From the NCBI GenBank assembly GCA_949288265.1, contig CASEJM010000009.1:1-40463 (forward strand): DNA of 40,463 bases, in the 5' to 3' direction. Below, one piece after another: positions 1-40,463 of the stretch. Source of the stretch: an uncultured Pseudomonadota bacterium. Lineage in GTDB: Bacteria > Pseudomonadota > Alphaproteobacteria > Rs-D84. The position numbers and the translations under genes are program-made. Numbering within the stretch: the stretch's first letter is position 1; each line of letters begins with the position of its first letter. The notes under the pieces are model-generated. The model was not told the origin of the DNA. It worked only from the letters and a program-made list of their open reading frames with translations, and did not search any database.

Positions 1-7
1 AATATAT

Positions 8-31
8 CCCACCATTAAATGGGGGGAAAAA
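8..31 (-). terminator. Probable intrinsic terminator downstream of tig (one mismatch in stem)
   Basis: CCCACCAT-TAA-ATGGGGGG hairpin at 8-26, just after the tig tail. Confidence 0.5.
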
Positions 32-79
32 TTAACGAACGTTTGCGAGTTGAAATAATTCTTCTGTTTTTACTTCTTA

Positions 80-1342
80 TTATTTTGTTTTAACATGTGT
101 TAACATTGCATCCAAAGCCTTGCGCTCAAAAATCATACCACGAAGCATTGCCAACGCATTTTGATTTTTGTTATAAAAATCAAATACCTGTTTGGGGTCT
201 GGGTATCTTGCCGCCTCGGCCCATACAGCTTGTTGTAAATCATCGCGTGTGACTTCTACTTTGTTCTGTGTACCCCATTCTGCAAGAATCAAACCAAGTT
301 TAACGCGGCGTTCTGCTTCTTTGCGTTCTTTCTTTTCGTCCCATTTATGGTCGTTTCCACAGTCACCGTCACAGTGGGCATGTGCGTTATCATGTTCTTG
401 CTTTGCCATGTTTAATTCTTGTTCTACTAAGACTTCTGGCAACTCTAATTTTACTTTATCGGCCAATAAATCTAATAATTCGTTACGCATTTCACGTTTT
501 GCCGCTTCTTCATATTGTTCTTTTAATATGTTGCGGATATGTTCACGTAACTTTTCTACAGATTCATGCCCGACTGCTTTTGCCAATTCATCGTTAAGTT
601 CCGGTAGTTTATGTTTGCGGACTTCGTGAACTTTTACAGCAAAGCGAGCGTCTTTACCAGCTAGATTTTCTGCATGATAGTTTTCAGGAAATTTAACATT
701 AACATCAAATTCGTCGCCCGTCTTATGCCCTATTACCTGTTCTTCAAATCCAGGTATAAAAGAACCCGAACCCAGAATTAAATGATGTTTTTCGGCAGCG
801 CCCCCTTCAAAAGCTTCATTGCCAATAAATCCTTTGAAATCTATTACTGCGGTATCCCCGTTTTCTGCTTTGTAATCAGTATCTTGCTTTTCGGCAATAC
901 TGCGAGATTTGCGGACGTTTTCTAATGATTTTTCAACTTCTGCTTCGTCTAATTTAGTTGTCTTTTTTGTTACTGTAAATTTTTCTAAATCAACCTCTGG
1001 TAACGTGGGCAGAATATCAAAATCTAAGGTGTATTCAGCATCTTTGCCAATTTCCCAATTTGCTAAATCTGCCTTTGGTGAACCGGCCAGACGTAATTTT
1101 TTGTCGGCAATATATTCGTTTAAGTCACGGTTCATAAGTTTATCAATGGCCTCTGATATTGCGGAAGCGTTATATTTTTGACGTAAAATTGATAGCGGAA
1201 TATGACCTGGACGAAACCCCGGCATTTTTGCCTTTTTACCGTATTCGACTAATATTTCATCTGCTGCAGTCTGTAGTTCATTTGCAGTAATGGTGCCGTT
1301 AACGGTATAGTGCAAATCTTTGATTTTTTCTTTTTTAAACAT
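80..1342 (-). CDS. tig: Trigger factor
   Basis: Ribosome-binding signature MPGFRPGHIP, FKBP domain (IDFKG..F.GG..LGSGSFIPGFEEQ), C-domain AERRVKLGLIL. Start placed at ATG 1342 after AGGGGA. The frame continues past two TAA codons to a third stop at 32-34 (see findings). Confidence 0.96.
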   Translation of the reverse strand: MFKKEKIKDLHYTVNGTITANELQTAADEILVEYGKKAKMPGFRPGHIPLSILRQKYNASAISEAIDKLMNRDLNEYIADKKLRLAGSPKADLANWEIGKDAEYTLDFDILPTLPEVDLEKFTVTKKTTKLDEAEVEKSLENVRKSRSIAEKQDTDYKAENGDTAVIDFKGFIGNEAFEGGAAEKHHLILGSGSFIPGFEEQVIGHKTGDEFDVNVKFPENYHAENLAGKDARFAVKVHEVRKHKLPELNDELAKAVGHESVEKLREHIRNILKEQYEEAAKREMRNELLDLLADKVKLELPEVLVEQELNMAKQEHDNAHAHCDGDCGNDHKWDEKKERKEAERRVKLGLILAEWGTQNKVEVTRDDLQQAVWAEAARYPDPKQVFDFYNKNQNALAMLRGMIFERKALDAMLTHVKTK

Positions 1343-1440
1343 TGTATTTCCCCTAAAAATAATGAATTGCTGAGTGATTATACACAGTTTTTTTATAAAC
1401 GCAATAATAAGTTTGTCGGACATGATGTCTTTTTATTTAC

Positions 1441-1469
1441 TTGTGTTTATTTTGTAGTGAGTATATAAT
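1441..1469 (+). promoter_or_regulatory. Sigma70-type promoter for the C4-like leader and Cys-rich gene
   Basis: TTGTGT (1441-1446), 17 bp, TATAAT (1464-1469). Confidence 0.65.
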
Positions 1470-1475
1470 GTTTGC

Positions 1476-1565
1476 TGTCAACAGGTATTCTGTTGATGGG
1501 GTGTGGAAACCTCGATGATAGCGTCGTGGTGTTAATTATGGCGCGTGGTTGCGCTGTTTTTATTA
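1476..1565 (+). promoter_or_regulatory. Upstream antisense target region (a1/b1-like) with hairpins
   Basis: 5' hairpin GTCAACAG/CTGTTGAT. GGGGTGTGGAAAC (1498-1510) and TGATAG (1516-1521) are complementary to GTTTCCAACCTC (1647-1658) and CTATCA (1638-1643). A GGCGCG/TGCGCT hairpin plus T-tract follows at 1540-1565. Confidence 0.55.
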
Positions 1566-1596
1566 TTACGATGAAACATAAACTCCTGATTTTTGT

Positions 1597-1668
1597 GTCA
1601 GGAGGGCCGCGAAATATTAAAAATACGCGACACAATTCTATCAATTGTTTCCAACCTCCTGACCACCA
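1597..1668 (+). ncRNA. C4/CI-like antisense RNA (tRNA-like fold)
   Basis: Closing stem GTCAGGAGG (1597-1605)/CCTCCTGAC (1655-1663), inner hairpins CGCG..CGCG (1608-1629) and ACAATT-CTATC-AATTGT (1632-1648), TTCCAA bulge, 3' ACCA. Family assignment is by architecture, not by a search. Confidence 0.6.
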
Positions 1669-1687
1669 AGTGTTTTGGTGGTTTTTT
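1662..1687 (+). terminator. Intrinsic terminator/attenuator within the leader
   Basis: ACCACCAA-GTGTT-TTGGTGGT followed by a T-run, about 30 nt upstream of the ATG at 1719. Confidence 0.65.
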
Positions 1688-1718
1688 CGTACGAAAAATA
1701 AAAACAGGAGATTGAAAT

Positions 1719-2342
1719 ATGATCAGTATAACAAAAATGATTTGCGGGACTGTATTCATTACGGTAGTAACCGCAAATATATGCAATGCCGCGGTTCAGT
1801 GTGGCATGGAAGTTTCAACGCAACCTAGCGGATATACAACGATTTCTCTGAATGTTGCTGATAATTGTTCGTCAACTAATCAGATATATTTCTGTGACCC
1901 AAACAGCAAACGATGTGATTTTGTTACCAGATGTAACACTTGCTCTAATTCAGGATGGACTATAAGTTATGATACTTATATTGATGGCACTGTGTGTACC
2001 GATATACCTATTACACAGTGTTGTAAAACTTACCCGGGACCGTCCGTTGGTACGTGGACAATAAATTCGTCAAATCGTGCATATCAATACAGACGAATCA
2101 AAAATTACAAATGTGATGGGACATATACTACAACAAATGAATATAGATGTGCGGCTGGATATTATGGTGATGCTAAAGGGACATCGCTTACCAATTTGAC
2201 GGGGTGCGTTCAATGTCCATCAGGTGGGACATCGGTGGCTGGTTCAACAGTAATAACATCTTGCTATTTACCATCTTGGACAACAGGCTCTGATTCCACC
2301 GGTAGTTACATATACACATCAGATTGTTATTACAATAATTAA
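1719..2342 (+). CDS. Secreted cysteine-rich protein (207 aa)
   Basis: SD AGGAG, signal-peptide-like N-terminus (..ANICNAA), about 17 Cys, motifs CAAGYYG and CVQCPSGGTS..GST.ITSCY, ends SDCYYNN. Confidence 0.85.
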   Translation: MISITKMICGTVFITVVTANICNAAVQCGMEVSTQPSGYTTISLNVADNCSSTNQIYFCDPNSKRCDFVTRCNTCSNSGWTISYDTYIDGTVCTDIPITQCCKTYPGPSVGTWTINSSNRAYQYRRIKNYKCDGTYTTTNEYRCAAGYYGDAKGTSLTNLTGCVQCPSGGTSVAGSTVITSCYLPSWTTGSDSTGSYIYTSDCYYNN

Positions 2343-2369
2343 AAAAATCCGCCAATCGGCGGATTTTTT
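2341..2369. terminator. Bidirectional intrinsic terminator
   Basis: A-run, TCCGCC-AATC-GGCGGA, T6 between convergent genes. Confidence 0.85.
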
Positions 2370-2380
2370 CCATAAACGTA

Positions 2381-2872
2381 TTAACGTTTGCTGAACTGTG
2401 TAGAACGACGAGCTTTGTGACGACCAAAGTGTTTACGTTCAACAACGCGGCTGTCGCGTGTCAAGAAGCCCGCAGCTTTTAATGTTTTACGTAAATCTGG
2501 TTCCGCTTTTTCAAGTGCTTTGGATATACCATGTTTTACTGCACCTGCTTGACCAGATAATCCGCCACCCATTACAATTGCGTGTACGTCATAGGCTGTT
2601 TCACGTTTTGTGATACCAAAAGGTTGTGCAATTATCATCTGTAATACAGGACGACGGAAATATTCCATCATAGGAATACCGTTAACGATGATTTGCCCCT
2701 TACCTGCAACTAAGTATACGCGGGCAACAGAATCTTTACGCTTACCCGTCGCGTAAGTCGCATTTGATAATTTAACATCTGCAACGGCTTTCTTTGCAGT
2801 TGATTTTGCAGGGGCCGCCTTTTTTGTTGTTTTGGCTGCTGTCTTTTTTACAGTTTTCTTTTCTTCTGTCAT
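2381..2872 (-). CDS. rpsI: 30S ribosomal protein S9
   Basis: [44 protein letters not shown]; Lys/Ala-rich N-terminal extension. Confidence 0.98.
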
Positions 2873-3345
2873 TATTCGCCCCTTTTATTTTTGCGATTTA
2901 ATTCCGCGAAATTAATAACAATTGGGTTTTGTGCCGCATGTTTATGTTCTGATCCAGCATAGATATGCAGTTTCGTTAACCGCTGATTTGCCAACGCAAC
3001 AGCAGTACGACGTCCCATCATACGTTTTACCGCGTTGAAAACCAACTTTTCGGGTTTTTCATTGCGCATCTGTCCCAATGTGCGTTCTTTGGTGCTGCCG
3101 GTCCACAAAGAATGCCAAAAGAATTTCGTCTTTTCTGCTTTCTTACCAGACAAAGCAACCTTGTCCGCGTTAATTATAATGACGTGATCGCCACAATCCA
3201 TGTTCGGCGTCCATGTCGGCTTATTCTTACCACGTAGAATGTTTGCAGTAAAAGCTGCCAAACGTCCAAGCGTGCAATCGGTTGCGTCAATTAGATACCA
3301 TTTGGCTTCTAATTCGCATTTTTTTAACGATTTTGTCGCTGCCAT
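2872..3345 (-). CDS. rplM: 50S ribosomal protein L13
   Basis: [40 protein letters not shown]; start ATG 3345 after AAGGT; stop overlaps the rpsI start. Confidence 0.97.
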
Positions 3346-3377
3346 GTTTTTTACCTTTTTATTAAATTTGCGGGACA

Positions 3378-3406
3378 ATTATGCCCCGCACTACTAGAAA
3401 AGTCAA
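3378..3406 (-). promoter_or_regulatory. Sigma70 promoter of rplM-rpsI
   Basis: TTGACT, 17 bp, CATAAT on the minus strand. Confidence 0.65.
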
Positions 3407-3445
3407 GAGTTTTTTGATATGGTATAATAATACCGTACGAAGATA

Positions 3446-5155
3446 TTACATCTCTTCTGGAATTTTTAGCCCCATTAAATCAATCGCTGTCGCTAATGTG
3501 TCACGTGCAATACGTGTAACCGTAAGACGTTGAGCTTTTGTTTCTTCGTTTATGCCTTCGCGTAAAATAGGACAGTTATGATAAAACGTATTTATTAATT
3601 GGCATAAATCATATGCGTAGTTCGCAATAATATCCGTTGCACGATTATCAAAAGCGCTTTGCACGGTTCGTTCAAAATCAAGGATCTCAATCAGAAGATT
3701 TCGTTCTTCTTCAGATAATGAACATAACTTTGATTCTTTTTTTATCCCTGCTTTTTTCAAGACACTGTTTAAACGTACAGCTGTGTATAATATGTATGGT
3801 CCTGTACGTCCCTCAAAACTGGTTACGGATTCAGGATCAAATATATAATCTGATCGCAAGTCATGCATTAAGTCATTAAATTTAAGTGCTGCCAGCGCAA
3901 TTGTATCAATAGTTTCTTTAGGTAAATTTTTCCCGCTTTCTATAACGCGTTTTTTTACCGCTTCGTTTATCATATCTATGATATCATTTAAACCTGCGGC
4001 ATTCCCGTCACGGGTTTTAAAAGGTTTACCGTCTGAACCGTTTATAGTACCATAACCTATGTGTTCTAAATTTTCTGGTGGAAATAAACCTGTTATTTCT
4101 GCAACGCGAAATAATTGTTCAAAGTGAAGTTTTTGCCTTATATCGGTTAAGTATATTATTTTATCGGGATTATCTGTAATTTTTCTATAATATAAAGCCA
4201 TTATATCCGTAGCGTCATAAGGGACGGCACCACGTGAGTTATAAAACATTACTGGTGGCATTGGTGCATTGTCTGTATCTTTCTTTACGATTATTACTTC
4301 TGCCCCATCGCTTTTTACCAATAAATTTTTTTCACGCAGCATTTTTTCAACGGGTTCAATATATAATGCGGCATTTCGTTCACCAAGATTTTTATCAAAA
4401 GGCATTATATTTAGCTTGTTTACTGTTTCAGTCATAGATTTTAAAGATATCGGAAAAAATACGTTATATAATGCATTATAACCTGGGTGTCCTCCCTGTA
4501 ATTTTGCTGTGATTATGCGAGCTTCTTCCATAAATTTTTCATCTGTTTTTGCCAAAGCCACCGCCGCGGGATAGTAAGTATCTAATTCTTCCGGAGACAT
4601 TGCATATTTGCTATAATCTGCATCTGGATTAAAGTCATCCTTGAAAAAAGGCCAATCAGGATGATTCTTCTTTATCCATGCAATTACAAGTCCCATAGAG
4701 CGTCCCCAGTCACCCATATGGTTATAAGATATGGTTTTATGCCCTATGTATTTTGCGATTCTATTTAAAGTGTCACCAACGATGGATGTTCTTAAATGAC
4801 CAATATGTAAAGATTTCGCAACGTTATAAGAACCATAATCCATATCTATTATCAAAGGATTTTGTGTCTTCATATCATGTGGTTTTGCAGCGGCATACCA
4901 TATAAAGTCGTCTCGTAATTTTATGTTTATAAAGCCAGGACCGGCGATAGAGGCTGATTCCACAAAATCTAGTTCTGATAATTTGGGCATAATTTCTGCC
5001 GCAAAATCACGCGGATTTTTCCCTTCTTTTTTGGCCATAACCATCGCCGCGTTTGTCGAAAAGTCACCGAAAGAGCGATTGCGAGGGGTTTCTAAATTAG
5101 CTTTGAATCCGAGCTTTTCATTTATTGCTTCTGATACATATTTATATAAATTCAT
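3446..5155 (-). CDS. argS: Arginine--tRNA ligase
   Basis: FGDFSTNAAM, AGPGFIN, HIGH motif (SLHIGHLR), NHMGDWG, KPFKTR, FEGRTGPYILY, C-terminal PEEM. Confidence 0.97.
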   Translation of the reverse strand: MNLYKYVSEAINEKLGFKANLETPRNRSFGDFSTNAAMVMAKKEGKNPRDFAAEIMPKLSELDFVESASIAGPGFINIKLRDDFIWYAAAKPHDMKTQNPLIIDMDYGSYNVAKSLHIGHLRTSIVGDTLNRIAKYIGHKTISYNHMGDWGRSMGLVIAWIKKNHPDWPFFKDDFNPDADYSKYAMSPEELDTYYPAAVALAKTDEKFMEEARIITAKLQGGHPGYNALYNVFFPISLKSMTETVNKLNIMPFDKNLGERNAALYIEPVEKMLREKNLLVKSDGAEVIIVKKDTDNAPMPPVMFYNSRGAVPYDATDIMALYYRKITDNPDKIIYLTDIRQKLHFEQLFRVAEITGLFPPENLEHIGYGTINGSDGKPFKTRDGNAAGLNDIIDMINEAVKKRVIESGKNLPKETIDTIALAALKFNDLMHDLRSDYIFDPESVTSFEGRTGPYILYTAVRLNSVLKKAGIKKESKLCSLSEEERNLLIEILDFERTVQSAFDNRATDIIANYAYDLCQLINTFYHNCPILREGINEETKAQRLTVTRIARDTLATAIDLMGLKIPEEM

Positions 5156-5172
5156 TTTTAATACTCATAAAG

Positions 5173-6453
5173 TTATATAGGTAAAATTATTCTTACTTTT
5201 AAACCGCCAAGGTCACTGTTTTCTAAAAATAACTGACCACCGTGGTTTTCAATAGCAGTTTGCGCAATGGATAAACCAAGCCCTGTCCCCCCGGTCTTTT
5301 CACTGCGAGATTCGTCCAAACGAACAAACGGTCGTAAAGCATCTTTCTTTTTGTCGTCAGGAATGCCTGGACCATCGTCCTCGATTATGATTTCTACTTG
5401 TTCCGTAGAATCTTTTTCGGTAATGCGAATTTTCTTTTTTGCATATCTTGCCGCGTTTTCAATTATATTACTAAAGGCACGGGCTAACGCCATTGGTCTT
5501 GCATAAAACTGAACGGGTTCTTCAGGAAATTCAGTTATAATTTTTTTATCTGGTGCCGCATCCCTAGCAATTCTTAAAAGCATTGCAGGTAATTCGGTCG
5601 TCTGTTCTATTTCTGGAATTTCTCCGCGGGCAAAAGCTAAATATCCATTTACCATTTCCGTCATGCGGTCAATGTCTTTTAATAAGTCTTTTTTAGATGC
5701 TTCACCAGTTTCAACAGATAAACGCATGCGGGTCAAAGGCGCTTTTAGATCATGACTTACTGCGTTTAACATATCTGTTCTTGTGCGATTGTAACGGTTT
5801 AAACGTTCTTTCATAATAATCATTGCCGTGGCAGCATCGCGTATTTCTTTTGAACCAGTTGGTTGAAATCCTGGTGCATCCAGACCGCGTCCAAACCGGT
5901 TTGCCGCCTTTGAAATTCGACGAATGCTTCGCGTGTGCATTATTATGAATGGGGAAATCAATATTGATACAATTAATATTGAGCCTATCAACCATATAAT
6001 AAATACCTCGGTACTAGTTGAATATATGCGATACAAAGACGTTCCGAACGTCGTGATTTTTCCGTCGTTGTTTGGAATGTCTATGAACACAAGACGTTTA
6101 CCTTTGTCCATATATATTTGAGCCGGTCGTTTCATTTGTTTCGAAAGTTCTTCGGCAAGTAAACCAGCTTCGCGAGAATTATTGTCATTATGGCTTGGTC
6201 GATTTAGTTTCGAATTTATTGAAACGTTTATACCCATATTTCGTGCCATAGTTGTTGCGGCGGCTATTTCTCCATTATCAATGAAATTCATCATTGTAAC
6301 AACTTCAACAGCCAGGCTTCTTGCTAAAGTTGCATGAACCCTTGCCCAGTGATTGCCAAAAAACACATTAGCAATTATTACCTCTGCTATAATCAAAGGT
6401 ATTAAAATCATTAAAATTGTACGCCACAAAAAGCTTCTTGGTATCAGTCTCAT
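5173..6453 (-). CDS. EnvZ-like membrane sensor histidine kinase
   Basis: Two TM segments, HAMP-like region, H-box SHDLKAPL, N-box NIIENA, G1 DDGPGI, F-box PFVRLD, G2 GTGLGL. Confidence 0.93.
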   Translation of the reverse strand: MRLIPRSFLWRTILMILIPLIIAEVIIANVFFGNHWARVHATLARSLAVEVVTMMNFIDNGEIAAATTMARNMGINVSINSKLNRPSHNDNNSREAGLLAEELSKQMKRPAQIYMDKGKRLVFIDIPNNDGKITTFGTSLYRIYSTSTEVFIIWLIGSILIVSILISPFIIMHTRSIRRISKAANRFGRGLDAPGFQPTGSKEIRDAATAMIIMKERLNRYNRTRTDMLNAVSHDLKAPLTRMRLSVETGEASKKDLLKDIDRMTEMVNGYLAFARGEIPEIEQTTELPAMLLRIARDAAPDKKIITEFPEEPVQFYARPMALARAFSNIIENAARYAKKKIRITEKDSTEQVEIIIEDDGPGIPDDKKKDALRPFVRLDESRSEKTGGTGLGLSIAQTAIENHGGQLFLENSDLGGLKVRIILPI

Positions 6454-6454
6454 T

Positions 6455-7117
6455 CTAGTCACCGTCTTTATTTTCGTCAGAGCGAATATGAATTAATTTA
6501 TATCCTCGTCCACGTATTGTAACGATATCTACATCAGATAATACAACATTTAATTTGTTGCGCAAGCGTTTTGCAACCATCGGAGCAGCAGGCGCAATAT
6601 TACCAATAGGCGTTGTCAATTGGCGTAATAACTTCTTTTCTTCACCTGATAAAGGTAAAATTCTTGGCGAAGAAGCTTTATTATTTTGGGGTGTTATGAA
6701 GAATTCTTCATCTGTAAAAATCAATCCCCCAGGTAGCTTAGCGTCAGGGACATAAGTGCTTTTTATGATGTTATTTATTCTTAAAACAAGTTCTTTTAAT
6801 TGAAATGGTTTGGCCAAATAGTCATTTGCGCCACCAGATAAACCGTCAATGGCGTTTTCCGCCCCTGTCATTGCCGTCAACATTATAACAGGAGTATTAT
6901 TACCATCCGCACGAAGGCTTTTTAATAAGGTCAAACCATCCATTCCCCCAAGCATACGATCCAAAACAATTGCATCTAATTTTACACGCTTTAATATTTC
7001 TTGCCCTTGTTCAGCACTGTTCGCCGTTATCACATTAAACATATTGTCGCGCAAACCACGGGCAAGCGTTTTGCGCAACATATCATCATCATCAATAATT
7101 AAAACCGTTTTGTTCAT
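6455..7117 (-). CDS. OmpR-family response regulator with shortened winged-helix domain
   Basis: Receiver IIDDD..LDRML..MLTA..GANDYLAKPF; C-terminal wing IVTIRGRGYKL. Confidence 0.92.
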   Translation of the reverse strand: MNKTVLIIDDDDMLRKTLARGLRDNMFNVITANSAEQGQEILKRVKLDAIVLDRMLGGMDGLTLLKSLRADGNNTPVIMLTAMTGAENAIDGLSGGANDYLAKPFQLKELVLRINNIIKSTYVPDAKLPGGLIFTDEEFFITPQNNKASSPRILPLSGEEKKLLRQLTTPIGNIAPAAPMVAKRLRNKLNVVLSDVDIVTIRGRGYKLIHIRSDENKDGD

Positions 7118-7150
7118 ATAAAAACTTTTTTGGAAGCGAAAGCCATAAGA

Positions 7151-8074
7151 TCACTTTTTAAGTGGCTCTACGGCGTATTCACCGGGTTGTATCGTCAACA
7201 TTGCGTTGGCACCAGTAATTCCCTCTTCTTCCGTGATGGCTGCCCGGAATTGCATTCCGCCAGTTGTGAATTCAGTCTTGAACAATGCATATCCAGTTCC
7301 CCCACCCGTTGTTGGTCCTTGCATGCCCAAAGAATAATAACCACCTATAATACCGTAATCTAAGTCTATGTAGTCAATATTAACTAACAATGATACGTTA
7401 CTTAGACCATCACTTGTCATGTTACAAGTGAATTCACGATTAGATAGGGTTGCTTGCGAATTAATTGGAATGACGATATCCATAATCGTCGGTTCACAAA
7501 CGCGGGCGATACCATTTACTAAAAACTCATATGTCATACTAACGGTTGCTTTTGATAAACCTGTTGATAAATTAACCGTTGAAATGGTCGCTTTGGGTAT
7601 TTTGACTAACGCGTTAGCAATACCACTTCGTACAGGAAAGGAAATGCCAGATTGTAAGCAATCGCGAGAAAAAGGATCTGCTTCACATATATAAACCCGT
7701 GAATATTCGTTCATCATAAACATATTAGCTAAGCTATTGAACAGAAATGTACGAGTTATCCTGTCATTCAGACGTGTGCAACCAAAATTACGACATATTA
7801 TCATTGGTCTTTCACCAAAAGCTACCCCTGGGTGCATCATTGATTCTATTTGCCGTGCTTCTTCTATGTTTAAGTCATAGTCTAAGCTGTCAGCCCGGTT
7901 CATAAATTCTGTTTCTGGTACGAAATTAGGATCGTCTGGGTACGCATAATAAGATTGAACCGGAGTCTCTGTATATATTGTTTGAAAGTTGTCATATACG
8001 ATTTCTTCATTTGCAGCTTGGGCGTTGAAAGCGAACAAACCAGCAAAAATCGCCATTAAAATGAATCTAGTCAT
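7151..8074 (-). CDS. Hypothetical exported protein (307 aa)
   Basis: Signal peptide ending AQA, several Cys, beta-rich C-terminal half; no family recognised. Confidence 0.75.
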   Translation of the reverse strand: MTRFILMAIFAGLFAFNAQAANEEIVYDNFQTIYTETPVQSYYAYPDDPNFVPETEFMNRADSLDYDLNIEEARQIESMMHPGVAFGERPMIICRNFGCTRLNDRITRTFLFNSLANMFMMNEYSRVYICEADPFSRDCLQSGISFPVRSGIANALVKIPKATISTVNLSTGLSKATVSMTYEFLVNGIARVCEPTIMDIVIPINSQATLSNREFTCNMTSDGLSNVSLLVNIDYIDLDYGIIGGYYSLGMQGPTTGGGTGYALFKTEFTTGGMQFRAAITEEEGITGANAMLTIQPGEYAVEPLKK

Positions 8075-8212
8075 GTTTATGCCTTTTTCTCTCTGATAAA
8101 TCTTAAAACATTCGCGGCCTATGTGTCAAAGCAAAAATTTTTATTGAAAATTGCATTTAGTTTGTTCTATAAGTAACGATAGAAAAAGAGATATTAATTA
8201 AAGGCGAAAAAT

Positions 8213-8872
8213 ATGGTTGATATTATGATTGCCGGCGAGGCCGGAAATTTACATGCGGTTTATCATAAGTCAGATACTCCTGCTGCCCCGTTGGCGGTTG
8301 TGCTATCCGGTAATCCACGTCAGAAGTATCATATGAACGATCGTGTTGCTTACGCGATGTTTCGGGCGTTTATGGATATCGGATTTTCTGTTGTTCGTTT
8401 TAATTATAGAGGTGTAAATTATTCTGAAGGTGCAATCGGTACCACAACTGAAAATATGCTGGATATAGCAACGGTTATAGATTGGATTCAGAATAGAAAT
8501 GAAGATAGTGACCGTATCTGGTTGGCGGGTAATCAACTTGGGGCGTGGTACGTTTTACAGGCAATGATGCGACGCCCAGAAGTTTCTGGTTTTGCGCTGG
8601 TATCGCCTGACCCGTCTATTTCAGATTTTGCTTTCCTTTCTCCTCGCCCTAATCGTGGTTTGCTGTTACAGGGGGCAAATGAATCTGATGAAGCAAAAAG
8701 TTTTGCTACGCATTTAACCCAGATTTTGAAAAAACAGGCGCAAATAGATTTAGAAACTATACGCGTTAAAAATGCTGATGAGCATTATTCTCAACCAGCG
8801 GATTTACGTCAGATGTATAATGATTTAAAAGCATATGTTGGACGTGAAAATGCCGATAATAAATTATTGTAA
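8213..8872 (+). CDS. Alpha/beta-hydrolase-fold protein with degenerate catalytic motif
   Basis: GFSVVRFNYRGV..SEG, AMMRRPEV.GF, DFAFLSPRP match the small alphaproteobacterial hydrolase family; nucleophile elbow reads GNQLG. Confidence 0.8.
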   Translation: MVDIMIAGEAGNLHAVYHKSDTPAAPLAVVLSGNPRQKYHMNDRVAYAMFRAFMDIGFSVVRFNYRGVNYSEGAIGTTTENMLDIATVIDWIQNRNEDSDRIWLAGNQLGAWYVLQAMMRRPEVSGFALVSPDPSISDFAFLSPRPNRGLLLQGANESDEAKSFATHLTQILKKQAQIDLETIRVKNADEHYSQPADLRQMYNDLKAYVGRENADNKLL

Positions 8873-8880
8873 CATAAAAA

Positions 8881-9873
8881 ATGCAAAATAATACTGAACG
8901 TTTTTTTGATCCAAATATACCAGATGAAATTAGTGCGTCAATCAGACCGCATTCTTTAAGTGACTTCATCGGGCACGATGCATTAAAACAGAATTTGTCC
9001 GTGTTTATATCTGGTGCAAAGTCTCGTGGCGAGGCAATGGATCACGTATTGTTATACGGGCCACCGGGGTTGGGTAAAACCACGTTGGCGCATATTGTGG
9101 CTAATGAGTTAGGTACTAATTTTCGTGCGACTGCTGCACCCATGCTAACAAAACAAGGGGATTTAGCGGCAATATTGACGTCTTTGGAACCGATGGATGT
9201 TTTGTTTATTGATGAAATACATCGTTTGCCAACGGCAATAGAAGAAGTTTTATATTCGGCTATGGAGGACTTTAAACTTGATATTATGTTGGGTGAAGGT
9301 CCTTCTGCCAAAAGCGTTCGTATTGATTTACCTCCCTTTACGCTTGTCGGGGCAACAACAAGAACAGGTTTGTTATCCAATCCGTTACGTGATAGATTTG
9401 GTATTGATTTACGTTTGTCTTTTTATTCTTCTGATGATTTGGCTCGCATAATTATGCGTAGTGCTAAAATATTAGGAACACCAATCGATGAAATTGGTGC
9501 GCATATGTTGGCAAAAAGTGCGCGCGGAACACCACGTATTGCTAATCGGTTATTAAAAAGGGCTCGTGATTTTGCGGCAGCTCTTGGACGTAACGTAATT
9601 TCTGCAGATACGATAAAGACGACTTTGGTACAATTACATATTGACGATAGTGGTTTAGATGAATTAGACCGTGAATATATGATGGCAATAATTCGTAATT
9701 ATGCCGGTGGACCGGTCGGTATAGAAAATCTTGCTGCGGCCCTGTCGGAGCCCGCTGATACCATAGAAGACGTTATTGAACCGTATTTGATGCAGTTAGG
9801 GTTTATTCAACGTACACCGCGTGGGCGCATTGTAACAGATGCGGGGTACGCACATTTAGGTTTAGTAAAATAA
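8881..9873 (+). CDS. ruvB: Holliday junction branch migration helicase RuvB
   Basis: [53 protein letters not shown]. Confidence 0.98.
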
Positions 9874-9883
9874 AGGGAAAGTT

Positions 9884-10390
9884 ATGCAAGGTATAGATAG
9901 AGCAAGAATTTTTATTCCTTATTCAATAGATTATAATTTAAAAAATAGATCATATGGAAGAACTCGTTTTTTGGGTGGCGATGAAATAATGTATGAAATG
10001 TATAAATATTTAGGCGCTAATTCCGACGATTACAATAAGTATGAGAATTTTTATAAAATATTATCGTTAACATATAATATGGATTTGTCTAAATTACCGG
10101 CTGTCAGACCATACATAAGTTATGTCGACTATGTAAAAGAATACAAAGGTACGAATATCGAGAAAGACAATTTGGCAATTGAAAATTTAAAACGTAATAA
10201 TGTTTTGATTATAAAAGATTCAGAAGAACGTGAATTTATAGAGCATGTACATTTTAATTTTATTGGGGAAAATCTGGGAGTGCGTAAATTTGAATACAAG
10301 AAACAAATACCGCAAAGATTTTTAACTTTAAAAGATAAAGAAATTGTAAATATCATGCGTCAAATGGCGGTTGTTTCTTATTCTCGTTAA
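9884..10390 (+). CDS. Hypothetical AT-rich protein inserted between ruvB and ybgC
   Basis: 168-aa ORF with AAGGGA SD, exactly fills the gap; Tyr/Lys/Asn-rich, no motif recognised. Confidence 0.7.
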   Translation: MQGIDRARIFIPYSIDYNLKNRSYGRTRFLGGDEIMYEMYKYLGANSDDYNKYENFYKILSLTYNMDLSKLPAVRPYISYVDYVKEYKGTNIEKDNLAIENLKRNNVLIIKDSEEREFIEHVHFNFIGENLGVRKFEYKKQIPQRFLTLKDKEIVNIMRQMAVVSYSR

Positions 10391-10403
10391 TATAGGATAA
10401 AAA

Positions 10404-10781
10404 ATGAAAATTCATAAATTCCCGTTCGCTATTGCGTATGCAGATACAGATGCAGGAGGTATCGTCTATCATGGGCGTTATATAGAAATTGCTGAGCGAG
10501 CTCGGATGGATGTCTTGCGTGGTATGAAATTTCCAGATGGTGATGTTGGGTTTGTAGTTCGCGATTTAAAAATTCGTTATGTTCGGCCGTTGTTTCTTGC
10601 AGATATGGTAGAGGTTGAAACTGTTGTAATTAAAATGGGGGCGGCGTCATTGTCTGTTGAACAAAAGTTCGTGAAAGACGGTGAAATTTGTGCTATACTA
10701 TACGCAACTGCGGCATATATAGGGGGAAATTTACAACCTAAGCGTATACCAGAAAGTGTCGCCAAATTATTCAGAGAATAA
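10404..10781 (+). CDS. ybgC: YbgC-like acyl-CoA thioesterase
   Basis: YADTDAGGIVYHGRY..AERAR hot-dog signature; located before tolQ. Confidence 0.9.
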   Translation: MKIHKFPFAIAYADTDAGGIVYHGRYIEIAERARMDVLRGMKFPDGDVGFVVRDLKIRYVRPLFLADMVEVETVVIKMGAASLSVEQKFVKDGEICAILYATAAYIGGNLQPKRIPESVAKLFRE

Positions 10782-10807
10782 ATTTTATAAAATAAAGGGT
10801 AAAAATT

Positions 10808-11308
10808 ATGACTAATACGTTTTCTTTGTTAACGTTATTTACTGGGGATTTTATGACTTTATTTATATCCTTGGTTTTGGTATTTGGCAGCATTATGTCG
10901 TGGGCGATAATAATAGAAAAAATTCGTCTTTGGCGACTTCAGAAAAAAAATCCTATTCAAATAAAAAGTAGCGATAATTTATCTGTTGTTGCAGATAAAT
11001 TAATACGACCGTTTGATAGAAATTTGTGGTTTTTGTCTATGGTTTCGTATGTTTCTCCTTTCATAGGTTTGTTTGGAACAATTTGGGGTGTTATGGATTC
11101 TTTTGCGTCGATTGGCGTAAATCAGTCTGTTTCTATTGGGGTAATTGCACCTGGATTGGCAACAGCTTTGGGGACAACTGCCTTGGGATTGATTGCGGCC
11201 GTACCTGCGGCAATTGCCTATCAGTATTTCAGCAAAAAATCTGATGATTTGTACGATAATTTAATTGAAACGTGCAAAGAGATGAAAGACACTAGGTCAA
11301 AAAAATAA
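10808..11308 (+). CDS. tolQ: TolQ (MotA/TolQ/ExbB family), short form
   Basis: SIMSWAIIIEK, SPFIGLFGTIWGVMDSF, IAPGLATALGTTALGLIAAVPA. Confidence 0.88.
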   Translation: MTNTFSLLTLFTGDFMTLFISLVLVFGSIMSWAIIIEKIRLWRLQKKNPIQIKSSDNLSVVADKLIRPFDRNLWFLSMVSYVSPFIGLFGTIWGVMDSFASIGVNQSVSIGVIAPGLATALGTTALGLIAAVPAAIAYQYFSKKSDDLYDNLIETCKEMKDTRSKK

Positions 11309-11326
11309 TCAATCGGAGACTTAATA

Positions 11327-11731
11327 ATGTCGCGCAGAAGATTTAGAAATTCAGATGCTAGTATATCTTTGACACCGATGATAGACATTATGACGGTGTT
11401 ACTTGCGGTATTTATGGTAACTACCCCTATGCTAACAACTGGAATTGATTTAAATTTACCAAAGGCAGGAAATTCTGCTTTGACTGGTAATGATCATGCC
11501 GTTCAGATAAGTGTGGATAAAAACGGTCACTACTATGTCGGAAAAACAGAAATGTCGATGAATGACGCCGTCGCAAAGGTTGTTGCAATGCGTGGTGAAA
11601 ATTCAGATTTGACGATAATGATAAATGGTGACGCTGCTGCAGATTATGGCGCCGTTATGTCAATTATGGGTAAGTTAAAAAGTGCAGGTTTTCAAAAAGT
11701 CGGCTTACGTACTCAGTTAGATATTGAATGA
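11327..11731 (+). CDS. tolR: TolR (ExbD/TolR family)
   Basis: ISLTPMIDIMTVLL..FMVTTPML, GD..ADYG.VM..L..AGF.KVGL. Confidence 0.9.
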   Translation: MSRRRFRNSDASISLTPMIDIMTVLLAVFMVTTPMLTTGIDLNLPKAGNSALTGNDHAVQISVDKNGHYYVGKTEMSMNDAVAKVVAMRGENSDLTIMINGDAAADYGAVMSIMGKLKSAGFQKVGLRTQLDIE

Positions 11732-12501
11732 AAATAATGAATTTAGGTAATAGATTTTCATCAGAAAATTTTTTGATGTCTGTATGTGGGCACTTGGTAT
11801 TAGTTGCAATAATGCTAACTTCTTTTTCGTTAGTGGTTGATCGCGCAATGTTAGTCGCACCAGATAGAATAGAAATTTTAGAAATAGATTTAAGTTCCGT
11901 CCGCGTTAGTGGGGATGAAACCATATTACATAACGTGAACGAAGATGCGGAACCTGAACCAGAAATAGAAGCTGAAAAAAAAGCTTCTGTTACACCAGAA
12001 CCTATAGAAGAAGTGTCTGATGAACCCATTGTTGTCCCCAGTTTGGTTGAGAATGTTAAGCCAAAGATCCCTGAACCGGTTGTAAAACCAGTTGAAAATC
12101 AAGACGCGACAGATAAAAAAGAAGAGACGCCAAAAAAGAAAAAGACAGTTGTTCGTGTTAATCGTGAGGTTGTGTCTTTAGATAGAACTTTGACTGTTTC
12201 TGTTGTGGACGCTTTACGTGTAGCGATGACTCGTTGTTGGAATGTAGATACGAAACGCCCAGATATATCAGATATTAGGGCTGTGGCTCATTTGATCATG
12301 CGACGTAACGGCACTGTGCGAGATGTTTGGTTTGAATCGGCGGCGCGTGCAGAAACTGATCCTGCCTTTGCGTATGTTCTGGATACAATACGTACAGCCA
12401 TAGAAGTATGTCAGCCCTTTAAAATGTTGCCCGCCGGGGAATTTGATAAATGGGAAAAAATCCAGTTGACTTTCTATCCGACCCAAGGAAAAGTCATGTA
12501 A
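11728..12501 (+). CDS. tolA: TolA-like energy transducer
   Basis: N-terminal TM with SxxxH (SVCGH), Pro/Glu/Lys-rich linker, C-domain RCWN..CQPF..LP...W; ATGA overlap with tolR. Confidence 0.8.
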   Translation: MKIMNLGNRFSSENFLMSVCGHLVLVAIMLTSFSLVVDRAMLVAPDRIEILEIDLSSVRVSGDETILHNVNEDAEPEPEIEAEKKASVTPEPIEEVSDEPIVVPSLVENVKPKIPEPVVKPVENQDATDKKEETPKKKKTVVRVNREVVSLDRTLTVSVVDALRVAMTRCWNVDTKRPDISDIRAVAHLIMRRNGTVRDVWFESAARAETDPAFAYVLDTIRTAIEVCQPFKMLPAGEFDKWEKIQLTFYPTQGKVM

Positions 12502-12585
12502 AATTCTAAATAAACTTTGGTTTTTCTGTTAAGAAAATTTAATTTTGTCCAGTTAAATAAATATAAATATTTTTTTATTTTGCGG

Positions 12586-12615
12586 TTGCTCTAGCGACGT
12601 TTTTTTTGCTATCGT
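12586..12615 (+). promoter_or_regulatory. Putative dnaE promoter (leaderless-type)
   Basis: TTGCTC, 18 bp, TG-C-TATCGT, ending 6 nt before ATG 12622; no SD. Confidence 0.45.
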
Positions 12616-12621
12616 GCCGGT

Positions 12622-15600
12622 ATGGAAAATCAATTCGTTCATCTTCGTACGCATTCCAGAATTTCTATTGGTGCAGGAACACTAAAAATTAAGCAAATTC
12701 CGGATTTGTGTGTAAAAAACAATATGACAGCGTGCGCATTGACTGATACGAATATGATGTCTGGTTGTGCAGAATTTTCGGATGTAATGCCAAAAAATAA
12801 GATACAACCAATAATAGGTATAGAAATTACTTTAAATCATCATCATAATGCGGACCCTAAAATATTACGCGCGAATTCGCTTTCTAGGATAGTTTTGTTG
12901 GCGCAGAACCATGATGGTTATTTGAATTTATGCGAACTAAGTCGGGTAATGTATATGCGTCAGGATAATCATCATCTGGGACCATACATAACATTTGATG
13001 AGTTAAGTAAGAATTCTTTGGGATTGATTTGTTTGTCTGGTGCGCAAACGGGGCCTATTGGTATGGCAATATTGAATAATCAGGGAAATCTGGCTTGTCA
13101 ATATGCGCAGCAATTTCTGGATGTTTTCGGTAACCGTTTTTACATAGAAATTCAACGGCATGGTTTGACGGAAGAAATAAAGACAGAGCCAGAATTTTTA
13201 AAAATCGCACTGGAAAAAAACATACCTATAGTTGCAACAAATGATGTGGTTTTTGCTACACCGCACGATTATGAGGCAGAAGATGCTTTAAGTTGCGTTT
13301 TAGGGCAAACAAAGGTTATTGATCCTGATCGCCCGCGTAAATCATCCGAGCAATATTTTAAGACTGCAGATGAAATGGCAGAGCTGTTTTCAGATTTACC
13401 AGAAGCCATAGAAAACACAGTTGCAATTGCCAAAAGATGCGGTTTTATGGTGAATGTTCATGAAAAACCTTTATTGCCTAGGTTTGGTAATGATCTGGAA
13501 CAAGAATGTCAGATGTTACGGGAACATACTATGACTGGTTTGGCAAAGAAACTAAAACAGCACGGTATAAAAGATACTAAGCCGTATTATGAACAGGCTG
13601 AATTTGAACTGGGGGTCATAATTAATATGGGATTCCCAGGGTACTTTCTTATAGTTGCAGATTATATTGATTGGTGTCGGAAAAATGATATTTTGACGGG
13701 GCCCGGACGTGGTTCGGGTGCAGGTTCTATTGTTGCGTGGGCTTTGGGAATTACGCATGTTAATCCGTTGAAATATGGTTTGTTGTTTGAGCGTTTCTTA
13801 AATCCTGATCGTATTTCTATGCCCGATTTTGACGTCGATTTTGAACCAACCGGAATTGAACGAGTTTTGGCTTATATATGTGATAAATATGGCCATGATT
13901 CAGTGTGTCGTATAATTACGTTTGGTAGTTTACAGGCGCGTGGGGCGATTCGTGATATAGGACGAGTTTATGGCATCCCCTACTCTAAATCTGATAGGTT
14001 ATCTAAGCTTATACCCCAAGACGCAAAAACTTTGAAAGATGCTGTTGGCGCGTCACCAGAAATTCAAGAAGTTTTACGTTCTGATGAAGATATGAACAAG
14101 GTTGTTACAATCGCAGAAGAGTTAGAGGGTTCTTTGCGTAATCTTGGGCAACACGCCTGCGGAGTGGTTATTGGTGACAGACCTACAACAAAAATTGCGC
14201 CGGTTTATCGTGACCCTGCAAATGCTTTGCCGTCATGTCAGTTTGATGGGCATTATCTGGAATCTGCAGGTTTGATTAAGTTTGACTTTTTGGGGTTAGA
14301 AACTTTGGCTGTGCTGAAGTATGCAATTAAACTAATTCAGCAGACGCGCGGTATAAATATAGATCTGGACAAAATACCAACAGACGATGAAAAAACTATG
14401 AAGCTGTGGCAATCTGGAATGACAGAAGGAATATTCCAATTTGATGCCCCTTTTGTGCAGCAGACTTTGCGTAAAATGCACCCCACAAATTTTCTAGAAA
14501 TTTCTGCTTTGAATGCACTTAATCGCCCAGGACCAATTGCTTTTATTCCGCAGTTCATTGCCCGTATGCATGGCGAAGAAAAGGTTGAATATGTACACCC
14601 TAAGGCGGAACCTATATTAAAAGAAACTTATGGCATCATTGTTTATCAGGAACAGGTTATGCAGTTAACGCGTGCACTGGCTGGTTTTACTCGTGGGCAA
14701 TCTGATAACGTGCGAAAGGCTATGGGTAAAAAAATTGCCAAGATGTTGGACGAATTAGAAGGCAAATTTTATGAAGGTTGTGAAAAAGAAAAAACATTAA
14801 ATCGCGAAGAAGCAAAAGATTTGTGGGAAAAATTCAAAGAATTTGCTAAATATGCTTTTAATAAATCGCACGCCATTGCTTATTCGATTGTTGCTAATCA
14901 GTGCGCGTATTTAAAGGCTAATTATACCCCAGAATTTTTGGCGGCATCTATGTCAAGTAATTTAAATGATACGGATCAATTGGCATTGTTTGTAGATGAC
15001 GCTAAGTCAAATTTTGGTATACAAATTGTTGCCCCAGATATAAATGAAAGTGAGTCTTTGTTTACCGTACGAAACGGAAAAATAATATACGCGTTAGCGG
15101 CAATTAAAGGTGTTGGAACCGTTGCGACAGATGCCATAGTCGCAGAAAGAAATACGAACGGGAAGTTTAAAAATTTAACCGATTTTGCAAAACGTTGTGC
15201 ACCAATTATAAATAAAAGAATATTGGAAGCGTTCGCAAAAGTTGGGGTTTTGGACTCCTTGGAACCTAATCGTGCGGCAATATTTATGAATGCAGACGCG
15301 ATATTATCTTACGCCTCAAAATCTAAGGACGGTGCTAATTCTTTGTCGTTATTTGCAAATACCATAGAGGATGACGTTACTGAAGATAGGTTGAAAAAGA
15401 ATTTACCACATACATCACCGTGGACATTTGCGCAACGTCTGGAAAATGAATTATCTGCTCTTGGCTTTTATATATCGGCGCATCCCCTTGATCAGTATAA
15501 GCATCTTATTGCTCGTGCTAAATTAGCTACCAGTGCTACTTTGGTAAGTTTAGGAGATAGAAAACAGGTACAAATTGCCGCGACCGTAAGTTCTTTTTCT

Positions 15601-16035
15601 CGTCGTCGTACTAAGGCTGGTAAAGAGATGATAACGATAAATGCATCGGATAGTTATGGTAATATTGATGCGGTCGCTTTTGGGCAGAATTCGTCAGAAT
15701 TTGCACAAATTTTGTCTAATGAGACATTGGTTTTGATTTCAGGTAAGACTTCATGCCGTGATGATAGAGTTTCTATTTTTGTTGATTCCATTATACCGCT
15801 TACGCAATGGGTTGCCAGAATAGCAAAGAAAATTACTTTAGAGATATATAACGGAAACGTTTTACCAGATGTAAAAAAAGCAATTACGGCGTTACCATCA
15901 GGTAAGACGAAAGTTGTATTAAATCTTCATGCGGGTGATAAGGTGGCTTCTATGGTTCTGCCTGGTGGAGTTGAGTTAGGAGAAACAACAGCAAATGATT
16001 TCATTAATTTAGGAATAAGGGTTGAAATAGAATAA
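12622..16035 (+). CDS. dnaE: DNA polymerase III alpha subunit
   Basis: PHP FVHLRTHS, GPGRGSGAGS, FERFLNPDRISMPDFDVDF, KFDFLGL, YAFNKSH, OB-fold. Confidence 0.98.
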   Translation: MENQFVHLRTHSRISIGAGTLKIKQIPDLCVKNNMTACALTDTNMMSGCAEFSDVMPKNKIQPIIGIEITLNHHHNADPKILRANSLSRIVLLAQNHDGYLNLCELSRVMYMRQDNHHLGPYITFDELSKNSLGLICLSGAQTGPIGMAILNNQGNLACQYAQQFLDVFGNRFYIEIQRHGLTEEIKTEPEFLKIALEKNIPIVATNDVVFATPHDYEAEDALSCVLGQTKVIDPDRPRKSSEQYFKTADEMAELFSDLPEAIENTVAIAKRCGFMVNVHEKPLLPRFGNDLEQECQMLREHTMTGLAKKLKQHGIKDTKPYYEQAEFELGVIINMGFPGYFLIVADYIDWCRKNDILTGPGRGSGAGSIVAWALGITHVNPLKYGLLFERFLNPDRISMPDFDVDFEPTGIERVLAYICDKYGHDSVCRIITFGSLQARGAIRDIGRVYGIPYSKSDRLSKLIPQDAKTLKDAVGASPEIQEVLRSDEDMNKVVTIAEELEGSLRNLGQHACGVVIGDRPTTKIAPVYRDPANALPSCQFDGHYLESAGLIKFDFLGLETLAVLKYAIKLIQQTRGINIDLDKIPTDDEKTMKLWQSGMTEGIFQFDAPFVQQTLRKMHPTNFLEISALNALNRPGPIAFIPQFIARMHGEEKVEYVHPKAEPILKETYGIIVYQEQVMQLTRALAGFTRGQSDNVRKAMGKKIAKMLDELEGKFYEGCEKEKTLNREEAKDLWEKFKEFAKYAFNKSHAIAYSIVANQCAYLKANYTPEFLAASMSSNLNDTDQLALFVDDAKSNFGIQIVAPDINESESLFTVRNGKIIYALAAIKGVGTVATDAIVAERNTNGKFKNLTDFAKRCAPIINKRILEAFAKVGVLDSLEPNRAAIFMNADAILSYASKSKDGANSLSLFANTIEDDVTEDRLKKNLPHTSPWTFAQRLENELSALGFYISAHPLDQYKHLIARAKLATSATLVSLGDRKQVQIAATVSSFSRRRTKAGKEMITINASDSYGNIDAVAFGQNSSEFAQILSNETLVLISGKTSCRDDRVSIFVDSIIPLTQWVARIAKKITLEIYNGNVLPDVKKAITALPSGKTKVVLNLHAGDKVASMVLPGGVELGETTANDFINLGIRVEIE

Positions 16036-16880
16036 TGAAGCATATTCCAGTATTATTAGATTCTGTAATGCAGGCTTTGGGAAATATAAAAGGCAAGAAA
16101 ATTGTTGATGCAACATTTGGTGCCGGTGGATATTCTAGGGCTTTTTTAAATGCGGGGGCCAAAGTAGTCGCTTTTGATCGTGACCCCAATGTTTTTTCTG
16201 ATGCAGAAAAAATGCTTACAGAATTTAAGGGAAATTTTGAATTTATACCTAGTTCTTTTTCTGGTATTGCAGAATTACCGGAGGTATATGATGCAATAGT
16301 ATTTGATTTAGGGATTTCTTCTATGCAAATAGATGTGCCCGAGCGCGGTTTTTCTTTCCGTTGGGATGGACCACTTGATATGCGTATGGCAGGAGTGGGC
16401 ATGTCGGCTTTCGATTTAATTAAAAATTCATCTGTTGAGGATCTTGTAAGTATATTAAAAAATTACGGTGATGTAAAAAAGGCGGGCGTTTTAGCCAAAG
16501 CTATAAAAGCAAAACTTCCAAAAACAACTTTTGAATTAAAAGAATTAATTCATGACCAACGTGATGTTGCACCCGTCTTTCAAGCGCTTCGTATCGCAGT
16601 TAACGATGAAATGGGAGAATTAACAAGGGCTTTAGCGGTTGTACCCGAAAAGTTAAATGTCGGTGGTAAATGTATATGTGTAACCTTTCATTCGATTGAA
16701 GATAGAATTGTAAAAAATACTTTTAGACAATGGACAACTCCGTCAGGAGACCCTAGGTTGCCGGTACTTACAGAGGCTGCTTTTATTAAAATTAAAACGG
16801 CGACCCCGTCAGATGAAGAATTAGAAAAAAATATGCGTGCGCGTAGTGCTCATATGCGAGGTGTGATAAAATCATATTGA
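16035..16880 (+). CDS. rsmH: 16S rRNA m4C1402 methyltransferase
   Basis: HIPVLL, DATFGAGGYS, DLGISSMQID..RGFSF..GPLDMRM, FQALRIAVNDE, FHSIEDRIVK, RARSA. Confidence 0.96.
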   Translation: MKHIPVLLDSVMQALGNIKGKKIVDATFGAGGYSRAFLNAGAKVVAFDRDPNVFSDAEKMLTEFKGNFEFIPSSFSGIAELPEVYDAIVFDLGISSMQIDVPERGFSFRWDGPLDMRMAGVGMSAFDLIKNSSVEDLVSILKNYGDVKKAGVLAKAIKAKLPKTTFELKELIHDQRDVAPVFQALRIAVNDEMGELTRALAVVPEKLNVGGKCICVTFHSIEDRIVKNTFRQWTTPSGDPRLPVLTEAAFIKIKTATPSDEELEKNMRARSAHMRGVIKSY

Positions 16881-16937
16881 CCTAGTTGTATGATTTTTTG
16901 TACGATAAAAAAAACAAATAAAAACTGGAGTTTGATT

Positions 16938-17450
16938 ATGAAAAAAGTATTGTCAGTGATGTTTTTTTCCGTTTTGGCGACGATAATGATATTACCTGTT
17001 GCCCAGGCAGTGTGCCCTGTTTGTACTGTGGCAGTTGGTGCGGGTTTAGAGGGTATGCGTTTATTGGGCGTTGATGACGTAATAACAGGTATCTGGGCAG
17101 GTGGTTTAACTTTGTCCCTGTTCTTTTGGACCGCGGGCTGGTTAAAGAAGCATAATGTAAAAAGTGCTTTTTGGCAAATTGTCGTACCATTCGTTTTTTA
17201 TTACGGTTTATTGGCGTTAGTTTATGCCCTGCCGGGGGTTCATTTCGGTGCTTCGACTTTATGTGGTGTGGATAAGTTTTTATTGGGTATAATTGTTGGT
17301 ACAATAGCGTTTTATTTAGGGGCCCGTTGGTATGTAAAAATAAAACGTGAAAATGGGGGGCACGCAAAGTTTGCCTTTCAGAAAGTTGTTGTTCCTTTAT
17401 CGTTTTTAATAGTTGCGACGATAATATTCTGGTTTATCACAAAATGTTAA
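16938..17450 (+). CDS. Membrane protein with N-terminal CPVC motif
   Basis: SD GGAG then ATG 16938; signal-like segment ending AQA, then VCPVC; about four hydrophobic helices; ends in Cys. Confidence 0.8.
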   Translation: MKKVLSVMFFSVLATIMILPVAQAVCPVCTVAVGAGLEGMRLLGVDDVITGIWAGGLTLSLFFWTAGWLKKHNVKSAFWQIVVPFVFYYGLLALVYALPGVHFGASTLCGVDKFLLGIIVGTIAFYLGARWYVKIKRENGGHAKFAFQKVVVPLSFLIVATIIFWFITKC

Positions 17451-17478
17451 GCTTTGTTTATAGAAAGGAAGGTATAAT

Positions 17479-18114
17479 ATGAAAACAAAATCTGTTAAAA
17501 AGTCTGACGTAAAAAAAGCAGACAATAAATCTTCAAAGTCAACAAAAATGTCGTTAGAAGAAATGATTGAAAAGGTTGATGCTGCAAAAAAAGTTAACCC
17601 TTTAGATTTATCTTCTGATCAAGATTTATCCATTGCTTTAATGAATTTGGTTTCTTTAGAAGAACATTTCTTTTTTAGCGGTGCTAAAACTCAGAAAACT
17701 GGTTTTTATGATTTAATAAATACCGTTCGTGATATGCGTAAAGAATTGATGGCGCGCATCGTAAAAAAATCTACATCTGAAAATGGTGAGGTATGGTGTA
17801 TTTCAAAGCATTTGTTGGCAGCGTCGATGCGTTTAATGGAAGTCGGAACGAAAGCTTTAGGGGCTGGAAATAAACGTGACGCATATAATTTATTTAATAA
17901 ATCATATGAATTGTATTCTTTATTCTGGGGTATAAATATGGATTTAATTGATTTAACTGGTGTAAAAAAAATCGCTCCAGAAGTATATGCTTCTTGTGTT
18001 GTTGACGGTAAAAAGACAGAACCTGAGGTTGAAAAAGATATAAAAGAATCAAAATCCGCTGTGCGTCGTCTGGGAGATTGGGTAAAAAATGCAGTAAATT
18101 GTTGCATAGAATAA
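17479..18114 (+). CDS. Hypothetical helical cytoplasmic protein (SLEEH, WCISKH, C-terminal CCIE)
   Basis: SD AAGGAAGG; 211 aa, amphipathic helices; 28 bp downstream of the CPVC gene. Confidence 0.82.
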   Translation: MKTKSVKKSDVKKADNKSSKSTKMSLEEMIEKVDAAKKVNPLDLSSDQDLSIALMNLVSLEEHFFFSGAKTQKTGFYDLINTVRDMRKELMARIVKKSTSENGEVWCISKHLLAASMRLMEVGTKALGAGNKRDAYNLFNKSYELYSLFWGINMDLIDLTGVKKIAPEVYASCVVDGKKTEPEVEKDIKESKSAVRRLGDWVKNAVNCCIE

Positions 18115-18174
18115 AAATGCTTGTTGATTAAGTCTATGCAAAAATGATAAAATGCAGAAAGAGAGAAGTGAAAT

Positions 18175-20616
18175 TTGACGATACAAATATCGAAATTTTT
18201 TAAAGTTTCTTTTGTTTTAGCGGCTGTTTTATCTATGTTTAGTACAGCATATGGTGAACAGGCTGCTAATCCGCGTGGTGGAAACCTTGCCGGGAATAAT
18301 GCACCAGAAAATAATGTTTCTGAGGTTGCGTCACGTACTACGGTAAATCGTGTTGTTCGTAATACAGATAATGTTGTTGGGAGATCTAATTCTGCAGGTG
18401 TTTCTCGCAGTGCCGTATCTCGTCCAAGTACAACGGTTTCTCGTAGCGCAGTAAACATGTCGTCAAACGTTAATAATTCTGTTACTGGTCGTAGCGGTAC
18501 AGTCATACAAAACGTTGTATCTGCGGGTGGTGGAAGTCGCAATTCATCAACTGCACGTACTGCGTCGTCAAATGTAATTAGTGGGGTAACGCATAATCCT
18601 GCATCGACTGCGCGTGCTGCCGCGTCTAATTCTGTTGTCGGATTATCGCGCGGTGCTTCGACGGCACGAGCAACAGCAGTGTTCTCGGATATTTCTGCGA
18701 TTGGCAGTGGCTATGCCGCTTGCCGTGAAGCATATGCTACGTGTATGGATCAGTTCTGTGCAAACGCAAACGATACATATCGTAGATGTATATGTAGCGC
18801 CCGTTATGACGAATTTCGTAACACTGAAAATGCTATTGATGAGGCGCTGGGTTTGTTGGCGCAATTTGAAGATAATAATTTGGCGGTAGTTGGTCTGTCT
18901 GCCGAAGAAGTTTCTGCAATGTATAGCGCAACAGAAGGTGAATTGGCTATAAAAAAAGATACCAGTGCGGCGGCTAGTATGCTATCAGAAATCAATGATT
19001 TATTGTCTGGTAAAAAGTCTTCATCGTCTAGCGATAAATTAAGTTCTGCATCTCTTGGTTTATTGACAATAGATTTTACATCTGACTTAGATGATATATG
19101 GGGAAGTTCCGGCAGCTCAATATTTGACACGTCAACTGGTGTTGATTTATCTACATTGACAGGTGAAGATTTGTATTCTCAGGCTAACAAGCAATGTTTA
19201 AGTTTAGTTACAGAGTCTTGTGAAAATGACGCCGTTTTAAGAATGGCCAAAAGTGCGTATGGTATAATGATAACACAAGATTGTAATTTGTATGAAAAAA
19301 ATATAAATTCTCAGAAAGAAAGTTTGGAACAAACTGTGCGTACCGCAGAAAAATATTTACGCGAGGCCAGACTAGAAGAATACAAATCTCACAATTCTGC
19401 CGATGTTAACGAGTGTATTGCAAACGTTAAGAATGCCATACAATCAGATGGTGCTTGTGGTGCGAATTATAAACGTTGTTTAGATTATACGGGGGCATAT
19501 ATCAATCAAAGCACTGGTGAACCAATATATTCAACCCGTTTGTTTCAATTGTCTGATTTAATAGTTTTGCCGGGGGTTAATACTAGCGAGGCAAATGATA
19601 TCTTAGGTGTTAATGCGGACTTTAACGCGTTCTTAGAAAGTAGGCGTATGTTTGCAGAAACAGCTTTGGATTCCTGTCGTGATATTTCTGACATTGTTTG
19701 GGAAGAATTTAAGCGGCAAGCTTTGATCGAAATTGCTCAGGCTCAAGACGAGAAAATTGAAGAAGTAAAGATGTCCTGCGTTAGCACCATGGCAGAATGT
19801 TACGACGTTCAAACTGGGGCTTTGCAAGATTTTGATAATACGACGGCGCAATATACAGGGGCGATCAGTGCATATGCCGCGCGTGAGATGTGTAAAGACA
19901 AAGTTTTAGCTTGTGCCACGTTATATGGCAACACAGAGAATTGCGATTTTGATGAAAAAGGTCAATTAATTGTTCCTGAAAGAGGACTGGATGGTGCTAC
20001 GGCAAATGAGGTTTGTGGTTTATCTGCTTTGTTGGCATTCGTTGATACGGTTGATACAGTTCGTGTTTCAGAAGGGTGCGAAACGGCCGTTAATAATTAC
20101 ATAAAAGATTTATGTACACCAACAAGTGGCTCGATGGGATACCCATGGAATTGTCGTAATATGACCGTGGATAATTTTACTAAAAGCGTAAATGATTTTG
20201 CCGAACAGACATGCATTAATCCTGCAAATTCTGCCAGTGGTTTAATTTCTCAGGTCAGTGTTCAAATAAATAGAGCCATTACAGGTATGACTGAAGAAAT
20301 GGATTCTTTGATGATGTATATATGTGAAAATCTTGGTGGATATTGGGTTGCATCAACTGATAATGAAGGAACTTTGTTAAAAGCGTTTTATAACGATGTG
20401 TATGGTGGTGATACCAGCAATACATCTTGGGGAAAATGCGTAGAGAACTCTACTCTTGTACAGTGCTTAAATTATAATGAAACAGACGAAGAGCCCGTTG
20501 CTTCTTATAACTCAATAAAAGACGAGTGTGATTTTACAGATGAATGGTATGATTCTCGTTGTTCTTTATTGGGTAATGGGTATTATGAGAACGGGGTTTG
20601 TTATGTTGCTCAGTAA
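18175..20616 (+). CDS. Large secreted protein: Ser/Arg/Ala low-complexity N-region followed by Cys-patterned helical region
   Basis: 813-aa ORF with TTG start, signal peptide (..STAYG), SR/AR-rich linker, CREAYATCMDQFC..RRCICS motif. Confidence 0.85.
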   Translation: MTIQISKFFKVSFVLAAVLSMFSTAYGEQAANPRGGNLAGNNAPENNVSEVASRTTVNRVVRNTDNVVGRSNSAGVSRSAVSRPSTTVSRSAVNMSSNVNNSVTGRSGTVIQNVVSAGGGSRNSSTARTASSNVISGVTHNPASTARAAASNSVVGLSRGASTARATAVFSDISAIGSGYAACREAYATCMDQFCANANDTYRRCICSARYDEFRNTENAIDEALGLLAQFEDNNLAVVGLSAEEVSAMYSATEGELAIKKDTSAAASMLSEINDLLSGKKSSSSSDKLSSASLGLLTIDFTSDLDDIWGSSGSSIFDTSTGVDLSTLTGEDLYSQANKQCLSLVTESCENDAVLRMAKSAYGIMITQDCNLYEKNINSQKESLEQTVRTAEKYLREARLEEYKSHNSADVNECIANVKNAIQSDGACGANYKRCLDYTGAYINQSTGEPIYSTRLFQLSDLIVLPGVNTSEANDILGVNADFNAFLESRRMFAETALDSCRDISDIVWEEFKRQALIEIAQAQDEKIEEVKMSCVSTMAECYDVQTGALQDFDNTTAQYTGAISAYAAREMCKDKVLACATLYGNTENCDFDEKGQLIVPERGLDGATANEVCGLSALLAFVDTVDTVRVSEGCETAVNNYIKDLCTPTSGSMGYPWNCRNMTVDNFTKSVNDFAEQTCINPANSASGLISQVSVQINRAITGMTEEMDSLMMYICENLGGYWVASTDNEGTLLKAFYNDVYGGDTSNTSWGKCVENSTLVQCLNYNETDEEPVASYNSIKDECDFTDEWYDSRCSLLGNGYYENGVCYVAQ

Positions 20617-20637
20617 TGCATAAAGATAGGTTAAAGA

Positions 20638-21897
20638 ATGAAAAAAAATGTTTTACTAATCTTTTTTGCAGTGTTTTTAACTTCTGTACCTGCGTATGCG
20701 ATTAATAATATGCAAGGAATGTGGAGCGCGTGGGGATATGATGGAAGTAAAAATAGTAACGGTTCTGCCGGTGACTTTATTATTGCTGGGGGCATCGGTA
20801 AAGGTGGTCAGCATGGTACGTGGGACGATGAGTGGGCCGTCGTTGGTGTAATCGCAAGTACGATAACTGAACGTGGTGGTTATTTCTGTCCGTATCAGAT
20901 TCAATGCAATAACAAATATAGAAAACGCAATGTAGATACAATATATTATTGGCCAACTGGTTTTGACTATGGAAAATGCGCGTGGCTTTGTGAAAGTGGT
21001 TATAGCGGTCCCAATTGTTTACCACAAGTAAGCTCTCCGACGAGCTGTGATGTTATACCCTATTCCCCCAATAGCGGTGGTAAGTTTCAGGGAATAAGTT
21101 TAAAAACTTCAGGAAAGGGTTCTAATAGTAAAGAAAGTTTGATATACGGTTTTAATAGTTGGAGTGATAGTTTAGAAAAAGAAAGCGATGTCATTCTTGG
21201 GGTTGTTAGGTTCTTAGAACATGGGGTTATAGCGGCGCCAGTAAAAGTTAGCTGTAATCGAGACAATTGGCCCGATAATGAATCTTTTGTTGATTCTGTT
21301 TATGCGGCTGTTGGAACTCAGAAGTTATTATGTGCGTCTGGGTACAAGGCGAATGATGCGGGAAATGACTGTGTACCTATTAATGCGGACATTTGTGAAA
21401 CGCAGAATATGACCTTTTGTAAGAATTTCCAAAGAGAGAAATATAATAGTTCTATACATAGGCTAGAGGAATCAGAAGAAGGTTGTGTAAAATATTTTTG
21501 TTCTGAACCTGATACCGCGTTCCCAAGTGTAAATGATACGTCATGTGTTACTTGTGCCAAAGGGGTAAAAGGCGGGGCAAACACTTCTAATGGCGTTTGT
21601 GTAAAATGTCAAACAGGAGAGTATTTTGATCAGAATATAAATGCGTGTAGAGGTGCTGCGGCCTACTCTAAAACTGATATGCAGTATGGCAAGGGACAAA
21701 CTAAAAATACTGTAGAGTTAAAAGATCAATGTTGGACGATAGTAGATCCTGAAGATTATGCAGATTGTGTAAAAGGTATAAAAAATGATGTGACTGGGTC
21801 CGCTTCTAATAGAAGTCTTATATCAGGTAACGGGCAAAGTATTACAAAGTTACCGGGATTGAATCTTTCATTAACTCCGTCAGTGATTCAGCAATAA
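20638..21897 (+). CDS. Secreted cysteine-rich protein (419 aa)
   Basis: Signal peptide ending AYA; WLCESGYSGPNC (EGF-like), CASGYK, CVTC, CVKCQTGEYF. Confidence 0.85.
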   Translation: MKKNVLLIFFAVFLTSVPAYAINNMQGMWSAWGYDGSKNSNGSAGDFIIAGGIGKGGQHGTWDDEWAVVGVIASTITERGGYFCPYQIQCNNKYRKRNVDTIYYWPTGFDYGKCAWLCESGYSGPNCLPQVSSPTSCDVIPYSPNSGGKFQGISLKTSGKGSNSKESLIYGFNSWSDSLEKESDVILGVVRFLEHGVIAAPVKVSCNRDNWPDNESFVDSVYAAVGTQKLLCASGYKANDAGNDCVPINADICETQNMTFCKNFQREKYNSSIHRLEESEEGCVKYFCSEPDTAFPSVNDTSCVTCAKGVKGGANTSNGVCVKCQTGEYFDQNINACRGAAAYSKTDMQYGKGQTKNTVELKDQCWTIVDPEDYADCVKGIKNDVTGSASNRSLISGNGQSITKLPGLNLSLTPSVIQQ

Positions 21898-21928
21898 AAA
21901 ATCCGCGTTTCGCGGATTTTTTATTGCT
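21890..21928. terminator. Bidirectional terminator (18-bp perfect inverted repeat)
   Basis: AGCAATAAAAAATCCGCG-TTT-CGCGGATTTTTTATTGCT, containing both convergent stop codons. Confidence 0.85.
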
Positions 21929-22337
21929 CAATACCATTTAGTGCTTTCAGCATTTTCATAATAGTTTTGCGTTGCTCGTCGTTTGGCAGTTTCCAATATA
22001 AATTTATTAATTGCAAAGACTCATTTTTTGATAACGGATCATTTGATTTTTGATCTGAAACACGTTGAACGCGACCGCTACGATTAGGTTCTGGCATATA
22101 TCCAGGCAGACCGCTGAAAAAGAAGGAAATCGGTGTTTCTAGTGCCGTGCTTAATTCAAATAAACGTGAAGCAGAAATACGGTTGCCCGCACTTTCATAT
22201 TTTTGAATTTGTTGAAATGTAACACCACAAATCTGAGCCAAATCTTTTTGCGACAAACCCATCATCACGCGACGTAATTGTACGCGTTGTCCGATGTGCT
22301 CGTCAACAGCAGTTGGATGAAATGGTTTCCCGCTCAT
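21921..22337 (-). CDS. XRE-family HTH transcriptional regulator
   Basis: VDEHIGQRV..RR..GLSQ..LA..GVTFQQIQKYE..NRISASRL..FFF.GL. Confidence 0.92.
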   Translation of the reverse strand: MSGKPFHPTAVDEHIGQRVQLRRVMMGLSQKDLAQICGVTFQQIQKYESAGNRISASRLFELSTALETPISFFFSGLPGYMPEPNRSGRVQRVSDQKSNDPLSKNESLQLINLYWKLPNDEQRKTIMKMLKALNGIEQ

Positions 22338-22464
22338 ATTATTTGTGTCTCTCTGTTATTATGAAATACTTCCTATATCAGATTTATACAATTTTTCTTT
22401 TTCTTTTGCAATCAAAAAACAGTTATGATAAATTTTGGCAGTAAAATATATTTCGGAGAAAAAT

Positions 22465-23940
22465 ATGAAAAAACCAATCGTATTATGTATCATGGATGGC
22501 GTAGGCATTCGAGAAAGTAAAGAACATAATGCTGTCGCGCTTGCAAAAATGCCGTTTTTTAATGAATTGTTACAAAAATATCCGCATTCTAAATTAGATG
22601 CCAGTGGTGTTGCTGTTGGGTTACCAAAGGGCACAATGGGAAATTCTGAAGTCGGTCATATAACTATTGGGGCTGGCCGCGTGGTAAACCAATTTCTTAG
22701 ACGGTTTCAGTTGGAAAATTGGAGTAAAAATATTCCTTTGCAAAATTTTATTAAATCTGTGCGTGATTCAGGCGGAATTGTTCATATGGCGGGGCTAATG
22801 TCGGATGGTCGCGTTCATTCTGATATAAACGATATGATGACGATAGTACGATATATTTTAGATTCGGGTTTGAAAGTATGTATTCATTTTATTGCCGATG
22901 GTCGTGATACGCCGCCACAATCTGCAGGTGTGTATATTAATCTTATAAAGAATCAGTTAAAGAATTATTTTTCTGATGGGCAGGCTTTTTTTGGGACTTT
23001 GTCGGGTCGTTATTATTCTATGGATAGAAATCAAAATTTAGATAGAACAGAGTTAGCGTTTAATGCGATTGCGCAGGCCAAATCAGAATATATCGCTTCG
23101 ACAATAGACGAAGCTTTGTCAGATGCATACGCACGTGGTGAAACTGATGAATTTATAAGACCAACTGTTATATCCGGGGATCCTGTAATTACAGATAAAG
23201 ATGGTTTCCTTTTTGGAAATTATCGTAGTGATCGGGCACGACAGATCGTTAGAGCAATTTTACAAACGGGTGCGAAAGTATTATGTTTTTCTCAATATGG
23301 CGAGGGACTAAACGAATCCTGCCCTGCTTTGTTGACAGATGAAAATATTGAAAATACGTTAGGAGAAGTTTTAGCAAAGAATGGTAAAAGTCAATTGCGT
23401 ATCGCAGAAACTGAAAAGTATAATCATGTTACATATTTCTTTGATGCGGAACGTAATGTCGATTTTAAGGGGGAAGAAAAAATTCTAATTCCATCGCCGG
23501 ATGTCGCCACGTTTGACTTAAAACCAGAAATGTCGGCTCAAGAAATAACAGATACGTTATTACAAAAATTATCTGATTTTGATGTTGTGATTTTAAACTA
23601 TGCGAATGGGGACATGGTTGGGCATACCGGTAAAGAACCAGCTGCTATCAAAGCGATGGAATTTCTTGATAAACAATTGTCTCGTCTGATACCGGCTGTT
23701 CTTGATTTAAACGGAGTAATTTTAATTACTGCGGATCATGGTAATGCAGAAAAAATGTGGGACGATAAAAATGATATACCATGGACGGCCCATACAACCA
23801 ATCCAGTAAATTTTATAGTTGTTTCTGATAAACAATATACGGTTCATGATGGGGGGGTGTCTGATATAGCACCGACCATACTAAAGCTATTAGATATAAA
23901 GCAACCATCTGATATGACAGGAAGCTCATTGATAGATTAA
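22465..23940 (+). CDS. gpmI: 2,3-bisphosphoglycerate-independent phosphoglycerate mutase
   Basis: CIMDG, MGNSEVGH, SDGRVHS, DGRDTPP, GRYYSMDR, AETEKY.HVT, ANGDMVGHTG, TADHGNAE; ATG after GGAG. Confidence 0.97.
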   Translation: MKKPIVLCIMDGVGIRESKEHNAVALAKMPFFNELLQKYPHSKLDASGVAVGLPKGTMGNSEVGHITIGAGRVVNQFLRRFQLENWSKNIPLQNFIKSVRDSGGIVHMAGLMSDGRVHSDINDMMTIVRYILDSGLKVCIHFIADGRDTPPQSAGVYINLIKNQLKNYFSDGQAFFGTLSGRYYSMDRNQNLDRTELAFNAIAQAKSEYIASTIDEALSDAYARGETDEFIRPTVISGDPVITDKDGFLFGNYRSDRARQIVRAILQTGAKVLCFSQYGEGLNESCPALLTDENIENTLGEVLAKNGKSQLRIAETEKYNHVTYFFDAERNVDFKGEEKILIPSPDVATFDLKPEMSAQEITDTLLQKLSDFDVVILNYANGDMVGHTGKEPAAIKAMEFLDKQLSRLIPAVLDLNGVILITADHGNAEKMWDDKNDIPWTAHTTNPVNFIVVSDKQYTVHDGGVSDIAPTILKLLDIKQPSDMTGSSLID

Positions 23941-23967
23941 AAAACGGTGCTTTAAGCACCGTTTTTT
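23939..23967. terminator. Bidirectional terminator between gpmI and tadA
   Basis: AAAAAACGGTGCTT-T-AAGCACCGTTTTTT. Confidence 0.8.
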
Positions 23968-24410
23968 ATTTTCCTTCGTTCGGAAAAAAATTCTTTTAAT
24001 AATTCCGAAGATTCTTCAGAAAAATCTGAAACTTTTACGACGTGTGGCTTCCAAAGATGACGGTCTGTATCGTATATTTTTGCATTATGGTTAATTCCGC
24101 CGCCCTTTTCATCATCAGCCGCGTAATAAATATTCTTTATTCTGGCAAAAGAAATTGCTGTTGCACACATAGCGCAGGGCTCAAGTGTTACGTAAATGTC
24201 ACAGTCGTTTAGAAATTTTAAACCTAATTTTTTGCACGCTTTATTAATTGCCACTATTTCTGCATGTAAAATAGGATTTTTCTTTTTTTGAACTTCGTTT
24301 TCACCACGAGCAATTATTTTTCCGTTTCTTACAATAACTGCACCAATTGGCACGTCGTCGTGCGTTTTTGCGTGTCTGGCTAAATTTAGGGCTTGCTTCA
24401 TAAAATTCAT
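23952..24410 (-). CDS. tadA: tRNA adenosine(34) deaminase
   Basis: FMKQAL, VPIGAVIV, HAEIVAI, TLEPCAMC, ELLKEFF..RR; start placed at ATG 24410. Confidence 0.9.
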   Translation of the reverse strand: MNFMKQALNLARHAKTHDDVPIGAVIVRNGKIIARGENEVQKKKNPILHAEIVAINKACKKLGLKFLNDCDIYVTLEPCAMCATAISFARIKNIYYAADDEKGGGINHNAKIYDTDRHLWKPHVVKVSDFSEESSELLKEFFSERRKIKNGA

Positions 24411-24427
24411 AATGTACACTTTATCGT

Positions 24428-24991
24428 ATGGATTCAAAATTGCAAATTATTTCGGGAAAATTTCATGGGCGTAAATTATATTTACCACGTGGGGCCAGAC
24501 CTACGCAAAATCGTGCACGCGAGGCCTTGTTTAACATGATTGCGTCTGGGTTGTTTACCCCAAATGAAAGTTTTACTGTATGGGACGTTTTCGCTGGTAG
24601 TGGGGCTTTTGGAATTGAGTGTTTATCACGTTACCCGAATGCAAAAGTTATATTTACAGACATTTCAACAGAATCCATACAAACTGTACGTAAAAATCTT
24701 GCCTTGCTAAACGTTGGAAATGCCGCAGTTAGCGAACAAGTTGATGCTTTGGGGGCAGTAAAAAAATATGCGCCCACATCAGATTTGGTTTTCGTTGATG
24801 CGCCATATGATGCGGCAGAAGTAGGTTTTTCTTTTGTTAGGTTGCTGACCAAAAGAGCAAAAATTGGAACTTTTTTAATATGGGAACAAGAAAAATCCAA
24901 TAGATTTGAAGCGCCTAAAGGTTGGCAGTTGTTTCGTGATAAGACTTATGGGCGGGCTCGGTTTCTGATTTTGCGTTATATAGGCGAATAA
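24428..24991 (+). CDS. rsmD: 16S rRNA m2G966 methyltransferase
   Basis: IISGKFHGRKL, RPT..RAREALFN, DVFAGSGAFGIECLSR, FVDAPY, KTYG. Confidence 0.92.
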   Translation: MDSKLQIISGKFHGRKLYLPRGARPTQNRAREALFNMIASGLFTPNESFTVWDVFAGSGAFGIECLSRYPNAKVIFTDISTESIQTVRKNLALLNVGNAAVSEQVDALGAVKKYAPTSDLVFVDAPYDAAEVGFSFVRLLTKRAKIGTFLIWEQEKSNRFEAPKGWQLFRDKTYGRARFLILRYIGE

Positions 24992-25032
24992 AAACCTTGA
25001 TTTTTCAATAAGTTTGGTAAATAATATGGGCC

Positions 25033-25056
25033 GCGTGGCACCCTTGGAGGTCACGT
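25033..25056 (+). promoter_or_regulatory. Candidate rplY 5' leader hairpin
   Basis: GC-rich GCGTGGC-ACCCTTGGAG-GTCACGT in an AT-rich 5' UTR, just after a TTGATT/AATAAT promoter. Confidence 0.45.
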
Positions 25057-25088
25057 AAAAACATAAAAATTTATAAAGAGGGTAAAAA

Positions 25089-25712
25089 ATGGCAATTAAA
25101 TTAAAGGCAGAAATTCGCAACGCTGCTGGCAAGGGGGCCGCACGTAGCATCCGTAATAATAAAAATATCCCCGCAGTAATTTATGGTGAAAAGAAAGCAC
25201 CTGTCGCGATTGAATTAAATGGTCGCGATTTTGAAATGCTGTTACAGACACCTAGCTTACGTACTAAATTATTTGAAATTGATACTGCAAACGGTCAAGA
25301 AGATGCAATGTTAATGGATATTCAATATCATCCAGTAACAGATAAGGTTATGCATGCAGACTTTAAACGTATTGATGTAAAGAAACCTGTTAACGTAAGC
25401 GTTCCTGTAGAAGTTATTAATGCTGATGTTTCAAAAGGTTTAAAATTAGGCGGTGTTTTGAACTTTGCTGTACGTAAAGTTGCTTTACGTGGTTTGGTTC
25501 ATGATATACCAGAAAAAATCGTTATAGATTTAACCAATTTAACAATTGGTGATACAGTTCATGGTTCAGATTTAGTTTTGCCTGCGGGTGTTGAACTAGG
25601 TTTGCATCAGGCTGAATTGGCTTTCGCAATAATTGGTGGTAAAATGCCGGATGAGGCTGATAATGCAAAAGCAGCTGCGGCAAGTGCAGCGGCATCAGAA
25701 GCCAAAAAATAA
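25089..25712 (+). CDS. rplY: 50S ribosomal protein L25 (long Ctc type)
   Basis: GKGAARSIR..IPAVIYG, DIQYHPV..HADF, GLKLGGVL, IGDTVHGSDL. Confidence 0.96.
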   Translation: MAIKLKAEIRNAAGKGAARSIRNNKNIPAVIYGEKKAPVAIELNGRDFEMLLQTPSLRTKLFEIDTANGQEDAMLMDIQYHPVTDKVMHADFKRIDVKKPVNVSVPVEVINADVSKGLKLGGVLNFAVRKVALRGLVHDIPEKIVIDLTNLTIGDTVHGSDLVLPAGVELGLHQAELAFAIIGGKMPDEADNAKAAAASAAASEAKK

Positions 25713-25728
25713 ATGTTTAGAAAAAACT

Positions 25729-25756
25729 AAAACCGCCCTTTTGTGGGCGGTTTTTT
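25729..25756 (+). terminator. Intrinsic terminator after rplY
   Basis: AAAACCGCCC..GGGCGGTTTTTT. Confidence 0.85.
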
Positions 25757-25778
25757 ATTATTATTTTTTTCCTGTGGT

Positions 25779-25807
25779 CTTGAAAAGGCATTTATTGTTC
25801 ACTATAT
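25779..25807 (+). promoter_or_regulatory. Putative RpoH (sigma32)-type promoter of dnaK
   Basis: CTTGAA, 15 bp, CACTATAT; resembles the alphaproteobacterial CTTG..CYTATNT consensus. Confidence 0.5.
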
Positions 25808-25851
25808 GGTAAATCAGCAATATAAAAGTAAGTTTTGAAGGAGTGAAAAAA

Positions 25852-27753
25852 ATGGGAAAAGTATTAGGTATAGACTTAGGTACAACCAATTCCGCCATGG
25901 CTTTCATGGACGGCAGTGATCCAAAAATTATTGAAAATGCAGAGGGGCAGCGTACAACACCATCTGTTGTTGCAATGACGTCTGGTGGCGAACAATTAGT
26001 TGGTATTACCGCAAAGAATCAGGCTGTAACTAATCCTGAAAATACAATTTATGAAATTAAGCGTTTAATGGGTTTGCGTTATGATAGCCCCGCGGTTAAA
26101 GAAATTGCCGCGCGCGTTCCGTATAAAATTGTTGCCGGTGATAATGGTGATGCTTGGGTTGAAATTGAGGGTAAAAAATATGCCCCGTCTCAGATTTCTG
26201 CTATGATATTAGCAAAATTAAAGAAAGACGCAGAAGCGTACTTGGGTGAAACAGTAAATGACGCGGTTATTACTGTACCTGCCTACTTCAATGATTCTCA
26301 GCGTCAAGCAACTAAAGACGCCGGTCGTATTGCAGGATTAAACGTCCTGCGTATAGTCAATGAACCTACTGCAGCGGCGTTAGCGTATGGTTTGGATAAA
26401 AACAAGAATGGTACAATCGCTGTATATGACCTTGGTGGTGGTACGTTTGATATTTCTATTTTGGAAATCGTTGACGGGGTATTTGAAGTTAAATCTACTA
26501 ATGGTGATACAGCTTTGGGTGGTTCGGATTTTGATGCCCGTGTATTGAAATACTTAATTGATGAATTTAAGGCTCAGACAGGTATAGATTTATCAAGTGA
26601 TAAATTGGCGCTGCAACGTTTAAAAGAAGCGGCAGAGAAAGCAAAAATTGAACTGTCATCAAAAACGTCAACCGATATTAACTTGCCTTTCTTGACAGCA
26701 GATGCAAGTGGGCCTAAACACTTTAATACGACTTTGACACGTGCCAAATTGGAATCGTTAGTTGATGATTTAATCCAGAAAACAATCGAACCATGTCGTA
26801 AGGCATTAAAAGATGCCGGATTAGATAAAAATCAGATAAATGAAGTAATTTTGGTAGGTGGTCAGACACGTATGCCAAAAGTTCAAGAAACGGTTAAAGA
26901 ATTCTTTGGGCGTGAACCGCATAAAGGTGTAAACCCAGACGAAGTTGTTGCTTTGGGTGCAGCAATTCAGGGTGGTGTTTTAAAGGGCGATGTAAAAGAT
27001 GTTTTACTGCTGGATGTTACTCCTTTGTCATTAGGTATCGAGACTTTGGGGGGGGTATTTACGCGTTTAATTGACCGTAATACAACTATACCTACAAAAA
27101 AGTCACAGGTATTTAGTACTGCAGAAGACAATCAATCGGCTGTAACAATTCGCGTATTTCAGGGTGAACGTGATATGGCTGCGGATAATAAATTATTGGG
27201 TCAGTTCAATTTAGAAGGAATTGCCCCTGCTCCGCGTGGTATGCCACAAATTGAAGTATCTTTTGATATTGATGCAAATGGTATAGTTCATGTTTCTGCA
27301 AAGGATAAAGGTACAGGAAAAGAACAGGCGATATCTATTAAATCAGACGGTGGTCTGTCAGAAGAAGAAATTCAGCGTATGGTCGATGAAGCAGCTGCAA
27401 ACGCAGATGCTGATAAGAAAAAACGTGAATTAGCCGAAGCTAAGAATAACGCCGAAACTGCTGTGTTTACGGTTGAAAAAGCGTTAAAAGAACACGGCGA
27501 TAAAATAAGCGCTGATGAAAAGAAAGCTATAGAAGACGCTAAGAAAGAATTAGCGGACGAATTGGCAAAGTCTGATGCGACGGCAGAAAGCTTGAAAACA
27601 AAAACAGACGCGCTGACAGAAAAATCAATGAAACTTGGAGAGGCTGTTTATAAGGCGTCTCAGGAGGCTTCTGCAGCTGGATCATCTGAAAACGGTGAAA
27701 ATAAAACCGGTGAAGATGGCACAAGAGACGCGGATTTTTCTGAAAAGAAATAA
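25852..27753 (+). CDS. dnaK: Chaperone DnaK (Hsp70)
   Basis: [55 protein letters not shown]; no dnaJ follows. Confidence 0.99.
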
Positions 27754-27781
27754 AAAAGTCCCCCAGACGGGGGATTTTTTT
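27752..27781. terminator. Bidirectional terminator between dnaK and rnpB
   Basis: A-run, GTCCCC..GGGGAT, T-run. Confidence 0.8.
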
Positions 27782-27784
27782 GTG

Positions 27785-28111
27785 ACAGATGAATGATAAG
27801 CCGGATTCTGTCCTGCCCCAGTTCAGTTTTATTAACCAATCTGAGGTAGTGAGCATAATCAATCTGCATCAAGTGTTACCACAAGATGTCAAGCCCTCTA
27901 CCCGTCCCCATGCGTGGGACTCGTTTCGGGGACCTATTTGAGGTTGCTGCGCATAGAGATTGCCCGTTTCACCCGATGTTTTTCAATCGATTCGTCACTG
28001 TTGCTCTAATCGTCGGATTGCTCCGCTCGGTCGTTAGCCGATATGCTGTCCCATGCAGTCCGGACTTTCCTCTGTCATATAAATTATGACAGCTATGCTC
28101 TATTCATCTGT
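27785..28111 (-). ncRNA. rnpB: RNase P RNA (about 327 nt)
   Basis: Minus strand has GAGGAAAGTCCGGACT near the 5' end and ACAGAATCCGGCTTA near the 3' end; P1 helix ACAGATGAAT/ATTCATCTGT; upstream TTGAAA..TGcTAAGCT promoter. Confidence 0.96.
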
Positions 28112-28250
28112 TAAAAATAGCTTAGCATGGTTTTTGATTTTTTCAATTAAAATATAATCGTAAACGGATTTTTTGCTTGCAACAGATATCGTATTTTTCA
28201 TAAAATAGTACATAAAAGAGAAAAAGAAGTAGCAGAAGTAGGAAAGTTCT

Positions 28251-31200
28251 ATGTCTAAAATATTACGATATTTAGCTTGTTTATTTATGTTAATTTTTGT
28301 TGGTAAAGCACTGGCTGCAGGGTACGATTGTCCAGATTATAAGAAATATACTTCTTGTAAGTCTGGATATTACATTTCTGATTGTGGAACCTCTGGTTGG
28401 ACTGGTCAAACAATATCTTCAAGTAGTTTAACAAAAGGAAACTCATGTATAGCTTGTCCAAGTGATTACGAGTGTTCTGGGCAGTTGACTTGCCCAAAGG
28501 GCTCATCAATTACGTGTTCGCCCGGATATTATTTACCGGCAAATTCTACCACTTGTACAGCATGCGGAGATAATAACCATTATTGCCCAGGTGGGGATTT
28601 TTCTCAGTCTAGTAGTAGTCAAGGTAGGTACACTGTAGATTCTGGTTATTATTCTACGGGTGGGTCATCAACAACACGTACGGGGCAAAGTCAATGTACT
28701 GGTTCGACATATTGTTCGTCTGGTGTACAATATAATTGCCCCTCAGAGACAAGCGGTTGGTTGCGTGGAACAGGCACTGGTTGGACAAGTTATACCCAAT
28801 GCTATCAAACAAAAGAGTCTGGTGTTTATTGTATAGATGGTTTGTTAAAACAAACAGCTATAAGTTCTTCGTCTTGGGGAACAGCGACTGTAGATGTTCC
28901 TTTTGTGGCAGATGAAGGTGCGTACGTATCTGGTTCTGGTGCAAATACAACGTGTGAGAAATGTCCAAGTTTAACATATAGTTCTGGGGGAACCGTAACT
29001 TCATGTGAAGATGTGGACGTGGGTTACTATTCTACGGGTTGTAGTTCTAGCGGTGATTATTGTACAGGGCAATCGCAATGTCCATCTGGATATCGTGATA
29101 TCGCAGCAACTTCTCAGAACGAATGCGTCGGAACATTCCAAAAACTTGGTGAACAAATTGTACCTGATATGCAGACGGGATGTGAAAATCGTACGTTAAC
29201 GTCGTGCAATCCTGGAACTTGTGATTATACAAAGAAATATAGCGGTACAATTGTTTCAGACTGTACACCAACAAATTGTACCCAAGGCCAAACGTGTACT
29301 TATGCCAGTGAAGATTATTATCTAGATAGCGGTGTGGCCAAATCATGCAGAAGTTTAAACAGTAGTTATCCTTATTCAGATGGTGGAAATATAGCATATG
29401 GCCGCTGTTATTACTGGAAGACCGTATATGGTGATCAAATACCTTGCGCTACACCTAGTGGGTGTTCTGGGGTAACATGTAATAGTTGTACACCGGGAAG
29501 TTGTCAGTATAAATATCATAGAACTGGGGCTGATGATGTATGTACCCCAAGTGATTGTCAGCAAGAAGGTATACTTACTGTTACCGTTGGTGCTGGATAT
29601 TATGTAAAAGCGAATGCGGCTTCTTGCACAGCGTGTGGCGGTAATAATTATTATTGCCCTGGCGGAACATATGATTTGTCTAGCAGTATACAGGGGCGTA
29701 AAACTGTAAGTTCCGGCTATTATTCAACTGGTGGTACTTCAACAACGCGTACCAATCAGTCTCTGTGTGAAGCTGGGTATTATTGCTCAAGTGGTGTTAG
29801 GAATCCTTGTAGTGGTTCATTAGAATATCAAAATTCAACCGGACAAACTTCATGTAAAACCGTAAGTACTGGGTATTATAAAAACAGTAATTCATCTCAA
29901 TTGCAATGTCCATCTGGATATCGTGATATCGCTGCAACTTCTAAGAACGAATGTCTTGGAACATTCCAAAAGACAGGTACTGAACAAACGCCTGCTATGC
30001 AAACAGGGTGCGAGAATCGTACACTGACGTCGTGTAATCCTGGAACTTGTGATTATACAAAGAAATATAGCGGTACAATTGTTTCAGATTGTACACCAAC
30101 AAACTGTACCAAAGACCAGACATGTACTTATGTTAGTGAAAATTATTATCTGGATGATGGCGTAGCTAAATTGTGTAGCAGTATGGATAGTAATTATCCT
30201 TATTCAGATGGTGGAAATATAGAGTATGGTCGTTGTTATTATTGGAAGACTGTGTATGGGGAGCAAACGCCTTGTTCTGTTCCTAGTGGATGTTATAGTG
30301 CATCATGCGGTACTTGCAATCCTGGAAGTTGCGAGTATAAATATCATAAAACTGGGGCTGATGATGTATGTACTCCAAATGATTGTCAGCAACCTTTAAA
30401 TTCTGTTTCGGCAAAAGCTGGACGCTATGTAAGTGGTAAAACTTGTCCTCTTTGTGACGTTGGGACGTTCCAAGGTACAAATGGTTCAACTGCAACAAGT
30501 TGTCAGGTTTGTTCTGGTAATACATATGCTGCGTCTCAGGGTGCAACAAGTTGTACATCTTGTCCGTCAAGCTATACAATTAGTGGGACAACGGCCGCGG
30601 CACATGATGAGAAGTCTGATTGTGTAATAACTTGTGCGGCGGGTACCCAGGTCGTTACGGCAGATGCAACGTGTACAACACCTGCGGATAGTTGGTATTC
30701 AGCTCAACATACTGTTTCAGCAGGTTCTACTTCTGGTACAAATGTAAAAGATTGTTTAACAAATTATTATACACCAAGTACTACATTAAGTACGGATCAT
30801 GATGCATCATCTGATTGTAAAATTTCTTGTGGTGCGGGTACAAGAATAACATCTGTAAATGCAACCAGTTGTACAACACCATCAGGAAACTGGTATATTG
30901 GTGCGCATTCTGTTTCTCAGGGAAGTATAAGTTCTGTTAACACTTGCTTATCAAATTATACAATAACTGGTACTGCAGCCGGGGATCATGATCAAGCAAG
31001 TGATTGTAAAATATCTTGTGCTGGTGGTTCTTATTTGGCGACGGCAAACAGCACTTCATGTTCTGCTGTTGGTGCGGGGTATTGGGCAGCTGCTTCAGTC
31101 GTTTCACAAGGTAGTGCAGGAGTGCGTAATTCGTGTGATTCCGGACTGACTACCATAGGGTTTGGTGCCGGTGCAGATGAAGCCGGGGACTGTGGGCGTG

Positions 31201-31379
31201 TATTAAATGTTAATGGTGGAAAGATTTATTTACGTAGTGACAAAAAGACGACGCCTTCTTTGAATGTAAGCATTAATGGGACTACGTTCTATGGTAATAT
31301 GGGTGCTTCAACTATAGGTTCGCTAAAGATAAATTCAGGGGGGGTAACATATTCCGTATACGATGAAAGTATGGAATAA
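28251..31379 (+). CDS. Large secreted Cys/Ser/Thr/Gly-rich repeat protein (1042 aa)
   Basis: Signal peptide ending ALA; repeated CxxGYY, CxxC and YCPGG modules; GCC2/GCC3-like stretch CPLCDVGTFQ..SCQVCSGNTY..SCTSCP; Cys-free beta-rich C-terminal tail. Confidence 0.9.
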   Translation: MSKILRYLACLFMLIFVGKALAAGYDCPDYKKYTSCKSGYYISDCGTSGWTGQTISSSSLTKGNSCIACPSDYECSGQLTCPKGSSITCSPGYYLPANSTTCTACGDNNHYCPGGDFSQSSSSQGRYTVDSGYYSTGGSSTTRTGQSQCTGSTYCSSGVQYNCPSETSGWLRGTGTGWTSYTQCYQTKESGVYCIDGLLKQTAISSSSWGTATVDVPFVADEGAYVSGSGANTTCEKCPSLTYSSGGTVTSCEDVDVGYYSTGCSSSGDYCTGQSQCPSGYRDIAATSQNECVGTFQKLGEQIVPDMQTGCENRTLTSCNPGTCDYTKKYSGTIVSDCTPTNCTQGQTCTYASEDYYLDSGVAKSCRSLNSSYPYSDGGNIAYGRCYYWKTVYGDQIPCATPSGCSGVTCNSCTPGSCQYKYHRTGADDVCTPSDCQQEGILTVTVGAGYYVKANAASCTACGGNNYYCPGGTYDLSSSIQGRKTVSSGYYSTGGTSTTRTNQSLCEAGYYCSSGVRNPCSGSLEYQNSTGQTSCKTVSTGYYKNSNSSQLQCPSGYRDIAATSKNECLGTFQKTGTEQTPAMQTGCENRTLTSCNPGTCDYTKKYSGTIVSDCTPTNCTKDQTCTYVSENYYLDDGVAKLCSSMDSNYPYSDGGNIEYGRCYYWKTVYGEQTPCSVPSGCYSASCGTCNPGSCEYKYHKTGADDVCTPNDCQQPLNSVSAKAGRYVSGKTCPLCDVGTFQGTNGSTATSCQVCSGNTYAASQGATSCTSCPSSYTISGTTAAAHDEKSDCVITCAAGTQVVTADATCTTPADSWYSAQHTVSAGSTSGTNVKDCLTNYYTPSTTLSTDHDASSDCKISCGAGTRITSVNATSCTTPSGNWYIGAHSVSQGSISSVNTCLSNYTITGTAAGDHDQASDCKISCAGGSYLATANSTSCSAVGAGYWAAASVVSQGSAGVRNSCDSGLTTIGFGAGADEAGDCGRVLNVNGGKIYLRSDKKTTPSLNVSINGTTFYGNMGASTIGSLKINSGGVTYSVYDESME
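29075..30392 (+). repeat. Intragenic direct repeat, two copies of about 490 bp (29075-29564 and 29903-30392)
   Basis: Both copies start GCAATGTCCATCTGGATATCGTGATATCGC and end GATTGTCAGCAA; offset 828 bp at both ends. Confidence 0.92.
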
Positions 31380-31400
31380 TTTAAAAGAATCTTTATTTGA

Positions 31401-31433
31401 ATTAAAAAACGCGCAATTTGCGCGTTTTTTAAT
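31401..31433. terminator. Bidirectional terminator
   Basis: ATTAAAAAACGCGCAA-T-TTGCGCGTTTTTTAAT. Confidence 0.85.
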
Positions 31434-31647
31434 GTTTTTCGCCTTGGTGTCTTGCCGCATTAAGTGCCATACGAAGTGATTGTTCTGCAACTTGTCGAAT
31501 CTTCTGAGAAAAAGTACGTAAATTCAATGTGTCAGCAACGTTATCGGCAAAAATTTGAGATATATATTCAATTTGAGTTGGCGCAATTATAAATACTTCA
31601 CTGGTAATATTTGCTGGATTTAGGCGCCTTGCCGTTGATTCACGCAT
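31429..31647 (-). CDS. Small hypothetical protein (72 aa)
   Basis: Perfect SD AGGAGG upstream of ATG; stop codon lies within the terminator. Confidence 0.65.
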   Translation of the reverse strand: MRESTARRLNPANITSEVFIIAPTQIEYISQIFADNVADTLNLRTFSQKIRQVAEQSLRMALNAARHQGEKH

Positions 31648-31726
31648 TTTTTAACCTCCTAAACTTAATATTTTTTATAATTTAATACTTGTTTGTCTGT
31701 TCATTTGCATTATATCATAAAGTACC

Positions 31727-31755
31727 TTGACCGCAAGGCTCAAAATTGCTATACC
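31727..31755 (+). promoter_or_regulatory. Sigma70 promoter of secA
   Basis: TTGACC, 17 bp, TG-C-TATACC. Confidence 0.6.
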
Positions 31756-31782
31756 TTTCAAGGAAAAGACAAGGATTTTAGT

Positions 31783-34392
31783 ATGTTAAAAAATGTAATT
31801 GCAAAATTGTTGGGCTCTGCCAATGATAGACTTGTTAAGTCATACGATAAAGTTGTTTCTTTAATTAATGATTTGGAACCTAAATATCATGCAATGTCTG
31901 ATGAAGAACTGCGGGCACAAACGGAAATTTTACGTAAACGTTTGGCAGACGGTGAAAAAGAAAAAAATATCTTACCAGATGCTTTCGCAATTGTTAGAGA
32001 GGCGTCCATTCGTTCAATTGGTTTGCGCCACTTTAATGTTCAGTTGATTGGTGGTATGGTTTTAAATAATGGGCAAATTGCGGAAATGAAAACAGGTGAA
32101 GGAAAAACGCTTGTTGCAACACTTGCTTTGTATTTAAAGGCTTTGCATGGTAAGGGTGCGCATTTAATTACTGTAAATGACTATCTTGCCTCTCGTGATG
32201 CAGAGTGGATGGGACAAGTATATCGTTTCTTGGGCATGTCGGTTGGTATAATTCAACATGACATGACAGATGACGAACGTAGAAATGCGTATGCTTGTGA
32301 TATCACATATGTTACAAATTCAGAGTTGGGATTTGATTATCTGCGTGATAATATGAAATTCTCTAAAGCACAGCAGGTTTTACGCCCACTTTTCTACGCC
32401 ATAGTTGATGAGGTGGATAGTATATTAATTGATGAGGCGCGTACACCGTTGATTATTTCTGGTCCTGCCGAAGATACCAGTGAATTATACGAAAAGGTAG
32501 ACGCGGTCGTCGCAAGGTTGTCGTCAGAAGATTACAAGAAAGATGAAAAAGATCGTCACGTTACTTTGACAGAAAGCGGGGTTGATAGTGCAACACGCAT
32601 GTTAAAAGATGCAGGATTGCTTATCGGAGATAACCTATATGCATCAGAAAATGCAGCGTTGGTTATGCATATTCAGCAATCTTTATTGGCACACCATCTT
32701 TATCAAAAGAATGTAAATTATGTTGTACGAGATGGTGAAATCCTTATTGTGGATGAATTTACCGGACGTGTAATGACCGGACGCAGATTTGGTAAGGGAC
32801 TACATCAAGCAATTGAAGCGAAAGAGCATGTAAAGGTTCAACCAGAAAATCAGACTGTGTCTAGTATTTCTTATCAGAATTTATTCCGTTTATACCCTAC
32901 TTTGTCTGGTATGACAGGTACGGCTATGACTGAAGCAGCAGAATTTGAGGAAATTTACAAATTACGTGTTGTTTCTATTCCGACTAATCGTCCTGTGGCT
33001 CGTATTGATCATCATGACGAAATTTATCGTAATAAAGACGAAAAATATGACGCAATTATAAAGCAGATAGAAGACTGCATGAAACGTAAACAGCCGGTTT
33101 TGGTTGGTACCGTATCAATTGAAAAATCTGAGGAATTGGCAACAATTGTACGTAAAAAATTGGGTATAAATCCGGCGGTTTTAAATGCGAAACATCATGA
33201 ATCAGAGGCGAAAATTGTTGCCCAAGCTGGTGCACCAGGGGCTGTTACAATTGCAACTAATATGGCTGGTCGTGGTACCGACATTAAATTAGGTGGTAAT
33301 GCAGAGGAATTAATTGCAGAACTTGATCCAGAGGATTCTGATTTTGAGTCTAGAAAACAAGAAATTTATAACAGAATAGAAGCTAATAAAAAACAGGTTT
33401 TAGATGCTGGTGGATTGTATGTGATTGGTACAGAAAGACATGAGTCTCGTCGTATTGATAATCAGCTGCGTGGGCGTAGTGGACGTCAGGGTGACCCGGG
33501 GGATTCTAAATTTTTCTTGGCGTTGGATGATGATTTGATGCGTATTTTTGGTGCGGCTCGTTTACAGGGTATGTTAACTACTTTGGGGTTAAAACCAGGT
33601 GAAGCTATTACTCATCCATGGATAACGAAAGCTTTGGAAAAAGCGCAAAAGCGCGTAGAGGCAAGATACTTTGAATCTCGTAAAGAGCTTTTAAAATATG
33701 ACGACGTTATGAATGAACAACGTGGTGTTGTATATAAACAACGTGATGATTTAATGGTGTCAGAGGATTTGACTTCATTGGCACATGAAATGATTGGCGA
33801 CGTTATAGAAATGATTTGCGAAAATAATATTCCAGAAAAATCTCATCAAGCTGATTGGAATATAAAAGGTATTCATGATGCGATGCTTCGTACGTTCGCG
33901 TTAGATATAACGGATATAGAAAAGTGGAAAACTGATGAAACCGTATCAGAACGTAGAGCTTATGAAATTTTGCATAATTTGGCAATGCGTCGTTATCAGA
34001 ATCAGGCTGAAAAGTATGGACCAGAATTAATGCAAATGGCTTCTCGGCAAATGATGTTAGGGGCATTGGATTCTGTATGGAAACGTCATTTGCAGCAAAT
34101 GGATTATTTACAAACCGCCATAGGATTGCGTGGGTACGCTCAAAAAAATCCTTTGTACGAATATAAACGCGAGGCATTAGAATTATTCAGAAATACGATA
34201 AACAATTTTAAAATAATGTCCGTTTCTTACATATGCAGAATGGAATTGACGCGTGAAGATATTGCTGCAACCGAAAAAGAACGTGCACAACATGATGCCG
34301 CGTTGAATGATGCTGGCGAGGCTCGTCGTAATGCCCCCTGCCCGTGCGGTTCTGGGTTAAAGTATAAGCATTGTTGCGGTAAACTGAAATAA
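31783..34392 (+). CDS. secA: Preprotein translocase SecA
   Basis: EMKTGEGKT, TVNDYLA, DEVDSILIDEARTPLIISG, TNMAGRGTDI, ESRRIDNQLRGRSGRQGDPG, SEC-C CPCGSGLKYKHCC; ATG after AAGGA. Confidence 0.99.
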   Translation: MLKNVIAKLLGSANDRLVKSYDKVVSLINDLEPKYHAMSDEELRAQTEILRKRLADGEKEKNILPDAFAIVREASIRSIGLRHFNVQLIGGMVLNNGQIAEMKTGEGKTLVATLALYLKALHGKGAHLITVNDYLASRDAEWMGQVYRFLGMSVGIIQHDMTDDERRNAYACDITYVTNSELGFDYLRDNMKFSKAQQVLRPLFYAIVDEVDSILIDEARTPLIISGPAEDTSELYEKVDAVVARLSSEDYKKDEKDRHVTLTESGVDSATRMLKDAGLLIGDNLYASENAALVMHIQQSLLAHHLYQKNVNYVVRDGEILIVDEFTGRVMTGRRFGKGLHQAIEAKEHVKVQPENQTVSSISYQNLFRLYPTLSGMTGTAMTEAAEFEEIYKLRVVSIPTNRPVARIDHHDEIYRNKDEKYDAIIKQIEDCMKRKQPVLVGTVSIEKSEELATIVRKKLGINPAVLNAKHHESEAKIVAQAGAPGAVTIATNMAGRGTDIKLGGNAEELIAELDPEDSDFESRKQEIYNRIEANKKQVLDAGGLYVIGTERHESRRIDNQLRGRSGRQGDPGDSKFFLALDDDLMRIFGAARLQGMLTTLGLKPGEAITHPWITKALEKAQKRVEARYFESRKELLKYDDVMNEQRGVVYKQRDDLMVSEDLTSLAHEMIGDVIEMICENNIPEKSHQADWNIKGIHDAMLRTFALDITDIEKWKTDETVSERRAYEILHNLAMRRYQNQAEKYGPELMQMASRQMMLGALDSVWKRHLQQMDYLQTAIGLRGYAQKNPLYEYKREALELFRNTINNFKIMSVSYICRMELTREDIAATEKERAQHDAALNDAGEARRNAPCPCGSGLKYKHCCGKLK

Positions 34393-34421
34393 AAAGTCCG
34401 CTTTAAGCGGACTTTTTATTT
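34387..34421. terminator. Bidirectional terminator between secA and pfk
   Basis: AAATAAAAAGTCCGCTT-T-AAGCGGACTTTTTATTT. Confidence 0.85.
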
Positions 34422-35495
34422 TGTTTCGCCTATATAAATTCCCATGTGTGTTGCAATGTCTAATAGCGGGTTTTCGGGTGAGACATAGGCGTCTGATGTT
34501 TTAACATTCGGTATATTAGGATCTGAAGTGATAGAACCCGATTCAAAAAACTTTTGCAGGCTGACAGTTTTACACTGACAGTCTTTTATTGCTGTCATGA
34601 CATAGGTTTCATTATTTTCTATGGCATGTAAAGCACAGTCTGCCATTCGGGTCGCAAGAATTCTGTCTGATGCAGTAGTGTCGCCAACGCGTTGAGTGTG
34701 TTCCGGATATGCGGTACGATTTACTATTCCAGCCGCAGTTAGTTTCCTTGATATTATATCTGCTGGTCGACCAGAATGTCCCCGTAAAGAAACACCCTCG
34801 GACACAAGAATTATACCATAATCCGTAGGTGATTTTTTTATATGGTTTATAAGAGAATTTATATCAAATTTAATTTCTGGTATTAAAATTGCCGATGCAC
34901 CGATGGCAATGCCAGCGTTTAATGCAAGTTGACCACATTCACGCCCCATAGTTTGTGTTACGAACCATCGATGATGGCTTCGCGCGGTTAACATTAGTTG
35001 GTCGCAAAAAGAAGTTAATTGCTGAACGGCCGTATCAAAGCCAATGGTTTTATCCGTTAAAGGAATATCCATATCTATAGTCTTAGGAATGCAAACAAGC
35101 TGTAAATCAGAGTATATTTCACGATTGCACCATGCTAAGGATATACTGCCATTTCCGCCGATTAAAATCATCGCGTCAAGTTTTAATTCTACAAGCGATT
35201 TCCGCAATTGTTTATTAAATTTATCTAATTTTCCAGTTTTTGCGGCGGTTTCAAAATTTAATGCGTGTACGCGACCGTTGTGTAAAAAACTGCCTGCCAA
35301 ACGAGCCGATTCTATGGGTAAAGTACCATCGTTAAATTCAATTACTTGCGGAGGGTTTTCACACAAACCATCCGTACCATCTAAAATTCCAATTACCTTC
35401 CAACCAAGAAGAGATGCACCTTTATAAAGTCTTTGAATAACGGTGTTTAAACCAGAACAATCACCGCCCGTTGTCATAATACCAATTTTTTTCAT
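34416..35495 (-). CDS. pfkA: PfkA-family 6-phosphofructokinase (divergent)
   Basis: KKIGIMTTGGDCSGLN, IGGNGS, IPKTIDMD, TIGFDTA, SHHR..TMGR, ILIPE, VSEG, HTQRVG. Confidence 0.88.
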   Translation of the reverse strand: MKKIGIMTTGGDCSGLNTVIQRLYKGASLLGWKVIGILDGTDGLCENPPQVIEFNDGTLPIESARLAGSFLHNGRVHALNFETAAKTGKLDKFNKQLRKSLVELKLDAMILIGGNGSISLAWCNREIYSDLQLVCIPKTIDMDIPLTDKTIGFDTAVQQLTSFCDQLMLTARSHHRWFVTQTMGRECGQLALNAGIAIGASAILIPEIKFDINSLINHIKKSPTDYGIILVSEGVSLRGHSGRPADIISRKLTAAGIVNRTAYPEHTQRVGDTTASDRILATRMADCALHAIENNETYVMTAIKDCQCKTVSLQKFFESGSITSDPNIPNVKTSDAYVSPENPLLDIATHMGIYIGETK

Positions 35496-35610
35496 ATATT
35501 CCTCGTTTATCCAATAAATTATATCATAAATAAGTTGACAAAGAAATTATTTTTGCGATAATTTGTCCAAAGATTATATCGTTTTTAATAAGCAGCAGGA
35601 GAACATAGGC

Positions 35611-36747
35611 ATGGCAAATAATAATATGGGAAAAACCAAACGTTCTACAGATGAATTAATTAATACGGCAATTGCACAACAAAATGACTGGATGGAAAAT
35701 CGTCGTAATTTTGCACGACGTTTCTTAAAGACTTTAAATATTTTTGCTCGTCCTAACCCTAAAAAAGAGACCGAAGAATCAATTAATCCTGTGCTTAATG
35801 ATAATCATAAACGTCGTACAGGTTTGGCGGCTTATTGGTTTCCAATTTTATGTGCAATCGTTGTAGTTCTTATTGCTGTGTGGGTGGCTTTTTTCCATAA
35901 ATCAACACAAACGGTGGTGGTTATTCCTCCTGTTGCGGAACCTAGCATACAAGCTGTTGTAGAGACGCCCATTCCTACTTTTGATATTGTTCGTATAGAA
36001 CCAGAAGGAAATATTGTTGTTGCAGGACGTTGGTTGGCAAACAATAGCATTTCTATTGTTATAAATGGTGAAATCGTGGCAACAGAACGCACAGATAAAA
36101 ATGGTGAATTTGTTTATTCTCCAAATCGTAAATTTAATGCCGGTAATTATACAATTTCTTTGATTGGGGTTGAAGGTAGTGTAAAATCCGAAGAAAACGT
36201 TTTTGTTTATATTTCAGAACATGGGTACAAAAATTCAGTTTCATTATTAATGACAACGGATGGCAGTACTTTATTACAAGCCCCTACTATGCTGGCAGAT
36301 GGTGATTTGGTGGTTTCAAAGATTGATTATCTTGATACAGGACGAATCGTCGTTACAGGTGATTCTTTGCCTCGTTTGCGTGTATCGTTATCTTTAAATG
36401 ATAAGTATTTGGGATTTGCACGTGTATCTGATCATAAGCATTTTGGTTTGGGGGCAGACGTTGGCACATTAGAAACTGGGAAAGATTATAAGCTGACGGT
36501 CAAGTTACATGACGGTGACGGACGTACAATTGCAGAAATAAATCACGAATTTAAAATGCCAGAAATGACCGGCGATGATGATACTTATTATACTGTTAGA
36601 AAAGGTGATTGTTTGTGGATTATAGCACGTAATTTTTTACGTCGCGGGGTTTTGTTTAGTATAATTGCTGAAAGAAATGACATAAAAAATCCGGATTTAA
36701 TATTTCCTAAACAACTTTTACAAATACCTACAGACTCAAGTAAATAA
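35611..36747 (+). CDS. Membrane-anchored LysM-domain protein
   Basis: Single TM, PTFDIVRIEP.G..VVAGR Ig-like region, C-terminal LysM YTVRKGDCLW.IAR..IKNPDLIFP.Q; ATG after AGGAG. Confidence 0.88.
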   Translation: MANNNMGKTKRSTDELINTAIAQQNDWMENRRNFARRFLKTLNIFARPNPKKETEESINPVLNDNHKRRTGLAAYWFPILCAIVVVLIAVWVAFFHKSTQTVVVIPPVAEPSIQAVVETPIPTFDIVRIEPEGNIVVAGRWLANNSISIVINGEIVATERTDKNGEFVYSPNRKFNAGNYTISLIGVEGSVKSEENVFVYISEHGYKNSVSLLMTTDGSTLLQAPTMLADGDLVVSKIDYLDTGRIVVTGDSLPRLRVSLSLNDKYLGFARVSDHKHFGLGADVGTLETGKDYKLTVKLHDGDGRTIAEINHEFKMPEMTGDDDTYYTVRKGDCLWIIARNFLRRGVLFSIIAERNDIKNPDLIFPKQLLQIPTDSSK

Positions 36748-36777
36748 TTAATTTTTGATCTGGTTATCGAGAAACGA

Positions 36778-36801
36778 AAAAACGGGGAAGTTCCCCGTTT
36801 T
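36778..36801. terminator. Bidirectional terminator between the LysM gene and tRNA-Gly
   Basis: AAAACGGGGAA-G-TTCCCCGTTTT. Confidence 0.75.
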
Positions 36802-36811
36802 AATTTTTTAT

Positions 36812-36885
36812 TGGTGCGGGCGAAGGGAATCGAACCCTCGTCTTCAGCTTGGGAAGCTGACGTGCTACCATTATACCACGCCCGC
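36812..36885 (-). tRNA. tRNA-Gly (CCC)
   Basis: GCGGGCG/CGCCCGC acceptor stem, anticodon arm TCAGC-TTCCCAA-GCTGA, GGTTCGATTCC T-arm, encoded CCA; 74 nt. Confidence 0.97.
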
Positions 36886-37013
36886 AATAGATGGGGTGAT
36901 TTTATAACCTTAGAAAGAAAAAGTCCAGCACAAAACATCGTCATTTTTTATGGTTGCTTTTTTGTCTTTTCAGTTATACCGTTGTTTATGCATATATTAA
37001 GGGAGACTAAATT

Positions 37014-38267
37014 ATGGCAAATGAAAATATGAATCCGTTACTTGGTGCCCAACAACGCGTAAAAGTAGCGTGTGATAAGTTAGGACTGGGGGCGGACGTT
37101 TATGAAATTTTGAAAACACCGCAAAGAATATTTGAAGTTTATATTCCTGTAAAAATGGATGATGGTTCCATAAAGGTCTTTACAGGATATCGCGCACAAC
37201 ACAATACTGCGATTGGTCCTTCAAAAGGTGGCGTTCGGTTTCATCCCGCGGTTACCAAAGACGAGGTTGCCGCATTATCTATATGGATGACGTTTAAATG
37301 TGCGGTAACCGGCATTCCTTATGGTGGCGGTAAAGGTGGTATAATCGTTGACCCGAAAACGTTGTCTCAGGGTGAATTGGAACGTTTGTGCCGTGGCTAC
37401 GTAGATGCCATTTACCCCATTCTGGGAGAAAAGAAAGACGTGCCTGCCCCAGACGTTAATACAAACGGTCAGATTATGGCTTGGATGATTGACGAATATA
37501 TCAAATTATCTGGCGAATCTTCGTTCGGTACTTTTACTGGTAAGCCGGTAGAGTTGGCAGGGTCTTTGGGACGTACAAAAGCCACAGGACTTGGTATATC
37601 CATAATCATTTCGGAATCCTTGAAAAGACAAGGTAAAGAAATGAAAGGTGCGCGTATCGCCATCCAAGGTTTTGGTAATGTAGGCAGTTTTACAGCAAAA
37701 TGCAGCAGCGATATGGGCGCAAAAATAATCGCCATCGCAGAATGGAATACCATCTTGTTCAATGAAAACGGTCTGGATATAAATGCTTTGTTGAAGTTCA
37801 AAGAGACTAATAAAGGCAGTATCAAAGGCTTCCCAGGTGCAAAAGAAATATCTGCAGAAGAATTTTGGGGATTGGACGTTGATGTATTGTCACCATGTGC
37901 AATGGAAAACACAATCAACAAAGATACCGCACCTTTAATAAAAACTAATTTAGTCGTAGAAGGTGCTAATGGACCAACAACATTGGAAGGCGAAGAAATC
38001 TTGTTGGCCAAGGGCGTAACGGTTGTGCCGGACATCTTGGCAAACGCAGGTGGTGTAACGGTTTCTTATTTTGAATGGGTTCAAAACCGCTATGGTTATT
38101 ATTGGGAAGAAAGCGAAGTAGAACAAAAAGAAGAAATCGCAATGAAAAACGCATTTGATGCTATATACAAAATCAAAGAAGAATATAATGTATCAATGCG
38201 TGAAGCAGCCTATATGCACTCTATCAAGCGCGTGACGGCCGCCATGAAACTGCGCGGTTGGTGTTAA
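37014..38267 (+). CDS. gdh: Glutamate dehydrogenase (Glu/Leu/Phe/Val family, probably NAD-specific)
   Basis: GPSKGGVRFHP, WMTFKC, PYGGGKGG, DVPAPDVNT, QGFGNVG, EGANGP, PDILANAGGVTVSYFEWVQN. Confidence 0.95.
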   Translation: MANENMNPLLGAQQRVKVACDKLGLGADVYEILKTPQRIFEVYIPVKMDDGSIKVFTGYRAQHNTAIGPSKGGVRFHPAVTKDEVAALSIWMTFKCAVTGIPYGGGKGGIIVDPKTLSQGELERLCRGYVDAIYPILGEKKDVPAPDVNTNGQIMAWMIDEYIKLSGESSFGTFTGKPVELAGSLGRTKATGLGISIIISESLKRQGKEMKGARIAIQGFGNVGSFTAKCSSDMGAKIIAIAEWNTILFNENGLDINALLKFKETNKGSIKGFPGAKEISAEEFWGLDVDVLSPCAMENTINKDTAPLIKTNLVVEGANGPTTLEGEEILLAKGVTVVPDILANAGGVTVSYFEWVQNRYGYYWEESEVEQKEEIAMKNAFDAIYKIKEEYNVSMREAAYMHSIKRVTAAMKLRGWC

Positions 38268-38271
38268 AAAC

Positions 38272-38298
38272 AAAAACCCCGATTTTTCGGGGTTTTTT
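38272..38298 (+). terminator. Intrinsic terminator after gdh
   Basis: AAAAACCCCGA..TCGGGGTTTTTT. Confidence 0.85.
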
Positions 38299-38339
38299 AT
38301 TTGACTTTTGATGAAAATTGGTTAATAATGCGTTTGCAA

Positions 38340-38460
38340 ATCCCAAAGATTGCCATCATAATAAACCCAGTACGCGGTATGCGTGTGGTACATCAACCGG
38401 CGAGTTTCGCTCTTGATGTAATTCTTGTTTTGGTGTGTTTCTTTGGATAAATAACAAGTT
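38340..38460 (+). promoter_or_regulatory. Candidate structured 5' leader or ncRNA upstream of rpsP
   Basis: Follows TTGACT..AATAAT promoter (38301-38329); outer stem CCAAAGA/TCTTTGG enclosing two hairpins. Confidence 0.5.
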
Positions 38461-38474
38461 TAAGGAGCAAAATT

Positions 38475-38924
38475 ATGGCAACAGTTATTAGATTGGCACG
38501 TTTTGGTGCAAAAAAACGTCCTTATTATCATGTCGTCGTTACAGATTCTCGTAATGCACGTAATTCCGGTAATGTTTTGGACACAGTTGGTAAATATGAC
38601 CCTATGCAACCCAAAGACAGCGACAAGCGCGTTGTATTAAAACTAGACGCCATCAAGGCGTGGATGGCCAAAGGGGCGAAACCTTCTGACCGTGTTTATA
38701 AGTTCTTGGCGAATGCGGGCTTGGTTGAAAAAAGACCAATTCCTGTTCAAACAAAGAAACATTTGCAATCTGAAAAAACGCAAATGAAAATCAAAGACAA
38801 ACAGGAAAAATTGGCTAAGATAGCCGAAGAAAAAGCCGCAGCAGAAGCCGCTGCCAAGGCAGCCGCAGAGGCACCAGCCGAAGCGCCAGCTGAAGAAACG
38901 CCGGCAGAAACCGTTGCTGAATAA
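38475..38924 (+). CDS. rpsP: 30S ribosomal protein S16
   Basis: IRLARFGAKKRPYYHVVVTDSR..GKYDPM..W..KGAKPSDRV; Ala/Glu-rich tail. Confidence 0.97.
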   Translation: MATVIRLARFGAKKRPYYHVVVTDSRNARNSGNVLDTVGKYDPMQPKDSDKRVVLKLDAIKAWMAKGAKPSDRVYKFLANAGLVEKRPIPVQTKKHLQSEKTQMKIKDKQEKLAKIAEEKAAAEAAAKAAAEAPAEAPAEETPAETVAE

Positions 38925-38932
38925 TTTTGCTT

Positions 38933-38963
38933 AATGCCCGGGTTATGTTCTTTCCCGGGCATT
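38933..38963. other. Intercistronic hairpin between rpsP and rimM
   Basis: AATGCCCGGG..CCCGGGCATT with no plus-strand U-tract; possible processing, stability or reverse-termination element. Confidence 0.55.
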
Positions 38964-38983
38964 AAAAATCAAAGCGACTATAT

Positions 38984-39454
38984 ATGACAGAAACAAAAAA
39001 AATCTTGGTCGGTAAAATCGTGGCACCACAAGGAATTCGCGGGGAAGTTCGCGTTCAGACTTATACACAGAATCCAACGGATTTTAAAACATTAAAAGTA
39101 CATAGTGAAAAGTTGAAAGACGGGACTTTTCGTTTTGTACGTCGGCTTAATCCTACCTCTTCGGTTGTTATTGCAAAAATAGACGGCGTGGAAGACAGAA
39201 ACGCAGCGGAACTGTTGCGCGGTATAGAATTGTTTATTAATCGTGACGAATTACCAGAATTAAAAGACGGTGAATATTATCAGGCGGATTTAATAGGTAT
39301 GCGTGTTGTTCGTGGCGACGTGTTCTTAGGCGTGGTTGATAATATTCAAAACTATGGCGCCGGTGACATCTTGGAACTTGATACCGGGGAAATGATGTCT
39401 TTTTCAAATGTTGATGTAAAAGTCATGGAAAATACCATATACGTAAAGGATTAA
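38984..39454 (+). CDS. rimM: Ribosome maturation factor RimM
   Basis: VGKIVAPQGIRGEVRV, DRNAAELLRG, GEYYQADLIG, NYGAGDILE. Confidence 0.95.
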   Translation: MTETKKILVGKIVAPQGIRGEVRVQTYTQNPTDFKTLKVHSEKLKDGTFRFVRRLNPTSSVVIAKIDGVEDRNAAELLRGIELFINRDELPELKDGEYYQADLIGMRVVRGDVFLGVVDNIQNYGAGDILELDTGEMMSFSNVDVKVMENTIYVKD

Positions 39455-39456
39455 AA

Positions 39457-39759
39457 ATGTTTTTTTATAGAAAAAAAGCACCAATTAATATTTGTTTTTA
39501 TATGACTGAAAAAATAAAAAAGAATCAGGTAAATGTTAAATGTGTCAATAAATCTTTAAGAAATTGTCTTTCATTAAAATATTTGAAGAGTATAAAATAC
39601 TCGTATAATTATAGCATTACGGATAAAAACGAAAACCATAGTGATAAAGTGATAAAATTGACGAAGGTTCATAAGGACATGAATTCATTTTTTGATGTTT
39701 TTGTTATGGAAATGATAGGCGATATTTGTAGTAAATGTAAAAAATGCAGACAAAAATAA
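39457..39759 (+). CDS. Hypothetical AT-rich basic protein inserted between rimM and trmD
   Basis: 100-aa ORF with AAGGA SD, ending CSKCKKCRQK; no family recognised. Confidence 0.5.
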   Translation: MFFYRKKAPINICFYMTEKIKKNQVNVKCVNKSLRNCLSLKYLKSIKYSYNYSITDKNENHSDKVIKLTKVHKDMNSFFDVFVMEMIGDICSKCKKCRQK

Positions 39760-39833
39760 TTTGCTTAGGTTAATTTGTCTTGGAAGTAACGAGTGTGGCG
39801 GTATAGTTTAAATTTAGAATATAAAAGTAAAAA

Positions 39834-40463
39834 ATGCACTTTAATATATTAACAATCTTTCCTGAAATGTTTCCTGGAACGCTTGGCGGCGGGGTTGTTG
39901 GTCGCGCATTAGACAAGGGACTGTGGTCATATAATGCTGTAAACATTCGGGATTTTGCGATAAATAATTATGGCAGTGTTGACGATGAACAATTCGGCGG
40001 CGGCGTTGGCATGGTTATGCGTCCGGACGTTCTTGGTAGCGCTATTGACTCAATAAAAAAGCGCGGGCAAATAATATATTTTTCACCGCGTGGTCCAACG
40101 CTTAACCAGCAAATGGTTCGTGAATTTGCAAATGATAAAGATGCAACTTATACCCTGCTCTGTGGTCGTTACGAAGGAATTGACCAACGTGTCATAGATG
40201 AATATGATATAATGGAATTATCTATTGGCGATTATATACTGTCGGGTGGTGAAGTTGCCGCGCAAGTTTTTGTTGACAGCGTGGTTCGCGTGATGGATAA
40301 TGTCTTGGGCGGTGGCAACGAGGCAACCGCTAATGAAAGTTTTGAAATCGGGGGGTTGGAATGGCCGTTATATACCCGCCCGTCAGTATGGCGTGGACAT
40401 AAAGTCCCAGAAGTCCTGCTGTCCGGTCATCACGGCAATATAGAAAGATGGCGGAAACAACAA
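39834..40463 (+). CDS. trmD: tRNA (guanine-N1)-methyltransferase, partial (runs off the window end)
   Basis: My translation: MHFNILTIFPEMFPG..VDDEQFGGGVGMVMRPDVL..SPRG..LLCGRYEGIDQRV..SIGDYILSGGE..ESF..LEWPLYTRP..VPEVLLSGHHG; not in the ORF track because there is no stop. Confidence 0.96.
   Translation, partial: MHFNILTIFPEMFPGTLGGGVVGRALDKGLWSYNAVNIRDFAINNYGSVDDEQFGGGVGMVMRPDVLGSAIDSIKKRGQIIYFSPRGPTLNQQMVREFANDKDATYTLLCGRYEGIDQRVIDEYDIMELSIGDYILSGGEVAAQVFVDSVVRVMDNVLGGGNEATANESFEIGGLEWPLYTRPSVWRGHKVPEVLLSGHHGNIERWRKQQ

What the first reader, a model, noticed from the sequence alone, without database searches (positions are those of the whole stretch)
1441..2369. Phage-type C4/CI-like antisense RNA cassette fused to a secreted Cys-rich gene, outside any prophage
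Seen: a sigma70 promoter, a 5' hairpin, and sites GGGGTGTGGAAAC (1498-1510) and TGATAG (1516-1521). Next is a tRNA-like RNA (1597-1668) whose bulge (TTCCAA) and hairpin loop (CTATC) are complementary to those two sites and which ends in ACCA. A terminator and the Cys-rich gene follow. The whole unit is inserted between tig and rpsI. Known: this layout matches the P1 C4 and P4 CI RNAs, which are cut from their own leader by RNase P and act on complementary sites to cause premature termination or block translation. Inference: a phage immunity switch has been domesticated to control a surface or secreted protein. If such cassettes precede many Cys-rich paralogues with different loop/target sequences, they could form an RNA network for selective or mutually exclusive expression.
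Basis: partly seen in the sequence, partly recalled or inferred. Interest (0 to 1): 0.9.

Follow-up and report, generated by a model that had tools for sequence, protein, structure and literature searches.

The report
Self-targeting C4-like leader RNA cassette
A phage-style small RNA unit that pairs with its own leader sits in front of a secreted cysteine-rich protein gene, and it belongs to a large undescribed family found up to about fifty times per genome in tiny gut bacteria.

Summary
Window 1441-1690 holds a promoter, a hairpin, an a1 hairpin, b1, a small terminator (T1), a three-helix RNA (1597-1668) carrying b' and a', and a strong terminator (T2). A signal-peptide, 17-Cys ORF follows (1719-2342). 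The order of parts matches the annotated phage P1 c4 leader. No Rfam model reaches its threshold. A covariance model built here finds 8 copies in this 0.8-Mb genome, and copies in 35 of 36 genomes of the genus, 1-49 matches each. It also finds 1-3 copies in 10 of 149 other families of the class. a1/a' and b1/b' co-vary: 269 of 300 cognate positions pair, against 140 after permutation. Downstream genes are mostly secreted and Cys-rich. The unit is an insertion: 0 of 23 relatives carry it between tig and rpsI. Two points fail. There is no P1-type a2/b2 site at the ribosome-binding site. No cross-targeting between paralogues was found. I read it as a gene-specific, self-targeting C4/IsrK/CI-type leader switch. 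The mechanism is inferred.

The parts
1414..2343 (+). Inserted unit: promoter, leader RNA cassette and Cys-rich gene
   Evidence: The closest relative (L091) is near-identical up to about 1413 and again from the shared terminator. Its tig-rpsI gap is 136 nt. 0 of 23 relatives hold the Cys gene or a credible model match at this locus.
1441..1469 (+). Promoter-like site: TTGTGT, 17 nt, TATAAT
   Evidence: Read. TTG and TAnAAt align in the paralogous cassettes. The scan does not list it, because the -35 matches only 3 of 6.
1478..1496 (+). HP1, first hairpin of the a1b1 motif
   Evidence: It aligns to hairpin 1 of Rfam c4-a1b1 (sub-threshold). Present in all six aligned paralogues.
1498..1513 (+). 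a1 hairpin: 4-bp stem GGGG/CCTC with 8-nt loop TGTGGAAA, the target a1
   Evidence: The loop is complementary to a' at 1647-1654. Five variable positions pair perfectly in 29 of 30 parsed cassettes.
1516..1525 (+). b1 target (TGATAG) followed by the conserved CGTC
   Evidence: Complementary to the b' loop. Position-specific pairing is perfect in 22 of 30; the other 8 have longer loops, and in the examples I read by eye they pair in a shifted register. By a flexible search, 35 of 37 have cognate a1b1, against 5.4% for non-cognate pairs.
1538..1562 (+). T1: GC-rich hairpin plus T-run, an internal terminator-like site
   Evidence: Present in 19 of 21 cassettes of this stem class and 0 of 15 of the other class. 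P1 has the same element, matched by the isrK model at 35 bits.
1583..1589 (+). S1: CTCCTGA, a near-copy of the 3' strand of the closing stem; alternative partner of 1598-1604
   Evidence: The S1:S2 helix is perfect in 31 of 37 and has at least 6 of 7 pairs in 37 of 37. It co-varies with the stem class. The control is 10.7% perfect.
1597..1668 (+). C4-like RNA. Closing stem 1597-1605/1655-1663; hairpin A 1607-1630; hairpin B 1632-1648 with b' loop 1638-1642; a' junction 1647-1654; tail CACCA
   Evidence: Folding z -5.5. In the model alignment 91% of cells pair, and 8 pairs show changes on both sides, reached by 0 of 500 shuffles. Model R1 scores 100.4 bits here.
1663..1687 (+). T2: intrinsic terminator CCACCAA/TTGGTGG plus T6
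   Evidence: A terminator-like site after the RNA is present in 29 of 36 cassettes.
1706..1721 (+). Ribosome-binding site (GGAG 1707-1710) and ATG 1719
   Evidence: No code-specific a2/b2 site is present here.
1719..2342 (+). Secreted Cys-rich protein: 207 aa, 17 Cys, signal-peptide-like N-terminus, shared C-terminal module ending CYYxN
   Evidence: No Pfam family. 66 homologues, none with a Pfam domain. The model has pLDDT 83.3, is all-beta and has no PDB fold match.
2341..2370 (.). Bidirectional terminator shared with rpsI
   Evidence: The same hairpin closes rpsI in relatives that lack the insert.

Best explanation
Window 1441-1690 is one member of a large, undescribed family of C4/IsrK/CI-type leader RNA modules. 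Its parts stand in the order seen in the phage P1 c4 leader: promoter, HP1, a1 hairpin, b1, terminator T1, a three-helix RNA with b' in a hairpin loop and a' in the 3' junction, then terminator T2. The selected interaction is between the RNA's a'/b' and the a1/b1 sites of its own leader. Each copy carries its own a/b code. This much is shown.

The rest is inferred. The leader is the 5' part of the transcript of the secreted protein gene, because there is no room for a second promoter. The gene is therefore made only by read-through of T1 and T2. The leader can switch between two folds. In the closed fold a1b1 pairs with a'b' and S1 pairs with S2. In the tRNA-like fold S2 pairs with S3, and that fold could be cut out, probably by RNase P. 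The released RNA, or the short a1b1 RNA that ends at T1, then pairs in trans with new transcripts of the same unit only. This would set how many transcripts or translatable mRNAs get through. That is a gene-specific feedback of the kind known from P4 CI and Gifsy-1 IsrK, not the P1 type of block at the ribosome-binding site. In this lineage the module has been multiplied and attached to cell-surface genes: secreted Cys-rich proteins, lipoproteins and glycosyltransferases.
For: Architecture. The element order and the three-helix topology match the annotated P1 record and its Rfam alignments. Sub-threshold Rfam matches fall in the right places and order: c4-a1b1 at 1465-1517 and sRNA-Xcc1 at 1597-1671.

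RNA-level selection. Helices co-vary. a1/a' plus b1/b' give 269 of 300 cognate Watson-Crick positions, against 139.8 +/- 8.9 permuted (0 of 10000). Cognate a1b1 lies upstream in 35 of 37 and 43 of 53 copies, against 5.4% and 9.6% for non-cognate pairs. Duplex energy with the leader is -13.0 cognate against -8.7 non-cognate.

Switch. The third strand S1 is conserved and co-varies (31 of 37 perfect). The minimum-energy fold of the whole leader is the closed form.

Own codes. In one genome (G013), 0 of 156 non-cognate pairs match at 9 of 10 or better. Five cassettes there share the a code and differ in b.

Termination. T1 is present in 19 of 21 cassettes of this class and T2 in 29 of 36.

Link to surface genes. 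Signal-peptide-like ORFs follow in 28 of 30 and 30 of 38 cases. ORFs with at least 8 Cys follow in 19 of 30 and 20 of 38. The genome background is 28 of 666 for ORFs with at least 8 Cys and at most 350 aa; the cassette counts carry no length limit. The four outgroup copies precede GT2 and GT10 glycosyltransferases, a lipoprotein-like ORF and a 462-aa ORF with no Pfam family.

Precedent for self-targeting. IsrK acts in trans on its own read-through transcript, and P4 CI pairs with seqA and seqC (PMC4825925, sections 12 and 21 read).
Against: No RNA data exist. No RNA run holds the locus, so the transcript ends, the processing and even the transcription are unproven.

Neither folding test supports a simple mechanism. 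The T1 stem probability is 0.81 free against 0.85 with a1b1 blocked (n = 18). Blocking a1b1 closes the Shine-Dalgarno site in only 8 of 26 cassettes and opens it in 1.

The code positions are no more variable than the stem of hairpin A, which pairs only in cis. Mean pairwise difference is 0.62-0.74 at b, 0.38 at a, 0.64 in the hairpin A stem and 0.26 elsewhere. Diversity alone therefore does not prove trans action.

The RNase P determinants are weak in this very copy. [quoted passage not shown] The 3' ACC is present in only 23 of 37.

Reciprocal model searches fail. Rfam C4 does not find these RNAs, and my model does not find P1 C4 (4.5 bits, at the wrong place). Common descent with C4 is inferred from architecture only.

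A paralogous Cys-rich gene works from a plain promoter without any cassette (C24).
Confidence: 0.55

Rival explanations
1. A switch that works only in cis. The a1b1:a'b' pairing and the S1/S2/S3 alternatives act solely within one molecule. They could serve as a co-transcriptional folding device, a thermosensor, or a processing and stability element that sets read-through of T2 or mRNA half-life. No small RNA acts in trans. The differences between codes are then drift with compensation.
For: The minimum-energy fold of the full leader is the intramolecular closed form. The code positions vary no faster than the stem of hairpin A, a purely cis helix. No second target of any of the 8 RNAs of this genome stands out. 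35 of 37 RNAs have their target in the same transcript.
Against: All characterised relatives act in trans: P1 C4 (per the annotation of the P1 record), and P4 CI and IsrK. Ten of 53 copies in G013, mostly in tandem arrays, show no cognate a1b1 upstream by the search; in the one array I read, the first two copies follow a promoter directly. A cis-only device should not be kept in that form. T2 directly after the RNA looks like the end of a discrete small RNA.
Confidence: 0.25
2. The P1-type mechanism. The processed RNA pairs with a2/b2 sites over the ribosome-binding site of the Cys-rich gene and blocks its translation, with polarity.
For: In this window the RBS region (GGAGATTGAAATATGATCAG) loosely resembles a1b1, and CCUCC in the RNA is an anti-Shine-Dalgarno sequence. 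Seven of 37 cassettes have an a-like site downstream, against 10% expected. The C21 copy has a good one.
Against: Cognate and non-cognate pairs do not differ. The downstream a-site rate is 7 of 37 against 10.0%, and the b-site rate is 2 of 37 against 7.4%. Duplex energy with -35..+21 is -7.35 cognate against -7.00 non-cognate. For this window it is -7.2 against a column mean of -7.5. A terminator stands between the RNA and the RBS.
Confidence: 0.07
3. An RNA network between paralogues. Each cassette's RNA targets the leaders of other cassettes, so that only one or a few surface genes are expressed at a time.
For: There are many paralogous units per genome, each with a/b codes. The C9 and C4 copies share the a code.
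Against: Every RNA's best site is its own leader. Within G013, 0 of 156 non-cognate pairs reach 9 of 10, though only 13 of 53 copies could be parsed. Across genomes, 3 of 870 non-cognate pairs are perfect; two of these are the reciprocal L026/L027 pair, which carries the same codes in two genomes. Exact bipartite searches in the own genome return the own leader, the antisense of the gene, and scattered hits with no leader context.
Confidence: 0.05
4. A repeat without RNA function. It would be a mobile or recombination 'handle' of about 250 bp, MITE-like or a gene-conversion substrate, that spreads or shuffles surface-protein genes. The apparent structure would be incidental.
For: It is multi-copy. 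The unit is an insertion polymorphism. Metagenome contigs break or rejoin at the leader (DNA-like contigs of relatives). Some copies lie beside tRNA genes.
Against: Compensatory changes keep four helices and two long-range pairings. Orientation is always upstream of and co-directional with a gene, with promoter-like and terminator-like sites. No terminal inverted repeats or target duplication are seen at the insertion.
Confidence: 0.05

Closest known systems
Phage P1/P7 immI leader: a1-b1, C4 antisense RNA, a2-b2, icd-ant (Rfam RF01695, RF03163)
   Same: The order and kinds of parts are the same: sigma70-type promoter(s), a two-hairpin motif with a1 in the second loop, b1, a hairpin plus U-run, then a roughly 75-nt RNA. 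That RNA has a long closing stem and two hairpins, with b' in the second loop and a' in the 3' junction. An upstream strand able to pair with the 5' strand of the closing stem is visible in P1 too (my reading).
   Different: There are no a2/b2 sites at the downstream RBS. A strong terminator follows the RNA. Hairpin A has a conserved 14-nt loop in place of a tetraloop. The downstream gene is a secreted host protein, not icd/ant. There are 8 to about 50 copies per genome. Neither covariance model detects the other family.
Gifsy-1 IsrK / STnc1160 (Rfam RF01394; PMC4825925)
   Same: The a1b1-type 5' part ends at an internal terminator. Read-through transcripts fold back on it. The short RNA acts in trans on its own long transcript. 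A processed RNA lies downstream (sections 12 and 21 read). The isrK model matches the a1b1-plus-T1 part of P1.
   Different: The isrK model gives no match here at E up to 10. The IsrK target lies within orf45 and controls a phage antiterminator cascade. Nothing comparable lies downstream here.
Satellite phage P4 seqA - CI RNA - seqC immunity
   Same: The RNA is processed from the leader of the operon it controls and is complementary to a site upstream of itself. The outcome is premature termination. I take this from the discussion in PMC4825925; further detail is recalled.
   Different: P4 also uses a downstream site, seqC. It is single-copy and serves phage immunity. I could not test the P4 sequences here.
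Acinetobacter baumannii 'Group 1' C4-like sRNAs (PMC5320573)
   Same: It is a multi-copy (21) chromosomal family of C4-type RNAs. They are processed from longer transcripts at a GGW site and have variable specificity loops (section 16 read).
   Different: Those RNAs are found by the Rfam C4 model, and only a' varies. The paper reports an upstream 'Region 1' hairpin but no co-varying a1/b1 targets and no link to downstream secreted-protein genes. Its supplements were not seen.
sRNA-Xcc1 family (RF02221) of Xanthomonas and Xylella
   Same: This is the best, though sub-threshold, Rfam match to the RNA itself (30.4 bits). Tandem arrays occur in Xylella, where it lies beside C4 and isrK matches (PMC12189769, passages). 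That resembles the tandem arrays in G013.
   Different: The match is below the threshold of 53 bits. The sRNA-Xcc1 context is an integron or genomic island. No self-target has been described.

Membership tests
C4 antisense RNA (Rfam RF01695) | Match to the family covariance model at or above 45 bits | tested here: not met
   No match in the window at gathering score. None at E up to 10 in 1400-1760. None in 20 of the 30 G013 loci. The positive control, P1, scores 68.8 bits.
C4 antisense RNA (Rfam RF01695) | Topology: closing stem, two hairpins, b' in the second hairpin loop, a' in the 3' junction | tested here: met
   The structure was compared with the C4 consensus structure line and the P1 alignment.
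C4 antisense RNA (Rfam RF01695) | Downstream targets a2/b2 covering the RBS of the next gene | tested here: not met
   Cognate equals non-cognate in the motif test and in duplex energy.
C4 antisense RNA (Rfam RF01695) | 5' end made by RNase P at a GG(W) site, with a 3' ACC tail | not testable with these tools
   Sequence only. GG starts the stem in 36 of 37 copies; the window copy is the exception. ACC follows the stem in 23 of 37. RNase P RNA is encoded in the window at 27781-28111.
c4-a1b1 motif (Rfam RF03163) | Match at or above 46.7 bits | tested here: not met
   20.1 bits, E 0.007 in a 361-nt search, at 1465-1517. P1 scores 51 bits.
c4-a1b1 motif (Rfam RF03163) | Two adjacent hairpins with a1 in the loop of the second and b1 just 3' of it, complementary to a'/b' of a C4-type RNA downstream | tested here: met
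sRNA-Xcc1 (Rfam RF02221) | Match at or above 53 bits | tested here: not met
   30.4 bits at 1597-1671.
isrK (Rfam RF01394) | Match to the model: the a1b1 hairpins plus an intrinsic terminator | tested here: not met
   No isrK match at E up to 10. The terminator T1 itself is present.
Phage immunity region | Lies in a prophage or phage beside repressor or antirepressor genes | tested here: not met
   The flanks are tig, rpsI, rplM and argS. Some copies in G013 do precede HTH_3 / Cro-C1-type genes.

The most novel reading that the evidence does not exclude
Each cassette is an independent RNA-only memory switch. Because the processed RNA recognises only the leader it came from, every surface gene has a private feedback loop. 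That loop could hold the gene ON or OFF and be inherited through the cytoplasm. The gene may encode a Cys-rich secreted protein, a lipoprotein or a glycosyltransferase. Dozens of such orthogonal loops in a 0.9-Mb genome would give combinatorial, phase-variation-like surface diversity without DNA rearrangement, repeat slippage or protein regulators. The phage immunity principle would thus be reused as the main gene-regulatory currency of a reduced genome. The same data would also show that the a1/b1 sites, still annotated as 'putative' in P1, are the conserved core of C4-type modules.
Probability: 0.18. Interest if true: 0.9.

Novelty: new variant of a known kind. Interest (0 to 1): 0.74.

Why it matters
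C4, CI and IsrK are textbook but rare examples of RNAs that are cut from a leader and act back on their own operon. Until now they have been tied to phages and islands.

Here the same design is a mass-produced chromosomal leader. It occurs in 35 of 36 sampled genomes of a genus of roughly 0.9-Mb gut Alphaproteobacteria, with 1-49 matches each. That genus is probably Candidatus Enterousia, order Rs-D84. The name comes from one homologue's label and the description in PMC12306168 (passages). Copies also occur in other families of the class.

The design is bound to secreted and surface-modifying genes. In a genome of roughly 900 genes, about 50 copies means around one gene in twenty may be under this control.

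The family is not caught by Rfam. It offers several hundred natural variants with compensatory changes, which is ready material for working out the rules of specificity of C4-type RNAs. It also gives the first strong comparative evidence that the upstream a1/b1 pairing is itself the selected interaction.

Finally, it points to which proteins these uncultured, probably partner-dependent bacteria vary on their surface.

Tried and rejected
Searches for trans targets. Two motif scans of the own genome that allowed mismatches or G-U pairs returned hundreds of hits and were uninformative. The exact bipartite scan returned each RNA's own leader, the antisense of its gene, and 1-15 scattered hits without leader context. 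With 11 specified bases, about one chance hit per genome is expected. Two whole-leader complementarity matrices were too permissive, so I replaced them with position-specific counts.

Orphan RNAs. For the two array RNAs in G013 that have no a1b1 of their own, exact targets were found only as the antisense of the genes themselves.

Folding tests of mechanism gave no clear answer.

RNA evidence. No RNA holder is listed for window 1400-2400. The two runs laid are 'probably DNA' contigs. They cover only the leader and the terminators at 80-95% likeness, so they are relatives' cassettes. This says nothing on expression.

Whole-collection scan. The DNA pattern scan of genome contigs found 4 unrelated stretches. 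The tool notes that records of the window's genome or of one very near it may be left out. It was useless for naming or for range.

Taxon. ARAGORN found no tmRNA, and the Atlas result for ArgRS was not informative.

Protein. No Pfam family. The Atlas gives only a weak lead at 0.76 to Ephrin-receptor-like/TNFR Cys repeats. There is no PDB fold match.

Model cross-check. R1 does not find P1 C4.

One R1 match of 19.2 bits (E 0.009) in the rpsI-tig gap of L098 was set aside as terminator-driven, on its 25% GC and weak score. The C30 match in the own genome (E 0.045) was judged false after reading.

Literature. One six-term search was badly chosen and gave nothing relevant. The 16 papers that hold the word 'Enterousia' (I read passages of one) and the papers listed for 'c4-a1b1', 'C4 antisense RNA' plus 'RNase P', and 'sRNA-Xcc1' gave no sign of this family in the listings and passages I read. 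This is not proof that it is unpublished. Supplements were closed. Additional File 1 of PMC2864571 and Figs S1-S3 of PMC5320573 may bear on the comparisons with C4 and with Group 1.

Full report
WHAT IS THERE. The window is contig C9 of a 796,882-base, 43-contig genome rated 90.7% complete. Region 1441-2370 reads as follows.
- TTGTGT, 17 nt, TATAAT at 1441-1469.
- Hairpin HP1 at 1478-1496.
- A 4-bp hairpin at 1498-1513 whose 8-nt loop TGTGGAAA is site a1.
- Site b1, TGATAG, at 1516-1521, followed by the conserved CGTC.
- A GC-rich hairpin with a T-run, T1, at 1538-1562.
- A strand S1, CTCCTGA, at 1583-1589.
- A 72-nt RNA at 1597-1668. Its closing stem is 1597-1605 with 1655-1663. Hairpin A is 1607-1630. 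Hairpin B is 1632-1648 with loop b' CTATC at 1638-1642. The junction a', GTTTCCAA, is at 1647-1654.
- A strong terminator T2 at 1663-1687.
- GGAG at 1707-1710.
- An ORF of 207 aa at 1719-2342, with a signal-peptide-like start and 17 Cys.
- A bidirectional terminator at 2341-2370.
The RNA and the whole leader fold far better than shuffles (z -5.5 and -6.0). The promoter scan does not list the promoter, because the -35 matches only 3 of 6. Its support is the perfect -10 and conservation among paralogues. The flanks are trigger factor, S9, L13 and ArgRS.

KNOWN RNA FAMILIES. At Rfam's thresholds the window has only RNase P RNA and one tRNA. With E-value reporting on 1400-1760, the two best matches are below threshold but sit in the right places. 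sRNA-Xcc1 covers 1597-1671 at 30.4 bits (threshold 53). c4-a1b1 covers 1465-1517 at 20.1 bits (threshold 46.7). C4 itself and isrK give nothing. For a real yardstick I fetched the annotated phage P1 record. P1 has promoters P2c4 and P1c4, then the two-hairpin c4-a1b1 motif (51 bits) with a1 in the second loop, then b1. A hairpin plus U-run follows, and the isrK model matches this part at 35 bits. C4 comes next (68.8 bits): a closing stem, a tetraloop hairpin, a hairpin with b' in its loop, and a' in the 3' junction. Sites a2 and b2 then lead into the icd ribosome-binding site. The window has the same parts in the same order up to the end of the RNA. After that it has a terminator where P1 has a2/b2. 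My model does not find P1 C4. The likeness is therefore one of architecture, not detectable sequence homology.

A FAMILY. BLAST in the own genome found related leaders in front of paralogous Cys-rich genes. I built a covariance model from six copies. On that alignment 91% of cells pair, and 8 pairs show changes on both sides, which 0 of 500 shuffles reach.
- The model finds 8 credible copies in this genome: C9, C4, C6, C21, C16, C12, C18 and C42.
- It finds matches in 35 of 36 other genomes of the genus, 1-49 each, and in 14 of 24 genomes of other families of the order.
- Of 149 genomes from other families of the class, 10 have 1-3 weaker matches each.
- One near-complete relative, G013 (about 1 Mb, 5 contigs), has 51 matches.
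- Rfam at gathering score sees none of the copies in 20 of the 30 G013 loci.
A homologue of the Cys-rich protein is labelled Candidatus Enterousia intestinigallinarum. That genus and its order Rs-D84 are described as gut Alphaproteobacteria with genomes under 1 Mb (PMC12306168, passages). This fits, but the naming is a lead, not a test.

THE PAIRINGS ARE SELECTED. I studied 37 cassettes: 8 from the own genome and 29 from other genomes.
- Thirty could be parsed by position. Three were not parsed and four were mis-anchored, and these were dropped.
- Cognate a1/a' plus b1/b' give 269 of 300 Watson-Crick positions. Permuted partners give 139.8 +/- 8.9, and 0 of 10000 permutations reach the observed value.
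- The a pairing is perfect in 29 of 30 and the b pairing in 22 of 30. The other 8 have longer loops; in the examples I read by eye they pair in a shifted register.
- Non-cognate pairs are perfect in 3 of 870 cases. Two of these are the reciprocal L026/L027 pair, which carries the same codes in two genomes.
- There are 14 a codes and 25 b codes.
- A flexible search finds the cognate bipartite site upstream in 35 of 37 copies, and in 43 of 53 copies in G013. Non-cognate pairs give 5.4% and 9.6%.
- Within G013, 0 of 156 non-cognate pairs reach 9 of 10, with 13 of 53 copies parsed. Five cassettes there share the a code and differ in b.
- A third strand, S1, just upstream of the RNA, is a near-copy of the 3' strand of the closing stem. 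It can pair with the 5' strand instead. This helix is perfect in 31 of 37 and co-varies with the stem class, against 10.7% in the control.
The leader therefore has two exclusive folds. The minimum-energy fold of the whole leader is the closed one, with a1b1 on a'b' and S1 on S2. A comparable upstream strand can be read in P1 (my reading).

WHAT IT IS ATTACHED TO.
- In the 37-set, 30 cassettes have an ORF of at least 50 aa starting within 220 nt. Of these, 28 look like signal-peptide proteins and 19 have at least 8 Cys.
- In G013 the figures are 30 of 38 and 20 of 38.
- A deliberately generous background for the own genome gives 316 of 666 signal-peptide-like ORFs, and 28 of 666 with at least 8 Cys and at most 350 aa. 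The cassette counts carry no length limit.
- Other copies in G013 precede Cro/C1-type HTH genes and a GT8 glycosyltransferase.
- Some copies stand in tandem arrays. In the one array I read, the first RNAs have no a1b1 of their own.
- I read four outgroup copies. They precede a GT2, a GT10-like enzyme, a lipoprotein-like ORF and a 462-aa ORF with no Pfam family. All four keep cognate a1b1.
- Not every Cys-rich paralogue has a cassette.
- The Cys-rich protein has no Pfam family. It has 66 homologues without annotation, and a confident all-beta model without a PDB fold match.

INSERTION. I fetched the rpsI locus from 23 other genomes of the genus. None holds the Cys-rich gene or a credible model match there. 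Seventeen have tig next to rpsI. The other six show no tig within the fetched stretch, and two of those loci are cut by contig ends. The closest relative matches the window closely up to about 1413 and again from the shared terminator, with 136 nt between the two genes. The unit at about 1414-2343 was therefore gained recently. I saw no terminal repeats.

HOW IT WORKS. The P1 mechanism fails the test. Downstream a-like and b-like sites are no commoner for cognate than for non-cognate pairs: 7 of 37 against 10.0%, and 2 of 37 against 7.4%. Duplex energies with the translation start region are alike, -7.35 against -7.00. With the leader they differ, -13.0 against -8.7. What remains is self-targeting, as in Gifsy-1 IsrK and P4 CI (PMC4825925, sections 12 and 21).

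T1 is present in 19 of 21 cassettes of this stem class and in none of the 15 of the other class. T2 is present in 29 of 36. There is no room for another promoter, so I infer that the gene depends on read-through of both terminators. I also infer that the two folds, with the processed RNA or the short a1b1 RNA acting back on new transcripts of the same unit, set its level.

This step is not shown. Blocking a1b1 in silico does not change T1 formation (0.81 against 0.85). It closes the Shine-Dalgarno site in only 8 of 26 cassettes. The code positions are no more variable than the stem of hairpin A, so a purely cis switch remains a serious rival. The window copy lacks the GG start that 36 of 37 copies have, and the 3' ACC is not general. 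No RNA data could be had.

COMPARISON AND VERDICT. Multi-copy chromosomal C4-type RNAs are known in Acinetobacter baumannii (21 copies; PMC5320573, section 16). Tandem sRNA-Xcc1 copies are known in Xylella (PMC12189769, passages). Four things are new here. The family is divergent and Rfam does not catch it. The complete self-target is retained and co-varies in several hundred copies. The downstream target is lost in favour of a terminator. The module is amplified and coupled to surface genes in very small genomes. I file it as a new variant of a known kind. Its interpretation is right on layout, location and paralogy, and wrong or unproven on the mode of action and on the network idea.

Noticed in passing
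L086-L089 (outgroup genomes G167, G138, G117, G098): The same a1b1 plus C4-like leader, with closing stem GACTGGAAGG or GGCAGGAAGG and cognate codes, precedes GT2 and GT10-like glycosyltransferases, a lipoprotein-like ORF and a 462-aa ORF with no Pfam family. These genomes belong to other families of the class. The leader therefore goes with cell-surface genes beyond the Cys-rich family.
   Followed up: partly
L079 1780-2900 (G013:C4, minus strand); also L073, L063, L080: Tandem arrays of C4-like RNAs. In L079 the first two stand directly behind a promoter without a1b1 of their own. Their exact bipartite targets occur nowhere else in that genome. They may target foreign elements.
   Followed up: partly
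L079 about 2300-2460: Inverted-repeat elements beginning GTCATTGCGAGG, of REP/MITE-like appearance, lie between array members.
   Followed up: no
L073:1419-1769(-), L052:1498-1845(-), L067:1463-1786(-), L058:1944-2855(+): Some G013 cassettes precede HTH_3 / Cro-C1-type regulators, an immunity-region-like context. One precedes a family 8 glycosyltransferase.
   Followed up: partly
G000:C18:14107-14330: The C18 copy has no protein gene behind it. About 60 nt after the RNA it has a sequence (TTCAAAACGATTTAAGT) resembling a second a/b target, then a terminator.
   Followed up: no
window 1719-2342: The Cys-rich protein gives a confident all-beta model (pLDDT 83.3; residues 1-24 low) with no PDB fold match (best E 0.54). 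The invariant C-terminal module is YRCxxGYYG...GCxxC...CY...G...CYY.
   Followed up: partly
window 1596-1598: This copy is the only one of 37 whose closing stem does not begin with GG; it has TG. Its processing may be impaired or may differ.
   Followed up: no
L050 215-250 (phage P1, 48314-48349): Upstream of P1 C4, TTACGCCC can pair with GGGCGTGA in the 5' strand of the C4 closing stem. This is analogous to the S1 strand of the present family (read). I do not know whether it has been described.
   Followed up: no
window 27781-28111 (-) and 36815-36885 (-): RNase P RNA class A (198 bits) and one tRNA are the only Rfam matches above threshold in the window.
   Followed up: no
G000, all contigs: ARAGORN finds 37 tRNAs but no tmRNA in the 43 contigs of a genome rated 90.7% complete.
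   Followed up: no
G000:C24:16822-17370; C26:185-847; C19:18335-21301: Further Cys-rich paralogues lack a cassette: one with a plain promoter, one as the second gene of a tandem pair, and one very large (over 988 aa, 66 Cys).
   Followed up: partly
L058, L060, L078, L063, L064, L074, L075 (G013): tRNA genes lie within the fetched loci of several cassettes, three of them about 150-250 nt from the cassette.
   Followed up: no
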